From an uncultured delta proteobacterium (GTDB taxonomy: Bacteria > Desulfobacterota > RBG-13-43-22): a stretch of 64,000 bases of DNA. This document shows positions 1 through 64,000 of this stretch, in pieces. The stretch is taken from NCBI GenBank assembly GCA_963802945.1, contig CAWDKY010000030.1:32001-96000 (forward strand), read 5' to 3'. The position numbers were made by a program, and so were the translations under genes. Below the pieces are notes generated by a model that made no database searches, had not been told where the DNA came from, and was given only the letters and a program-made list of their open reading frames with translations. The first letter of the stretch is position 1; each line of letters starts with the position of its first letter.

Positions 1-158
1 ATATCTTTTTTATTAAAAATAGAATTTAATGGTTTTAGCGGGTTATCCTTAATTACCCCACCCCTTGCCTCCTTGAATCTTTCCGTCATCGTCAACGTTT
101 TTGAGATGATTTTAAGATTTTTCTGAGGCCACTTTTTTAATATAAAAAACACTATTCC

Positions 159-174
159 GTCACGGTTTTGTCAT
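159..174 (+). promoter_or_regulatory. Pho-box-like direct repeat
   Basis: GTCAC-GGTTTT-GTCAT (11-bp period), followed by TTTAAT at 186-191; homologous to the 8179 box. Confidence 0.7.
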
Positions 175-198
175 ATTTTTGGGTTTTTAATGTGACCC

Positions 199-320
199 AT
201 GAAAACGACTGAAGGATTTTTGGAAAAATTATACATTTTTACCAAAAGAGAAAAGATGTTGTTCGTTTCCGCTGTTTCGACTATCATGTTTGTAAAAGAT
301 ACCTAAAAACAAACGGTAGC
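199..320 (+). pseudogene. Internally deleted copy of the zinc-ribbon gene at 8217
   Basis: atgaaaacgactgaaggattt matches atgaaaaaagcagaaggattc (8217); ttttaccaaaagagaaaagatgttgttcgtttccgctgtt matches 8408-8448; the middle of the gene is missing. Confidence 0.7.
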
Positions 321-403
321 TTCGAAAAATCAACTGCATTATCCCATTTCGGATAATCCAGATCTCTTAAAATTTTGATAACATATATCGTCCGATAAAG
401 AAC

Positions 404-1021
404 ATGAAACCTCTTTTGTATATAATGATTATTGCGTTAGTGAATAACCTGGATAATATCGGAGCCAGAATTGCGTATAGCATTCGAGGAATAAAAATAA
501 ATATTCCGATAAATCTTTGGATTGCTGTAATTACCTTTATTATTTCTGGGTTTGCTGCTTTCTCAGGTACTCTGATAACAGGGGTTTTAAGTAAACAATG
601 GGCCTCGGTTATAAGCATGTTGCTTCTTACCGCTATTGGTTTATGGATTATAGTAGAGCCTTACATGAAAAGAAGCAGCAGTTTTCTTAAGGCGTTTCAA
701 CAGGAAAGTGGAGCAAGTATCTGGCATATTATGATGAAGCCCGAAAAGGCGGATAAGGATGACTCCAAACATCTTGATTTTAAGGAAGCAACGGTGCTGG
801 GCATTGCTCTATCCATAAACAATATAGGTGGTGGATTAGGCGCCGGGATGATCGGTTTAAATTCATTTTGGGTGGGATTTTTTTCGGCCGTGATCAGTTT
901 TCTTGCTCTTTGGGGAGGTAATTATATTACCGATTACTTTACAAGGTGGAATATAGGTAACAAGGCAACAGTCATAGCAGGTCTTGTTTTAATTGCAATC
1001 GGCCTAGAACAGATCCTATAA
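404..1021 (+). CDS. YtaF/MntP-family membrane protein (putative Mn efflux)
   Basis: NNLDNIG and ALSINNIGGG repeat motifs, about 6 TM helices, ends GLVLIAIG. Confidence 0.8.
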   Translation: MKPLLYIMIIALVNNLDNIGARIAYSIRGIKINIPINLWIAVITFIISGFAAFSGTLITGVLSKQWASVISMLLLTAIGLWIIVEPYMKRSSSFLKAFQQESGASIWHIMMKPEKADKDDSKHLDFKEATVLGIALSINNIGGGLGAGMIGLNSFWVGFFSAVISFLALWGGNYITDYFTRWNIGNKATVIAGLVLIAIGLEQIL

Positions 1022-1907
1022 TCTTGCTGGAAAATATTATTCGGTAAATCTTAGCCTAAGAGAAGCATTCTTGTTAATCTTGTATTGATCTTCAATAACT
1101 TGAGGGAACAAAAGCAAAAAGTGAAAACACCGTGACATGCTTCCAACTGTTAGACATACCACCCTTATGCATCCTGACCTTCTCTTATCTCAAACGGTCC
1201 AGGGATCATGGAAACCCTGAAATCTTAGTCAAAGACTTCCTCATAGAATAGAAGCAGGAAATTCAACGGGTCTATTTGAAGTCAAGAGGATTTCGAATGT
1301 TCGCTATTTATATTGATTACTATTAAACTCTTCTGTTTTATTCAAAATGAAAGTTTGAGGAGGAAGCTATATGTAGCAAAAGAGATTGGCCCATAAAAGG
1401 CCTAACGGTCATTATCTAATCTGTTTTTTCTCAAGAAAAGAGGATGAGAAATGACCAAGGCACAGCCGATCTATAATAAGAGCCTTAACAGGGACAGGGA
1501 GTGTATTTCCCCAACTTTACCGCCTGGATTAGTGAATGAACTTAAAACAGTAAAAATAATCCTTAACGGGAAAATTTCCTGCCGCTCAGTGTAAAGAGTT
1601 TCAATTGACGTCTGGTTTTTAAGCAAAAGTTAAATCCATAACTTATAAAAGTGATTAATGCGTCATTAAACGGACAAAATTCCCTCCTAAGATAAATTTT
1701 AATTATTATAACCCTATCCTACGTGAATTGTGCGTTATTGAATTAATATGGGCGGAAAAAAACCATGAAGGCGCCGGTAAAAATTCTTCACCTTGATGTT
1801 GATTATATGCGGATTCCAGTTCAAAGTGCACCACTGAGAGTTTGATAAAAGACCTTGTGGGTATCTGCTGCAACATCGTGGATTCAGAATCAAGACGAAA
1901 CCGGACG

Positions 1908-3023
1908 CTATGGGCGTTCCAGTGGTCCGACTGTATTGAGTGCTGATAGGGTTTTCTCCGTGACATTGTCCGGCAGCCGGACGTATCCAAGCTGAGGGGC
2001 GTATTTCTGGCCTTCCTGCAGGCACCATTGGAATAGATCTCGGATGGACTTGGCTATTATGGGGTCCGGGTAATGCTTGTAGAGCAGGATCCAGCTAAAG
2101 GTGACGATAGGGTAGGAATCCGGTCCGGTTGGATCCGGGATGAAGACTCGCAGGTTCTCAGGCATTTCGGCCGTAGCTAAGGCGATTGTGCAACTCTGCT
2201 CCGTAGGCTTGACGAATTTCCCTTCCTTGTTTTCGAGAACTGCCGATTTCAGCCCCAGTTTGTGAGCGAACTCATAACTCACATAGCCGATTGAGCCGAT
2301 GGACTGGTTGATCCGTGCGGCGACGCCCTCATTGCCTTTGGCCCGCATGGCGTTACCGGGCCAATTCACCAGAGTGGCCGGACCATGCTGAGAACGCCAC
2401 TTTTCGCTGACAGCGTCGAGGTGTTTAGTAAAGGCATAGGTCGTGCCGCTACTGTCCTGACGCACGACAGTGGCGATGGAAAGCTTCGGGAGCTTTAGGC
2501 CCGGATTAGTCCTGGCAATGGCCGGGTCGTTCCAATTCTTGATCTCCCCTTGAAATATACCGGTATAAGCCTTACGTGAGAGCTTGAGATCCTCCGTCAG
2601 GTCGGGGAGGTTGTAAGCGAGTACTACACTACCGGCCGTGAGGGGCAACAAGACCACGCCGGTGGAGACCTTCCCCATATCCTCGTCCTTCATGGCGGCA
2701 TCGCTGGCCCCGAAATCCACCCGCTCCTCTTCTTTGACATTCTTCCCGATGAACCGCCGGATGCCTTCTCCACTGCCGACGCCGTCGTAGGTGATGACCG
2801 TCTTGGGGTGATCATTATGATAGACCTCAAACCAGCGTTTGTAGAGCCAGGAAGGAAAGGTAGCCCCGGCGCCACGCAAAAGAACACCGCCGGATGGGAC
2901 TTTAACCTTCTCTTTATTGCCATCCTGCGAAGAGCAGCCATGAAGACCCATCAGAAGAACTAAGATGGCCGTCAAAAGCACAGTACCTCTCAAAACCGTA
3001 TATATCGCTTTATAGACTCGCAT
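1908..3023 (-). CDS. pstS: Phosphate ABC substrate-binding lipoprotein PstS (second copy in operon 1)
   Basis: GAGATFP, GSGEG, DFGASD, RQDSSGTT, YPIVTFSW; lipobox-like LHGC. Confidence 0.95.
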   Translation of the reverse strand: MRVYKAIYTVLRGTVLLTAILVLLMGLHGCSSQDGNKEKVKVPSGGVLLRGAGATFPSWLYKRWFEVYHNDHPKTVITYDGVGSGEGIRRFIGKNVKEEERVDFGASDAAMKDEDMGKVSTGVVLLPLTAGSVVLAYNLPDLTEDLKLSRKAYTGIFQGEIKNWNDPAIARTNPGLKLPKLSIATVVRQDSSGTTYAFTKHLDAVSEKWRSQHGPATLVNWPGNAMRAKGNEGVAARINQSIGSIGYVSYEFAHKLGLKSAVLENKEGKFVKPTEQSCTIALATAEMPENLRVFIPDPTGPDSYPIVTFSWILLYKHYPDPIIAKSIRDLFQWCLQEGQKYAPQLGYVRLPDNVTEKTLSALNTVGPLERP

Positions 3024-3150
3024 AGTGTTTTCTCTCTTCTTTGGATAAGAATATCAACCCCACTCCTGTTGGCCTTGACAAATGCTGAAGAACACCCGGC
3101 GGGGAGAAGCGGTGACCCGCCGGGGCTTCAGGGCGCGCAGAAGTTGCTCG

Positions 3151-4005
3151 TTAGCTGAACTGACCCTTGATATAGTCTTTGGTGTACTGTTCTTTGGGAT
3201 CATGAAATATTTGTTCGGATTGGCCGAATTCAACCAGGTAACCGCACCTGCCGCCGTCCGAGGTGTCTACATACATGAACCCGGTGTTATCGGCGACACG
3301 CTGCGCCTGCTGCAGGTTATGAGTGACAATGGCAATCGTGTAGCGGGTCTTCAGTTCGACCATGAGTTCTTCGATCTTGCGGGTGGCGATAGGGTCGAGG
3401 GCCGAGCAGGGCTCATCCATGAGGAGCACTTCCGGTTCCGTGGCGATGGCCCTGGCAATACAGAGTCGCTGCTGCTGACCTCCGGATAGCGAAAGACCGC
3501 TCTTGTGCAGTTTGTCCTTGACTTCATCCCACAGCACGGCGCGTTTCAAAGCCTCTTCCACCTTTTCAGCGACCGGCCCCTTATAGCGGTTCAGCCTCAA
3601 GCCGAAGGCCACGTTATGATAAACGCTCATGGCGAATGGGTTAGGCTGTTGAAAGACCATGCCGATAAAGCGCCGCACCGCAGTGGCATCTACGGACGGG
3701 TGATAGATATCCTGGCCTCGAAAGTGCACATGACCTTTGAACCGAAAACCCCTCACCAGGTCGTTCATCCGATTCAGGCAGCGTAAAACCGTGCTTTTCC
3801 CGCACCCTGACGGTCCGATAAAGGCCGTGATTCTATTCTTCTTGACCGGAATAGAGGTGTCTCTAACGGCCTTGAAGGTGCTGTAGTAAAGCTCTTTTAT
3901 ATTGCAGTCGATGACAAAGCCATCACTCTCGGTCGCTTTGACCGACCCTTCTGAGGGTTCAGTCCGGCCGTTCGATGGTTCGTCTTTCTTGGTTGCAGTT
4001 TTCAT
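3151..4005 (-). CDS. pstB: Phosphate ABC ATPase
   Basis: [37 protein letters not shown]. Confidence 0.97.
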
Positions 4006-4017
4006 GTCTTGTTTCTC

Positions 4018-4980
4018 CTATTCGTAAATCTGGCGGCGTGAAAAGGCTTGCCCAATAAGATTGGTGGCCAACACCAGCAATACGAGCACCAGTGCGGCGA
4101 CCCAGGCCAGTTCCACCTGATTCTCAAAGGGCATACTGGCGAAGTTGTAGATGAGCACCGCTAACGACGCCGTCGGTTGTTTAAGGTCGAATCCTCCTCG
4201 GAAAAGCCAGTAGTTGCTGAAAAGGGCCGTGAAAAGTAACGGCGCCGTTTCGCCGGCGGCGCGAGCTATGGCTAACATGATGCCGGTGAGAATACCGGGC
4301 ATGGCTGTGGGCAGAAGGACCATCCAGGTGGTCTGCGTGGGAGTCGCTCCCATCCCGATTGAGGCTTCCCGCATTTTCGCCGGGACCATACGAATGGCGT
4401 CTTCAGCGGTCAGCATGATGGTCGGCAGCATCAGAATAGAAAGGGCGACACCCCCGGCGATCGCCGAGTAACCGCCGAAAGTCAACACCAGGACGCCGTA
4501 AGCGAACACACCGGCCAGGATAGATGGAAATCCGGTGAGGACCTTGGCCGCGAACCTGACCGCACCGGCCAGCGGGCTCTCCGATCTGGACTGGGCCAAA
4601 TAGACAGCGCTCAGAATACCGATGGGAATACTAATCAAGGCTGCGAGGACGACCATGATCAGTGTGCCGAGTATGGCGTTACCGAACCCTCCGCCTTGCT
4701 CCATGGGCGCGGGAGGCAGTTGAGTGAAGACGTCGAAGCTGAGCCGCTGACCGCCACGCCATAACAGCATCAAGACCACGGAGAACAGAGGGATCAGGGC
4801 CAGCAATGTCATTGCCGATACCAGCGAACTCAAAAGCAGGTCAATTAACGTACGGGGTCGCCGGAGAGACTTCTCCAGCTCTGAGAAGTTTACGTCCGCA
4901 AACAGGTCGACCTCAGGCCCAACGAGACCGGGGGGAACAGGTGTGACTCCCGGATTCGTGACGGTATCCGGTAAGGTCAT
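4018..4980 (-). CDS. pstA: Phosphate ABC permease PstA
   Basis: [14 protein letters not shown] motif, operon position. Confidence 0.95.
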   Translation of the reverse strand: MTLPDTVTNPGVTPVPPGLVGPEVDLFADVNFSELEKSLRRPRTLIDLLLSSLVSAMTLLALIPLFSVVLMLLWRGGQRLSFDVFTQLPPAPMEQGGGFGNAILGTLIMVVLAALISIPIGILSAVYLAQSRSESPLAGAVRFAAKVLTGFPSILAGVFAYGVLVLTFGGYSAIAGGVALSILMLPTIMLTAEDAIRMVPAKMREASIGMGATPTQTTWMVLLPTAMPGILTGIMLAIARAAGETAPLLFTALFSNYWLFRGGFDLKQPTASLAVLIYNFASMPFENQVELAWVAALVLVLLVLATNLIGQAFSRRQIYE

Positions 4981-5999
4981 TATTTTCCTCCTTCCTGTCC
5001 GGCTGAGGCCCGTTGAAGAATGACCGAACCAACGATATTGACAAACAGTGTAATCGCCAGGAGGACCAGTGCGGCATACATCAGCACACCCACGTCCTTT
5101 TTGGCCGCTTCAGGAAAATTGTTGGCCAGGAGCGCCGCCAGAGTGTTGGCTGGTGAAAACAAAGAAACACTGATACGGTTGGCATTACCAACGAGCATGG
5201 CCAGGGCCATTGTCTCCCCTAAAGCACGTCCAAAGGCCAGGATCACTGCCCCGACAATACCACGCGAAGCGGTAGGGAGAATAACCGCCAGAATGGTCTC
5301 CCAACGTGTTGCGCCCATGCCGTAGGCAGCCATCCGAAGCTTTGAAGGTACCGAAACCAGGACGTCACGGCTGATAGCCGTAATGGTTGGAAGAATCATG
5401 ATCGATAGGACAAGAACGGCCGGAAGCACCCCAGGCCCGGTCAATGTGGTGCCGAAGAGGGGGATCCATCCGAGTTTCAAGTTGAGCCAGTTGCAGGCCG
5501 GCCGTATAAGCGGGATGATCACATACAAACCCCATAACCCGTAAACGACGCTGGGGATGGCAGCCAGCAGTTCGATCAAGTTCTTAAGCAGGGCCTCCAC
5601 CCGGTCGGGCAGTTTACCCAGCTTCGGATGGAACTGAAGTCCGAAAGCCTTCAAGGCTCGAAATACACTTTGGGCGAGGAACCCTTCGCTGAGGAAAATG
5701 GCTGCGGCCACACCGAAGGCCGTACCTATGAGCAAGGCCAGGAAAGAGGTGTAGAGTGTCCCAAAGATTTCCGGTAGGATCCCGAACTGTCCTGTGTTGG
5801 GGTCCCAGGTGGTACCGGTTAGAAATCCAAACCCGAACTTCCGCATTGCGGGCACGGCATTCATAACGATCTCCAGCACAATGAATGCCACTATGAGGAC
5901 CGACAGCCAGGCGAACCCGTAGCACAGCCAACGAAAAGAGGTATCCGCTATCTGTTGGGAACGGGTCGGTGGCCGTGAGATCTGTTCTATATCAAACAT
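4980..5999 (-). CDS. pstC: Phosphate ABC permease PstC
   Basis: ELLAAIPSVVYGLWG, GRALGETMA. Confidence 0.95.
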   Translation of the reverse strand: MFDIEQISRPPTRSQQIADTSFRWLCYGFAWLSVLIVAFIVLEIVMNAVPAMRKFGFGFLTGTTWDPNTGQFGILPEIFGTLYTSFLALLIGTAFGVAAAIFLSEGFLAQSVFRALKAFGLQFHPKLGKLPDRVEALLKNLIELLAAIPSVVYGLWGLYVIIPLIRPACNWLNLKLGWIPLFGTTLTGPGVLPAVLVLSIMILPTITAISRDVLVSVPSKLRMAAYGMGATRWETILAVILPTASRGIVGAVILAFGRALGETMALAMLVGNANRISVSLFSPANTLAALLANNFPEAAKKDVGVLMYAALVLLAITLFVNIVGSVILQRASAGQEGGK

Positions 6000-6102
6000 G
6001 ATTGCACCTTCTTCAGTCGCCCCCTGCCTGGGAGCCGCCCTTGTTATTCTTTTACATACTCAATATCGGTCTGCGCTTGCAATGCCAGTTGACGCCCGGC
6101 TG

Positions 6103-7125
6103 TTACTTAATGTTCTGGAGGGCAGCAAGCACCTTTTCGCTTACAGGCTTCGGCAGCGGGATGTATCCAAGAGGCTCAGCATCCTTCTGCCCTTCGGTCA
6201 GGACATATTTCAAAAGGTCGTGGAGTACCGCGGTTTTCTTTTTGTCCGGGTAGTTCTTGTAAAGAACAAGCCAGGTATATGTGACAATAGGATAGGCATC
6301 CTTGGCCTCAGGATCGGAGATCCAGGCAATCAGATCGTTGGGTATCTTGGCCGAAGCCAAAGCTGCCTGACCGGAGGCCGGAGTCGCCGTGATGTACTTA
6401 CCGGACTTATTCTCCAGGATGACTGTGGAGAGCTTTTGGCTCTTGGCATAGCCGTACTCAACGTAGCCGATGGACCCTGGCGTGGTCTTGATACTGGCAG
6501 TGACTCCTTCATTGCCCTTGGAACGGGTTCCCGCCGGCCAGTTCGGCATCTTATTGGTGCCGGGGCTCTTGGCGAAGTCCGGACTGATGACACTCAGATG
6601 CTTGGTGAATACGTAGGTCGTACCGCTGCTGTCGGCTCGCACGATCAAGTTAATTGGCGCGTCGGGAAGTTTAACCCCGGGGTTGGTATGGGCGATCAAA
6701 GGATCGTTCCACTTTTTGATCTTGCCCAAAAAGATGTCGGCGTAGGCCTTCCGCGACAATTTCAACTCAGTCACGCCCGCTATATTATAGGCCAGCACGA
6801 TGCTGCCGGCGGTCACAGGGAGACACTGCACCCCGGCTGCGACCTGAGACATCTCCTCCGGCGTCATAGCGGCGTCACTGGCGCCAAAGTCCACGGTTTT
6901 GTCCATGAAGCTCTTAACCCCGCTACCGCTGCCGACCGATTGGTAGTCGATCTGTACATTATTGTGTGACCCGCTGTAGGTTTTGAACCATTTGAAGTAA
7001 AGCGGGGCAGGAAAACTTGCCCCTGCACCCTGCAACTTGACGAGATCGGCGGCTTGGCCCCAGGCGGTGAAATCCAAGACAATTACCGCAACCCAAATAA
7101 TCGAACTCCAACGAGCAAACTTCAT
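6103..7125 (-). CDS. pstS: Phosphate ABC substrate-binding protein PstS
   Basis: GAGASFP, YQSVGSGSG, DFGASD, RADSSGTT; ATG 7125 follows an AAGGAG RBS. Confidence 0.96.
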   Translation of the reverse strand: MKFARWSSIIWVAVIVLDFTAWGQAADLVKLQGAGASFPAPLYFKWFKTYSGSHNNVQIDYQSVGSGSGVKSFMDKTVDFGASDAAMTPEEMSQVAAGVQCLPVTAGSIVLAYNIAGVTELKLSRKAYADIFLGKIKKWNDPLIAHTNPGVKLPDAPINLIVRADSSGTTYVFTKHLSVISPDFAKSPGTNKMPNWPAGTRSKGNEGVTASIKTTPGSIGYVEYGYAKSQKLSTVILENKSGKYITATPASGQAALASAKIPNDLIAWISDPEAKDAYPIVTYTWLVLYKNYPDKKKTAVLHDLLKYVLTEGQKDAEPLGYIPLPKPVSEKVLAALQNIK

Positions 7126-7301
7126 GTCAATTCTCCTTTCATATGGCTCTGTCAATAATAGTGATTTGCGTGCCTATCATAAATAATCAGTATGGCTGTC
7201 GTGCTCGTGGCCCGAGCAGCGGTTAAACAATTTTTCATAAACACCGCATCCTGAAGAAAAGCTAATCACCTTTCCCAACTTATTTAAATATCATACCCAT
7301 T

Positions 7302-7328
7302 GTTAAGACAATGTTACGGCTGCGTGAA
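7302..7328 (-). promoter_or_regulatory. Pho-box-like triple repeat upstream of pst operon 1
   Basis: Minus strand TTCAC-N6-GTAAC-N6-TTAAC. Confidence 0.7.
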
Positions 7329-7490
7329 ATCTTTGTGTCCTCTCCTGTCATCTCATTTTTCGACTGGGTGATTCCGGTCTAACCAACCCGCATAAGACCC
7401 CCAGGCGCTTAAGATAGCGGTGGGATTTTAGGAAAAAATGAAGACAGCCGATTAATCGGCCTTCAAAAAAATAAGAAAAAAGGGCGGGGC

Positions 7491-7862
7491 TTATACCAGG
7501 ATCGATAAAATCGAAAGAGGGGTCCCTTCCAGGGCCAGGCCGACAAAGGAGCCGATTACGGCATCCCAGAGCAATTTCCCAACCCTGGAGGCGGCACTGT
7601 GGATATATTGGTCGTTGGTCATGGCCTTGTCTGTTTTAAAATAACCGGCATTTTCCAATAGGTTTATGATCGATTGCTCGCTGACGGTCTTATGATCATA
7701 ATTGACCACGACACTCCCGGTCAACGGGTTGACCGAGGTCTTGGTGACTCCGGCAGATCTATTCAACAGAAATTCCACATCAGAGGCTTTTTCCTGATTT
7801 CCTTTAACCAAAGGGGACTTAATTCTTAACCTGCCGGGTATGCTGTGCATATAATAGCTCAT
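7491..7862 (-). CDS. HMA2-like (heavy-metal-associated fold) small protein
   Basis: HSIPGRLRIK...GV..TSVNPLTGSVVVNYD pattern; GGAGG RBS. Confidence 0.8.
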   Translation of the reverse strand: MSYYMHSIPGRLRIKSPLVKGNQEKASDVEFLLNRSAGVTKTSVNPLTGSVVVNYDHKTVSEQSIINLLENAGYFKTDKAMTNDQYIHSAASRVGKLLWDAVIGSFVGLALEGTPLSILSILV

Positions 7863-7933
7863 TTAATTCCTCCTCTTAAAACCGCGCTTGAATAAGTAGG
7901 ATAAAATCTTCTTTCATCATTTTCATGGTTAGG

Positions 7934-7965
7934 AAGATAATCCCTTTTTGTGACAATTTAATGAC
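7934..7965 (-). promoter_or_regulatory. Pho box with -10 element
   Basis: Minus strand GTCAT-TAAATT-GTCAC, near the E. coli PhoB consensus; TATCTT exactly 10 bp downstream. Confidence 0.8.
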
Positions 7966-8178
7966 GGCAACATATCTTTTTTATTAAAAAAAGGGGGGCT
8001 TCTCCCAATTAATTGGGGCCAAGGGATCAAGAATTTGAAGATTCGAGTGGTCGTTCTTTTAATTCCAGTGGCCTTTCCCTTGAATCCAGTACCCTCGGCT
8101 TTTTGAATTCTTGCCTGTTTTTGATGCTTCGAGTCAATCAACAGGGGCCTGAAAGTTTAATAGAAATACTACGATTTC

Positions 8179-8210
8179 GTCACGGTTTTGTAATATTTCT
8201 GGGTTCTAAT
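8179..8210 (+). promoter_or_regulatory. Pho box with -10 element
   Basis: GTCAC-GGTTTT-GTAAT, 10 bp, TCTAAT. Confidence 0.75.
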
Positions 8211-8216
8211 GGTACC

Positions 8217-8525
8217 ATGAAAAAAGCAGAAGGATTCGTGGTGGGATGTCCGGATTGCGGAAACGATGCTTTATATCGATACGGCCGGATATGGACAGGC
8301 AGGCAACGCTATGTTTGTCTTTTGTGCGGAAGGCAATTCACCCTTGGTTCAACTCGAAAAGAATGGAAGAATAAACCGACTTGTCCTTGCTGTGGAAAGC
8401 AAATGTATTTTTACCATAAGGGAAAGGATGTTATTCGTTTCCGCTGTTCCAACTATCCGGACTGCAAACAATACGTCAAAATCAAAATCGCAACCAAGAA
8501 CGAAAGCCTTTTATTTTCGGAATAG
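8217..8525 (+). CDS. Double zinc-ribbon protein (InsA-like ribbon plus topoisomerase-C4-like ribbon)
   Basis: CPDC...YG...GRQRYVCLLC, then CPCCG...FRCSNYPDC; true start ATG 8217 inside track ORF 8013-8525. Confidence 0.75.
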   Translation: MKKAEGFVVGCPDCGNDALYRYGRIWTGRQRYVCLLCGRQFTLGSTRKEWKNKPTCPCCGKQMYFYHKGKDVIRFRCSNYPDCKQYVKIKIATKNESLLFSE

Positions 8526-9184
8526 GAAATCAAACATTAACAATTTTTCAGAAATGAGGAAGCAAATGAAAAATAAGCGTTTAAAAGTCATTCATCAAAA
8601 GAATAAAAAGATGGTTATTTTTAGGCCCCAGGACTGTTTAAACTACATAAAACCAAACCGGAACTTTTTTCTGAAAGATTCTTTTCATCCTGGAGATCTT
8701 CAGTCGGAATCTAAAGGCAACGATGATGAAATGAGAGAACGATATAGAAGCTAATTTGGAATAATCAATCACTCTTTTAAATTTTTGTTTGAGAATTTCC
8801 CTCGGGGTTCTTTTAATGACGGACCTATGTAGAAAAACAACCCCAATCCTGTAATCAAAAACCTAAAGATCAATGATTCATTCACCCGAATTTTTCAAGT
8901 CGATATTTCTTTTATTCTTTACTAAAAATTATTTCAACTCAGGTATGATAATCAACCAGATCCCCCTCCAGCTTGAGTTTAAGAGTTTCCTCAATCATTT
9001 TTCCTGTTGTCCCGGTACAAATCAGCTTGTGTTTTATTTCAGGAGAGGATAGTGACTAATGAGAAATATTTTTCGTAGGCACGGGAAAAGGGAAACCCCT
9101 GGTAACAAAACAATCTTTCAATTGTCCTGTCGAGACGGTATAATAAAATTTCAACGGGTATAAACTTATTCGGAGGGGAATGAT

Positions 9185-10549
9185 ATGTCTCATTTGTTGA
9201 TCATTGGAGGGAGCGACGCCGGGATAAATGCGGCCCTTCGGGCCCGGGAAATGGATCCTTCAATGGATATCAGCGTTCTGGTTGCCAACAGCTTTCCAAA
9301 TTATAGCATTTGTGGCCTCCCTTTTTATCTTAGCGGTGAGGTGCCGGAATGGTAGACTCTGGCCCATCGAACAATTGAAGAGATTGAAAGGCAGGCAATC
9401 CATCTTCTGCTGGACCACCTGGCCTTAGCTATTGATCCCGAAAATAAAATAGTAACGGCCGAGAACAAAGAGGCCCAAACCCGCTCGTTCAACTATGACA
9501 AGCTGATTATTGCCACTGGCGCAGTCTCGATACGGCCGCCCACCTCCGGGATGGACTTTCCTGGCGTTTTCGCTCTGCGTTGGATGGAGGATGGCTTTTT
9601 TATAGAGAGGTACATGAGTGAGCATCATCCGGAGTCAGTGATTATTCTCGGATCGGGTTATATCGGCCTGGAGATGGCCGATGCCTTGACCCGTAAGGGC
9701 CTGACCGTGACCATGCTGAATCGTTCAGGCCGTATTTTGACCGGCCTGGATACGAAACTGGGTGAGATTATTCGAACGGAGCTTTCAAAACATGGCGTTA
9801 GAATAGTTGACCGAGTTGACATTACCGCTATTGAAAAAAAGAATCAAAAGTTGATAGTAAGAAACAGTCAGGATCTTGCTCTTGAATCCGATATGGTCCT
9901 CGTGGCCACGGGTATTACACCGGAGACTGCCCTGGCCGGAAAGGCCGGAGTGTTAACCGGAATTCACCGGGCCATCCGGGTCAACCGGGCCATGGAAACA
10001 AACATCAAAGATATTTACGCCGCCGGCGACTGCGTAGAAACCTGGCATCGCCTGTTGAATAAATACGCTTATCTTCCTCTGGGAACCACGGCCCACAAAC
10101 AAGGGCGCATTGTCGGCGAAAATGTTGCCGGCGGATCTCAAGAATTTGCCGGGACCCTAGGAACACAGGTTGTCAAAATCTTTGACCTGGTGGTTGCCCG
10201 CACCGGGTTGCTTGATAAAGAAGCTTTAGAGGCGGGCTTTGATCCTCTGACTGTTGAACTGGAGTCCTGGGACCACAAAGTCTATTATCCCGGTTCATCC
10301 CTTTTGCATATTTGTCTAACCGGGGATCGAAAAACAAACCGATTGTTAGGGGCCCAGATGATCGGGTCTTATGGAGCAGAGGTCTCCAAACGCATCGATA
10401 TTTTGGCCACCGCCCTATTCAATGAGATGACCGTTGAATCGCTAAACCATCTTGATCTAAGCTATACCCCTCCACTGAGCAGTCCCTGGGATCCTGTCCA
10501 ACTGATTGCCCAGGCCTGGGCCTTGGAACATAAACACGCCAGGATCTAG
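9185..10549 (+). CDS. CoA-disulfide reductase/NADH oxidase-family flavoprotein with one in-frame TAG (9353-9355)
   Basis: MSHLLIIGGSDAG, YSICGLP, GSGYIGLE, YAAGDC, DLSYTPP; 9185 is in frame with track ORF 9551. Confidence 0.85.
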
Positions 10550-10571
10550 CGGGCTTTTTCTGCTCGCCCTT

Positions 10572-10610
10572 CAGTGAAGAAACCCGCGGGTCTCGCGGGT
10601 TTCCTCACTG
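10572..10610. terminator. Hairpin between convergent genes
   Basis: CAGTGAAGAAACCCGCG / CGCGGGTTTCCTCACTG inverted repeat. Confidence 0.65.
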
Positions 10611-10700
10611 TACGGCCTTTTGAATGTTATTACTTAATTGCCCGTTCGGATACGTACTATAACGATCGAATCAGACGATCAATAAATCCGTCCTAACAGA

Positions 10701-12434
10701 TTATCTATCCTTGGAGTGTTTAAAACCGGCTATGGCAAAATCACCGTCATAATTGATAACCGCCCAGACAGTTCGTGTATTCAAATCAATCCCGTAGGTG
10801 CCAAGTTCATAGCCGGACTTATACGGGCCGAGTACGAATTTCTTGGTGCCGCCGAAGTTCCTATCTACGGCATTAACCCACCGGTCGTTCTCATCCCTGG
10901 TGACCAGTCTCAAAAGACCCTTTTCGAGTTGTTTCGGGAGCAGTCTGTGGTGATCGTAGCTGAGTGAGAGCGCATACGTGTCGGTCTGTTCGCTGCCCAG
11001 GTCAGCCATGCCCCGTAACTTGAAGATGTTGCTGGCGAGATCAAGATCGGGGTTCCATATGTGGACAGGATATTTCTCGCGCCAACGGTCTACGTCAACC
11101 CAGCCGGTGTTGACGGTCTTCGTGAAGGGGCGCAGCGTGTAGTCCTTCGCCGTGCTGTTGTTGGTGCCGTCGAGGATCTTGGCGGTCGTGCCCTCGAAGC
11201 TGTCCTCCACCGTGGTGTAGGTCGCTGCTTGCGGCACGAGGAATTCCTTGCCGTTGTGGCAATAACCCCAGGTCTCTTTCTTGACAAAATTGAAGGTGGG
11301 AGTGATGTGGCTGCCGGCCGTGCTGCAGGACTGCGGGGTCGTGCCATCGGGGTAGCAGTTGTCGGACGCCAGTTGCCGTGGTCATCGGAGTAGTAATCGA
11401 CGGTCACACAGGGGCCATCGACAGTGTAGATGTAGTAGCCGGGCGTGTACCTTTCCTGGGAGACTGACGTCTCACGGCTTTTCTGGCCGAACCACTTGGC
11501 GTCATTCAGGGCCTTGGGCGTATAGAATTTGCTGCTGTTTGAGGCCGAGATGATCTCTTCAACTTGAGACTTACCATCCGGACTGGTGATGATCGACCGC
11601 TGATGAATATGGTCGTGGCCACTGATGAAGTACTTTACACCATTGTTTTGCAGGCTGGCAAAGAAGGCGTTCTGCCAGTCCGGGTTCGCATTCGTATAGC
11701 CACTAAACATCGTATCCTGGTGATTCTCGGCCATAAGGGGCTGATGTGCAAAGACGAAGGCGTGCTCCGTGCCGCGCGCTGGTCTTATCGAGCCGGTTGC
11801 TGATCCAAGCCTGCTGATCGTTCACCGTATAACCATAGGCGTAACCATCGGCGTTATTGTCGACTTTGCTGGGCGTCGCCCAGTTGTCGATGATGACGAA
11901 ACGGGCTTTGTTTCCAGAGTTACCATAGTCAAACGAGTAGCTCATGCCGGCCAGATCCGAGCTCACCAGGGTGGGACTGCTGAAATCTGAGCCGAGCTTA
12001 AATTGGTGATGGTTGGTTTTGGTGAACGTGCCCGTTTGGGTCTGCGGGTAGTTATGCTGGAAAACCGGGATGCCGTAGTTGTTATTCGTGCCGTAGGTCT
12101 CGTGGTTGCCACGGAAGGGGAAGAAGCCGATACCGGCGTCGATCAACGGTTGGGCGGCGGCGGCGCGGGTAACTTCGGAAATGTCATTGCCGTCGTCCGT
12201 CAGGTCGCCAACCTCGATGACGAATTTCACGCCGGCATTGATAAACTGCTGGTTGATTTGGTTGATGATGGACACGGGTACGGTGTTGGGATTTGCACCA
12301 GCCGGGTCGATCGTGGTCCACTGGGTATCTCCCATCACGCCGAATTTCCAGGGTTCCGCAGATACAGACCCCGCCGCTAAGAGGATCGGTGGCAGCAGGG
12401 CAAACAGTATTTTAGAAAAAAGTCTCTTTTTCAT
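10701..12434 (-). CDS. Secreted calcineurin-like metallophosphoesterase, split by two frameshifts (~11775, ~11368)
   Basis: Signal peptide; GDTQ, GDLTD, GNHE, FAH, GHDH motifs spread across three ORF pieces. Confidence 0.85.
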
Positions 12435-12608
12435 ATTATTTCCTTTTCAAGGTTTTTAATTGTTGTCTGTATTCCCTTTATTAGGGAGAGTCACTAAGCC
12501 CTACCGTTTCAGCGCGTTAAGTGAGACACTCCATCAGGTATTATTACTCCGGCAAAAAAATACCTAATTTCCCTCTTTTGGGACAAACCGGTCAGGAAAG
12601 TTTAAGAC

Positions 12609-13664
12609 CTAAATGCGATCCTCAATTACATGGACGGAGATGATGGATCCGGTCACCTGGCTCCTTCCGGTAAAAAGGAAGATGATCAGCCATAAAACCT
12701 GAAGAAAAATAAGGAGAGCCGGGTTCCATAACGAATTTAATCCAGCCATGAGGTCCGGGGTAAATGCCCGGGATTCATTAAAATAGAATATTAGAGAGCA
12801 AGCATAAATAATAATGAAAAGACTCATCCATTGGTAGACAGAGATCCGATACCGCCCCCGATAATCTGCCCTGAAAAATTCTGAAACAAAACGCCACAAT
12901 TGGATACAAATCATAATTCCCAGAAAGGCCTGTACCTTATGCCCGTGGAGGAAAACATAGGTGCCTAAAAGGGCTGAACACAGGTAGATTATTGAAGTGA
13001 TGGCTTGGATGGGAATAACCGGCACCCCGTCCAGCCCACTGGCGTAGGCGATTTTTTTAGTTTTCCCGGAAAAAATAAAACTAAACCTCTTGAAAATTCT
13101 TTGAACCACCTGAGAACATTGTGAAAGGGGTTTTCCATAGCAACATCCGAAACTGATACAAGCCAGCCTTCCTGTTCCTTCTCCAAAAGCGTAGCCGATG
13201 GTCAAAACCGCGAGCACGGTCATGACCGGAACATCCGATTCGATCCAGGAACGAAGGATTTGATTGCCGAGCTCAATGACCCAGGGCCCCAGCAGGACGC
13301 CCACAAAGAGTGCTCCTCCCACAGTCGAAGTATGCTTTCTCTTTTCAACTAGGCCGGCGATTACTTTTGAAGCCGGTAGACAGACCAGGGCCACCAGGAT
13401 GGCAATGAACAGAATAACCCTCATGGGAACTCCGACCGCTCCCAAAAGAATAATCGTTATCGTGGTCCCGATACAATAAGAGCAGGCAATCAAAAGACCA
13501 TAATAGGTCAGATTTAATCCTGCCCAGTTATTCTGGTTGGTCTTCTTCCGGGGAACAGAGGCCAGTATCTGCCATTTTTCTCCGGGCAACACCCTGAAGC
13601 CCCAGTATAAAAGGAGGATGTAAAAAAGGGCCAGACCTGACACAAATCCTTCAGCAGATATCAT
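12609..13664 (-). CDS. Lgt-like (prolipoprotein diacylglyceryl transferase fold) membrane protein
   Basis: YYGL, VGGA, GRLACISFGCCYG, PIQ, RFVSEFFRAD; ATG 13664 overlaps the end of the PSD gene. Confidence 0.75.
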   Translation of the reverse strand: MISAEGFVSGLALFYILLLYWGFRVLPGEKWQILASVPRKKTNQNNWAGLNLTYYGLLIACSYCIGTTITIILLGAVGVPMRVILFIAILVALVCLPASKVIAGLVEKRKHTSTVGGALFVGVLLGPWVIELGNQILRSWIESDVPVMTVLAVLTIGYAFGEGTGRLACISFGCCYGKPLSQCSQVVQRIFKRFSFIFSGKTKKIAYASGLDGVPVIPIQAITSIIYLCSALLGTYVFLHGHKVQAFLGIMICIQLWRFVSEFFRADYRGRYRISVYQWMSLFIIIYACSLIFYFNESRAFTPDLMAGLNSLWNPALLIFLQVLWLIIFLFTGRSQVTGSIISVHVIEDRI

Positions 13665-14700
13665 CGTGCCTTTCCGCGACCATAGGTTCAGCCATTGCCA
13701 CGGCAATGGGGGATCTGACCTGGATCTCTGTTTCAACCAAAGATTGACCGAAACCTTTGGAAAAAAGGCTGGTGGTCTCCTGATTTTTCATATTGGCAAT
13801 CAAATCCCTACAAAAAATAACCCTTCCCTTTTGGAAAATAAGTACGTTAGTGGAGCTACCGGGCCGATAAAGACTTTTTGGCCAGCCTTTTTTTAAAAAC
13901 ATTCCCTTGGTAATTTTGGAAGGCTGATCATACTTTTTTTCACTATAACACTGGACGATATCTCCGATCAATAGCGCCACCACTTCAATCATGGCTACCA
14001 AACCGACCTTTGTTCCGCCTTCCACATCGGTATCGATGATGGTAACCACCCTTTTATTTTTTGAAAAGGGTGTAACCATGGTAATAATGGCCTCAGGATG
14101 GCAGGAATGACAATCTCCCTGGATTTCGAAGAAGTCGAGAACCCTTCCAGCAACGGGGGTGTGGTTATAATGGTATTTTTCCGGGGTTAAACGGAAAACG
14201 GCAAAGTCTCCATCCTTAAAAAGAGTTTGATAAAGAATATTATTGTTTCCTAAAAGTTCTGCAAGACTAAAAAATTTATCCTTCAGGAAAAGCTGGGAGG
14301 TTTCACAGAAAGAGCCCATCAAAACCCTTGAGTCGGAAGGAGAAACAACGATTCGGACTTGTTCGGACATAGGACGGGTTTCCCAATATCTGATCTTTCG
14401 TTCAAATATTTTTCGGGTCGTATTAAGAGATTCAGGGTCGTCCAGGCACTCTGAAAGATCAATATTTAAACCATGGAATAGTTTTTTGGTGCCGGTTATC
14501 CGACCCCCCAGGGTATTATCATATACAAAATGGGCCAAAAAGCCGGACAGTCGGGGGGAAATCAGGGCGTTGAAAAGAATGGGGGCATTTTCCCGCATCC
14601 GGGAATAGACGAATCGAATGGATCGATCTCCGAAAAAAGTCTCAGTCTTGATCCGAAATGTCTCTCTTTCAATATACTGATGCGATGACTTTTTCATCAT
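13651..14700 (-). CDS. Phosphatidylserine decarboxylase-family proenzyme
   Basis: SPSDS, RLTPEKYHYNHTPV, KNKRVV, pyruvoyl-cleavage-like GSST. Confidence 0.85.
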   Translation of the reverse strand: MMKKSSHQYIERETFRIKTETFFGDRSIRFVYSRMRENAPILFNALISPRLSGFLAHFVYDNTLGGRITGTKKLFHGLNIDLSECLDDPESLNTTRKIFERKIRYWETRPMSEQVRIVVSPSDSRVLMGSFCETSQLFLKDKFFSLAELLGNNNILYQTLFKDGDFAVFRLTPEKYHYNHTPVAGRVLDFFEIQGDCHSCHPEAIITMVTPFSKNKRVVTIIDTDVEGGTKVGLVAMIEVVALLIGDIVQCYSEKKYDQPSKITKGMFLKKGWPKSLYRPGSSTNVLIFQKGRVIFCRDLIANMKNQETTSLFSKGFGQSLVETEIQVRSPIAVAMAEPMVAERHDDIC

Positions 14701-17107
14701 ATTTTTCGGACTTTCTTTTTTCCAAGGTGTATTGTTTTTTATCGTTATCGATGCTCAACAGAGTCAAATGGATTAGCTGCCGCAGAAATTCTTCCGGAAC
14801 CTTTTCTTCGGTTATTTCGTTGCAGGCGGCTTGAGGGGAGGTTCTCCTTTCCAGAACGTTTATCAAACCCGCATGAAAAAAGGGATCATCACTCACAGCC
14901 CGGGAATCGATTTTCATCAAATCTTCTTCCAATACCGTCAGGGCTTCATAAATATGACGTTTCCTCAAATCCTCCCGGTAAAACTTTTCAGCAGTCTGAT
15001 TAAATTCCCGGGCCGAAAGATTTTTTGGCGTTGAGGCCCTCGTCCCAGATAAAATTCCCCGGGTCAGCTTTCCCGAGACGGACAAGGCCTTCGAATTTTC
15101 AACCCGGGCTTTGAGTTCCCGTAAAATATCTCCAAGCCCCATGAGCTCAATCAGGTCCGCTCCGTCTTTTTCTATGGTCCTTATCAGGGCCTTTCGAAAT
15201 TCGAAATGATACACCCGGACATACCCGGGGTATCGGCGACTTAAGCGGGTCCGGTCGGTCTTCTCCAGAATTTTTGTCATAAATCTGTTAGAGGTATTTT
15301 TTCTGACAAAAAAGGTGGGGATATCAATAGCTGACCCGAAAAAAATTTGTCGTCGTTCACTTTCGATGGTCGGGGTATCGGGTATGGAGGCGTGAGTCAC
15401 CTCACCGGTAAGGATGTACTTATAGGCCAGAGCGGTGATCAGGGTCTGAAGACTTGCGGCCTGGCCCATATCATCCATCAAACTTTCAAAAAGGCTGTAG
15501 TGCCTCCCCTCAAAGCCGGTGAAACCCATTTGTGAAAAAGTCCTCAGCCGGCAGAGAAGATAGAGTGACATGCCGGCATCGAACACACCCAAAGCTGCCA
15601 GATCTTTCTTAAGTCGATCGGCATTACCAAGGGTTCCATCAAGGGCCGGACTTTGGTCGGTGCTCAGCAGGGCTACGGGGTAGTCAATCAATCTAAAGTC
15701 CTGAACAAAATCTCCCTTTAAGGAAAAAACCCGGCTGAAAAGGACATCCAGCCACCTGGGTCCGAAGGGTGTGATCGGCTGGCCCAGTATCTTGAGATCG
15801 GCCTTCTTGGTCCACCTTCGCCAGATCATACGTAAATGGGTATAATCCAGTTCATGGGGTAAAAAACCGAGGGCTTTCTCAGGATGAAAATCCTCAAAAT
15901 CGAGTCGATAGGGTGCTGCGCTATAGATACCCACAAAGAGGGGCAGGAAGTGTTCGATGATTTTTATGGCCAGATCTCCAAGATGCTTTTCATCTGCTTC
16001 TCCAAATCCGGAGTCCGGATCGGCCAGAAGGTCAGTCAATTTGCGACTCCCAAGGCTGATGTGAGTTCCGTTATTGGCCAAACTGATATTCGAGAGATTC
16101 GGCAGTACCACCAGGTTGTTGACGATAATGCCGCTTTCTTTCAGCTTGGGAATGATGTTCAATTGACTGCGTGATAAGACCTGATGGCATAGATTCATAT
16201 ACAAAAACTTGGCTTCCCCCTGAGTCCAACCCGAAAGGCAGGGATTCATGAAGAGTTCCCGATAAAAGGCGTCGGATATCATGTTATTCAGCATTTTCTG
16301 TCGAACCGGGGGGTGCGGTGCAAAATACAAAATCACCCTCTGCCCGTTGGCTGTCAGTTGAAAATGCCTATTGGCATATAGGATCAAAAGTTGGGTTAAA
16401 AGATACCTCTTCAATGTCTCCCGGGCCAGACCCTTTCCCATCCCGGAGGAAACGTTCAATAGGACTGGGGCGAAGGAATAGGTTTCCGGAGAGGTATTAT
16501 CATTAAGAAAATGTTCCATTACCTGTTTCCCGGTCTCCATAACGGAGGAATGGATCCAGGGATCCGCATATAGGGCCTCGAGAAGGGCCAGCTTGAGAAG
16601 ATAACTAACCGGAACCCTCAGCCATTCCTCTCCGTCTTTATTGAAGATGAATTTATCCAGATCGCTTCTTTGAGGACCGTCTGAATTCCTTTTATCAGCC
16701 TGGAGATCCTTCAGAAGGACCTTATAGGTGTGTCTGCTCATCAATTTCCTGGGAAACCGTACCCAACTGTTTTCCCAAATCTGATCCGGATTATCCTGTA
16801 AATATTTTTCAACTTCTTGTAGGGCTTTTTTCGATGTCTCCCCGGCCCGAAATCGTTTGATCATGCTCTGATAATACCCCGATTCCTGAATGGCAATGGC
16901 CAAGTCGACATCGCCTCTCTTTCCAATCACCACCGTCTGAAATTCATTTTCCGAACCGGCCGTGGTGTCGTTTGGGGTGAAAGGAATGGATTGAGCAAAG
17001 GTATCGGATGAAAGACCGTTGATCCCCAGGATGTCCAGGATGGAGGATAAGGACTTGGTAAAGCCCATACGGTTACCTTGGAAATCTTTTCTTAACGGTA
17101 TGGCCAT
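14669..17107 (-). CDS. 812-aa hypothetical protein, putative glutamate-cysteine-ligase/carboxylate-amine-ligase fold
   Basis: TAGSENEFQ, NNGTHISLG, DFRL and FEGRH resemble GCS2/YbdK motifs TxGxExExQ, GxHVHVG, DxR, ExR. Confidence 0.55.
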   Translation of the reverse strand: MAIPLRKDFQGNRMGFTKSLSSILDILGINGLSSDTFAQSIPFTPNDTTAGSENEFQTVVIGKRGDVDLAIAIQESGYYQSMIKRFRAGETSKKALQEVEKYLQDNPDQIWENSWVRFPRKLMSRHTYKVLLKDLQADKRNSDGPQRSDLDKFIFNKDGEEWLRVPVSYLLKLALLEALYADPWIHSSVMETGKQVMEHFLNDNTSPETYSFAPVLLNVSSGMGKGLARETLKRYLLTQLLILYANRHFQLTANGQRVILYFAPHPPVRQKMLNNMISDAFYRELFMNPCLSGWTQGEAKFLYMNLCHQVLSRSQLNIIPKLKESGIIVNNLVVLPNLSNISLANNGTHISLGSRKLTDLLADPDSGFGEADEKHLGDLAIKIIEHFLPLFVGIYSAAPYRLDFEDFHPEKALGFLPHELDYTHLRMIWRRWTKKADLKILGQPITPFGPRWLDVLFSRVFSLKGDFVQDFRLIDYPVALLSTDQSPALDGTLGNADRLKKDLAALGVFDAGMSLYLLCRLRTFSQMGFTGFEGRHYSLFESLMDDMGQAASLQTLITALAYKYILTGEVTHASIPDTPTIESERRQIFFGSAIDIPTFFVRKNTSNRFMTKILEKTDRTRLSRRYPGYVRVYHFEFRKALIRTIEKDGADLIELMGLGDILRELKARVENSKALSVSGKLTRGILSGTRASTPKNLSAREFNQTAEKFYREDLRKRHIYEALTVLEEDLMKIDSRAVSDDPFFHAGLINVLERRTSPQAACNEITEEKVPEEFLRQLIHLTLLSIDNDKKQYTLEKRKSEKYDEKVIASVY

Positions 17108-17124
17108 TTTCTCCTTCCAGATAA

Positions 17125-17847
17125 TTATTTTTCCGTTAGACTCCTTAAAAAACCTATCTGCCCGAAAGAAGCCCGGGAGGAAGACCGGGTACCGTCGGAA
17201 TTGGCGGCTAGGCTGATGATCAACCTGTGTTTGGTCTTGATTTCAATTCCCCAGACCTGCTTGAAATCTTCAAGGATATTCCGATACTCCTTATGCCACT
17301 CCCCCAGACCGGCCGATCCGCTGCGCAAGACCATATATTTGATATTGCGGGAAGATAGAGAAGGATAAACCCCAGGCGGAGCGCTGTTATCCCAGACATA
17401 GCCGACCGATTTAAAATTAACCGTTTCCGGAAAATACGGTAGAGTCACATACAACCCTGCCGCTTGATCATCGGTTTCTCTCCGTCGTAGATCACCATGG
17501 GCAGGATGCCGCTCCACCATCCACTCAAAAAATAAAAAGGGATAATGGATAATATCCAGGTCCTTCACCTCCCGCACCAGCATGAAATTACTGCCATCCG
17601 TCGTCAGGGTAATCATCGGCCGCGGGGTTTTCTTGATTTGAAAATCCGCCCGGCCTTTAAATTCCTTGACCTTCCAATCACTAAAATTTTTATCGTAACT
17701 GTCGATCGGGATCCCGGACTGGGAAAAAACTGGGCTAACGATCAGGATTTCAATCCACAAAAACAGCAGGAAAAATTTTTTCCTCAATGAGGACTTCAAT
17801 CCTATCACCGGCAAATTCTTTCCCTCCAGAGGTATGAATTCTTTCAA
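17125..17847 (-). CDS. DUF3047-like exported protein
   Basis: YPFLFFEW, TDDQAA, YVWD, GEWHKEYRNILEDF pattern; N-terminal hydrophobic segment. Confidence 0.7.
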   Translation of the reverse strand: MKEFIPLEGKNLPVIGLKSSLRKKFFLLFLWIEILIVSPVFSQSGIPIDSYDKNFSDWKVKEFKGRADFQIKKTPRPMITLTTDGSNFMLVREVKDLDIIHYPFLFFEWMVERHPAHGDLRRRETDDQAAGLYVTLPYFPETVNFKSVGYVWDNSAPPGVYPSLSSRNIKYMVLRSGSAGLGEWHKEYRNILEDFKQVWGIEIKTKHRLIISLAANSDGTRSSSRASFGQIGFLRSLTEK

Positions 17848-17920
17848 TGTGAGTCCTGAGCTGAAAATCTAACCTTCTCCTTAGATTACTGTTAACCAGA
17901 TTTCAGTTAACAGGATGTTT

Positions 17921-17947
17921 GTTAAGAACACATTATGGTCAGGTTAC
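17921..17947 (-). promoter_or_regulatory. Pho-box-like triple repeat upstream of the DUF3047-ligase-PSD-Lgt operon
   Basis: Minus strand GTAAC-N6-ATAAT-N6-TTAAC. Confidence 0.65.
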
Positions 17948-17967
17948 TTTTCAGAGATTTTTTATTC

Positions 17968-19269
17968 TCAGAGCAACCCCGATCCTAATTCGGCTACCGG
18001 GGAGCGTTCTCCCTTGACCAGGGTTACATGACCGACAATTTCCTCGTCTTTCATTCTTTCCACCAGATAGGCCAGGCCGTTGCTGGAGACATCCAGATAA
18101 GGGTGATCAATTTGCTCCAGATCCCCGGTAAAAACGATCTTGGTTCCCTTGCCCACCCGGGTGATCAAGGTCTTGATCATATGAGGGGAAAGGTTTTGGG
18201 CCTCATCACAGATGATAAATTGTTTTGGAATGCTTCTTCCCCGGATATAGGTCAAGGCCTCCAATTCAATCAATCCCCTGTATTTTAAATCATTGATCAA
18301 TTCCAAGGGTTCAGGTGCATTGGCTGATAAAAACTCCAGGTTATCGAAAATCGGCTGCATCCAGGGCCGGAGTTTCTCTTCCTTGGTGCCCGGCAGATAC
18401 CCCAGATCCTGCCCCATGGGGATTACCGGGCGGGTAATCAATAGACGGGTATATTTATTTTGTTCCACAACCTTCTCCAGTCCGACGGCCAGGGCTAAAA
18501 GGGTCTTACCTGTTCCGGCACTCCCTACCAGAGTGACTACTTTGATATTATCGTTGGAGAGAAGTTCCAGACCAAATTTTTGTTCTTTATTTAAGGCCCT
18601 GATTCCCCAATTGGTTGAATCCCCGTGGGCCAGAGGCCACAAATAATGCTGAAAATAACGACTCAATGCGGATTGGGAGGCATTGTTTTGATTTTTAAGA
18701 ATAAAAAATTGATTAGGTTTTGCCTTTAACCCCTCTTTGGCTGGAAGCTTACCCTGCCGGAAGAAAAGGTTCAACTCGCCGGTGGATAACTGGAGTTCGG
18801 CAACCCCGCTGTAAAATTCCTGAAAATTAATTTTATCTTTATAAAAATCCTCGGCCGGTATACTCAATACGTCGGCCTTAATGCGTAGATTCAAATCCTT
18901 GGTTACCAGGATAACTGGTTCTTCCGTGTTTTTTGAAAAATAGTAGGCCACCGCCAGTATACGGTTGTCGTACTTCTGAAGATCAAAACCTGAGGAGAAA
19001 CTACCCATCTCTTGATGGTTTAACTCGACCCGTAACTTTCCTCCCTTTTGAAGGGTCACCCCTTCGGATAACCGTCCCTGTCTACGCAGGGTATCCAGGA
19101 GTTTTGAGAATACCCGGGCATTTCTCCCGACTTCATCCTGCCTTTTTTTCTGGTTGTCAATCTCCTCGATCACCGCCAAAGGGATGACCACCTCGTTATC
19201 CTCGAAAGCAAATATTGCCTCCGGGTTAAACAAAAGTACATTCGTATCCAGGACATACATTTTTTTCAT
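17968..19269 (-). CDS. PIN-PhoH (PhoH2/YlaK-like) ATPase
   Basis: VLDTNVLL PIN motif; GSAGTGKT, LGYLPG, RGRS, DEAQN. Confidence 0.93.
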   Translation of the reverse strand: MKKMYVLDTNVLLFNPEAIFAFEDNEVVIPLAVIEEIDNQKKRQDEVGRNARVFSKLLDTLRRQGRLSEGVTLQKGGKLRVELNHQEMGSFSSGFDLQKYDNRILAVAYYFSKNTEEPVILVTKDLNLRIKADVLSIPAEDFYKDKINFQEFYSGVAELQLSTGELNLFFRQGKLPAKEGLKAKPNQFFILKNQNNASQSALSRYFQHYLWPLAHGDSTNWGIRALNKEQKFGLELLSNDNIKVVTLVGSAGTGKTLLALAVGLEKVVEQNKYTRLLITRPVIPMGQDLGYLPGTKEEKLRPWMQPIFDNLEFLSANAPEPLELINDLKYRGLIELEALTYIRGRSIPKQFIICDEAQNLSPHMIKTLITRVGKGTKIVFTGDLEQIDHPYLDVSSNGLAYLVERMKDEEIVGHVTLVKGERSPVAELGSGLL

Positions 19270-19310
19270 GGATTAAAGCCCTTCCATTTGATTGGTCAAA
19301 AATACTGTCT

Positions 19311-19326
19311 ATGAAAAGGATGTGAA
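19311..19326 (-). promoter_or_regulatory. Pho-box-like repeat upstream of PIN-PhoH
   Basis: Minus strand TTCAC-ATCCTT-TTCAT. Confidence 0.55.
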
Positions 19327-19371
19327 ACTTTAAAATGTTCAAGGGAGCAAGCATTAGAAGGTTCCAATAAA

Positions 19372-21834
19372 TCAACTGGCTTTGGCCAAAGGGGTCTCCA
19401 TGGTCGGCATTTTTTTCTCGTACATCTCCCAGGTCTTTAAAAAGGCCTCTTCAATGGATCGCTCTTCCATATATCGGCGGGCCGCTTTTCCCATTTCTTT
19501 CAAACGGTCGGGGCCAGAGAGCAAAGAAGTTAATAGCTGGAGCAACTCCTCTGGTTGATCACCCTTGACAATAAACCCTGTTTCTTCCGGAAGGATGTTT
19601 TCCTTTGGTCCGCCTTGGTCGCTGACGATCACCGGCAGACCCGAGGCCTGTGCCTCTAAGACCACATTGCCGAAGGTATCGGTTTGACTTGGGAAGATAA
19701 ACAAATCGCAGGAGGCATATACCTCGGCTAAGGTCTCTCCTGTCAGATATCCTGTAAAAAAACAGGGGGTGTCTTTCATTTTGCTTTTAAATTCCTCCAA
19801 ATAAGGACCATCCCCCACAATGATCAACTGGACTTGTTTACAAGAGCGGCAAAGGCGGATAAACACATCGCCCAGTAAAGCTAGGTTTTTTTCCTTGGAA
19901 ACCCGGCCCACATAGAGTAGTTTTACCCCTCCTTGGTCGTTACTATATTTTTTGAGAACTCCGTTTCTTTTGGCCGGATGAAAGTATTCCAGATTTACCC
20001 CTCGGAAAAACGAACGGATTTTGGGGGGATCACATCCTTTTTCAATGAGCTCCTCCCATGTGCTTTTGGAAGGCACATATATGGTATCCAATTGGTCGTA
20101 ATACCAGAGAAGATATTTCCACATCCAATCCTCTAACAATTTATCTTCGGTTAAATAACGAGCATATTGGGGTAAAGCCGTATGATAAGTTCCGCAGATA
20201 GGTATTTTCAAAATTTTGGCAATCCCCAAAGCCGCCAAACCGATTGGGCCTGGAGTGGCTGAATGGATAATGGTAAATTTTTCTTCATAACAGAAAGACA
20301 GCATTTCCAGAAAGGGGGGAAAGAAGAGTTTCAATTCCTCATATTCCGGGAGTTTATAGAACCCGATGGGTTTAAAATTTTTTATACCGGAGACAACCTC
20401 CTCTTTTATTGAATCACAGGTGATAACCGTCAAGGCCTTGCTGTTTTTCCCGGCCAAGGCGACCTGCTGGCGCAAAGTCAGGGCCACCCCATTGATTTCA
20501 TGAAACGTATCGGTGAAATGGGCCACCTTGGCAGGAAGCCCGGAGTGTTGATCAGGCCTATCATTATTCAAAAAAAGCTTTCGGACCTTTTCAGCAAAAT
20601 GTTGATTATTTGAAAAATTGGAAAAAGCAAAAAAATAAGGGGACAATAGGGCATATAAAGACCCGATAGATCCAAGGGATTGAAACAGGTTGAAGAGGTG
20701 CCCGTGAGTCAGTTGATCTAATAAGCTGTTTCCAATATGTAGGAAGGCTCGGTTGGAAATCTGGTTGACAAAAAAGAGCCATTGGTTTTCAAGGCCTTTC
20801 CCTTCGACCTTCCCATTCTTGACGATTTCCATCAGTTGGGGGTCATTCGATAACAACTTGTGGGTTTCGGAACGAAGGAATTCCTGGATGCTGGCAGGGC
20901 GGGTATTCTTAATCTGTCTTCGGTGGGACCAGAGATCATAAACCTTGGAAAACAAACCGACCTCCTCTTCCTGACCGTTGGACAAACATCGATGAAGAAA
21001 TTTTAAAAAGAGGTCCCTCTGTAAATGGTAATTGAAATTAAATCGATAATTATAAAATTGATAAGCAATGCTGTAAATGTTATGGGCCAGAGCCTGGGGA
21101 GTGGACGAATTTCCAACCACTCCGGCCTGTTGAAGATTAAGACCTGAAAAAAATTCCTGGAGATCCTTTGCCCCGATGACTTCGGTGTATTGATGGGCCA
21201 CGGTCAAGGCGGAATGGTCATCGGAACCTCCGGTTAAATTTTTTTTCCAGGGTTCAGCAAATTTCGGCTCAAGGCCGTGTTTCTCGCTGAGGATTTGAAT
21301 GTCTTGAGGAGTTAAAGCATTCAGGACCATTTGGAGGATATGGTTTTGCTCCTTTCCTCTCGACCCGTTTAATTCAAAATTCTTAAACAATAGTATGAAT
21401 TCTTCAAAATGATCTATGGTCAGCTTTTCATTAACCGAATAAAGGGGATGAGCCAGGGAATGGTTGATTTTTTCCTGATGCAGATAGGCTGTGAGCTCAA
21501 AGATGTTTTCACGCAGGACCTGCAGATCTCGATGCTGTTTTTCCGAGATTTGGTAGACCAACACATGGACCTTACAGCGGTCTTCAGGAAAATAGGCGGT
21601 CACCTCTTCACTGATAAAGGTATGAGGGAGATGAGCGATTTCGAGCGCACCGTCAATAGAGTTATGATCGGTGATGGTTACATAAGACATCCCCCGTTCC
21701 CGAACCAAGCGGTATAGGTTGACCGGGTCGGTATAACTTTCAGAACAGCCGATCTTCTGAAGCATCCATTCCGAAGGGTGCTTTGAAAATTTAGAGTGAA
21801 CATGAAGATCCACTTTTAAGACCGCTGACTCCAT
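19372..21834 (-). CDS. PHP phosphoesterase domain fused to GT4 glycosyltransferase
   Basis: DLHVHS, TDHN, AHP, GGSDDH; FTDTFHEINGVA, YHT, YVGRVSKEKN, DTFGNVVLEAQASG. Confidence 0.9.
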   Translation of the reverse strand: MESAVLKVDLHVHSKFSKHPSEWMLQKIGCSESYTDPVNLYRLVRERGMSYVTITDHNSIDGALEIAHLPHTFISEEVTAYFPEDRCKVHVLVYQISEKQHRDLQVLRENIFELTAYLHQEKINHSLAHPLYSVNEKLTIDHFEEFILLFKNFELNGSRGKEQNHILQMVLNALTPQDIQILSEKHGLEPKFAEPWKKNLTGGSDDHSALTVAHQYTEVIGAKDLQEFFSGLNLQQAGVVGNSSTPQALAHNIYSIAYQFYNYRFNFNYHLQRDLFLKFLHRCLSNGQEEEVGLFSKVYDLWSHRRQIKNTRPASIQEFLRSETHKLLSNDPQLMEIVKNGKVEGKGLENQWLFFVNQISNRAFLHIGNSLLDQLTHGHLFNLFQSLGSIGSLYALLSPYFFAFSNFSNNQHFAEKVRKLFLNNDRPDQHSGLPAKVAHFTDTFHEINGVALTLRQQVALAGKNSKALTVITCDSIKEEVVSGIKNFKPIGFYKLPEYEELKLFFPPFLEMLSFCYEEKFTIIHSATPGPIGLAALGIAKILKIPICGTYHTALPQYARYLTEDKLLEDWMWKYLLWYYDQLDTIYVPSKSTWEELIEKGCDPPKIRSFFRGVNLEYFHPAKRNGVLKKYSNDQGGVKLLYVGRVSKEKNLALLGDVFIRLCRSCKQVQLIIVGDGPYLEEFKSKMKDTPCFFTGYLTGETLAEVYASCDLFIFPSQTDTFGNVVLEAQASGLPVIVSDQGGPKENILPEETGFIVKGDQPEELLQLLTSLLSGPDRLKEMGKAARRYMEERSIEEAFLKTWEMYEKKMPTMETPLAKAS

Positions 21835-22010
21835 AAAGACCTCCTTTTTTTATTACGAAGATAGCTCAAAGCTCAATGCCCGGCTGGCATGCCGGAGTTC
21901 AAAGCAAACAAAATATTGTTCAGAGAATCCTGTTTTCATTAATCGAGTTACTCCATAAAGGGAAGAGTGCTGAGTTTGAAAATCTTTTTTCTTTCAACTT
22001 TGAACACATT

Positions 22011-22697
22011 TTACGGGTTCCATCTTTTTTTATCCAGGAATCTGACCAGGGCCAACCCGGAAGAAAATGGAAAATCGATCACCTCAAAAAAGACAGGGTT
22101 TTTTTTTAAAATCTTCACCCATCGTTTGACCCCTGAATGATGCAACTTTTCCCGGATGGTTATGTTGGTGTCATGGAGAAAAACATATCCGTTCTTCGGA
22201 ATATGGTCAGCTATGGCCAAAAAATCATGACGCACATGTCCAAAGGCATGATTCCCATCAATAAATCCCAGATTGATGGGAGGCAGTCCGCTGGTAGAAT
22301 AAGATTTGAAAAACGCTTCACTCTTTAAAAGATAATGAGTTACCTGATCGGCTACCCCGAACTGTTGGAAATGTTGAGCAACCTCCTCAGGATTTTTCCA
22401 TTTTCCCGCTCCTCCCATGGTCTGAAACGGACCGTCTTTAAGCAGTGAGAAAGAGGGATCGACAAATGATACCTTCCCGAATCCATTGTCTTTGCAGCCT
22501 AAAGCCAAACAAACAACACTAAAACCATATCCGGAACCGACAACTACGATATGAGCCGGCCTTAGGCAACGGACCAGACCGTAATACAAAAACCCAAACC
22601 CTAGATTCAGGTTATCTTTTTTTTCATGATGGCCTAAGGGTTTGGCCTTCTGTAAAATCATCTGCAAAAGGTCTGGGGTTAAACTATAATCGTTCAT
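22011..22697 (-). CDS. Class I SAM methyltransferase (Methyltransf_24-like)
   Basis: VVGSGYGFS, FIDGNH, FLHDT; likely start ATG 22697. Confidence 0.8.
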   Translation of the reverse strand: MNDYSLTPDLLQMILQKAKPLGHHEKKDNLNLGFGFLYYGLVRCLRPAHIVVVGSGYGFSVVCLALGCKDNGFGKVSFVDPSFSLLKDGPFQTMGGAGKWKNPEEVAQHFQQFGVADQVTHYLLKSEAFFKSYSTSGLPPINLGFIDGNHAFGHVRHDFLAIADHIPKNGYVFLHDTNITIREKLHHSGVKRWVKILKKNPVFFEVIDFPFSSGLALVRFLDKKRWNP

Positions 22698-22825
22698 GTT
22701 TTTTCCCCTGGAAAAAGGTGTTCTATATGTTGTAGGATTTACCATAGTGAGTGGCATATATGGTGGGGAACATAGAGGTCTGGGATTACAAAATGATGTC
22801 ATTCAGCAGATTTTTTAGTAACAAA

Positions 22826-22852
22826 TAAAAAGGCCCCCGGATGGAGGCCTTG
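22826..22852 (-). terminator. Probable intrinsic terminator
   Basis: aaggcc...ggcctt hairpin with a U-tract on the minus strand. Confidence 0.5.
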
Positions 22853-22921
22853 GAGAGAGAGATGACTTCTATCTAAATTGGGAAAGGCTGCTTCCCGTTC
22901 CCAAGGAAAAAGGGTTAAAGG

Positions 22922-23075
22922 TTAAAACTTCAATTGGAAACCTATCTGGAACATATCATAATTGTTTGTTTCCGATACTAATTTGGATTCATAATCACAA
23001 TGTTCGTAAACGATAATGGACATAAATTCCTTGGTGACGTCATAGGAAAAACCGGCCACATTAGCTGGTATAACC
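22922..23075 (-). pseudogene. C-terminal remnant of an outer-membrane beta-barrel protein
   Basis: Ends AGFSYDV...DMFQIGFQLKF (alternating pattern, terminal Phe); no N-terminus. Confidence 0.5.
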
Positions 23076-23405
23076 ATCATTGAGTTTAAAGGACCCCAAT
23101 ACGGCATTCCAGACCAGATGACCTACCTTGGAGGCAACACCGTTGATGTACTGGTCGATGGTTTGGGCCTTGTCCGCTTCAAAATAACGGGTGTTTTCCA
23201 ATAAGTTCATGATGGACCGCTCGCTGACGGTCTTCTGATCATAATTAACAACGACACTCCCGGTCAACGGGTTGACTGAGGTTTTTGTAACTCCAGCCTG
23301 TCGATTCAATAGACTTTCCACTTCAGAAGCCTTTTCCTGATTTTCCTTAACCAGAGGAGTTTTAATCCGTAACCTCCCTGGTAGGCTGTGAATGTAATAG
23401 CTCAT
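23061..23405 (-). CDS. HMA2-like paralog of 7491-7862 with replaced C-terminus
   Basis: Near-identical to copy 1 up to AVLGSF, then diverges. Confidence 0.75.
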   Translation of the reverse strand: MSYYIHSLPGRLRIKTPLVKENQEKASEVESLLNRQAGVTKTSVNPLTGSVVVNYDQKTVSERSIMNLLENTRYFEADKAQTIDQYINGVASKVGHLVWNAVLGSFKLNDGYTS

Positions 23406-23476
23406 TCGAATCCTCCTCTTACTTCCTTATCAGAATTGAGCAGACAAAATGTACTTTCAGTAATTTCATGACTATC

Positions 23477-23508
23477 AAGATAATGACTTTTTGTTGCAAT
23501 TTGATGAC
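23477..23508 (-). promoter_or_regulatory. Pho box with -10 element
   Basis: Minus strand GTCAT-CAAATT-GCAAC, 10 bp, TATCTT. Confidence 0.75.
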
Positions 23509-23721
23509 GACAACATGTCTTTTTTATTAAAATTATAGGAGATCCCCCTTCATACCTCAGGTCTCCTCATCCCTTAGTAATTTCTTTTTGTGAAGCAACT
23601 ATCCTATTCCTTTATCCCTTGGGTAACAATGTGCATCAACTTAAAAATTCTGCGGGCGATGATCTCTTTTATTTCCTCCATGGCCTCACTACGCCAGCAA
23701 GGTGGTACGGCCCATCAACTT

Positions 23722-23775
23722 TTAACCAAATTTTCAAGGAGCTGTAACGTCACAGTAACAATTGCAAGATAGGAT
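23722..23775 (+). promoter_or_regulatory. Four-unit Pho box with -10 element
   Basis: TTAAC-N6-TTCAA-N6-GTAAC-N6-GTAAC, 10 bp, TAGGAT. Confidence 0.8.
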
Positions 23776-23828
23776 GGCTGCCAATGAAATTCAAATCGTT
23801 TAAATAAAAAGAAAAAAGGAGAAAGAGT

Positions 23829-25232
23829 ATGAAGAAAACATTAGTTTTGCTTGCAGTATCACTGATGCTGGCAACACCGGTCCTGGCAGAAATGCAGTCA
23901 GTAGCCAATCAGCCGACAGCTAATCAGCCGGCGAATGACACAGGCGGCCTGACCATGGACTACAAAGGGATCACGATCAATTTTGGGGGCTTCATCGAAG
24001 CAGCTGGCATTTTCCGCGACAAAAACATGAATGCTGATGTAGCAACGCCTTTTCAAAAGCTGCCCTTGTCCAATTCAGCCGGTTATTACCAGAATGAAAC
24101 GGATTTCAGCGCGCGCCAATCCAGGCTCTCCCTGCTTGTCACGGGCAATTACGATCCCCAAACCCATCTTGCCGGGTATTACGAGATGGACTTTCTCGGC
24201 GCAGCCACCACCGCCAACTCCAATGAAAGCAACTCTTATAACCCCCGGATCCGGCATCTCTACACGACAGTCGATTGGGATGCACTCGGCCTGCACCTGC
24301 TGGCCGGCCAGACCTGGTCACTGGTCACTTTGAACGACAAGGGCATTTCCCCGCGCAAGGAAGTCACCCCAGCCGTGATCGACGCTCAGTACGTTCCCGG
24401 CTTTTCTTGGGCTCGTCAGCCCCAGTTCCGTATCGTTTGGGACTGGAGCAAGAAATTCTGGCTGGGTCTTTCGGTCGAAAACCCCCAGACTGCAAATGCC
24501 GCCACAGGACCGAACGCGTCCGCGAACACTAACTTGGCGATCGGCCAAACGGCAGGTTCGAATTTCCAGGGAACCATGTCGGCAAACAATTGGCCGGATT
24601 TTGTCTTAAAGGCAGCCCTTGAACCCGGCTGGGGACATTTTGAGATCTTTGACCTGTTCCGCACCTTCGAGTCGAGCATTGCCGGCAACGGAGTCGTAAC
24701 AAATTCAAATCCTACGGGTAATGCCGTGGGCGTCGGCATCATTTTGCCGATAGTTCCAGAAATATTGAAGTTCCAGTTCAGCGGTCTCTACGGTGATGGG
24801 ATCGGCCGCTATGGTTCCGGCCAGTTGCCCGATGTCACTTTGGACCCATACGGCAATCTCGTCCCGGTCCGCGAATTACAGCTTCTTGCCGGCCTGAAGC
24901 TTGATCCGACGAGCAAGTGGAGCTTCTATGCCTATTACGGCAATGAGCAGGTGGACCAGACCTCCTGGAATGTTAACGGCAAAGGGTATGGCTTAGGCAG
25001 CCCGCTCTACACCACCACCGTCGGCGCGCCGGTCTCCAGCAATCAGGCCCAGGTCAGTGGCGTCTCCGAGATTACGGCGGGTTTTTGGTGGAAATTCTAT
25101 CAGGGCAGGATGGGGAAGATGCAGTCTGGCGTGCAATATTCTTATATGAATGACACATACTTTAGCGGTAAGGGCGGAACCCCCTCTGCGAACAATTCTT
25201 CTGTGATGACAAGTTTCCGTTACTATTGGTAA
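23829..25232 (+). CDS. Outer-membrane porin (DcaP-like)
   Basis: Signal peptide; SARQSRL, EMDF, PRIRHLY, LLAGQTWS; C-terminal FRYYW. Confidence 0.75.
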   Translation: MKKTLVLLAVSLMLATPVLAEMQSVANQPTANQPANDTGGLTMDYKGITINFGGFIEAAGIFRDKNMNADVATPFQKLPLSNSAGYYQNETDFSARQSRLSLLVTGNYDPQTHLAGYYEMDFLGAATTANSNESNSYNPRIRHLYTTVDWDALGLHLLAGQTWSLVTLNDKGISPRKEVTPAVIDAQYVPGFSWARQPQFRIVWDWSKKFWLGLSVENPQTANAATGPNASANTNLAIGQTAGSNFQGTMSANNWPDFVLKAALEPGWGHFEIFDLFRTFESSIAGNGVVTNSNPTGNAVGVGIILPIVPEILKFQFSGLYGDGIGRYGSGQLPDVTLDPYGNLVPVRELQLLAGLKLDPTSKWSFYAYYGNEQVDQTSWNVNGKGYGLGSPLYTTTVGAPVSSNQAQVSGVSEITAGFWWKFYQGRMGKMQSGVQYSYMNDTYFSGKGGTPSANNSSVMTSFRYYW

Positions 25233-25295
25233 CAAGGGAAGAATTCAGAATTCGAGTTGAGTCGAATTAAGGTGCTGAAGCAGTTTAGCTAAACG

Positions 25296-25404
25296 TTGCA
25301 AAAGTCGAGGATGCTGCAGATCCGAGACGGCAAGGGTGAAGCCGTACGAAGGTATTTCGAACCCTTGACAATAAAGGAGATGCAGCATCACGCGGCTTTT
25401 GCAA
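25296..25404. repeat. Long imperfect palindromic intergenic element (REP/MITE-like)
   Basis: TTGCAAAAGTCG-GATGCTGCA ... TGCAGCATC-CGGCTTTTGCAA nested inverted repeats. Confidence 0.7.
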
Positions 25405-25638
25405 AGGGAAAAAACAGGGTAATTTTTTACTCATACAGGATCCCACTTGTGGTGAATTCCAGAATGACTTCAATTTTTCGCTAAGCTCATTTTACAAGTT
25501 CTCTCGGCCTGAAGCCCGTCTTCTCCTCATCCAAAGGGTTTTCTCCTTTCTACCTTTCCAATTGATTTTTCGCAATTTAAACGTCTTCGACCTGTTGATG
25601 GATTTTTTAGGGTCCATTAAACCTACTGTTTCTAAAAT

Positions 25639-25681
25639 GTAATCCAACCATCATCAGAAATTGACAAACCCTGATTAAAAT
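25639..25681 (+). promoter_or_regulatory. Pho-box-like repeat with -10 element
   Basis: GTAAT-N6-ATCAT-N6-TTGAC, 10 bp, TAAAAT. Confidence 0.65.
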
Positions 25682-25788
25682 AACCTTAAAATCAATAACG
25701 TTTATTTACCTTGAGCATACAAGGGGGAAAAAGATTTAATGAAGTCACTTAACCAATGAACCTTTTAACCAACCCTGAAAGGAAACCC

Positions 25789-25980
25789 ATGAAAAATACG
25801 GTTAAGATTTTGCAGGTCAACAAAAAAAAGGAGTGTACCTATTTTCTGATTCGGGAGGGTATTTTCATCCGTTCCACGGTTCCCAGGAAAGGCTTAAAAA
25901 AATTATTGAAGATCGTCAAGCCGGACCTGATTCTTCCCAACCCTTTGGATAATGCCTTGGAAGAGTTTGATTTTTCATAA
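25789..25980 (+). CDS. Small hypothetical protein (63 aa)
   Basis: GAAAGG RBS; sits downstream of a Pho-like promoter; KPDLIL is reminiscent of receiver domains. Confidence 0.45.
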   Translation: MKNTVKILQVNKKKECTYFLIREGIFIRSTVPRKGLKKLLKIVKPDLILPNPLDNALEEFDFS

Positions 25981-26070
25981 CAACCTTTAGTAGCCAAAAA
26001 CTGGATTAGCCCAAAAAAGAAAAGGAGGGATTAACCGGGGAAGGAATTGTTAAATAATCTCCATCTGACT

Positions 26071-26102
26071 GTAACAGGATTGTAACAAAAGATGTATAAA
26101 TT
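26071..26102 (+). promoter_or_regulatory. Pho box with -10 element for pst operon 2
   Basis: GTAAC-AGGATT-GTAAC, 10 bp, TAAATT. Confidence 0.8.
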
Positions 26103-26131
26103 TAACTTGAATAAATTGAGGAGGAATTTCC

Positions 26132-27028
26132 ATGAAAAAATTATTAATAAGCAGTATAATATGTTTGTGTTTAGCGGTGTTGATGACTCCAGCTCTCGTC
26201 TTTTCGGGGACCTTCATCCAGGTCAAAGGTTCCGATACGGAAGTGAATGTGGTCCAAATGCTGGCCGAGGTTTTTATGAAAAAGAACCCTAATTATAATA
26301 TAGCCGTGACCGGCGGCGGTTCCGGTGTCGGCATTGCGGCTATCATCAACAAAACAACCGATCTTTGCAACGCCTCCAGGCCCATGAAGGATACGGAAAT
26401 CGCCCAGGCCAAAGACAATAAGGTCAATCCGGTCGGGGTCATCTTCGCTGTTGATGGCTTATCAATAGCCCTTAATCCCAAAAATTCGGTCAAACCCCTG
26501 ACCATAGATCAACTCGGCCAGATTTTTAGGGGCGAACTGACCAACTGGAAACAAGCCGGCGGCCCTGATATCCCGATCACCTTGTATGGGCGTCAGCCGA
26601 ACTCGGGTACGTTTGTTTTTTTCCGGGAAGCCGTGGTCCGTGGGGATTACTCCAATAGGATGAATCAAATGAACGGCAATGCCCAGATTCTTGAGGCGGT
26701 CAAAAAGGATGCCGGAGGAATCGGCTATGTGGGTATCGGTTATGTGGTGGATGATGCCGGAAAGGTGGTCGCCGGGATCAAGGTCTGCGATGTGGCCAAG
26801 GACAGCCGCAACAAACCCTGTTCACCCTTGAGATTGGAGAATATCATGAACGGGGCTTATCCGCTTACCCGGCCCTTGTACCAGTATTTTGATGGCAACA
26901 ATCGGGCCAAAGTGGAGGCTTTTGTAAAATTTGAGTTAAGCCCTGAAGGGTTGGCAATTATTAGGAAGGAAGGTTTTTATCCCTTGACCGATCAATGGAA
27001 AAAACATAATGCCCAACTCCATTTCTAA
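26132..27028 (+). CDS. pstS: Phosphate-binding protein PstS (second subfamily)
   Basis: KGSDT, TGGGSGVG, ASR, RQPNSGT, YPLTRPLY. Confidence 0.93.
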   Translation: MKKLLISSIICLCLAVLMTPALVFSGTFIQVKGSDTEVNVVQMLAEVFMKKNPNYNIAVTGGGSGVGIAAIINKTTDLCNASRPMKDTEIAQAKDNKVNPVGVIFAVDGLSIALNPKNSVKPLTIDQLGQIFRGELTNWKQAGGPDIPITLYGRQPNSGTFVFFREAVVRGDYSNRMNQMNGNAQILEAVKKDAGGIGYVGIGYVVDDAGKVVAGIKVCDVAKDSRNKPCSPLRLENIMNGAYPLTRPLYQYFDGNNRAKVEAFVKFELSPEGLAIIRKEGFYPLTDQWKKHNAQLHF

Positions 27029-27941
27029 AGGGCCCTCCCTATTTATTCCCAACAGGATCAGGAGATGGAGGCAATTCCAAGATCGCTTTATTCATCGGTT
27101 CTTTCAAATCAATGGCCTGCTTTCCATCCTGATCCTCCTGGGGATTTTTATTCTCCTTCTTTCTGACGGCTTCCCGGCCGTCAAACATTTAGGTTTATCC
27201 GGTTTTTTTTCCGTGATCTGGAATCCCACCTCTTATGTAAAAGAAACCTATGGCCTGGGGGCCATGATCATCAGTACCTTAATGGTCACCTTCGGTGCCA
27301 TGTTACTGGCTGTTCCTATCGGTCTGGGTTGCGCTGCCTACTTGGCTGAGGTTGCCCCTTCCTGGGTGAGAGAAATCCTTAAACCGGTCATCGAAATCCT
27401 GGCCGGGATTCCCTCGGTGGTCTTGGGATTTCTGGGCATTGTCGTCGTGGGGCCGGCCATTGCCCAACTTTTTCATCTTCCCAACGGCCTCAATGCCCTC
27501 AACGGCTCCATCCTTTTGGCTGTTATGAGTCTGCCCACGATTATAAGCATTTCCGAAGATGCCATCTCTTCTGTTCCCAGATCCTATAAAGAGGCCTCGC
27601 TGGCCCTCGGGGCCACCCGTTGGCAGACTTTGATCAAGGTGGTGGTCCCTTCGGCCCTTTCCGGGATTATTGCCTCCATCATGCTGGGCATGGGCCGGGC
27701 CATCGGGGAAACCATGACCGTACTTATGGCCACCGGAAATGCCTTGAAGATGCCCTACCATTTTTTTGATGCGGTCCGGACCATGACGGCCACGATCGCC
27801 ATTGAGTTGGGGGAAGTCCCCTTCGGCTCCGATCATTATCATGGACTTTTTGTAGTCGGCTTCATCCTCTTTGTGATGACTTTTATAGTCAACCTTGTCG
27901 CCGACATCGTCTTGGCCAAGTATCAGGAGGTCGAACGATGA
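27009..27941 (+). CDS. pstC: Phosphate ABC permease PstC
   Basis: EILAGIPSVV, GRAIGETMTV. Confidence 0.95.
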   Translation: MPNSISKGPSLFIPNRIRRWRQFQDRFIHRFFQINGLLSILILLGIFILLLSDGFPAVKHLGLSGFFSVIWNPTSYVKETYGLGAMIISTLMVTFGAMLLAVPIGLGCAAYLAEVAPSWVREILKPVIEILAGIPSVVLGFLGIVVVGPAIAQLFHLPNGLNALNGSILLAVMSLPTIISISEDAISSVPRSYKEASLALGATRWQTLIKVVVPSALSGIIASIMLGMGRAIGETMTVLMATGNALKMPYHFFDAVRTMTATIAIELGEVPFGSDHYHGLFVVGFILFVMTFIVNLVADIVLAKYQEVER

Positions 27942-28798
27942 AGCCCCAAGCCATCATTGAAAAAATAGGTTTTGCCTCCTTGGTAATGGCCAGTCTATTG
28001 GTGGTTCTTATACTTTTCGGGATACTGGCCAATATTTTTTATAATGGATTTTCTGTCCTGAGTTGGGAATTTTTGTCCCAATCCCCCCGGAATGGGATGA
28101 CCGCCGGGGGCATTCTGCCGGCCATCGTCGGGACATTTGTGGTCAGTCTGATCACCATTATAGTTGCCGTCCCCTTGGGGATGTTCAGCGCTATTTATCT
28201 TAATGAATATGCCCATCAGGGAAAACTGGTCCGTCTGATCCGTCTTTCCATACGGAATCTTTCCGGAGTTCCTTCGGTCGTCTATGGACTTTTTGGAGTG
28301 GCCCTTTTTGTCCGATTATTTCATTTCGGAGCCAGTATCCTTTCGTCCGGGATGACCCTCGGCCTGCTTACACTTCCCTGGACCATCACGGCCAGCGAAG
28401 AAGCCTTAAAGACCGTCCCCAAATCCTTTCGCGACGGGGCCCTGGCCTTAGGTGCAACCCAATGGCAGGCCATTCGAACCAATGTCCTGCCCTATGCTAT
28501 TCCCGGGATGCTCACCGGGGCCATACTCGGACTGGCCCGGGCTGCCGGAGAGACGGCTCCCATTTTATTTACCGGGGCGGCCTTTTCCATTCCGTCTCTT
28601 CCCAAATCCCTTTTTGACCAGTTTATGGCCCTGCCCTACCATCTTTATATTTTAGCCACTCAGCACCAGGATATTCAAAAGGTCCGCCCCATAGCTTATG
28701 GTACCGCTTTGGTTCTCATCGCCTTGATCCTCTGTTTAAATGTGGTGGCTATTACCATTCGTTATCGCTATCGTAAAAAAGCCCGGATGGCCCAATAA
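27938..28798 (+). CDS. pstA: Phosphate ABC permease PstA
   Basis: [14 protein letters not shown]. Confidence 0.95.
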
Positions 28799-28799
28799 A

Positions 28800-29588
28800 A
28801 TGGACCTTCTTCACCCATCACCTCATCCTCAAGATAATATAAAAATGACTGTGAGGGACCTCAACTTTTTCTACGGGCCCCAAAAAGCTTTGGAAAATAT
28901 TAACCTGGATATTCCTGGTCACCAGGTGACGGCCTTCATCGGTCCATCCGGGTGCGGGAAAAGCACTTTCCTTCGCTGTCTAAACCGAATGAATGAGACG
29001 ATTCTGGACACCAGGATAGAAGGGACTATTCTTCTTGACGGAGAAGATATTTATGCTCCTGAAGTAGATGTGGTTGATGTGCGCCGTCGGGTGGGCATGG
29101 TCTTTCAAAAATCCAACCCCTTTCCCAAAACCATTTTTGAAAACGTGGCTTATGGTCTGCGGATCAATGGAATGAAGGACAGACGGGAGATTGCTGAAAT
29201 CGTGGAACAAAGTTTGATCGACGCCGCTATCTGGGACGAGGTTAAGGACCGCCTTTACGAATCGGCTATGGGCTTGTCCGGAGGTCAGCAGCAGCGGATT
29301 TGCATCGCCCGGGCCTTGGCCATCAAACCTGAAGTAATCCTCATGGACGAACCGGCTTCAGCCCTGGATCCCTTAGCCACCAAAAAGATTGAAGATCTGA
29401 TTCAAGAGTTAAAAAAAGACTACACGATTGTCATCGTCACCCATAACATGCAACAGGCTGCCCGCGTTTCCGATTTCACGGCCTTTTTTTATTTGGGGAA
29501 ACTGATCGAGGCTAACGAAACCCAAACGATTTTCACCAAACCCCAAATAAAACAGACCGAGGAATATATCACCGGACGGTTCGGGTAA
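28800..29588 (+). CDS. pstB: Phosphate ABC ATPase
   Basis: [25 protein letters not shown]-terminus. Confidence 0.97.
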
Positions 29589-29986
29589 TCATAAAAAGGG
29601 CCAACGTTTCTTTTTATATGCCAAACCTGATTGAAAAAAATATCGATTGGCTCTCGGCCTGGCTGATTTTCTTAAAACCCTCTTTTGGCCTTCTCCGCAC
29701 CCAATTTCGCCATTTGACATAAGCGACAATAGTAAGGTTTAGACCAACTTCCAGTTATTAGCCAAGGAGGTTGAACAGAAACTTGATAATAGGAAGACAG
29801 GATTATCCGTAAGGGGAAAGGATTACTCTCTTAACAGGAACCGCATTCCGAATAAACAGCAAATAAAAAAATATGCGGTTAAAAAGAACTTAGGATCAGA
29901 TCTTGAAATATAGGTTTTATGATTAGGATATTCCCCCCGAATATATCCGCCTTCTTTCCCGCCAGTAAAAATATCAGGCCGTTGTT

Positions 29987-31553
29987 TCAAGGCCTCATGG
30001 TAAATGAAGCCTTCCCTGTCTTTCGAAGCGGTGCGGCGAGATTGACGAAATCGACTACCAGGGGGCGAGTCCAGCGAGGATCAATGATCTCCTCAATCCA
30101 AAAGAGTCTCAGCCGTACGGAAGGGAGAGCGAAGTTTGTTGAGACGGGTTTCGATCTCCCGCAGTTTGACTTCCGCATCCGGGGCACTTTCTATTTCCGC
30201 CCGGTAAGCGGCTTCGATGCCGCCTTCCAGCGGCAGGGAACCCCAGCGGGCCGAAGGCCAGGCATATCGGGTACAGAACCGACCGGCGGGTTGATGGGCT
30301 CCACCGGCAACGCCGAAGGCGTTACGTATAATAACGGAGCACCAGGGCACCGTGGTTTGGTTGATGGCGCTCATGGCCCGCACCCCCTGACGAATGGTGG
30401 CCGAACGCTCGGCATCCGGTCCCACAAAAAAGCCGGGGCAATCAACAAAATAAATGACCGGCAAATGAAAGGTCTCAGCCAGATCGACAAACCGGATGAT
30501 TTTCGAACAGCAGTCGGCGGTCCAGGCACCGGCAAACTGGTAAGGATCACTGGCCATGAGGGCCACAGGCCAGCCGTCTATCCGCGCAAACCCGGTAATC
30601 ATCGGACGTCCGAAGTTCCGGCCCATCTCGAAGAAGGAGCCGCGATCGACGACGGTCTCAATAATAGGCCGCATTTTGTATACCTGGCGAATGTTTCTGG
30701 GAATCGCCTTCCCGAGCCAGTCATCTTGGCGGCTGGGGTCATCCACGATGGGGCCTCGTTCAGACAGGCTGTAAACCGAATCGGGTAAATAGGATAAAAA
30801 CCGCTTGGCGCACTCGATGGCCTCCACCTCGGTATCCGCGGCTTCATCTACTGCGCCGCATTTCGTCTGAACCATCCAACCGCCAAGCTCGTTACTGGTC
30901 AGATTGTAACCGAGGGCATTGACCAGCGGGGGACCGGCCACAAACAACTGCGATGTATTTTTGACCATCACCGAATAGTGGCTGGCGGCCATCCGGGCAG
31001 CGCCAAGACCGGCCACCGGACCCAGCCCGAGGCTCACTATGGGGACGGTTCCCATGTTTTCGGAGATAAGGTCGTATCGGGTAGACTGCTCGACCCCTCC
31101 AGGCAAATTCGCCCGTCCTTTGGTCTCGATCGTCTTGACCGACCCGCCGCCTCCGGAGCCTTCGATGAGGCGGATGATCGGAATACAGAGCTCATGGGCC
31201 ATACGCTCGGACATGAGGTTTTTCTCCTTAATCGTGGCATCGGCCGACCCGCCCCTGACCGTAAAGTCATCGCCGGCCACCACGACCGGTCGGCCGTTAA
31301 TCCGGCCCCTGGCCAGAAACGAATTGGAAGGCATTAAATCAATGAGGTCGTTATTCTCATCATAGGTCGCCTTGCCGGCAATGGTCCCAATCTCGTGCAA
31401 GGACCCCTTATCGACCAGCAAGTTCACCCGTTCACGAATAGTCAAGCGCCCTGCCTTATGCTGGCGTTTAACCTTATCCTCTCCCCCCATGCGTTTAGCC
31501 AGCGCCTCTCGCTTGGCCAATTCATCAAGTTCCGGTTGCCAGTTCATAGTCAT
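29987..31553 (-). CDS. Acyl-CoA carboxylase carboxyltransferase subunit, frameshift near 30104
   Basis: GRLTIRER, DDFTVRGGS, VDCPGF; C-terminus EEIIDPRWTR is in another frame. Confidence 0.88.
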
Positions 31554-31616
31554 TCATCCTTTAATATGGTTGTTAGAAAATATCGGACCCAGAGGCACCA
31601 TGGATCGCCTGCCTTG

Positions 31617-32684
31617 TCATCGCAAGGTAATGGCCTTCTCCGGGCACATCTCCTGACAGCAAAAGCAGGTGATGCAGGTGTCGGCATCCACCACAGGTAT
31701 GCCGTCACCCATGGACAGGGCCGATACCGCACACTGATCCACACAGGTCCCGCAGGCCGTACACAATTCAGGGTCGGCGATGGGTTTTAATTTTGTCCGG
31801 CTTTCAATAAAAGCCTGTACCGCTGGATTGTCCGCATTGTCCTGTCCGCCCAGAGCCGGGATCTTAAAATTGGGTATTGGGTTCAGTTTTCCGATGATTT
31901 CAATTTCCTTAAGTTCATAATCCCCCAATCCCACTTCCTTGGCCTTTCGGAGGAATCGCAACCTTCTGGGTTCACAACCCATCATGGTGGCTATAACAGC
32001 ATCCAGGGCCACGGCATTGTCGGAAGCCAAAATCAGGCCGATGTCCCTGAGGTCCGGTGAGGCCGGACCGTTGCCTTCCATGCCGATCACTGCATCGACC
32101 AGAAACAGGTCAGGAACCCTGAGCCGGAACACATCAACCAAAAGTTCATGGAATCTTTCTGGGCTGCCGGCCGCCTTGTGCAATTTGGCCTTCTGGGCTC
32201 CTGGCAGAATCCCATAACTGTTTTTGATCGCACCTGTAACTACGGTTAAACCATGCGTCTTGAATTTAGGAACACTAATCATGATGTCGGCTTCTTCCAC
32301 GGCCCGGGAAAGACTCACTTTGGTCATGAATTCGGCATTGAAGTCTCTTGTCACGGAATCATTTCCGATGTTGCGATAATGCCCTTTTGAGGCTTCCATC
32401 AAGCCGGATTTCTGAAAAGAAAGCTCATTTTGCCCATAGCTGAACATTCCCGGATTATCTCCCACGACAAGGGAAGCGGGATTCAAACTCTCCACCTTTT
32501 CCACTATGGCCCTTAGCACCGCCGGATGGGTGGTGATGTTTTCCTGAGGCTCGGAGCTTCGAAGTACGTTGGGTTTGATCAAGACCTTTTTCCCGGCAAT
32601 TTCCAAAGAAAAAAGATTAAAGGCCTGGTCTACGGCCTGACGACAATTCTCATAAGTGGCTGGATGTATCATGACTCTGAACAT
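31617..32684 (-). CDS. DUF362 domain plus 2x[4Fe-4S] protein
   Basis: IKPN, TTHP, PKFKTH, GMEGNGP; two CxxCxxCxxxC motifs. Confidence 0.9.
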   Translation of the reverse strand: MFRVMIHPATYENCRQAVDQAFNLFSLEIAGKKVLIKPNVLRSSEPQENITTHPAVLRAIVEKVESLNPASLVVGDNPGMFSYGQNELSFQKSGLMEASKGHYRNIGNDSVTRDFNAEFMTKVSLSRAVEEADIMISVPKFKTHGLTVVTGAIKNSYGILPGAQKAKLHKAAGSPERFHELLVDVFRLRVPDLFLVDAVIGMEGNGPASPDLRDIGLILASDNAVALDAVIATMMGCEPRRLRFLRKAKEVGLGDYELKEIEIIGKLNPIPNFKIPALGGQDNADNPAVQAFIESRTKLKPIADPELCTACGTCVDQCAVSALSMGDGIPVVDADTCITCFCCQEMCPEKAITLR

Positions 32685-32731
32685 AGATGTTCCTCCATTT
32701 TTTTAGGGTGCCATAAAACTTTTTGGGCAGT

Positions 32732-34097
32732 CTATTTATGTATCTCACTTAGGACCTCTTGTTTCAACGACTGCAAATAAATCCGCGTAAAAGCGCCGGC
32801 GGAACGCATCTGTTTTTCTATAATGCGGTTATATTTCCGGACATCTTTTTCCGGGGCATTGGCAATGATTTTATGGGCATCGTAATCCCCTTCCTCACTG
32901 ATCTTTTCAATGTCCGTGTAGAGCTTCCGATCGGTAATGATAGCTTTTAAAAGCGAAGGGAAGCTCTTGGCCGCGGCATGTGATTCTTTGGCCGCCACCC
33001 GGCTCAGGAAATGATCAAAATAAGCGGGATAAGTTTTGTCGATGGAAGTATCCGCCAGAGTCTTGAACAAGACGTTACCTTCATCGTGCTTCAGGAAGGC
33101 ATCGCGGAGCTCCTCGTTAAGGAGTTTTTCAATCAGGATATGGGCTCTGGACACCTCACTGACAGCCGATGATTTTGGTCCATGGATGCCAATCAGATCC
33201 AGTACAGCCAATGAGAGCATGGTCACGGCCCTTCGGCCGGGCGTCATGGTGGTATGATAGGGCATGGTCATGTCCTGCAAATAATGCAAGCCCCAGCCGG
33301 CAAACCGGTATCCCCAATAGGGATGGCCGGTCTGAAAAGCCAGTTTGGCCAGGGAACGATACTAGATGCACCCTTTGTTCCGTAAAAGTCTTTTGAAAAC
33401 TCGGGTCAGCCTTATAGATAATCTTGGATTCATAATAAAAGCCCATATGAAAAGGCGCCTGTGTCCCATAGGAAAGCTTCGGATTTCCGAAAGGCTGCTT
33501 CCCGTAACCGTATTCTTTGCCGAAAGGTGTGTTATTATCCTCCCAGAGGCCAATGTCCAATCCGTTATCCGGTTCGTCGGAAGCGGAAGAAACCACATCC
33601 AGGGCGTTTATTTTTTCTCCTGGTGTCAGAGGAATATAGATCATATTCTGAAAGTCATTGGCCAGAACGCTTATAGCAGACCAGGGCAGCGGTTTTTTGG
33701 AAGGGGCCGGGGTGCCGGCGGGGGTGCCGGGAAGGACCATGACGAATAAAGGGATTTTCATGTCCGGATTTAGCCGCATCGCCTTTAGAAACCGGAGGCG
33801 AAGGTTGGTTTCTTTACTGTTGATAAAATTCAGCGACTGAGGCATGGGCGGATAGGCTTTGACGTTAGAGATAGCCCAGATTTCTTCTGATTTCAGTAAT
33901 GCACCGATTTTATCTTTTTCTTTGGATAAGAACGATTCCAGCGGTTCGGCGGCCACCTTTACCTGATAATCCGTTTGACCCTTAAGGGCAGAATAAGTCA
34001 AATAGACATGATTGCTCCAGGCATAGGAGGAAAGCGGCAACATCGTTAGAAAATACACCATCATTCCCGGAATTTTTAAATAGTTTTTAATAAGCAT
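32732..34097 (-). CDS. Secreted zinc-dependent phospholipase C/P1-nuclease-fold protein, frameshift near 33360
   Basis: Signal peptide then mature N-terminal WSNH; DEPD; FH; GWGLHYLQDMTMPYH. Confidence 0.72.
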
Positions 34098-34324
34098 GGC
34101 CTTTCTTCCTGTAAAGATTGGATAGGCTTATTCTACAAATCAGAAAGGAAAAAGCAAGGGTTCTTTTTGTTCCAAGACGTTGCCTGCCTTTGTCTCAGGT
34201 TAAAATATTGTTCGATTATTGACATCCTTCAGGAGCTGTCTTAGTATATTTCTATAGGTTGACAGAAAGAGGAATTGTGGGCATTATTTCCAACAACATG
34301 AGGATATAAAAAAGGACGGCTGAT

Positions 34325-34891
34325 ATGGCAGATAAAGATAACGGAAAAATTAAAATACTCGGTTTTGCCGGAAGTCTCAGGAAAGGGTCCTTTAACAAAA
34401 TGCTTTTGCGGGCTGCTGTTGAGGTTGCCCCGGAAGAAGTGGAGCTGGAAGTATTCGACCTTGAAGGTATTCCCTTGTTCAATCAAGACCTGGAGAAAAG
34501 GCCTCATGAGAAATTAAAGGAATTTAAAGTAAAAATAAAAGCAGCGGATGGGCTCCTTATTGTGACGCCGGAATATAATTATTCTGTTCCCGGTGTTCTG
34601 AAAAATGCCATCGACGCCGCCTCAAGACCTTATGGTACAAGCCCTTTTGAAGAAAAACCCGTTGCCATCATGGGCGCTTCAATCGGAATGCTTGGTACGG
34701 CCAGGGCCCAGTATCACCTGAGGCAGACCATGGTCATCCTTAATGCCTTCCCTCTGAACCGCCCGGAGATTATGGTGACTTTCGCCGAAAAGAAATTTGA
34801 TGCCACGGGCAGGCTTATCGATGAAATGACAAGGGAGAAAGTAAAGGAACTTCTTGTTGGGCTGGTAAGGTGGATTAAAAGGCTGGCCTGA
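34325..34891 (+). CDS. NADPH-dependent FMN reductase (ChrR/SsuE-like)
   Basis: GSLRKGSFN, TPEYNYSVPGVLKNAID. Confidence 0.93.
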   Translation: MADKDNGKIKILGFAGSLRKGSFNKMLLRAAVEVAPEEVELEVFDLEGIPLFNQDLEKRPHEKLKEFKVKIKAADGLLIVTPEYNYSVPGVLKNAIDAASRPYGTSPFEEKPVAIMGASIGMLGTARAQYHLRQTMVILNAFPLNRPEIMVTFAEKKFDATGRLIDEMTREKVKELLVGLVRWIKRLA

Positions 34892-34894
34892 TCA

Positions 34895-35080
34895 GATTTG
34901 ACGGCTTCGTAAAAAATCGGAAGAACCGTCACCCTCGCCCCGCATCAAGTGCGGGATAGACTCCAGCGGGGGTCCAGACACCGTCCCTGCGAAGGTAGGG
35001 AACCAAACAAAATTCCCTGGATTCCCGTTTTCACGGGAATGACAAAAATGGATCATTGATGATTTTTTGCGAGTTCATTA
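34895..35080. repeat. REP-like palindromic repeat (GGATTCCC...GGGAATGAC type)
   Basis: ggattcccgttttcacgggaatgac hairpin; 34937-34967 is the exact reverse complement of 63253-63283. Confidence 0.8.
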
Positions 35081-35127
35081 GGTTTGGTTTTCCTTTTTTT
35101 CGATCAATTTTTATTCATCTTCGAAGA

Positions 35128-35925
35128 TCAATCACCGTGTAGGTAATCCCCGATTTTTCTCATACGCTCCATCTCTGATTGGCTTAACGGACCCATTTCC
35201 AGGGTCTTCAAGGCCTCTTTCATTTGGGCCTCATCTTTCGGCCCGCAGAGGCAGACATCGACGGCCTGATTGGAAAGGGAAAACCGATAACATGCGCTGG
35301 CCGATGGAGGGACCTCCCCCGGCGGCATCTTCTTGGGGTTCAGAAGCCGTCCCCAGCGTGTGGCCGTGTAGGTAACAATGCCTGGCCTCCCAACCAACGG
35401 TAAAAAAGGAAAGGTTTCCTGTTCAGCCCCCCGGTGGGCCGCGTTGTAACGGACATGGAAAAGGTCGAAAAGACCTTCCTTGGCCAATTCCGGAAAAAGC
35501 TTCCGGTTATGACCGGAAACGGCCAGAAAGCGAAAGAGGCCCTTTTCTTTCATAGCCATGGCTTTGTCTAAAAGTTTCTCTCCAGGCCGTTGGTTGTGCC
35601 ATCCCATAAGCAGAATATCCACATGATCCAAGCCCAAGGTCCGGAGAGCTTTCTCGAAGAACGACTCCATGAGATGGGCTGAACGGGAGTAGCTTTGGAC
35701 GAGGATGACCAGTTCGTCTCTCTTTCCTTGGGCACAAATATTCTTGATGGCCTCTCTCATGTTTGACTTGCGCCTCGAACCCCAGTAAAAATAATTGCAC
35801 CCCTTATCAAAAGCCTCTTCAAAAGCCATGGCTGGGGCACCATAGCTGGCCGCCACACCGAGACGACCTACCTTTAAGCCGGTTCGGCCGAGAATGGTTG
35901 CTTGTATGAAATCCATGGTCTCCAT
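35128..35925 (-). CDS. Aldo/keto reductase family protein
   Basis: LGRTGLKVGRLG, LRTLGLDHVD, AVSGH. Confidence 0.85.
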   Translation of the reverse strand: METMDFIQATILGRTGLKVGRLGVAASYGAPAMAFEEAFDKGCNYFYWGSRRKSNMREAIKNICAQGKRDELVILVQSYSRSAHLMESFFEKALRTLGLDHVDILLMGWHNQRPGEKLLDKAMAMKEKGLFRFLAVSGHNRKLFPELAKEGLFDLFHVRYNAAHRGAEQETFPFLPLVGRPGIVTYTATRWGRLLNPKKMPPGEVPPSASACYRFSLSNQAVDVCLCGPKDEAQMKEALKTLEMGPLSQSEMERMRKIGDYLHGD

Positions 35926-36288
35926 GATGAAATATTCCTTTCTTGGCAAACCTTCATGCCCGCGTCTTTTCTGCCCTGGTCAGGGCTTCCTTCACCCGCT
36001 CCCGGGTCATTGGCAGATCAAAGATTAGAAATATTTTGACACCAATGTGAGTCGAAAGCAAGGGCCTGCCCGACGACAGAGGATTGGATCACCGGAAGGT
36101 TCGACTAATCCTCTCTTCAGCTTGTCACTTTAAAAAATCTGCTCCACATTGCTTCCTGGAGGTATAATAAAACCTCATCACCTTGAGCGGTCACTTTTTG
36201 TTTCCGACCGAGAGACAGTTCAAAGGATTTAATCTTGGTATTCTGGCGTGAAAGTTCGATCACCTCGGCAGTTATTTTCGAAATTTGA

Positions 36289-38172
36289 TCATAAGCCGTC
36301 CTGGCTTTCTGTGCTGTTTGTTTTTACACCAGGATTAGCTTCTCTTTTAAAATATTGGATATCGAATTCAAAATTCGGAAAAAGCCGCGGAAGTCTCATC
36401 AGGTTAAAGACCATCACCCCAATAGACATCCGCTCAAACCATGAAGACAAGGGCCAACCCAAATGAACCACCACTTGGCGATCGGCCATTTCATATTCCA
36501 CTACCCGGAGTATGGACACCAGGCGATGAAACAGGCTGATTTTAGATAAAGGAAACCGAAATTGGTTGGGCACAACCTTTGAGGGAAGCCCTCCGATCCG
36601 AGGGGAATAAAAAGTAATATAAGCTTCATTATCTTTAGGCTGGGCCATATCGGTTTCCTCGGACCTCCTGAAAAAAAGATGAATCTCCCGTTCCTCGGAT
36701 TCGGCCAGATAAAGAATCATCTCCATTTCATTTTCCCCTTGTTCTATCTCTTTGATCTCCGGAGATCGCTTCTTGCCCACCCAAAATCCCAAAAGAAGCA
36801 TCACACCCGTTACCGTGCCCCAAAGCATGGTTGCATGGGGTTTAGCAATGGCCAAGGTAATAAAACAACTGACCAGAATAACCCAGAGGATAAGGGTGCC
36901 GAGACGGCTGGTGGAATAGGTGATCCCTTCCTCTTTGCCTCTAAAATATCGGTAAATGATCAGGGAACCCATGTTAATGCAAAAGGAGGCCAGAAGCCCC
37001 AAGGCATACATGTTGGCCAATTCCGCCTGACTCCCCATTGTAAAAAAGATGATAATAGAAAAAAAGGTGGCACTGGACAAATGAATACGGTACAGAGCTT
37101 GCCTTCGATTAGTGGCAATAAGCCAATGAAAGTCGTATCGGTGGGCCACCCGTTCCATCAACTCGCTGGAAGCCACAAAGGCGGTATTGACGGCCATGGT
37201 CAAAGTAAAACTGGCCAAGGCCCCAACGATAAAACCAAAAGGGACCCCGTTGAGCAGGGTGGCATAATAGGTGATCAGGTCCCCTTCATGGGCCTTAAAA
37301 TCGATCCGGGCGGATAAAGCCAGGGTAGCCACCAGAGGGGTCACCACCCCCACGGTCAAGGCCAAAAACCAATAGGCCTTGCGGATTTCTTTCCAGGTCC
37401 TCACAAATCCCGCGGTTTGGAGGACCGATTCCACCCCGGAGTAGGCCAAAATACAAAAAGCAATACTCGTAATGAAATGGCTGTAGTTTTCCGCAATCGA
37501 TCCTCTGGTGACATTATTTATCGCCTGGGTCGTCGCCAAATGCATTTGTCCTAAAGATTCATGGTTCAGGTTTAAGAGACCGGAGGCGATCAGGTTGAGC
37601 ATGACGAAAACAGCACCGACAAAAATCATGAAAGTAAAGCGGGCATTTTCCCTGATCCCCATAATATTTAAGCCGGCAACGGCCCAGATAATGGCCAACA
37701 CGGTGATTATGGAAGTCTGTTGAGACAGTGGGAAAAAAGAAGTGGCATTCGACACCGCACTGACTGCCGACATACAGGCGGTCAGGATGTAATCGACCAT
37801 AATCGAAGATACGGCCACGAAGGACATCATGGGGCCTAAGACCAAGTAAGAAAAGGAATAGACTCCGCCGCCGATGAGATGATGATGCTCGAGGACTTCA
37901 GCAATCTCTGTCAGCCGAGTACTGATAAAGCGGACCAGTAAACTGGTAAGGGCAATAAAGATAATGGCGCTCAAGCTGATAAAACGAAAGGCTTCAGCGG
38001 GGGCGTAAAAGATGGAGGTAAACTCATCCATTAAAGTGATGACGCCTACTGCTAAATAGGTCAGCCAAATCCGCCCCCCCTGGCTATAAGAGAGTAGATT
38101 CCGCTGCCGAAACAGATAAATAAAAAGTATAATCAAACCGCTATTGAGCACGAGAAGGATAAGGGGCTTCAT
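36289..38172 (-). CDS. APC-superfamily permease, KimA/YdaO-like K+ transporter
   Basis: DEFTSIFYA, GGGVY, DYILT, YSGVES; many TM helices; upstream ydaO riboswitch. Confidence 0.75.
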   Translation of the reverse strand: MKPLILLVLNSGLIILFIYLFRQRNLLSYSQGGRIWLTYLAVGVITLMDEFTSIFYAPAEAFRFISLSAIIFIALTSLLVRFISTRLTEIAEVLEHHHLIGGGVYSFSYLVLGPMMSFVAVSSIMVDYILTACMSAVSAVSNATSFFPLSQQTSIITVLAIIWAVAGLNIMGIRENARFTFMIFVGAVFVMLNLIASGLLNLNHESLGQMHLATTQAINNVTRGSIAENYSHFITSIAFCILAYSGVESVLQTAGFVRTWKEIRKAYWFLALTVGVVTPLVATLALSARIDFKAHEGDLITYYATLLNGVPFGFIVGALASFTLTMAVNTAFVASSELMERVAHRYDFHWLIATNRRQALYRIHLSSATFFSIIIFFTMGSQAELANMYALGLLASFCINMGSLIIYRYFRGKEEGITYSTSRLGTLILWVILVSCFITLAIAKPHATMLWGTVTGVMLLLGFWVGKKRSPEIKEIEQGENEMEMILYLAESEEREIHLFFRRSEETDMAQPKDNEAYITFYSPRIGGLPSKVVPNQFRFPLSKISLFHRLVSILRVVEYEMADRQVVVHLGWPLSSWFERMSIGVMVFNLMRLPRLFPNFEFDIQYFKREANPGVKTNSTESQDGL

Positions 38173-38348
38173 TTTATTGCCTTAAATAACAGCCAAGGGA
38201 ATATTAAAGATGGAAGAAGTTTTGAATGGTTTGAAAAAAGAACTGGAGCAGACCAATGGACTTCCTGAAGTTCACTCAAGTATTCCACGCCCTTTTCGGC
38301 CCACTGAAGGTTGTCGTCCACAGACGACCAAAAGCAGACGTTCGACAT
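38169..38348 (-). CDS. Putative 59-aa leader ORF coupled to the permease
   Basis: AAGGGGG RBS then MSNVCFWSS...LLFKAIK; its TGA overlaps the permease ATG (ATGA). Confidence 0.4.
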   Translation of the reverse strand: MSNVCFWSSVDDNLQWAEKGVEYLSELQEVHWSAPVLFSNHSKLLPSLIFPWLLFKAIK

Positions 38349-38351
38349 ATC

Positions 38352-38478
38352 CCCCTTTACGCTACGAGGTTAGCTGACGGGCTCGGGCAGGAGGCAACTT
38401 GCCCTACCGCACAACGGATTCGCCCCGAATGATCGGGTCCCCCGCTTCTCTGGTTTAATACCTGAGAACTCGCTGGTC
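38352..38478 (-). ncRNA. c-di-AMP (ydaO/yuaA) riboswitch
   Basis: Minus strand GCGGGGGACCC...TTCGGGGCGAATC...GGTAGGG...CCCGAGCCCGTCAGCTAACCTCGTAGCG matches the ydaO consensus. Confidence 0.92.
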
Positions 38479-38671
38479 GGCCTTATACCCAGCCGATGCG
38501 GGGTAATTTAAACCTTTCTTAAGGGAAGTCAATAAAAAAAATAGTGTAATCTATATGAGTTGGGCTTTAAAATTTTGATCGGTCTACCCCTGGAAATTTG
38601 CACTCCGAGCTAACCTGTGTTACTATTAAACAAATAGGGAAATCAATTCGTTAGTTCAAAAGGATTTATCA

Positions 38672-39991
38672 ATGGGATTTTTAGTAGCCATAGTCGGTGC
38701 GCCTAATGTGGGCAAGTCAACGCTTTTCAACCGCCTGATTGGAAGGCGCAAAGCCATTGTGGACGATCAGCCGGGAGTCACCCGGGACCGGAATTACCAG
38801 GAAGTGATCTGGGAAGGGAAAAAATTTTCTCTGGTGGATACCGGCGGATTTGAGTGGGATAAAAAAAGCCTGATGGATAAAGGCTTAAGAGAGCAAATCG
38901 AAATGGCCCTGGAAGAGGCCGACCTGATTGTCTTTTTGGGAGACGGACAAAAAGGTCTGGCCCCGGCCGACGAACAGGTCATCCGGCGTCTAAGAAAGAC
39001 TTCCAGGCCGGTCCTCTATGCAGTGAATAAAATAGATAATCCCAAATTAAAGGAAGACCTGGTCGAATATTATCGTCTTGGCCTCGAGGCCGTCCTTCCT
39101 GTCTCGGCCCTGCATGGAATGGGCATCCAGGCCTTGAAAGAAGCCATCATCGCCCATTTGCCTGCTATGGTTGAATTCGCCGAAGAAGATCGTCGTGTCC
39201 GTCTGGCCGTTATCGGTCGGCCGAATGTGGGCAAGTCTTCTCTGATCAATTCCATCCTGGGTTTTGAACGGGTTCTGGTCGGTTCCGAACCGGGGACGAC
39301 CCGGGATGCCATTGATACCCCCTTTGACTACAAAGGCCAGGGATATCTTCTGATCGATACGGCCGGGATCCGGCGGAAGGCCCGGATTGCCCAGCGGCTG
39401 GAAAAATTTTCCGTTCTCGAGGCCATCAAAGGGATCGATCAATGCGATCTGGCCGTCATACTTTTGGATGCCGTCCAGGGGGTGACCGATCAGGATGCCC
39501 GGATAGCCGGGCTGGCCTTTGAAAAGGGCAAGGGTTGTATTATCGGAGTGAACAAATGGGACCTGATTGAAAAGAACATTAAAAACAAAAAACAATTTCT
39601 GGAAGACATCCGTTACCACCTCAAATATCTTTCCTTTGCCCCGATCCTCCCCATCTCAGCTCAAACCGGGTTGGGACGAGAAAAACTTTTGAATACCATC
39701 CATCAGGTTTATCGGCAATACACCCGGCGCATTGACACCGGCCCCTTGAACCAGGCCTTGAAAACTATATTGTCCGGGCACTCCCTGCCTTTACGAGGTG
39801 GTCAGCGGGTCAAGATTTACTTTGCCACCCAGGTGGAAATCAAACCGCCCACTTTTATCTTTTTTGCCAATTATCCGGAAAACATCCATTTCTCCTACCA
39901 GCGCTATATGACCAATAAGCTTCGGGAGGTTTTTAAATTTAACAACTGCCCAATCAAGATTATTTTTCGAAAGAGGGAAAAGAGGGCTTAA
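38672..39991 (+). CDS. der: Ribosome biogenesis GTPase Der/EngA
   Basis: Two GxPNVGKS G-domains, DTGG/DTAG, KH-like C-terminus. Confidence 0.97.
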   Translation: MGFLVAIVGAPNVGKSTLFNRLIGRRKAIVDDQPGVTRDRNYQEVIWEGKKFSLVDTGGFEWDKKSLMDKGLREQIEMALEEADLIVFLGDGQKGLAPADEQVIRRLRKTSRPVLYAVNKIDNPKLKEDLVEYYRLGLEAVLPVSALHGMGIQALKEAIIAHLPAMVEFAEEDRRVRLAVIGRPNVGKSSLINSILGFERVLVGSEPGTTRDAIDTPFDYKGQGYLLIDTAGIRRKARIAQRLEKFSVLEAIKGIDQCDLAVILLDAVQGVTDQDARIAGLAFEKGKGCIIGVNKWDLIEKNIKNKKQFLEDIRYHLKYLSFAPILPISAQTGLGREKLLNTIHQVYRQYTRRIDTGPLNQALKTILSGHSLPLRGGQRVKIYFATQVEIKPPTFIFFANYPENIHFSYQRYMTNKLREVFKFNNCPIKIIFRKREKRA

Positions 39992-41329
39992 TGCAATCTT
40001 TACAAATTCTGGTTGTGGATGATGAGGTCAATATCCGTAAGACTTTATCGGTTTGCTTGGAGACCGAAGGCCACAAGGTTTTCGGTGTAAGCAATTTTCA
40101 GGATGCCCTGATTGAAGCCTCACACCGGTCTTTTGATCTGGCCTTTGTGGATTTGCGTCTCGGCACGGAGGACGGCCTCGATCTGATTCCGTCGTTACTG
40201 GCTGCATCGCCCTGGATCAAAATCATCGTCATCACAGCCTATGCCTCCATTGATACGGCCGTGGAGGCCATGCGACGCGGCGCTACGGACTATATTCCAA
40301 AACCTTTCACGCCCACCCAGGTAAAGCTGGCCGTCCAAAAAATGTTCCAAATACGCACCCTGGAACAGAAAGTGGCCGCCTTGCAGGAAGACCTGGGACG
40401 CTCCAACCCCGAGATAAAATTAGATAGTACCAGCCCGGTGATGCAGCGGGCGGTCAATCTGGCCCGGCAGGCTGCCCCTTCCGAGGCCACGATTCTTCTG
40501 CGTGGAGAAAGTGGAACCGGCAAGACCGTTCTGGCCAAGGCCATTCATGCCTGGAGCAACCGGGCGGCAAAACCCCTCGGCATCATTTCCTGCCCATCTT
40601 TTTCCTCGGAGTTGCTCGAAAGCGAGCTTATTCGGGCATGTCAAAGGGGCCTTCACCGGAGCCGTCCGTGACAACCCAGGTCGTATTGCCGCTTGCCAGG
40701 GCGGGACACTTCTTCTGGACGAGATCGGTGATTTGCCCTTGTCCCTTCAACCCAAGTTGCTGCGTTTTATCCAGGAAAGGGAATATGAACGGGTTGGGGA
40801 CTCTACCACTCGAAAAGCCGACGTGCGTCTTATTACAGCCACCAATTGGGATTTGGAAAAAGCGGTCAAGGAGGGCCGTTTTCGAGAAGATCTCTTTTTT
40901 CGACTCAATGTGATTCAGATCGAAATCCCTCCCTTGCGGGATCGTCCGGATGATGTGATTGCCATTGCCGAACAATTACTGATTTTCTATGGCCGGAGCA
41001 ATCATCGCTCTTTTTTAGGTTTTACTCCGGAAGCACTTCTTGCACTCAGGCAATACCCCTGGCCGGGCAATGTCCGGGAATTAAGCAATGTTATTGAGCG
41101 GGCGGCTATTTTTTGCCGAACCGAGCGTGTCGGTATCGAATGCCTTCCCGGAAACCTACTCCCGAACGAATCCCTGCCGACTATCGGTGATCCGTTTCCC
41201 CTGGAAAAAATCGAGGAACAACATATCCGAAGAATTCTGGCCTCCACCAAATCACTTCAGGAAGCCGCCGACATCCTGGGTATCGATCAAGCCACCCTCT
41301 GGCGTCGCCGTAAAAAATACGGAATCTGA
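39991..41329 (+). CDS. Sigma54-dependent response regulator (NtrC/AlgB-like), frameshift near 40630
   Basis: Receiver domain, GESGTGKT, ESEL/FGHVKGAFTGA, WPGNVREL, C-terminal HTH. Confidence 0.92.
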
Positions 41330-41399
41330 AAACCTGAGTCCCTTATTCTTGTAGGTTTGTCCAACCTATCGTAATATAGAGTGCCGTCGATACTTTCTT

Positions 41400-41549
41400 C
41401 TGGGTTTCATTCATGTTCTCAATAGCTGCTGAGGCTACTTTGGCTTTAAATTCGGGTGAGTGTTGTCGCTTTTTCTTGCTTATAGCTAGTTTCTTCCTTT
41501 GGTCTAACTCAAGGCTTATCAAATTGTCCAATTTTTGGAGATCACCTCA
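41400..41549 (-). mobile_element. IS3-family left-end remnant
   Basis: TGAGGTGATCTCCAAAAATTGGACA terminal-IR-like end, then KKKRQHSPEFKAKVA (OrfA-like), truncated. Confidence 0.7.
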
Positions 41550-41630
41550 ATTTAAATCTTTTAAAGTTAAAAGAAAAATATAAAAAAACCTTCCACCTTT
41601 ATATCTCAGCCCTCTTTATCCGACCCCCTT

Positions 41631-41699
41631 GAGATCATCCTGGTTGGAAACCCCAATGTGGGAAAAAGTGCGATCTTCAATTATCTGACCGGGGCCTAG
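41631..41699 (+). pseudogene. feoB N-terminal fragment
   Basis: EIILVGNPNVGKSAIFNYLTGA-stop is a FeoB G1 motif. Confidence 0.75.
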
Positions 41700-41753
41700 T
41701 AGAATCGGAATTGAATAAAAAAGGGGCGCTGGTTTCGCTGGATTGGAGATAAT

Positions 41754-43751
41754 TCATACTATGCGTGCGATCTGGAATACGAGTATCGCCATTGAGAAAG
41801 AAAGTAGGAGTTGATAAGCTATCGTGATGATTGGCCATCGCCATGTCTTGGTTTCATGTCGGATTGCCGCTACTGTGGCAATGCAAGGAATAAAAAGAAC
41901 CTGGACTACCAAAAAAGCTAATGCAGAGGCGGGTGTAAGCACAGTTCTTAACTGCTGTGCCAATCCAGTTCCTTGTCCACTGAGGAGTGTCCCTAGAGTA
42001 GCTATTGTGTTTTCCTTGGCTATAAAACTCGATAAGAGAGCTACCATCATTTGCCAGTTCAACCCCATCAGGCGTCCCACAGGCTCTATTAGCTTTCCAA
42101 TTTGAGATAGGATACTGGTATTGATATCTCCATGGGGAACAACCGATAATATCCAGACAATTATTGAAACAGCCAAGATTATTGTCCCGGCGCGTTTGAT
42201 AAACGCCATCGTATTTTGCCATGTCACCAATCCTATGATTCGCGGATTGGGCAAATGGTACAACGGCAACTCCATTAGCAACGCGCTGTCTTCACCACCA
42301 ACGACAAATCGGTTCATAATGAGCCCTGTGATGATGAGCATAATCAGGCTAAATATCACTAGCCCTATTGATACAAATATTGCCTGATGACCAAAGAAGG
42401 CGGCTGCAATCAGAGTAACGACTGCCATCCTGGCTGTGCAGGGAAGCAGTGGAACGAGAATAATTGTCAGAAGGCGAGACCTCGGCGAATCTATAATGCG
42501 TGTTCCCAGGATCGCTGGGACATTACAACCAAATCCTAAAGCCATCGGTAAGACTGATTTGCCATGAAGACCGAGCAGGTGCATGAATCTATCGGTTACA
42601 AAGGCAGCTCGTGCCATGTAGCCTACATCCTCCATAAATGCCCATGCTGCGAAAAATAGCATCAGTATGGGGATGAAAGTCATAACAGTGCCCACACCAC
42701 TCAATATACCGTTCGCTAATAGACTTCTAACCCAGGTTGGAATACTAAGGAGGGTCGTATTCACAAACTCGCGGCCACTCTCTATCAAATGTACCTCAAG
42801 GAAATTCTGTATTGGAATGCCGATGCTGTAAACAAACCCAAATATGAGACCCAATACCATCAAGAGAATGAATAAACCCGTTATCGGGTGAGTTGCGGCA
42901 CGATCAATTTTTTCTGTCAAGGAAACCCTGCCCAGCGGAGGTCTTTCCTGTGTCACGGTCATCATTTTCCCCACCCACTCAAAGCGAAGAGTGGCAATGG
43001 TCACGGCAGCAGATTCGTTCTCTCTAAGATAAGAAACGAGTGAAGACGATTGCCCTGGTGGTAAACGTCCCATAATCAGTTTGTTAATCTGTGTGTCGCC
43101 TTCGAGCAGCTTCATCGCTGTCCAGTGTTTCGGATAAGGTGCGGTAAGTGAGTCATCCAGTAGCTGCTCTACGTGATCTATCACTTTCTTTATGTCGCTG
43201 CCGTACTCAATATGTTTCATTTCACGTGAGCCCGGGAGTTGGCTATACTCTTGTTCGATGGTAGCTAACAGTTCATCGAGTCCCTGGTTCTTCCTTGCGG
43301 TAATCGGAATTACAGGTATGTTTAATCCTTCTGCCAGCGCTTTGGCGTCAATCTTCATACCCTGTTGTTGGGCAACGTCCATCATATTAAGGGCAATGAT
43401 CAGGCGTGGTGACAACTCAATAAGTTCGGCGACAAGATACAAATTCCGCTCCAAACTGGCGGCATTGAGTATAGCAACCACAACATCCGGTTTTTCCTTT
43501 ACCAGATAGTCCCTGGCAATTTGCTCTTCAGCGGAGTTAGCCGTTAAACTATATGTGCCTGGCAAATCAACAATATTCATTGTCAAATTGCCGCGGCGCA
43601 GCACGCCAGTTTTTTGCTCAACTGTTTTCCCCGGCCAGTTACCAACATGCTGTGAAAGTCCGGTCAACAGATTGAATACTGTGCTTTTACCTGTGTTGGG
43701 GGCTCCAGCGAGAGCCACCACAATTCTCTTTTCATTTATTTTTTCTATCAT
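41754..43751 (-). CDS. feoB: Ferrous iron/Mn transporter FeoB
   Basis: GAPNTGKS, GNWPGKTVE, DLPG, GFGCNVP, AKEN. Confidence 0.96.
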   Translation of the reverse strand: MIEKINEKRIVVALAGAPNTGKSTVFNLLTGLSQHVGNWPGKTVEQKTGVLRRGNLTMNIVDLPGTYSLTANSAEEQIARDYLVKEKPDVVVAILNAASLERNLYLVAELIELSPRLIIALNMMDVAQQQGMKIDAKALAEGLNIPVIPITARKNQGLDELLATIEQEYSQLPGSREMKHIEYGSDIKKVIDHVEQLLDDSLTAPYPKHWTAMKLLEGDTQINKLIMGRLPPGQSSSLVSYLRENESAAVTIATLRFEWVGKMMTVTQERPPLGRVSLTEKIDRAATHPITGLFILLMVLGLIFGFVYSIGIPIQNFLEVHLIESGREFVNTTLLSIPTWVRSLLANGILSGVGTVMTFIPILMLFFAAWAFMEDVGYMARAAFVTDRFMHLLGLHGKSVLPMALGFGCNVPAILGTRIIDSPRSRLLTIILVPLLPCTARMAVVTLIAAAFFGHQAIFVSIGLVIFSLIMLIITGLIMNRFVVGGEDSALLMELPLYHLPNPRIIGLVTWQNTMAFIKRAGTIILAVSIIVWILSVVPHGDINTSILSQIGKLIEPVGRLMGLNWQMMVALLSSFIAKENTIATLGTLLSGQGTGLAQQLRTVLTPASALAFLVVQVLFIPCIATVAAIRHETKTWRWPIITIAYQLLLSFSMAILVFQIARIV

Positions 43752-44659
43752 GCTTTTTCGTTCCGGGTAACAGTAATGTGCTCAGCCAGATCTCGCCCCA
43801 AAGCTATTTCCGTATCATGCACCTTGACCAAAACCGGACCACTATTGAAGTTCTCTAGCATCTTAACCACACTGCCGGGCGTAAAACCCAGAGAAAGACA
43901 GCGCCCCAGCAGACTACGTTCACCCGTATATTCTTTTAAGATTCCCGAATGTCCGGGAATAAGTTTGCTTAGAGGTGTTTCCTCTTTAACGGCCTCTGTT
44001 CGACGGATGGTGACTGGTTTTGCCTGAAGAACTGCGGCCAGCTTCGCGCTTAGTCGGATTCTTTTCTTGCCAGCTTCCAATTCAAGTGAACCATCTTCAT
44101 TCTTCTTTAATATTGTTACCACAACTTGTGGCTTTAACCCTTTTTTTTCTACATCCCTGAGTAATACGGAATCACCCTCGTCAATGGCAAGAATATTCAC
44201 CCGTTGAAGTGCCTGGAAACTTGTAAGAGGTAAGGCTTTTTCCTCCTTAACGTTGCCTTTTTTATCAGGAATAGAGTGCCCATGAGGACAGGTATCGGTG
44301 TCGCCTAGAATGACGGCTAATCTTTCTTCAACTTCTGGAACATCGACGTGTTCCAACTTACAGGCTGCCTCATGTACCTTATCCCATTTCATGCCAAGGA
44401 CATCTGTTAGAAATCTCTCCCACAACCGATGCCGGCGTATTACTCCAAGCGCTTTCTCCACGCCAAGATCGGTTAGCGTAGCGCCTTTACTTGATTGATA
44501 GTCAATCAATCCTTTGCTTTCAAGATTTTTCAGCATATCCGAAACTGCAGGTTGGGATACTCCCAAATCTCTGGCCAAAAAAGAGGTAGAGGCCGGCTCT
44601 CCCTTGCTTTGCTCCTTGTATATAGCCTCCAGATATTCTTCGGTTCTTTCACTATCCAT
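43748..44659 (-). CDS. DtxR/MntR-family regulator with two C-terminal FeoA-like domains
   Basis: EEYLEAIY, RRHRLWERFL, EAACKLEH, CPHG; terminal LSLGFTPG...IALGR. Confidence 0.9.
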   Translation of the reverse strand: MDSERTEEYLEAIYKEQSKGEPASTSFLARDLGVSQPAVSDMLKNLESKGLIDYQSSKGATLTDLGVEKALGVIRRHRLWERFLTDVLGMKWDKVHEAACKLEHVDVPEVEERLAVILGDTDTCPHGHSIPDKKGNVKEEKALPLTSFQALQRVNILAIDEGDSVLLRDVEKKGLKPQVVVTILKKNEDGSLELEAGKKRIRLSAKLAAVLQAKPVTIRRTEAVKEETPLSKLIPGHSGILKEYTGERSLLGRCLSLGFTPGSVVKMLENFNSGPVLVKVHDTEIALGRDLAEHITVTRNEKA

Positions 44660-44670
44660 TGAAGCCTCCA

Positions 44671-44692
44671 ATAATTAAGTTGGCTTAATTAT
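44671..44692. promoter_or_regulatory. DtxR-family operator palindrome
   Basis: ATAATTAAG-TTGG-CTTAATTAT overlaps the -10 and abuts the RBS of the regulator. Confidence 0.75.
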
Positions 44693-45179
44693 CGCATAGT
44701 TGTTATTTTTAAGCAAGAAGTATTTTTAATCACCTTTCAATGTTTTTCTCAAAAGTGCTGGGCAACACATTGAATATCGCTAACTTATGGACTAGAATTT
44801 AAGGTATGAGTGAGGCAAGCCACAAAGTTGACTATGGGAACTGGGTATCTGGGTATCAAAGAAGCTCTTTTATGTTTCCGCCTTATTGGCGATCATATTC
44901 TTAGGTTTATCTTTTTGTCGTTGTTATTCTTAGTCGGTACATTCCTCTTTTTAATACCCACAGCCTATTTTATCTATGATTATTTCCAGTTCTCACCCAG
45001 AGGTGACAATCTCCAGGACAATATAAGGGATTTGGCATTTAATCGGCTGGGTTGGCAAGGAAAGAAAAATACAGGGTCAAGGTAAAAGCAAGGCATTAGG
45101 TTTGGGTGGGGGCATCTGCTAGATCAAATCGCAGTCGGTACAGGTTATTTCATTCGCGGAAAATCTGACGAAAAAGGAC

Positions 45180-45396
45180 TTGACACAGACACACCGGAGG
45201 TTGTATTAAGAAAATGCTGCTATAGAGGAAACGCAGAAACACTAAGAAGGTGCTCGTAGCACTGTGTAGCTTTTTTAACTTGAACCTATTGTTTTTTGGG
45301 GTTCAAGGGTCCCGTTTTTCTGTTTTATAAAGTCAATGAGGCCATGAAGGCCCTCAAGCCGCATGAATGCGGAGTGGGCGTTCGTGGTTTTTTTTT
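45180..45396 (+). promoter_or_regulatory. Promoter plus structured leader (ANGAA hairpins, intrinsic terminator)
   Basis: TTGACA 45180; CACT-AAGAA-GGTG 45240-45252; GGCC-ATGAA-GGCC 45340-45352, whose strand also pairs with 45376-45389 before a T-run. Confidence 0.7.
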
Positions 45397-45505
45397 GCGC
45401 AAAGCCGTACCGAAACTACCCGCCCCTTCTGTTTTAATTTATTACGAAAGTCGCAAAATCAAATTTCATATCTTACTTCATTAATTTCAATAGGAAGGAG
45501 ATTAT

Positions 45506-47656
45506 ATGGTGAAGATTGCCCTCTTAATTTGCGCCTGGGTCATTCTGACGTTCTTCTCTGTTTGCGTGTGGGCGGCGGACACGGACAGCAGTGCGCCACC
45601 AGCGGAAATATCCTCACCTGCTACAGGTGAGATTCCAAAGGGCGCTGTTCAATCGTTAGTGTTGCCCGAGATAGTAGTTGAGGGGCGAAGCGACAACATG
45701 CTCGGCATCAGTGATACTTCTACTCAGGGCACGATTGGCGCCCAACAACTGGAAGAGCGGCCCATCTCCCGTCCCGGAGAAGTGCTCGAGACCATGCCCG
45801 GAGTCATCGTCACTCAGCATAGCGGCGACGGAAAGGCTAACCAGTATTTTCTCCGCGGCTTCAATCTCGACCACGGCACGGACCTGGCCAGCTTTTTCAA
45901 CGGCATTCCGATCAACTTGCCTTCGAACGCTCATGGCGAGGGCTACACGGACCTCAATTTTCTCATTCCCGAACTGATCAAGAAGATAGACTACGGAAAA
46001 GGGCCAAACTTCGCCAACGTGGGGGACTTCGGCTCTGCCGGCTGGGAAAATATTCAAACCTTTCAGACCCTTCCTGCCGGCCTGGCAAAGATTGAATGGG
46101 GCAGTTGGAATTATGAGCGCGGCCTGTTGGCCGATTCGACCAAGGTCGGCCAGGGCAATCTCCTCGGCGCCCTTGAATGGATGCACACCGACGGACCTTG
46201 GGACGTGCCTGAGAATTATGTGAAATTAAATGGAATAGTAACCTACAGCCAGGGGGACACAAGTCAGGGCTTCAGCGCAACGCTAATGGGCTATCACGGC
46301 ACATGGAATGCGACCAACCAAATCCCGGAGCGAGCGGTCGCCGAGGGGCTCATCGATCGTTTCGGAAACCTGAACCCGACTGATGGAGGTCTAACTGACC
46401 GCTACACCCTGTCAGCCGAATATCATCAAGCCGACGATCACTCGGCTACCAAGATCCTGGGATATGTGTATTACTATAACATGGGGCTCTGGAATGACTT
46501 CACCTTCTTCCTGGATGATCCCGTCCATGGGGACCAGTTTGAGCAAAAGGATACACGATGGGTGCAGGGAGTGAGAGCAAGCCGGACATGGTTCGGCAAC
46601 TGGTGCGGCCTGACAATGCAAAACACTATCGGATTCGACATTCGAAACGACGTGATTCACGACAGCCTGTTGCACACCGAGAACCGGATAGTGCTGTCCA
46701 CAACTCGTGCGGATGATATCGTGGAAACGGACCTGGCCCCCTACTTTGAGAACAAGATTAATTGGCTGCCATGGTTTCGCACCGTTGCGGGCTTTCGCCT
46801 AGATTTCATTAATTTCAACAACAAGAACCTTTTCACCTATTATACCAATGGCCCCAACCCCGCTGACAGCGGAAACCAGTTCGCCTACACTCCCGAACCT
46901 AAGCTGTCTTTGATCTTCGGCCCATGGGCCAAGACGGAGTTCTACCTGAACGGTGCCATGGGCTTCCACACCGACGACGCGCGGGGTATAAATACTACTC
47001 AAGATCCGACCACCGGCGCGCCGGTGCAAAGGGCCTTACCGATAGCGCAAACGTTGGGTGCAGAGGTTGGCGTGCGCACTCTGGCTATCCCAAACCTCCA
47101 AAGCACATTGACGCTCTGGGTGCTGAGGCTGCAATCCGAACTAATCTTTGACGGGGATACAGGTACGACCGAAGCCAGTCCTTACCCCGATCTTCGCAAA
47201 GGGGTGGAATGGGCAAACTACTACACCCCGACCAAATGGCTGACGATCGACGCCGATTTTGCCGACTCCTCAGCGCATTACTTAGGCAATCCGGTGGGGG
47301 GCGATTATGTCCCCGAAGCGGCCAGCCTAATTATTTCCTCCGCCATCACGGTGCATGACCTAAAAGGCTGGACTGCCAGCCTGCGGTGGCGATATTTTGG
47401 ACCTCGCGCCTTGACCCAGGACAATAGCGAACGCTCCCCCAGCACCAGCCTGCTATATTTCCACCTTGGCTACAAAATCAACAAAAACTGGTTGATTGAG
47501 GGAGATATCTTCAATCTCCTCGATGCGAAAGCCGACGATATAACCTACTATTACACCTCCCGGCTGCCAGGAGAGCCGGCTGCTGGTGTAAATGACTTCA
47601 TGTTCCACGCGGCCGAGCCGCGCACCTTCCGCGTTGCACTGACGTACCATTTTTAG
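45506..47656 (+). CDS. TonB-dependent receptor
   Basis: Signal peptide, EIVVEG TonB box, plug HSGDGKANQYFLRGF, FNLLD...PRTFRVALTYHF. Confidence 0.93.
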   Translation: MVKIALLICAWVILTFFSVCVWAADTDSSAPPAEISSPATGEIPKGAVQSLVLPEIVVEGRSDNMLGISDTSTQGTIGAQQLEERPISRPGEVLETMPGVIVTQHSGDGKANQYFLRGFNLDHGTDLASFFNGIPINLPSNAHGEGYTDLNFLIPELIKKIDYGKGPNFANVGDFGSAGWENIQTFQTLPAGLAKIEWGSWNYERGLLADSTKVGQGNLLGALEWMHTDGPWDVPENYVKLNGIVTYSQGDTSQGFSATLMGYHGTWNATNQIPERAVAEGLIDRFGNLNPTDGGLTDRYTLSAEYHQADDHSATKILGYVYYYNMGLWNDFTFFLDDPVHGDQFEQKDTRWVQGVRASRTWFGNWCGLTMQNTIGFDIRNDVIHDSLLHTENRIVLSTTRADDIVETDLAPYFENKINWLPWFRTVAGFRLDFINFNNKNLFTYYTNGPNPADSGNQFAYTPEPKLSLIFGPWAKTEFYLNGAMGFHTDDARGINTTQDPTTGAPVQRALPIAQTLGAEVGVRTLAIPNLQSTLTLWVLRLQSELIFDGDTGTTEASPYPDLRKGVEWANYYTPTKWLTIDADFADSSAHYLGNPVGGDYVPEAASLIISSAITVHDLKGWTASLRWRYFGPRALTQDNSERSPSTSLLYFHLGYKINKNWLIEGDIFNLLDAKADDITYYYTSRLPGEPAAGVNDFMFHAAEPRTFRVALTYHF

Positions 47657-47746
47657 TAACTTTAGGCATGATGGAACGGTATCCTTTCCCGTCCACTCTT
47701 AGTCAGTGGTATGCTGATGAAGCTTTAATAAGAATTTGGTAAGGGA

Positions 47747-48493
47747 CTATGACTCCAAGCGATAAATGATGGGAATAACCAGCCGAGCCTCACCAGGCGG
47801 CTTTGGGAAGGGGGCGGTGTCCTTAACGGTCTCTATGGCACTCTTATCCAGTATGGTAAAACCTGAACTTTGAATGATCTTGAATTCTCTGACGGATCCG
47901 TCTGCCGTAATGATAAAGGAAAGAAGGACTTTCCCTTGCCAGCCCATGCGCCGTGCCATGTCAGGGTAGTTGATGTTCCTGAGAATTTTATCTCGAATAT
48001 AGGCAAAGTGACTTTTTAAATATTTTGCCTTAGCCGATTCGTTCCCACCATCCGAATTTCCCAGGCCTGAGCCTGTTCCCGACCCCTCTTTTGACCCTCC
48101 GGGGGTTCCAGGGGATCCCTCTTTGATAGACTTTGAACCGGTCACCATTCCAAGGCCAAGAGAACTGCCTCCTGGGTCTTGGGCTTCCGGGAGTTTCACC
48201 ACTGCTGGAATTTCCGGGGAGGGTGATAGATTGGGCCTTTCTTCCGGCAATCTGGGAGGTTCTTTTTCCTTTAAGGCCTGACGGGCCTTGGGCTTAATCG
48301 GTTTTGTTTTTATAGCAGGCGTTGGAGCCTGCGGTTCGACCTTTTTGGCATGGAATTCCGGTTTACGCAAATTGAAATCCAATACCGTCAACTTTTTAGA
48401 TTGACCGATGAAGATGCTTAGAATGATGACAACGACAAGAATCAGGCTGTGAAGCAGAAAGGATATTTGGAAGGCCCTGGTCTGGTAATTCAC
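47747..48493 (-). CDS. tonB: Energy transducer TonB
   Basis: SFLLH TM motif, Pro-rich linker, YPDMARRMGWQGKV, SSG..LD. Confidence 0.92.
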   Translation of the reverse strand: MNYQTRAFQISFLLHSLILVVVIILSIFIGQSKKLTVLDFNLRKPEFHAKKVEPQAPTPAIKTKPIKPKARQALKEKEPPRLPEERPNLSPSPEIPAVVKLPEAQDPGGSSLGLGMVTGSKSIKEGSPGTPGGSKEGSGTGSGLGNSDGGNESAKAKYLKSHFAYIRDKILRNINYPDMARRMGWQGKVLLSFIITADGSVREFKIIQSSGFTILDKSAIETVKDTAPFPKPPGEARLVIPIIYRLES

Positions 48494-48870
48494 GGTCCTT
48501 CCTCGGTCTGGAGACTGATGCGGGAAAAATCCAAGCCCTTGAGGACATCCAGGACACTGACGAAGTTCTGCAGGATGATGCTGCGGTCGGCCCTAATCAA
48601 AACAGGGACTTTCTTGTTCAGGGAACTCAGGTCGGTTTTCAACTCTTCCAAAGATACGGGTTTGGAATTCAAATAGATCTTTCCGGCCCGGTCGATTTCA
48701 ATGGTCTGGGTTTTCAGGATTTCCCCTGCGCTTCGATGGGCTTTGGGCAGATCCATGGGAATCATACCGCTGGCGATAAAGGAAGAGGTGGTGAGCACAA
48801 TGGTCAGGAGGACCAGCATGACATCCACTAGGGGAATGACATTGATATAATCAAACTCCTTTTCTTCCAC
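48490..48870 (-). CDS. exbD: ExbD
   Basis: INVIPLVDVMLVLL, IRAD. Confidence 0.95.
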   Translation of the reverse strand: MEEKEFDYINVIPLVDVMLVLLTIVLTTSSFIASGMIPMDLPKAHRSAGEILKTQTIEIDRAGKIYLNSKPVSLEELKTDLSSLNKKVPVLIRADRSIILQNFVSVLDVLKGLDFSRISLQTEEGP

Positions 48871-49285
48871 GTTCGATCTCCCAGTTCATAAGCAGGACTT
48901 TAACTTTTCTAAGCAGAAAATTGTATAACGAGACGGAGGGAATGGCCACCAGAAGGCCGATGGCCGTGGCCTTCAAGGCCAGGGCCAGACCGACCATGAT
49001 CTTGCCCGTGTCCATAAAACCCTCTTGCCCGATCATATAAAAAGTCAGCATGATACCCAGGACCGTTCCCAACAGACCGATATAGGGGGCATTGCTGCCT
49101 ATGGTGGCGATGAGATGGATTTTTTTGGTGAGTTCCAACTCCAGGCTCTTTTGGTCCGGGAAGGCCTCCAGTTTTATATGTTTATAGACATGAAACCTTT
49201 CGATGGCAATCCCTACGGCCATCATACTTAAGAGGATCAAAAATCCTATGATCCCATAATCGACAACAACTTTAAGCCATTCCAT
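48851..49285 (-). CDS. exbB: ExbB (short type)
   Basis: APYIGLLGTVLGI, ALKATAIGLLVAIP. Confidence 0.93.
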   Translation of the reverse strand: MEWLKVVVDYGIIGFLILLSMMAVGIAIERFHVYKHIKLEAFPDQKSLELELTKKIHLIATIGSNAPYIGLLGTVLGIMLTFYMIGQEGFMDTGKIMVGLALALKATAIGLLVAIPSVSLYNFLLRKVKVLLMNWEIERGRKGV

Positions 49286-49379
49286 TTTTTCTCCTACTCG
49301 ATTTCAGCAAGACTCTGAGACCGAAAATGGCCAGAGTGAAGCTTATTCTACGGAAGTCTTTGTATATTTGGCCAACGAT

Positions 49380-50141
49380 TTACCTTTCTATTGAGAGCGG
49401 TACAATAAGAAGAACACCATTGATCTCGGTTACCATCACCTCCATGTTAAAGGCCTGTTTGATGATCTCGGGGGTGATCACCGATCGGTCACCGTGAGCG
49501 TAAACTCGTCCTTCTTTGAGGATGAAAAAACCATCGGAAAACCTCAGGGCCGTATTCAAATCGTGCATTACAGAAATGGTGATGAGACCGAGTCTCTTAG
49601 TAATGTCCTTTAGGAGATTCATGATTTCAAACTGATTTTTCATGTCGAGATGGTTGATGGGCTCATCCAGAAGCAAAACCTTCGGTTCTTGGGCGAGAGC
49701 CCTGGCAATAATCACTTTCTGAAGTTCCCCGCCGCTCAGTTCTGTAGTAAATCGCATGGCGTACCCCTCAAGCCCTGTAAGTCTGAGCATATTGCGGGTT
49801 ACTTCCAAATCAAGCTCATTGATATCCCAATCAATGTGAGGTCTTCGGCCAAGAAGGACGGCATCGAAAACGGTACAATGAACGCCGTTGGACTTCTGAG
49901 GCATATAGCCCATGGTCTTGGCGATTTGTTTCCGACTCATGGCCTCAACGTTTTGTTGGTCTATAAAAATGGTCCCTCGATGGGGAACGAGGATCCTGTT
50001 CATGGTCTTAAGTAGGGTTGTTTTCCCTGAGCCGTTGACACCAAGCACCGAAACCAGGTCCCCAGCCTTAAGCTGAAAGGTAATATCTCTCAGGACTTCC
50101 CTGGAACCATAGGAAAAGGCAATGCCATCCAAGACCAGCAT
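49380..50141 (-). CDS. FecE/BtuD-type ABC ATPase
   Basis: GVNGSGKT, LSGGELQ, HDLN. Confidence 0.92.
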   Translation of the reverse strand: MLVLDGIAFSYGSREVLRDITFQLKAGDLVSVLGVNGSGKTTLLKTMNRILVPHRGTIFIDQQNVEAMSRKQIAKTMGYMPQKSNGVHCTVFDAVLLGRRPHIDWDINELDLEVTRNMLRLTGLEGYAMRFTTELSGGELQKVIIARALAQEPKVLLLDEPINHLDMKNQFEIMNLLKDITKRLGLITISVMHDLNTALRFSDGFFILKEGRVYAHGDRSVITPEIIKQAFNMEVMVTEINGVLLIVPLSIER

Positions 50142-50142
50142 G

Positions 50143-51198
50143 TTAAATGGTTCTCCCTTTAATTAAAAGATAAAGAAAAATAGGAGCGCCGGCAAAAGAG
50201 GTGATGATTCCTACCGGCAGTATAATCGGCTCCATAACCGTACGGGCAATAATGTCCGAGAGCAGGAGGATGAGTCCGCCGGAGATTGCTGATAAGGGTA
50301 TTAGGAAGCGATAATCGTTGCCTACCATTCGTCTCATGAGGTGGGGGGCCATGAGGCCAATGAAACCTATGATGCCCAGGAAGGCAGTGGTCACCGAAAC
50401 CATCAGTGCGGAAAGAAGCAGGCTCATCAGACGCAGGCGTCGAACCGAGACGCCAAGCCCCTTAGCTGCATCATCTCCCCACTGAAAGGCGTTGTAGTCC
50501 CATCCCTTACGTAAGAAGATGACAAATATCGGGCATAAAATCAGGCTCATGATAAGATTCTCTCCCCAACCGGCCTTACCCAGATCGCCGAAAGTCCAGA
50601 AAATAGTGGCCGCCACCTGCATGTCTGTGGCAAAATATTGAAGGAACATGGTTCCTGCAAGGAAGAAGGCACTCAGGGCAACACCGGCCAGGATAACACC
50701 TTCACTGCTGATTTGCCTTAAGGTGGAAATTAAGAGTATCAGTCCTACGGTCAGCAGGGAACCGACAAAAGCCGCCGGCACGACAACCGATGGCAGGCTG
50801 GTGGTAACGGCCTCAATCCCTTCTGTGTGGACCTTTCCCGCCCCTAAAACGATAATGGCGAAAGCTGCACCAAAGGCCGCCCCGTGGGACACCCCGATGG
50901 TGAAAGGTTCAGCCAAAGGATTTCTGAAGACATTTTGTAAAACCACACCAGCCAGCCCCAGCCCGGCCCCGGCGATTACAGCCCCGATAATTCGGGGAAG
51001 TCTAATATTCCACAGCACATGATGATCAAGCCCATTAGCGTTCCAAGAAAACAGGGTGAAGAGAATCTCTCTCAGCGAAAGATGGATGGATCCTACTTTT
51101 AGAGAATAAAGGCCTGCTCCAAGAAGGAGCAATAGGAGGACCACCCCCGTCCAAATTTTTTTCTTTGTCAGCTCCCGGTAGCCATCTTCCGGTTGCAT
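50143..51198 (-). CDS. FecCD/BtuC-type ABC permease
   Basis: IRLPR, RNPLAEP, GFIGLMAPH. Confidence 0.92.
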   Translation of the reverse strand: MQPEDGYRELTKKKIWTGVVLLLLLLGAGLYSLKVGSIHLSLREILFTLFSWNANGLDHHVLWNIRLPRIIGAVIAGAGLGLAGVVLQNVFRNPLAEPFTIGVSHGAAFGAAFAIIVLGAGKVHTEGIEAVTTSLPSVVVPAAFVGSLLTVGLILLISTLRQISSEGVILAGVALSAFFLAGTMFLQYFATDMQVAATIFWTFGDLGKAGWGENLIMSLILCPIFVIFLRKGWDYNAFQWGDDAAKGLGVSVRRLRLMSLLLSALMVSVTTAFLGIIGFIGLMAPHLMRRMVGNDYRFLIPLSAISGGLILLLSDIIARTVMEPIILPVGIITSFAGAPIFLYLLIKGRTI

Positions 51199-51199
51199 C

Positions 51200-52327
51200 C
51201 TACTGGATACGAAGACCCTCTTTTTCAAAAAGCACCTTTCCAAACCCGTAGAGTTCCTTCTTGATCCGATTATATACGGGTAACCCTATAAAGAAGTTAA
51301 AGATCTCATCCGTTTTCTTTGCCGGTTCAATATCCGCAAAATGCGTAGGATAGAGTATTCTCCCTATAAAATAAGCGTCGGCAATCATGATTTCTATGTT
51401 GGTATGATAATAATTATAGGGCAGGGTGAGAAATACCCTATTTTTCTGTACAGCGGAAAGGCGTCTATAAAACCCTGCATTCCGGCGATAATCGGATTGG
51501 ACCATCTCCAGGCCCCCGGCATCGATGAATATGAACTCTGGGTTCCAGAGAAGAAGCTTTTCAGGATCAATGTAATTATGGCCGGTCCGGCCGATTTCAT
51601 TAGCCACGTTTCGGGCTTGGACCCATTCAAGAGGCAGGTAAAAAGCCTCGGTACTGGTTAGACCATGCACCCCCTTGAAGCCGATGGCCCCCACATAGGC
51701 CCGGGGACGTAAGCCATCCGGGATATCGGAGGTTCTGTCTCTGAGATCCTTTTCAGACTTCTTGATAAAGGCGATAACTTCTTCGGCCCGAGCACTTTTA
51801 TCCAGAAACTTTCCGGCCAGCCGCAGGGATCCGAAGATATTTTCCTTGTCCAAACCTCCTCCGGGAGAGCCATAGCTCAGCACCACCACAGGAATTCCAG
51901 TCTTTTGCTGAATGGTTTCGACCTGGGCAAGGTCTACTCCCATGGCCAGGATCAGATCAGGTCTGACAGCGATGATCTTTTCAAAATCCGGCAGTTTCCC
52001 AGGTCCTCCCTCCCCGATGTCCGGTAAGGATTGAGCAATTTTTTCAACGGCCAGGCTGTACACCCGGGTGGTAGGTAATGGTTTCTGTTTTTCCAATCTT
52101 TCCACACCGGCAACTTTATCAAGGGCCTGAAGGTAGACTACAAAACGCAAGGCCCCACCTAAGGGTACGATCCGGCTGACTCTTTGAGGGATGCGCACTG
52201 ACCTTCCCGCCATGTCCTTTATGGTGAGATTTTCCTTTGCGGCCAGGACCTGAACATTGGAATAAATCAAGCAACCAAGTATGATCCCTAACATTAAGAT
52301 ATTCGAACGCCTCAAATAACCCGCCAT
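51200..52327 (-). CDS. FecB/BtuF-type periplasmic binding protein
   Basis: DMAGRSVRIP, EKIIAVRPDLIL, AVQKNRV. Confidence 0.9.
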   Translation of the reverse strand: MAGYLRRSNILMLGIILGCLIYSNVQVLAAKENLTIKDMAGRSVRIPQRVSRIVPLGGALRFVVYLQALDKVAGVERLEKQKPLPTTRVYSLAVEKIAQSLPDIGEGGPGKLPDFEKIIAVRPDLILAMGVDLAQVETIQQKTGIPVVVLSYGSPGGGLDKENIFGSLRLAGKFLDKSARAEEVIAFIKKSEKDLRDRTSDIPDGLRPRAYVGAIGFKGVHGLTSTEAFYLPLEWVQARNVANEIGRTGHNYIDPEKLLLWNPEFIFIDAGGLEMVQSDYRRNAGFYRRLSAVQKNRVFLTLPYNYYHTNIEIMIADAYFIGRILYPTHFADIEPAKKTDEIFNFFIGLPVYNRIKKELYGFGKVLFEKEGLRIQ

Positions 52328-53103
52328 ACAATAACCCCCTCTTCTACATAGGTGCGATGACGCACCCTGCCGTTTACCTCCATTTGGGAAACCACATCCC
52401 GTATGAGCTTTCTTTGGGCAGGGTGTCCGGTAAGCTCGATATGACCGGCCAGATCTTCAAGGGTTTCATCGACCGTGCCTTCCCAGTCCCAGAAGGTGTT
52501 TATGAAATCAAGGCTCGAAGACCAGCCTGTTTTTTTCAGCAGATTGTAAATGATCAAAGCTCCCGGCGGTGGTCCGAAAGGCAGACTGTGTATTCGGAAG
52601 ACCTCTTCCATTAAGGTGTTTTTCCGTTTATTGCCCCAACCTACATAGACGCACCACTGTTTGGAACAAAGCATCATCTTTTTAACATCTTCTTCGTCAC
52701 AGACCGCCATGGACATGGACGTCCAAACGATATCGAAACTCCTGAGGAATCCCTGCAAGGAGACGTCAAGGGAGTCCCAGGATGCCTGGAGATGATCCCA
52801 ATTATGGATGCCGTGCCTTTGGGCTTCCTCCTCAAACAGGCCCAGCATCTTTTCTGAGATATCGACCCCGGTAACCTTCAAGGCCTTGCGGGCCAGCGGC
52901 AAGGTATAGATACCCGTACCGCAACCGATGTCGAGAATGTCGGCCCCTGCGGTTTCAACCCCCTTACTTGTAACCAGGGATATAACCTCTTCGGTTTTTT
53001 TGAGATTTTCAGGGTCAAAAGGTAAGGGATACTTCTTGGCCTTCATCTCCCAAAAATTTCTGAAACGGTCCTCCCGGAACCTGGCTTCCCTTTCAGTATC
53101 CAT
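52312..53103 (-). CDS. Class I SAM methyltransferase
   Basis: ILDIGCGTG, GVDISEKM. Confidence 0.88.
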   Translation of the reverse strand: MDTEREARFREDRFRNFWEMKAKKYPLPFDPENLKKTEEVISLVTSKGVETAGADILDIGCGTGIYTLPLARKALKVTGVDISEKMLGLFEEEAQRHGIHNWDHLQASWDSLDVSLQGFLRSFDIVWTSMSMAVCDEEDVKKMMLCSKQWCVYVGWGNKRKNTLMEEVFRIHSLPFGPPPGALIIYNLLKKTGWSSSLDFINTFWDWEGTVDETLEDLAGHIELTGHPAQRKLIRDVVSQMEVNGRVRHRTYVEEGVIVWRVI

Positions 53104-53113
53104 ACCATTTCCT

Positions 53114-55210
53114 CTAAAAAGTGAGTTTTATAGCTGTACCAATTACCCTGCCCAGCGAAGGGTACCCCAGGACCTCTTGGTATTGTTTGTCAAAGAGATT
53201 TTCAACATACAAGCTTAGTTCGACGTGTTTCATCAGTGGTATTTTGAGTTCCACATCAGCGGTAATAAACGAATCCAGGGTCATGAGTTTGTAGTTTGTC
53301 GTTTGCGGCCATCCCCAGCCGGTGCTGTAAGTATAAATGGTCTTCTGTTCCCCCACGTAACGGGCAGTCGTGTTTAACAGCATCTTATAAGGAAGCTTCC
53401 AGTCCAGCCCTAGACTTCCCTTCCATTCAGGCAAGTAATCAAGTTCATCCGTAAGGTGGGCCGTATCGAAAGGATCTCCTTCTTTTTTGCTTTTCTGGTA
53501 GGTTAGGTTGGCCTTGGCAGAAAGCCAACCGGTAATATCTGTTCGGCCCTCAACAGAACCGCCCCATAAGGTGACCTTGTCAATATTATAGGTCCCTTGC
53601 CAATTTGGGTCGAATCGCATATATATAAAATTATCTATGTTGTAATAGTAGGTGGAGAGACGCACGGAACTCTTTTTCCCAAAATTATGCTGATAGATAA
53701 GCTCCCCGGCGGTGTTTTTCTCAGGTTGAAGAACGGGGTTTCCGTGGGTCTGCCCGGTAGCCCACCAATACATCTCCGGTAGGTTAGGGGTTCTTAGGGC
53801 CTGGTATACTGACGCCGTCAGTGTGTCAGAAGGAGTTATTTTGAAGGTACCGGTCAGCTTCGGAGAAAATCCATCATCATTCAGTTCAGGAATTGTACTG
53901 CCGTTTATGGGAATCAGATGGTAGATATCATATCTTAATCCCAAGGTTGCTGTGAACCAGTCGGACATTTTCCAGGTGTCCTGAGCATAATATCCCCAAT
54001 TTTTGCCTTCCTGCGACGGAGCATAGCCGCTATAAGGCTGCCCGTTATATGTGGTATCGACATAATTTACAATAGTATTACCGAAGGCCAAGACCTTATA
54101 GTCCACACCCATAATCAGCTCATGCTTCCCAAGCGGTATCGTCCCCTTTAAATTTCCTCCATAGGACCGGTCGGATTCAACGGTCCTGTCGAGCACGAGG
54201 ATCCCATCGGGATAACCGCTTACTACGGAACTCGACGAGTAGTTTTTTTCCCTTCTGTCCTCTATGTTCTTATAAACCTTGAACTCCACCAGCGCATCGC
54301 CAATGGGCTGCTTATAGCCCAAATCAAGATAATATTTTGTCTTGTCCCATTGGGCATCAGGTCCGGGGGTGGAGACATTTCCCATATAGGGGGATAGGGT
54401 TTCTCCAAAGGCGAGGGGATAGTTCGGATTTTTTTTTACGAAAAAATTGGGATTGGTCGGGTCGTCTGATAACCTGTTCTCCCGAATAAAACCCCGCACG
54501 GTATTGTTGTATTGGAGTCCCAGGGACAGCTCCCCCCGAAGCGGCATATCCAGATATAGCGATCCGGCAAAATTTTTGGCCTCAAAATCATTGTTCCATA
54601 GAAAAGGGTCTCCCTTCTGGTAACTGGCGGCCAGGGAATACCCCAGAGGTCCGATTTTGTAAGTATGGGTCAGACGGTAGTTCTGGATGCCTTCGCCGTC
54701 TTGCCCAATCCCGTAGTTCCCGTAAAAAGTCAGTGTGGGGGTTTCCGTGGGTCTTTGGGTTACCACATTGATTACACCTCCAAGAGCATTGTTGCCATAA
54801 ATGGCCGAACTTCCCCCCTTGATTATTTCAATCCGTTCAATGTTGTCGAGAGGGATGGTGCCCCAGTCAATGAAGTAACCGCCCACTACCCCTGCTGCAT
54901 TTACCGGTCTGCCGTCGATGTTCAACAAGATTCTGTCCCCAGACAAACCCCGGATCGATAAAATATCAGCCGTATCGCCGATGCTGGCCCTTCTGTGCAA
55001 ATCAATATCGGGTTCGTTTTTTAATACATCGGGGATGTTAACGTTCTTTCCCCGTTCAATGGTCTCCTTCCCGACCACGGTCGCTGCGGGTTCGGAGGAA
55101 ATAGAATCCGTTACCACGATCTCCTCCAGCGTAAGATGATCAACCTCCGTAGCCCATCCGAAGCTGGCAAACAAAGAAAACAATATGGTGAATAAAATAA
55201 TAACAGGCAT
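53114..55210 (-). CDS. TonB-dependent receptor
   Basis: EEIVVT, IERIEIIKGGSSAIYG..ALGGVINVVT, ENLFDKQY, terminal F. Confidence 0.95.
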   Translation of the reverse strand: MPVIILFTILFSLFASFGWATEVDHLTLEEIVVTDSISSEPAATVVGKETIERGKNVNIPDVLKNEPDIDLHRRASIGDTADILSIRGLSGDRILLNIDGRPVNAAGVVGGYFIDWGTIPLDNIERIEIIKGGSSAIYGNNALGGVINVVTQRPTETPTLTFYGNYGIGQDGEGIQNYRLTHTYKIGPLGYSLAASYQKGDPFLWNNDFEAKNFAGSLYLDMPLRGELSLGLQYNNTVRGFIRENRLSDDPTNPNFFVKKNPNYPLAFGETLSPYMGNVSTPGPDAQWDKTKYYLDLGYKQPIGDALVEFKVYKNIEDRREKNYSSSSVVSGYPDGILVLDRTVESDRSYGGNLKGTIPLGKHELIMGVDYKVLAFGNTIVNYVDTTYNGQPYSGYAPSQEGKNWGYYAQDTWKMSDWFTATLGLRYDIYHLIPINGSTIPELNDDGFSPKLTGTFKITPSDTLTASVYQALRTPNLPEMYWWATGQTHGNPVLQPEKNTAGELIYQHNFGKKSSVRLSTYYYNIDNFIYMRFDPNWQGTYNIDKVTLWGGSVEGRTDITGWLSAKANLTYQKSKKEGDPFDTAHLTDELDYLPEWKGSLGLDWKLPYKMLLNTTARYVGEQKTIYTYSTGWGWPQTTNYKLMTLDSFITADVELKIPLMKHVELSLYVENLFDKQYQEVLGYPSLGRVIGTAIKLTF

Positions 55211-55294
55211 TAGGCATCTCCTTTTTTGTTTTAATTTTCACCCCCTTTCTGATATATTTTTATAAGGGAGCGAAGTGTTTTGTAGCGTTTCCCT

Positions 55295-55336
55295 GCAGAC
55301 AGGGCGCTACCGGCTAAAGGTTCCCGCCCTGTCTGC
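55295..55336. other. Perfect 12-bp inverted repeat in the fmdE-receptor spacer
   Basis: GCAGACAGGGCG ... CGCCCTGTCTGC. Confidence 0.6.
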
Positions 55337-55531
55337 CTTCTCTTAACTTTTTAGGGTATTAACCCTGTCTCAATAAGCATCATTTCCTTCTTCTTCCCAA
55401 AAAAAACTTAGGCATCAGGTTATTCCTCCCATCCAGGTGTATATTCCCACCGCTTTTTCCCCCCGGTGGCTTAAGTTAATATGGGGATACCGTTTTTGGG
55501 TTAAACCAGAAGTGGTCTTCTTAAAACCCTT

Positions 55532-56146
55532 TTAATACCGTCTTTCCATATCTTCAAAACAAGGGATACACAGTACCTTTTCCTGAAAACGCCGTGTTCG
55601 TGTCTCCATGACTGCCTCACCACACGAGTCACAGATCAAACTGGACAGGATCCGGGCTTTCCTGGGAGCAGGTTCGGATGGGGTCTTGATTTCAAAGAGT
55701 TTGTTAAAATCAGCTTCCATAATATGCCGGGAGATTCGCTCCTGGCTTTCCTGCCAAGTCTTCTCTTCCTCTTCAGTCAAGCCCTCTTGCTGCATCTTTC
55801 GAAAAAACTCTTTGAGGATCGGTCCGGATTCTCCAAAAATATCTGGACGGGCTATCAGCCGGGCTGATTTACCGTCCCGTCTCCGGTAGAAGGTAAAGGC
55901 GTTTTTCCCGAAGTCCTTGTGAATCAAGTTGCCCTTGCCAAAGGTGCAGCCGGTTAAAAATTGTATGGCGTCTACGCCACACATGTCGGTTTCCACTACG
56001 GCCACAATTTCTTCGTCCGAGGCCTTGCCCATTTCCTCAACGGCCCACTGGGCAGCCCGGATTCCAACGGCCAGTCCAGGACACCAATGGCCGTGAAAAG
56101 AGATTGTTTGTTCGATGCGTTGGGGATTTATTGGTGCAGCGCTCAT
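55532..56146 (-). CDS. FmdE-family protein with C-terminal zinc finger
   Basis: FHGHWCPG, CGVDAIQFLTGCTFGKGNL, CDSCGE...CIPC; AAGGAG RBS before ATG 56146. Confidence 0.9.
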   Translation of the reverse strand: MSAAPINPQRIEQTISFHGHWCPGLAVGIRAAQWAVEEMGKASDEEIVAVVETDMCGVDAIQFLTGCTFGKGNLIHKDFGKNAFTFYRRRDGKSARLIARPDIFGESGPILKEFFRKMQQEGLTEEEEKTWQESQERISRHIMEADFNKLFEIKTPSEPAPRKARILSSLICDSCGEAVMETRTRRFQEKVLCIPCFEDMERRY

Positions 56147-56169
56147 AAATTTCTCCTTAATAAAGTCCA

Positions 56170-56357
56170 TTATTCTTCAAAATAAATTTTGTGATTGACC
56201 AGGTTCATCATTTTGATTCGAGCCTTTATGGTTTTCTGATCTCCAAAGATGTCTAACAGACGAAACTTATCAGATCCTTCAGGCTCGATCACATCCACAG
56301 ATTCCATAAGAAGCTCCTCCTCCCCCCTTTAACCAAATACGCATTGGATTCACACAT
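56170..56357 (-). CDS. CooT-family nickel-binding protein, frameshift in G6 run (56322-56327)
   Basis: GGAGG RBS; MCESNAYLVKGG/EEELLMESVDVIEP...DIFGDQKTIKARIK..NLVNHKIYFEE with Cys2 and C-terminal His; absent from the ORF track. Confidence 0.85.
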
Positions 56358-56419
56358 CTTTCAATTCCTCCTTCCCCGCCAATCACATACACGCTTGGTC
56401 GGCATAACTATTTATATCG

Positions 56420-56573
56420 AAAAAAAAAGCCACGAAAACCGAGCTGCTTCTTGCAGCTTTGGCCTTCGTGGCCCTGTTTAAAACAACTTCTTATAATTTA
56501 AATTACCAGTAGTGTGCCTTCTTGGCGTTCCTTGTTATAAAAGAGGTTACCTTAATCACTTGGTGAATGTCAA
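56420..56573 (-). promoter_or_regulatory. Promoter plus structured leader (ANGAA hairpins, intrinsic terminator)
   Basis: TTGACA; GCC-AAGAA-GGC 56526-56516; GGCC-ACGAA-GGCC 56473-56461 overlapping terminator GCCACGAAGGCC...GGTTTTCGTGGC-U9. Confidence 0.75.
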
Positions 56574-56725
56574 TAAAAAATTCCCCGATTATTCCCTTTG
56601 ATCTCCTTTCCTTACTTCTTTTATAATCCGGCCATTTCAAAAATAATTTGATAGAAGTGTCTTTTTGATAAGAAGAGCATAACATAAGAAAAAAAAGCGA
56701 AAGGTAATTGGATGAAAAAATTTTC

Positions 56726-56753
56726 TTGACAATTGCGCAATTTCCATTAAGTT
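56726..56753 (+). promoter_or_regulatory. Promoter with overlapping palindrome (candidate Zur/Fur-family site)
   Basis: TTGACA overlapped by TGACAATTGCGCAATTTCCA. Confidence 0.5.
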
Positions 56754-56833
56754 GTCCCTTAATATAGTAGGCTTGTTAAAAAAAATGGTTCACAGTTTGC
56801 TTTTCTTTACCTGAGAGTTATCATTTTAAGCTA

Positions 56834-57121
56834 ATGAATAGAAAATTTGCGTTATTCCTGCTCCTCTGTTTTTCTCTCTCCATTCTGGGGCTCGCCTTTC
56901 ATCACCATCAGGATGGAGTCCCCCATGACGACTGTTCCATCTGTTTTAATGTCGCCCACCAGGCAAATTTGGCTTTTGTTGATGTTCCTCAAATCGCACT
57001 ACCAACTTTCTATATTTCCCTTATCTCTTTAGAAAACACGACCAACTTATCCTATCTTTTTTGCTCTCCATACTCAAAACGAGCTCCCCCGCGTAGTTTC
57101 CAAACGCCAAAACGACTTTGA
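56834..57121 (+). CDS. DUF2946-like His/CxxC leader protein with RAPP motif
   Basis: TM/signal segment, HHHQDGVPHDDCSIC, C-terminal KRAPP. Confidence 0.75.
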   Translation: MNRKFALFLLLCFSLSILGLAFHHHQDGVPHDDCSICFNVAHQANLAFVDVPQIALPTFYISLISLENTTNLSYLFCSPYSKRAPPRSFQTPKRL

Positions 57122-57176
57122 TCTAAGAAACCAAGAGACATTTCATCAGAAAAACTGAATAAGGAGAGGTGCCATC

Positions 57177-58688
57177 ATGAAAACCATGATTACACTCGTC
57201 ATAGTGCTATTTTTATCATTTTCGACAAGCTTGTCTGCTCAGACCTTGGAAGACCGACTAAAAACCCTTGAGGAGACTCTCAAAAAACAGGAACAAACCC
57301 TCTCTGAGCAACGAAAGTTGTTTGAAGAATTAAAAGCAGAACAGCCACAGTCTCCTGCTTCCCCTGGTCAGACTTGGGAAGATCGACTAAAAACCCTTGA
57401 GGAGACTCTCAAAAAACAGGAACAAACCCTCTCTGAGCAACGAAAGTTGTTTGAAGGATTAAAAGCAGAACAGCCACGGCCCCCTGTTTCCTCCGCTGGC
57501 GCCACGACGAATCAGACCGTGGCGCCGGTGCAGTTACAGCAGCAAGTACAGGAGTTGACGGAGAAGGTGGATCAAGTGGTCGAAGCGCAGAAGAAGACCC
57601 TTCCCAGTGAGTTCAATCCTTCCATCGGGCTCGTGGGTGAAACAGTTTTCTCTTACAACAATAAGGGAATGAATGAAACAGGCAGCGCCCGGCCCGGCGG
57701 GTTCGATGTATTCCAACGTTCGGTGGAACTGAACCTGGCTGCCTCGGTCGATCCCTTTGCCCGCGGTTATGCGGTGATCAATGCTTCCGCCGACCCGATT
57801 ACCGGCGAATCAACCGCGACAGTGGAGGAGGCCGCCCTCGTCACGACCTCACTGCCCTGGAACCTGACGGTTCAGGCGGGACGATTCTTCGCTGAATTCG
57901 GTCGGTTGGCCTACATCCACGATCATGAACTGCCCGTTGTGAACCGTCCGTTGGTGCTCGATCAATACATCGGCGGCGAATCAAAAACAGACGGGGTACA
58001 GATCAACTACCTGCTGCCGATCCCGCATTACGTGAGCCTGACCGTAGGCGCGGGCGATCAGTTTGGCGACACACCCAATAATGTCGGCGATTTTCGTGAT
58101 TTCAGCGGGTTGAATTTTTGGGGCCGCGCCTCCACCTATTTCAACCTGACCCCCGATATCTCCTTCGAACCCGGCCTTTCAGGGCTGTGGAATCCGAGTG
58201 CCAATGACCGTGGCGGCGCGCTTCTCCAACCCGATGGCAGCACGTTTTACGAACGTGAGCGCCGCTTGTACGGAGCAGACTTCGTGCTGAGCTGGCGGCC
58301 GCTGCGCAACAATCAGTTCCAGAGCATCACCTGGGGAACCGAAGTGCTTTACAGCGACAACCGCTATGACGTTACTTCAGCAGGCAGCGACCTGGTCAGC
58401 CGCTCCGTGGGCTCCTTGGGCCTGTATTCATATCTGGCTTACAAGTTCCATCGGCAATGGACAGCCGGGTTCGCCTTTGACTGGGTGGAGAACGCGCAGA
58501 ATAATGATGCAAAAACCTCAGCCTACTCGGCCTACCTCACCTGGTCCTTGAGCCACTGGAATCAACTGCGCCTTCAATACACCCACACCGACAACAATGC
58601 CGCAACCGGCCTGCAAACCAATGATGCCGTTTATCTGCAATGGACCTGGATCATCGGCTCACATTCACATGGGTGGCAGCAACGCTGA
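57177..58688 (+). CDS. Outer-membrane protein linked to the Zn ABC cluster, N-terminal coiled coil
   Basis: Signal peptide; ELNLAASVDPF, EEA, HDHELP; C-terminal IGSHSH. Confidence 0.75.
   Translation: MKTMITLVIVLFLSFSTSLSAQTLEDRLKTLEETLKKQEQTLSEQRKLFEELKAEQPQSPASPGQTWEDRLKTLEETLKKQEQTLSEQRKLFEGLKAEQPRPPVSSAGATTNQTVAPVQLQQQVQELTEKVDQVVEAQKKTLPSEFNPSIGLVGETVFSYNNKGMNETGSARPGGFDVFQRSVELNLAASVDPFARGYAVINASADPITGESTATVEEAALVTTSLPWNLTVQAGRFFAEFGRLAYIHDHELPVVNRPLVLDQYIGGESKTDGVQINYLLPIPHYVSLTVGAGDQFGDTPNNVGDFRDFSGLNFWGRASTYFNLTPDISFEPGLSGLWNPSANDRGGALLQPDGSTFYERERRLYGADFVLSWRPLRNNQFQSITWGTEVLYSDNRYDVTSAGSDLVSRSVGSLGLYSYLAYKFHRQWTAGFAFDWVENAQNNDAKTSAYSAYLTWSLSHWNQLRLQYTHTDNNAATGLQTNDAVYLQWTWIIGSHSHGWQQR
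57239..57496 (+). repeat. 129-bp (43-aa) intragenic tandem duplication
   Basis: EDRLKTLEETLKKQEQTLSEQRKLFE occurs twice with near-identical DNA. Confidence 0.95.
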
Positions 58689-58710
58689 CCCTGAAAAGGA
58701 GGAACTCAAC

Positions 58711-59643
58711 ATGAAATCTAAATTATTCAGTTTCATAGCGATCATCGCGCTCACCGGGGTATTGTCCGGGTGGGCAATGCCTGCTCAGGCGGCTAAAATC
58801 CGCATTGTCACGACGCTGACTGACTTAGCGGACTTTGCCCGCGCCGTCGGCGGCGACCTGGTCGAAGTCCGCAGCTTGGCCACGGGCGTCGAAGATACCC
58901 ACGGGGTCCCGATGAAACCAAGCTTCGTGCCGATAATGAACCGGGCGGACCTTTTGGTCCTGGTGGGGTTCGATTGCGAGCACGCCTTCCTGCCCGCACT
59001 GCTGGAAGCCAGCAAGAATCCGCGTATCCAAATCGGCACCTCCGGCTACGTGGACTGCTCGAGGGGCATCATCCCCCGCGATGTGCCCAAGTCGACCGAT
59101 CACTACCAGGGCGACGTACATCCTTACGGCAACCCACACTACGTGCTCGACCCGGTATTGGCCAAGACCGCTATCGAGAACATCTACAACGCCCTGGTAA
59201 CCTTCGCCCCAGAGTATAAAGGAGAATTCACGCGCAACCGCGATGCCTACCTCGCCAGGCTCAACGCCAAGATTACCGAGTGGGAGAAGGAAGTCAAACC
59301 GCTTAAAGGCGTGAAGTTCGTATCCTATCACGAGCATTGGCCCTACTTCGCAGAGCGCTTTGGCCTGGATTATTTCGGTACGATAGAACTGAAGCCGGGC
59401 ATTGATCCGACTGCACGTCATATTGAGGAATTGATCACTGAGATGAAAGCCAAGCATGTTCCTATTGTCGTGCGCGAGCCGCAGTTTCCCGAAAAGGTGC
59501 CGAAACGCATCGCCGAACAGACCGGTGCGACCATGATTACGCTGCCCATCATGCCGGGCGCCGTACCCCAAACAGAGACGTACATTAAGATGATGGACTA
59601 TATCGTTCACACCATGGTCACCGCTGCGCAAGGCAGGACATAA
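58711..59643 (+). CDS. ZnuA/TroA-family metal-binding protein
   Basis: EDTHG, HPYGNPHY, YHEHWPYF. Confidence 0.9.
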   Translation: MKSKLFSFIAIIALTGVLSGWAMPAQAAKIRIVTTLTDLADFARAVGGDLVEVRSLATGVEDTHGVPMKPSFVPIMNRADLLVLVGFDCEHAFLPALLEASKNPRIQIGTSGYVDCSRGIIPRDVPKSTDHYQGDVHPYGNPHYVLDPVLAKTAIENIYNALVTFAPEYKGEFTRNRDAYLARLNAKITEWEKEVKPLKGVKFVSYHEHWPYFAERFGLDYFGTIELKPGIDPTARHIEELITEMKAKHVPIVVREPQFPEKVPKRIAEQTGATMITLPIMPGAVPQTETYIKMMDYIVHTMVTAAQGRT

Positions 59644-59697
59644 ACCTAAAAGGAGCGGGCTCCATCCATGCCTTGTCCTGGTGGAGCCCATTAGCAC

Positions 59698-60399
59698 ATG
59701 AAAGAAACACTCATCACACTTGACAACCTGAGTATAGGGTACAACGGCCAGTCTGTTCTGTCTGGAATCTCGCTCTCTCTCGTCCGGGCCAGCTTCACTG
59801 CCATTCTGGGTATCAACGGTTCGGGCAAATCGACTCTGCTCAAGACAATAATTGGACTGCTTCCCCCAACCGCAGGCCGCATTGACTCCGGACCGCTCAT
59901 GTTCGGTTACGTCCCCCAATCCATTCAGCTCGATCCGGTTTATCTGCTGACGGGGTTTGAAGTTGCCCTGATGGGTGCCTACGGACGAATCCGACCTGGG
60001 CATTTTGTCCCGCCGACCGAACGGGCCTTCACGCGGGAATGCCTAGGCGCGGCAGGTGCTGAAGAGTTTGCCGTGAAGCGGTTTGCCGAGCTCTCCGGCG
60101 GTCAGAAGCAACGGGTGCTCATCGCCCGAGCCCTGACGACGCGTCCTGACGTCCTGGTGCTCGACGAACCTACCGCGGGTGTAGACCAAGCAGCGACGCA
60201 AGCGGTGCTGGAGTTTCTTGAACAAATACGTAAGGAAAAGAAGATCACGATCTTGCTTGTCACGCACGACTTTGCGATGGTGCGCCATCACGCCGAGCAA
60301 GTCATCTGGCTTCACGAAGGCAAGGTGCTCCACGGTACCACGGACGAACTGCTCACCCGGGAGAAAATGGCGGAAATTTTTGAAATGGAGGTCGGCTGA
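59698..60399 (+). CDS. ZnuC-like ABC ATPase
   Basis: GINGSGKST, LSGGQKQR, DEPTAGVD, THD. Confidence 0.92.
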   Translation: MKETLITLDNLSIGYNGQSVLSGISLSLVRASFTAILGINGSGKSTLLKTIIGLLPPTAGRIDSGPLMFGYVPQSIQLDPVYLLTGFEVALMGAYGRIRPGHFVPPTERAFTRECLGAAGAEEFAVKRFAELSGGQKQRVLIARALTTRPDVLVLDEPTAGVDQAATQAVLEFLEQIRKEKKITILLVTHDFAMVRHHAEQVIWLHEGKVLHGTTDELLTREKMAEIFEMEVG

Positions 60400-60400
60400 T

Positions 60401-61292
60401 ATGGAAACGTTATATCAGATTCTCACACCCGATTTTCTCCTACGTAACTCAGTTTATGCCAGCGTGCTCATCGGCTTTGCTTGCCCGCTCGTCGGTGTGT
60501 TTCTGGTGATGCGCCGGCTGGTGTTCATGGGCGTGGCCCTGCCGCAGATTTCCTCTACGGGCATCGCTATCGCCCTCTCGCTTCCCTTGTGGCTCGGATT
60601 CAAACTGGCCGATCATGGCTCACAAAGCGCCCACGCGCTTGCATTTGTGGGCTCGACGATCTTTTCGTTGACCGCAATCCTGGTGCTGGCCTTTCTGGAA
60701 CGGCGCGGGCAGGGCCTGCCCGAAGGTCGACTTGGATCAGCTTACGTCGTGGCCTCCGCATTGAGTATCCTGTTGCTGTCAAAAAACCCCTACGGCGAAA
60801 TCGGTTGGCTGGACCTGCTGAAGGGGGAGGTCATTACCATCTCCAATTTCGATCTCATACTGACGGTAGCCACCCTTACACTCGTTCTTGCAGTGCTTGG
60901 GCTGTTCCACAAGGAGTTGCTTCTCGTCTCGTTCGACCGCGTGATGGCCATTACACTTCGCAAAAATGTCGTTTTCTGGGACGTATTGCTTTATTTACTG
61001 ATTGGCCTGACCGTTTCCATGGCAGTACTCAGTGTCGGTCCGCTGATTGCCTTCGGATTTTTGCTGATTCCCGCGCTGACGGCACACCTGTTCGCACGGA
61101 AATATGCGCAACTTCACGGCGCTGGCCTCTTTGATCGGCGGCACAGCCGCCTTCCTCGGCTTCTGGACCGCCTATCAATGGGATTTACCGGTCGGCCCGA
61201 CCGATGTCGTTCTCCTGGGTGTACTCTATGCAACAGCCGGAGTTATCGCCAAGCTGCTCTCCGGCGGTCCACGACAGTCTCAAAAAGCTTAG
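60401..61292 (+). CDS. ZnuB-like permease, frameshift near 61100
   Basis: GVFLVMRRLVFMG, KELLLVSFD; C-terminus WDLPVGP is in another frame. Confidence 0.88.
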
Positions 61293-61420
61293 ACTGCACA
61301 GTTCATAGATGGGCCAGCAGTTTTGAAGGAACCGGCAGCACTTTTCAGAGAAAAAGGCTTCCATTCGGCTTTTAAGGATTTTTCTACAAACTCGTTAGGC
61401 TGAAACAGGGGGATACCAAG

Positions 61421-62032
61421 ATGCGAAATGCTTTGCGATTCTCGCTTATATTCATTGCTTTCCTATCACCGTTTCTTGGCCAACAGCCTATGGCTGCACC
61501 GGCAGAACAAAAGGAGATTCGAGCCGAAGGGGGAATCGAAAACTACGAGGCTGTCAGACACACTCTCGAGTTGAACGCCGCCGAAGACCCTGTCCGCCTA
61601 CTGTCCCTGCACAAGTCGTCCATTGTTGTCGCAGAGGCAAGGTTCATGTATAACGGGAACGGTACGTTCACGGACATGAAGCGGAAAATAATGTGGCAAC
61701 AAGGTGATAATGGGAAAGAGGTCACCTTCCAGGAGGCTCAGCAGTACTGCAAGACTCTACGGCTGGGTGGCTATACTGATTGGCGTCTGCCCGGACCGGA
61801 CGAACAAGAGACCGCAGTGGTTTTCGAATTGATGAGGCCCAGACATGCTCGCGATGTCTATGCCCATTTTGATCTCTATTGGTCATCAGACCCCACGGTC
61901 TTGCTCCCTTTCAATTATCGACCCGCTCATGGGACGCAGGTCTCGAGGACATACCCTGCAAAAGGCGACGACAGAGCCTTCGTAAGGGCTGTCCGTTCGT
62001 TAGGGTCTGCTAAACCCGACAGCGATAGCTAA
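61421..62032 (+). CDS. DUF1566 (Lcl) domain exported protein
   Basis: NGNGTFTD...MWQQ...AQQYC...GGYTDWRLP...YWSS...VRAVR. Confidence 0.85.
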   Translation: MRNALRFSLIFIAFLSPFLGQQPMAAPAEQKEIRAEGGIENYEAVRHTLELNAAEDPVRLLSLHKSSIVVAEARFMYNGNGTFTDMKRKIMWQQGDNGKEVTFQEAQQYCKTLRLGGYTDWRLPGPDEQETAVVFELMRPRHARDVYAHFDLYWSSDPTVLLPFNYRPAHGTQVSRTYPAKGDDRAFVRAVRSLGSAKPDSDS

Positions 62033-62448
62033 GGGAATTTTCCGAATGGGAAATAAATATCGTCATGATTTTAGAGTAAAGGAAAAATAGAAATCAAATA
62101 AGAATGACCAAACCACAAGATCAAGCGGTGGTAGATCGAAAAGACTTTCGCTTAGGCGGGATTAAAGTTAATATAGTTTATAAGATCGCTTTTAACGATA
62201 AAGCTGATTTCTATTATTGAACCCCTGACACGGTCTTTGTAAGTGAAAAGTTGTCTCTTTCTATAGAAGTTGAAAGAATCGCCCTGGAGGGATAAAGGGG
62301 GAAACCTGATTTTGAAGATTCAAATTTCCCCCAAATCATATATCTCTATTCTCAAAGATAAATTCTCCACCTACCAACCGCCAGATCATCCCCAACCATA
62401 TTATCTGGCTACGCAGGGCACCCCCCAAACCGTTTTAACCGATTACGG

Positions 62449-62922
62449 CTATCTCATGCTATACCCGCGTGCATCCAGGCAGGCACCCATCGCCCTTAGA
62501 TAGTTCGCACTCATTTGAGTTATCTGATTTCCAAGCATATTATCAGGCGGCGGCTTACTCGGGTCGTATCCGGTTTGGCCCACAGCCCAACTGTGGCACT
62601 CGTTACGATCAGTCATCTGTTTCTCTTGGCTCTGGCCCTGGTGGGGATAGATGAACAACTGGCCCCCTGAGGGTGTTGCCTGATTGCCTTCGTCTGGAGG
62701 TGGATTGTAATAGGCCGGTGGCGGCGGATAATAATAGGTTGGAGGAGGATAATAATAGGCCGGAGGGTAGTAATACCGTGGAGCCAGGCTCCAGCCTATG
62801 ACACTTCCGACAATCAATCCGGGAAGGAGCCAGCCTTCGCCGCGAAAAGCATTGGCCTGTTTGGCCGGTATTAATAGAGTTAACATCAAAAGGATACTTA
62901 GCAAACAAATGAGTTTTTTCAT
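62449..62922 (-). CDS. Exported Pro/Tyr-rich hypothetical protein
   Basis: Signal peptide, YYPPP repeats, YPHQGQSQE...ECHSWA...ACLDARGYS. Confidence 0.8.
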   Translation of the reverse strand: MKKLICLLSILLMLTLLIPAKQANAFRGEGWLLPGLIVGSVIGWSLAPRYYYPPAYYYPPPTYYYPPPPAYYNPPPDEGNQATPSGGQLFIYPHQGQSQEKQMTDRNECHSWAVGQTGYDPSKPPPDNMLGNQITQMSANYLRAMGACLDARGYSMR

Positions 62923-63173
62923 TGTTTTCTTGACCTCCTTAGAACTGGTTTATCTAATAACAAGTTAACTGAATTTTTATTTCGACCACCATTATAACTT
63001 AAATAAAAAATTCTTATTTTATCGAAGTTTGTTTATAACATTATTCGGCTCAATCTCTTTTTCTATTTTCTGACCTGATGGATAGTCCCATTAACATCTG
63101 CTCCTTATTGTTCTTAGATACCAAAGTCTAATACCAGGTTAAATTTATGTTAAAAATTTTTCTTCTATTTATT

Positions 63174-63317
63174 GAGGTTCTTGCAAATTTCTCAAATTTC
63201 GTCACACTGGCGTAAGCGAGTGTCTAGAATGCAATGAAAAGACTGGATTCCGGCTGGAGTCTATCCCGCACTTGATGCGGGGCCGGAATGACATCACTGG
63301 ACTTTTGCAAGAGGCTC
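63174..63317. repeat. REP-like palindromic repeat, same family as 34895
   Basis: Terminal gaggttcttgcaaa / tttgcaagaggctc; internal ggattccggc...gccggaatgac. Confidence 0.8.
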
Positions 63318-63521
63318 TATTATTACATGATTTTTAACCGAACCCCGATAGGTTATTTATAAAAACAGGGGAGGAAATGTTTTTTCCTAAGATCATATCC
63401 TCTTTGCTCTTCCTTGCAATTTTCAATAAACTTTTCTTTCGTTTCTTGAGAAACGCAAGACCTCAATTCAACCCAATAACCAAACTTACTAATTTTTCAC
63501 TAAGTTATGGGTAAAAATTTA

Positions 63522-63537
63522 TGGCATGTCCTTTGCT
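63522..63537 (+). promoter_or_regulatory. Sigma54 (-24/-12) promoter of the kdp operon
   Basis: TGGCATGTCCTTTGCT with exact GG-N10-GC spacing; candidate activator sites at 63413-63459. Confidence 0.8.
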
Positions 63538-63601
63538 TATTTTTAATTGAGATAAATTTATATCCGATCAATTCTTAACTAAAGACTGGAGGATTTTCGA
63601 A

Positions 63602-63697
63602 ATGACTCTTTTAATCTGGTTGCTGGTCTTGTTTCTCTTGGGCCTGGGGATGATGGGACTGTGTTACCTTTTCATGATGGGTTGCGACAGGGTATAA
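63602..63697 (+). CDS. 31-aa single-TM peptide preceding kdpF
   Basis: GGAGG RBS; MTLLIWLLVLFLLGLGMMGLCYLFMMGCDRV. Confidence 0.75.
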   Translation: MTLLIWLLVLFLLGLGMMGLCYLFMMGCDRV

Positions 63698-63718
63698 AAC
63701 AGACAGGAGGTGATAGCG

Positions 63719-63799
63719 ATGATCTATCTGACAGTGGTTGTAGCGGTCTTCTTGTTTGTTTATTTGGTAGTGGCCCTGATACGGCCGGAATGGTTTTAA
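63719..63799 (+). CDS. kdpF: KdpF
   Basis: AGGAGG RBS; MIYLTVVVAVFLFVYLVVALIRPEWF (YL..AL.RPE.F signature). Confidence 0.92.
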   Translation: MIYLTVVVAVFLFVYLVVALIRPEWF

Positions 63800-63845
63800 A
63801 AAAAGGCCGCAATGGATATTTGGGATACTGAAAGGAGTTAAAACA

Positions 63846-64000
63846 ATGTTTACCCAAACCTGGTTCCTTCCTTTTGCGCTTCTGGCAACAGCGACTCTTA
63901 TTGCATTCCCGTTAAGTCGCTACATGGCCTGGATCATGGATGGAAAATACCGGCCCTGGCCCATCCTGGGCTGGTTCGAAAAACGCCTGGACAGCGGCCC
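63846..64000 (+). CDS. kdpA: KdpA, 5' partial
   Basis: AAGGAG RBS; ...IAFPLSRYMAWIMDG...FEKRL; follows kdpF. Confidence 0.8.
   Translation, partial: MFTQTWFLPFALLATATLIAFPLSRYMAWIMDGKYRPWPILGWFEKRLDSG

Follow-up and report, generated by a model that had tools for sequence, protein, structure and literature searches.

GAA-hairpin leaders before nickel and cobalt uptake genes form a widespread attenuator family, with DUF3842 as candidate reader

Two units of TonB-linked metal uptake genes, lying apart in a 64,000 nt stretch of DNA from an uncultured delta proteobacterium (the whole of which is called the window here), are preceded by leaders of the same layout, raising the question of how these leaders control their genes and what reads them. 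The initial annotation proposed that the leaders are antitermination switches, and that a dimeric protein, plausibly CooT, binds their loops according to nickel and cobalt status. The elements of the two leaders are:

45180-45185, + strand: TTGACA −35-like hexamer of leader 1 (sequence)
45240-45252, + strand: leader 1 hairpin 1, CACU-AAGAA-GGUG (sequence and fold)
45297-45324, + strand: leader 1 internal terminator-like hairpin with a T-run (terminator scan and orthologues)
45338-45387, + strand: leader 1 terminator, U-run at 45388-45396 (sequence, fold, model R1)
45340-45352, + strand: leader 1 hairpin 2, GGCC-AUGAA-GGCC, within the terminator 5′ arm
45359-45372, + strand: leader 1 apical hairpin, CCGCA-UGAA-UGCGG, at the terminator apex
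56573-56568, − strand: TTGACA −35-like hexamer of leader 2 (sequence; conserved among genus-level homologues)
56526-56516, − strand: leader 2 hairpin 1, GCC-AAGAA-GGC (sequence; weak stem of only 3 bp)
56475-56429, − strand: leader 2 terminator, U-run at 56428-56420 (sequence, fold, model R1)
56473-56461, − strand: leader 2 hairpin 2, GGCC-ACGAA-GGCC, within the terminator 5′ arm
56458-56442, − strand: leader 2 apical hairpin, AGCUGC-AAGAA-GCAGCU, at the terminator apex

Sequence and folding confirm the small (A)NGAA-loop hairpins claimed for both leaders, as well as the further GAA loop at the terminator apex (UGAA in leader 1, AAGAA in leader 2). Each leader ends in a GC-rich stem-loop followed by a U-run, as intrinsic terminators do, and the minimum free energy folds of both include these terminators (z = −2.35 for leader 1, with 4 of 200 shuffles as good; z = −5.0 for leader 2, with 0 of 200); a simple terminator scan picks up the branched stems only in part. 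Model R1 matches the terminators with E=7.6e-13 (leader 1) and E=2.6e-15 (leader 2). Their folding energies are −31.4 and −32.8 kcal/mol, compared to −6.8 and −7.2 kcal/mol for hairpin 2 alone; judging from these energies, the long terminator would form by default and transcription would stop. Moreover, the pattern GGCCAYGAAGGCC has five matches in the window with at most one mismatch, where 0.25 are expected, and its two exact matches are the two leaders. The claimed promoters fared less evenly: the TTGACA hexamers are present, and 44 of 58 homologous leaders have one at most 220 nt upstream, but a simple consensus sigma-70 promoter scan, given the weak −10 boxes, made no call on either leader's strand.

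Hairpin 1 of leader 1 has a free energy of −2.3 kcal/mol when folded alone and is identical in the G005 orthologue, and relatives of leader 2 carry GGCC-ACGAA-GGCC hairpins, with longer stems, at the place homologous to hairpin 1. The internal hairpin at 45297-45324 is probably what is left of a first attenuator module, given that the orthologues in G013 and on contig C50 (same genome) have two complete tandem modules.

The two leaders are members of an uncatalogued but widespread family of transcription attenuators located before nickel and cobalt uptake genes. Of 401 genomes sampled from the phylum, 78 contain GCCAYGAAGGC-N12-42-TTCGTGG, compared to three matches in two genomes for the reversed control pattern, and the module also occurs in Nitrospirota, NC10 and Bacillota. 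Across 58 distinct terminator-type copies, the hairpin 2 core (GCC-AYGAA-GGC) is near-invariant; column 3 and column 15, the one hairpin 2 position left free by the search pattern, pair in 47 of 58 copies (25 G-C, 13 A-U and 9 G-U), a number reached by 0 of 500 shuffles (permutation p = 0.00065). The evidence for covariation comes from these homologues, two sequences being too few to judge the A-U to G-C change claimed between the window copies. Column 3 also pairs with column 56 in the terminator, so that hairpin 2 and the terminator, in whose 5′ arm its strand lies, are mutually exclusive and both kept in homologues, bearing out the exclusion claimed for the window. In 36 of 56 copies, a hairpin whose loop ends in GAA lies upstream (shuffle mean 8.6, maximum 18), compared to 22 for the next-best trinucleotide and a median of 6, and in 29 of 58 the apical hairpin has a GAA loop (shuffle mean 3.0).

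These features bear on a reading at the DNA level, where GCCACGAA/TTCGTGGC inverted repeats would be the operator of a repressor, or the elements would be plain terminators or repeats without a switch. The outer stem is an inverted repeat, and in G220, G249 and G276, among others, there are copies whose palindrome is perfect and gives a match on either strand; however, the element is always oriented to the downstream uptake gene, lies between promoter and gene and has a U-run at its end. Further, the 5′ arm is invariant and the 3′ arm allows G-U wobble, a pair that forms in RNA and not in DNA, the hairpin 1 stems differ wholly between families while the loop is kept, and the free pair of hairpin 2 covaries, leaving a DNA-level element highly improbable.

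A true riboswitch, where the GAA hairpins dock around a small ligand (a nickel or cobalt ion, a metallophore or another) and stabilize hairpin 2 against the terminator, would account for an element kept across four phyla without a universally present protein partner. Riboswitches of two mini-hairpins have precedent in guanidine-II, located 5′ of guanidine carboxylase or efflux genes, whose two hairpins with invariant ACGR tetraloops dock, and the most frequent hairpin 2 loop here is ACGAA. Against this, the leaders vary widely in hairpin number (1 to 4) and in hairpin spacing (about 10 to 100 nt), loop position 2 is C, U, A or G, the loops are not mutually complementary, and no conserved linker or junction could form a pocket. 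The sign is also wrong, as a ligand-stabilized antiterminator would turn transport on when metal is abundant, and no Rfam family matches even at E<=10; we regard a riboswitch as quite unlikely. Guanidine-II itself is ruled out by the varying loop position 2, the mostly pentanucleotide loops and the nickel and cobalt uptake genes.

The Rfam comparison suggested with the initial annotation matched the leaders to no Rfam, riboswitch or ANTAR model. Specifically, Rfam 15, whose families include NiCo/czcD, guanidine-II/mini-ykkC, cobalamin and Moco, found only a c-di-AMP riboswitch, elsewhere than the leaders, in the whole window at the gathering threshold, and nothing relevant in either leader at E<=10; 14 homologous loci gave 0 matches at E<=1, and four Bacillota loci matched no family at E<=10 beyond chance-level rows. 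No published description of the GAA-hairpin leader family was found.

Among the closest known systems are the ANTAR leaders (the targets of EutV, NasR and AmiR), which Ramesh et al. (2012, PMC3369931) describe as having hexanucleotide terminal loops with A1 and G4, in agreement with the parallel drawn initially. Both kinds of leader have a pair of small hairpins whose terminal loops contain conserved residues, with hairpin 2 sharing its strand with the terminator 5′ arm, a dimeric protein expected on both loops, and several leaders per genome forming a regulon; in contrast, the GAA leaders have (A)NGAA penta- or tetraloops, often a third GAA loop capping the terminator, a nickel and cobalt uptake regulon, and DUF3842, with or without CooT, as candidate reader. 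The leaders lack the hexaloops of ANTAR targets: the second hairpin overlaps the terminator 5′ arm, but the loops are 4-5 nt long, with G as the third nucleotide and A as the fourth. The ANTAR domain (PF03861) has no match in this genome (rated 100% complete), but equally none in any of 14 control genomes. CsrA/RsmE sites, which carry A(N)GGA in hairpin loops and are bridged by a small beta-rich dimer, also resemble the leaders in their short hairpins, purine-rich pentaloop and several sites at variable spacing, a layout that fits a small dimeric protein. They differ in core (GGA versus GAA) and in output (ribosome-binding-site occlusion versus an intrinsic terminator); GGA lies outside the top 12 trinucleotides in the loop enrichment test, and the leaders do not fit a CsrA/Rsm target.

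The known routes of nickel- and cobalt-responsive control are the NiCo (czcD) riboswitch and NikR. The former senses ions directly through a four-way junction, controls efflux and does not match the leaders. NikR is described in PMC545781 as the regulator of nikMNQO in delta-proteobacteria, acting at the DNA operator GTGTTAC-N13/14-GTAACAC; it is encoded in this genome, which has five such sites with at most two mismatches, none of them on contig C30, which argues against a NikR regulon for the leader genes. The NiCo-AnGGAG motif, attributed to Weinberg et al. (2017), reportedly comprises conserved-loop hairpins, presumed to be protein-bound, 5′ of nickel and cobalt transporter genes in Clostridia; it may be the same family as the GAA leaders or a sister family. 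Its name is absent from the main text of PMC5737381.

The genes downstream of the two leaders in the window are:

45506-47656, + strand: TonB-dependent receptor under leader 1 (Pfam Plug, TonB_dep_Rec_b-barrel)
56357-56170, − strand: cooT (PF10133), its frame broken in a G6 run at 56327-56322
55532-56170, − strand: FmdE-domain protein with a C-terminal C4 zinc ribbon (Pfam FmdE, 149.7 bits; zf-dskA_traR)
53114-55210, − strand: second TonB-dependent receptor (Pfam)
52312-53103, − strand: SAM-dependent methyltransferase, a recurrent regulon member (Pfam)
49380-52327, − strand: ABC importer unit (periplasmic binding protein 51200-52327, FecCD permease 50143-51243, ATPase 49380-50141)
47747-49285, − strand: ExbB (48851-49285), ExbD (48490-48870) and TonB (47747-48493)

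The first gene after leader 2, missed by the open reading frame track, is indeed a frameshifted cooT, as had been noticed. PF10133 matches positions 56182-56328 with 63.4 bits (cut-off 27), the product begins MCESNAYL and thus has the N-terminal Met-Cys-Glu, its length is about 62 residues, and CooT relatives match PDB 6FAN (E=2e-12). One extra G at 56321/56322 restores the frame in contigs of two public runs (X1, at least 99% alike, and X3), and the broken frame probably reflects an error of the assembly or variation between strains. This cooT is an extra copy within the regulated uptake operon.

Elsewhere, the genes 3′ of the leaders are almost always TonB receptors, ExbBD-TonB, FecCD-type ABC importers, CbiM, DUF4198 and porins. 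By our own tally of gene annotations, 48 of 56 downstream regions encode a TonB-dependent receptor (22), ExbB/ExbD/TonB, periplasmic binding protein/FecCD/ABC, CbiM (5), DUF4198, porins, FmdE or CooT. G009 and a Clostridiales MAG likewise have FmdE after a leader, methyltransferases come after the leaders L115, L224 and L254, and the same gene families lie downstream in Nitrospirota, NC10 and Bacillota. The claimed nickel and cobalt uptake regulon is thus supported across phyla; which way the regulation runs, and that nickel is its signal, we infer from the regulated genes alone.

Comparative genomics points to the uncharacterised DUF3842 (PF12953) as the most likely reader. Of the 401 genomes, 152 encode DUF3842 and 243 encode CooT; among the 43 sampled genomes with pattern-type leaders, DUF3842 occurs in 40 and CooT in 42, and the three lacking DUF3842 are all at most 85% complete. 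At E<=0.01, model R1 finds leaders in 34 of 40 DUF3842-positive genomes (those missed by the strict pattern), 13 of 80 CooT-only genomes (at least 3 of these matches being coding false positives) and 4 of 40 with neither; at E<=1e-5, these become 25 of 40, 5 of 80 and 0 of 40. Related genomes are not independent, so that such counts overstate significance. The leader thus tracks DUF3842 in the co-occurrence check that had been proposed for cooT, although cooT does lie near leaders.

Indeed, cooT is the first gene after a leader in the window, G402 and G254, the second in G282, and just upstream of one in G313 and G150. Adjacent DUF3842-cooT pairs are found in 5 of 5 Nitrospirota, in 15 of 19 pairs DUF3842 ends in a stop codon that overlaps the cooT ATG, and, on this genomic evidence, cooT is translationally coupled to DUF3842 in the Gram-negative lineages (Desulfobacterota, Nitrospirota and NC10). 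Within genus g60, G150 has DUF3842-cooT and then an intact leader, G083 has kept cooT without DUF3842 and has a degraded hairpin 1, and G118 has kept cooT without DUF3842 and has lost the leader.

The alternative raised initially, that CooT itself is the nickel-sensing antiterminator, its apo-dimer binding two GAA loops and its Ni-bound form releasing them, draws on these gene arrangements and on the presence of CooT in 42 of the 43 pattern-leader genomes and in all five DUF3842-negative genomes with strong R1 matches (G083, G163, G254, G323 and G324; G323 is rated 100% complete, its leader lying 5′ of a CbiM-like gene). It likens the CooT dimer to that of CsrA, which bridges two hairpin loops. 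The claim that CooT is a dimeric nickel-binding protein agrees with PMC6006190, which describes this small beta-rich dimer as binding one Ni per dimer (Kd 9 nM) via Cys2, a residue invariant among the CooT sequences here. However, leader-bearing Bacillota encode DUF3842 in three of four genomes and CooT in none, G001 (with DUF3842 and a bona fide leader) and G353 carry leaders without CooT at 97% completeness each, and the leader is rare in CooT-only genomes. The family has long been labelled 'predicted RNA-binding'; comparison of the CooT fold yields no match to a known RNA-binding attenuator (best non-CooT Z 5.0, Hfq 2.6) and, as far as it goes, no shared fold with CsrA. CooT as the reader is accordingly a doubtful proposition; the dual-hairpin/terminator logic, the uptake regulon and the link of cooT to leaders stand.

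The DUF3842 association could itself partly reflect a shared regulon rather than a reader and its target, because DUF3842-cooT lies beside or under a leader in many Gram-negative genomes. In a rival reading, the hairpins are recognized by another RNA-binding protein or by some shared factor (an sRNA or a chaperone, for instance), and DUF3842 and CooT are only nickel-handling regulon members. Consistent with this, DUF3842 and CooT both have exceptions (one leader-bearing Clostridiales MAG, of unrated completeness, has neither), GAA-hairpin leaders precede DUF3842-cooT itself in G151 and G181, and neither protein is known to bind RNA or has a fold that points to it: the DUF3842 model has a generic flavodoxin/Rossmann-like fold, and unrelated families share its best Z of 9.0, with no RNA-binding relative prominent among them. 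But no further gene recurs beside the leaders except transport genes, FmdE and the methyltransferase, and Bacillota DUF3842 co-occurs with leaders while unlinked to any, and is therefore not simply a co-regulated gene. We consider another reader unlikely.

CooT may be a nickel-sensing partner of DUF3842. The predicted complex of DUF3842 with a CooT dimer scores 0.39 (runs 0.39, 0.00 and 0.71; best control 0.00), with runs agreeing in at least 0% of contacts and a partner pLDDT of at least 86. Of 80 solved complexes, 58 reach the mark applied, as do 2 of 110 mismatched pairs; at scores of 0.60 or below, only 7 of those 80 and both mismatched pairs reach it. The predicted interaction has weak support. 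Sensor proteins gate RNA-binding attenuation proteins in AmiC-AmiR and TRAP/anti-TRAP; the DUF3842-cooT coupling and the complex prediction suggest a similar two-protein logic, though DUF3842 and CooT have no sequence or fold relationship to these proteins and their interaction is predicted only.

Overall, we give an even chance to the reading that both leaders are attenuators with protein-dependent antitermination by DUF3842 under nickel limitation, CooT being its nickel-binding partner. By analogy with known systems, a multimeric trans-acting protein would bind the small (A)NGAA-loop hairpins (hairpin 1, the GCC-AYGAA-GGC hairpin 2 and often the apical hairpin) and keep hairpin 2 closed, making its strand unavailable as the terminator 5′ arm, and polymerase would then enter the uptake genes, presumably at nickel scarcity. 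In Desulfobacterota, Nitrospirota and NC10, CooT, with its nanomolar affinity, would supply or tune the nickel signal, in the manner of AmiC with AmiR or anti-TRAP with TRAP. More tentatively, and with less than even confidence, DUF3842 may represent a new family of RNA-binding antiterminators that reads GAA-loop hairpins and, with CooT as the Gram-negative nickel sensor, forms a nickel switch in at least four phyla. If so, outer-membrane receptors, the TonB motor, ABC and ECF importers and porins would be under an RNA-level nickel switch, a route of metal homeostasis apart from NikR and ion-sensing riboswitches, and CooT would have a regulatory role beyond CODH maturation. Separately, DUF3842 adjoins a CobU-like gene (read by eye) in G353 and G305, which may point to a function in cofactor metabolism.

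The two leaders that precede TonB uptake genes in the window are members of a widespread attenuator family for nickel/cobalt uptake, and a re-reading of their sequences agrees with the layout described in the initial annotation. In particular, each leader has a TTGACA hexamer, a first hairpin, a linker, and a second hairpin that forms the 5′ arm of a long intrinsic terminator; the terminator's apical hairpin again carries UGAA or AAGAA, and nine U follow directly 3′ of the terminator. The elements, read from the sequence, and the first gene behind leader 2 are:

45180-45396, forward strand: leader 1
45240-45252, forward strand: hairpin 1 of leader 1, CACU/GGUG with an AAGAA loop
45340-45352, forward strand: hairpin 2 of leader 1, GGCC-AYGAA-GGCC, 5′ arm of the terminator
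56573-56420, reverse strand: leader 2
56526-56516, reverse strand: hairpin 1 of leader 2, GCC/GGC with an AAGAA loop
56473-56461, reverse strand: hairpin 2 of leader 2, GGCC-AYGAA-GGCC, 5′ arm of the terminator
56357-56170, reverse strand: cooT, frame broken in a G6 run (PF10133, 63.4 bits)

The only exact matches to GGCCAYGAAGGCC in the window are the two leaders, and allowing one mismatch yields five matches versus an expected 0.25. The minimum free energy folds include the terminators (z = -5.0 for leader 2 and -2.35 for leader 1), whose folding energies are -31.4 and -32.8 kcal/mol, compared to -6.8 and -7.2 kcal/mol for hairpin 2 alone. Because the terminators far outweigh hairpin 2, termination would be the default outcome, and read-through would need hairpin 2 to be held closed. 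A consensus promoter scan found no promoter on either leader's strand, as the -10 boxes are weak; 44 of 58 homologous leaders do have TTGACA in the 220 nt upstream.

Additional structures are visible around the two leaders. A terminator-like hairpin at 45297-45324 (forward strand) appears to be a reduced first attenuator of leader 1; in relatives, the same receptor gene is preceded by tandem attenuators with two complete GCCAYGAAGGC terminators in series (locus L061 and, in the genome under study, contig C50:810-1009). In the apical hairpin of leader 2 (56441-56458, reverse strand), a relative's contig from the public sequencing runs X1 and X3 replaces A-U with G-C at the base (56458/56442), a compensatory pair alongside which the loop changes. 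After the leader 2 terminator, a conserved AUGCCGAYCAAGCG stretch (56366-56410, reverse strand), also found in genus-level homologues (L025 and L026), has complementarity (CCAA/UUGG) to the bases immediately upstream of the ribosome-binding site, and may act as a second element, at the level of translation, or as a stabilizing 5′ hairpin. The sole Rfam match at gathering threshold in the window is a c-di-AMP riboswitch of the ydaO/yuaA type (38345-38485, reverse strand, 75.6 bits).

No Rfam family matches the leaders at gathering threshold or at E ≤ 10, and the homologous loci likewise lack a relevant family. BLAST recovered homologues within the genus, including two more copies in tandem on contig C50 of the same genome. 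Across 401 sampled genomes of the phylum (Desulfobacterota, by their source names), the strict pattern GCCAYGAAGGC-N12-42-TTCGTGG occurs in 78, some of them through coding matches, and the reversed control pattern has 3 matches; 58 distinct copies ending in a U-run were gathered. When all species representatives were scanned, at least 120 stretches carried the pattern, and the matches listed were mostly from Desulfobacterota, with others from Nitrospirota, NC10 and Bacillota (for example, Roseburia, Oscillospiraceae and Emergencia). Desulfoluna butyratoxydans MSL71 (L240) is among the carriers listed. A recent local duplication of the window's leaders was rejected, as homologues exist in four phyla. 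The strict-pattern matches were also rejected as a census, because several are coding (for example, in genomes G041, G149 and G196 and the f16 group) and many true leaders diverge from the pattern (for example, in G150 and G001).

The strict pattern fixed most of hairpin 2, and columns 3 and 15 form its single free pair. That pair is G-C in 25 copies, A-U in 13, G-U in 9 and unpaired in 11, a degree of pairing reached by none of 500 shuffles (permutation p = 0.00065), with both figures inflated by related sequences. Column 3 also pairs with column 56 in the terminator, and therefore both of the mutually exclusive structures are maintained. Opposite the GG, the terminator's 3′ arm has either C or U, whereas its 5′ arm is invariant, as expected if the latter has a second job. 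An upstream hairpin whose loop ends in GAA is present in 36 of 56 leaders (shuffle mean 8.6, maximum 18; the next-best trinucleotide reaches 22 and the median is 6); the stems of these hairpins differ wholly between families. In 29 of 58 copies the loop of the apical hairpin is also a GAA loop, versus a shuffle mean of 3.0. The number and spacing of hairpins vary among leaders; some Nitrospirota leaders have a second CC-ACGAA-GG hairpin at the terminator apex and no upstream hairpin.

The ANTAR dual-hairpin leaders, as described in PMC3369931, share the working logic of this family; however, their hexaloops carry A1 and G4, in contrast to the (A)NGAA loops here, and the family is therefore distinct from ANTAR leaders. 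An ANTAR domain search of the genome returned no match, and the controls were equally blank. The literature searched yielded no description of a conserved RNA attenuator before nickel/cobalt import genes. A motif named NiCo-AnGGAG may be related to the leader family. Literature searches for that motif returned nothing relevant, and it is absent from the main text of Weinberg 2017, whose supplement may hold it; searches on DUF3842 (PF12953) and on a nikM riboswitch or nickel terminator gave nothing pertinent beyond Rodionov 2004.

The genes behind the leaders point to nickel, or nickel and cobalt, as the regulon's metal, because CbiM/NikM, DUF4198 and CooT are among them. By our own tally of downstream regions, 48 of 56 have at least one family from an uptake set comprising TonB-dependent receptors (22 regions), ExbB/ExbD/TonB, PBP/FecCD/ABC importers, CbiM (5 regions), DUF4198, OprB or MetA-type barrels, FmdE and CooT, and in other phyla, too, these are the genes found behind the leader. 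In the window, leader 1 lies upstream of a TonB-dependent receptor gene, and leader 2 is followed, in order, by cooT, an FmdE/zinc-ribbon gene, a second TonB-dependent receptor, a methyltransferase, a PBP-FecCD-ATPase importer and exbB-exbD-tonB; a Clostridiales genome similarly has a methyltransferase and FmdE behind its leader. The known controls are NikR, acting on DNA, for nickel uptake and the NiCo riboswitch for Ni/Co efflux. The genome under study does encode NikR (contig C15:290530-290950; PF08753, 117.5 bits), and a palindrome about 190 nt upstream of that match, GTAGCAC-N13-GTGCTAC, may be a local version of the NikR box. An operator of the NikR type, in the form given in PMC545781, is found neither near the leaders nor elsewhere on the window's contig.

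The break in cooT is probably an assembly error or strain variant, because public contigs from run X1 (at least 99% identical) and run X3 (a relative) have one extra base exactly at the G6 break, and therefore G7 and an open frame, and because the same assembly has further homopolymer frameshifts, such as one in DUF3842 on contig C23. Run X2 yielded no contig here.

The initial annotation proposed CooT, a nickel-binding dimer, as a candidate antiterminator; DUF3842 is the likeliest reader, and CooT would be its nickel-binding partner in Gram-negative lineages. DUF3842 is encoded directly upstream of cooT at three places in the genome, and in 15 of 19 retrieved pairs its stop codon and the start codon of cooT overlap. 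DUF3842 is present in 152 of the 401 genomes and CooT in 243, and only 4 DUF3842-positive genomes lack CooT; of the 43 sampled genomes that carry pattern-type leaders, DUF3842 is encoded in 40 and CooT in 42. R1, a covariance model of the terminator module that was built from pattern-selected copies, and thus carries a bias towards GCCACGAAGGC and overlooks variants, the G181 leader among them, was run on three genome groups:

DUF3842-positive genomes missed by the strict pattern: 34/40 at E ≤ 0.01, 25/40 at E ≤ 1e-5
CooT-positive, DUF3842-negative genomes: 13/80 at E ≤ 0.01 (at least 3 coding false positives), 5/80 at E ≤ 1e-5
genomes with neither protein: 4/40 at E ≤ 0.01, 0/40 at E ≤ 1e-5

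CooT alone is an unlikely reader, given the 5 of 80 CooT-only genomes at the stricter threshold and its absence from all four leader-bearing Bacillota, three of which have DUF3842, adjoining no leader. Outside the phylum, adjacent DUF3842-cooT pairs occur in 5 of 5 Nitrospirota and in the one NC10 genome. Within genus g60, an intact leader follows DUF3842-cooT in G150; cooT is kept and DUF3842 lost in G083 and G118, and hairpin 1 is degraded in the former and the leader is gone from the latter. G001 has DUF3842 and a clean leader without CooT. Counting against DUF3842, strong leaders occur in its absence in G083, G163, G254, G324 and G323, the last rated 100% complete, and one leader-bearing Clostridiales genome lacks both proteins. 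RNA binding, nickel as the signal, and whether it switches the genes on or off are all inferred here.

If confirmed, the leader would define a large regulon, and with it single out the nickel-acquisition members among the TonB receptors, porins, FmdE proteins and methyltransferases of sulfate reducers, Nitrospirota and gut Clostridia. DUF3842, with about 8000 or more homologues, would gain a function and CooT a second role, and the small number of attenuation systems would be extended by a new mode of RNA-protein recognition, through a GAA loop.

A sequence search for relatives of DUF3842 with a solved structure found none. The protein is modeled (pLDDT 81.5) as a flavodoxin/Rossmann-like sandwich of generic type that has a glycine-rich loop and, at the C-terminus, a long helix. 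No specific structural neighbor stands out; Foldseek found no match at E ≤ 0.001, a protein atlas gave no usable match, and a wide structure comparison returned generic alpha/beta folds alone (Z up to 9.0). The CooT model superimposes on PDB 6FAN with Z 12.5, and no non-CooT structure exceeds Z 5.0; ATP-synthase epsilon, RimM PRC barrels and Hfq score Z 2.6-5.0, too weak to argue either way on RNA binding. PMC6006190 describes CooT as a dimer binding one Ni via Cys2 (Kd 9 nM) and calls its function unclear; Cys2 is invariant across the paired CooTs. Complex prediction weakly supports a possible complex of DUF3842 with a CooT dimer: the score is 0.39 (runs 0.39, 0.00 and 0.71) versus 0.00 for the best control, with runs sharing at least 0% of contacts and a partner pLDDT of at least 86, in a range (≤ 0.60) where just 7 of 80 solved complexes passed, as did both of the mismatched pairs that passed at all.

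The genome has three copies of the DUF3842-cooT locus. The C23 copy (308-892) has the homopolymer frameshift in DUF3842, the C22 copy (321-821) is heavily degraded, and in the C14 copy (200671-200947) an internal deletion has reduced DUF3842 to about 36 codons ahead of an intact cooT. Together with the cooT G-run break, these defects suggest mixed strains or an assembly prone to indels; the contamination rating is 6.7%. DUF3842-cooT is often followed by a conserved gene starting M(I/A)..L.WLGHD (L156, L158, L162 and contigs C14 and C23), which by eye has a metallo-beta-lactamase-fold look. Lastly, at L204 (G353) and L205 (G305), DUF3842 paralogues that are extended at the C-terminus stand immediately before a gene that by eye looks CobU-like (P-loop GGAKSGKS), a neighbor that hints at a link to cobalamin or cobalt metabolism.
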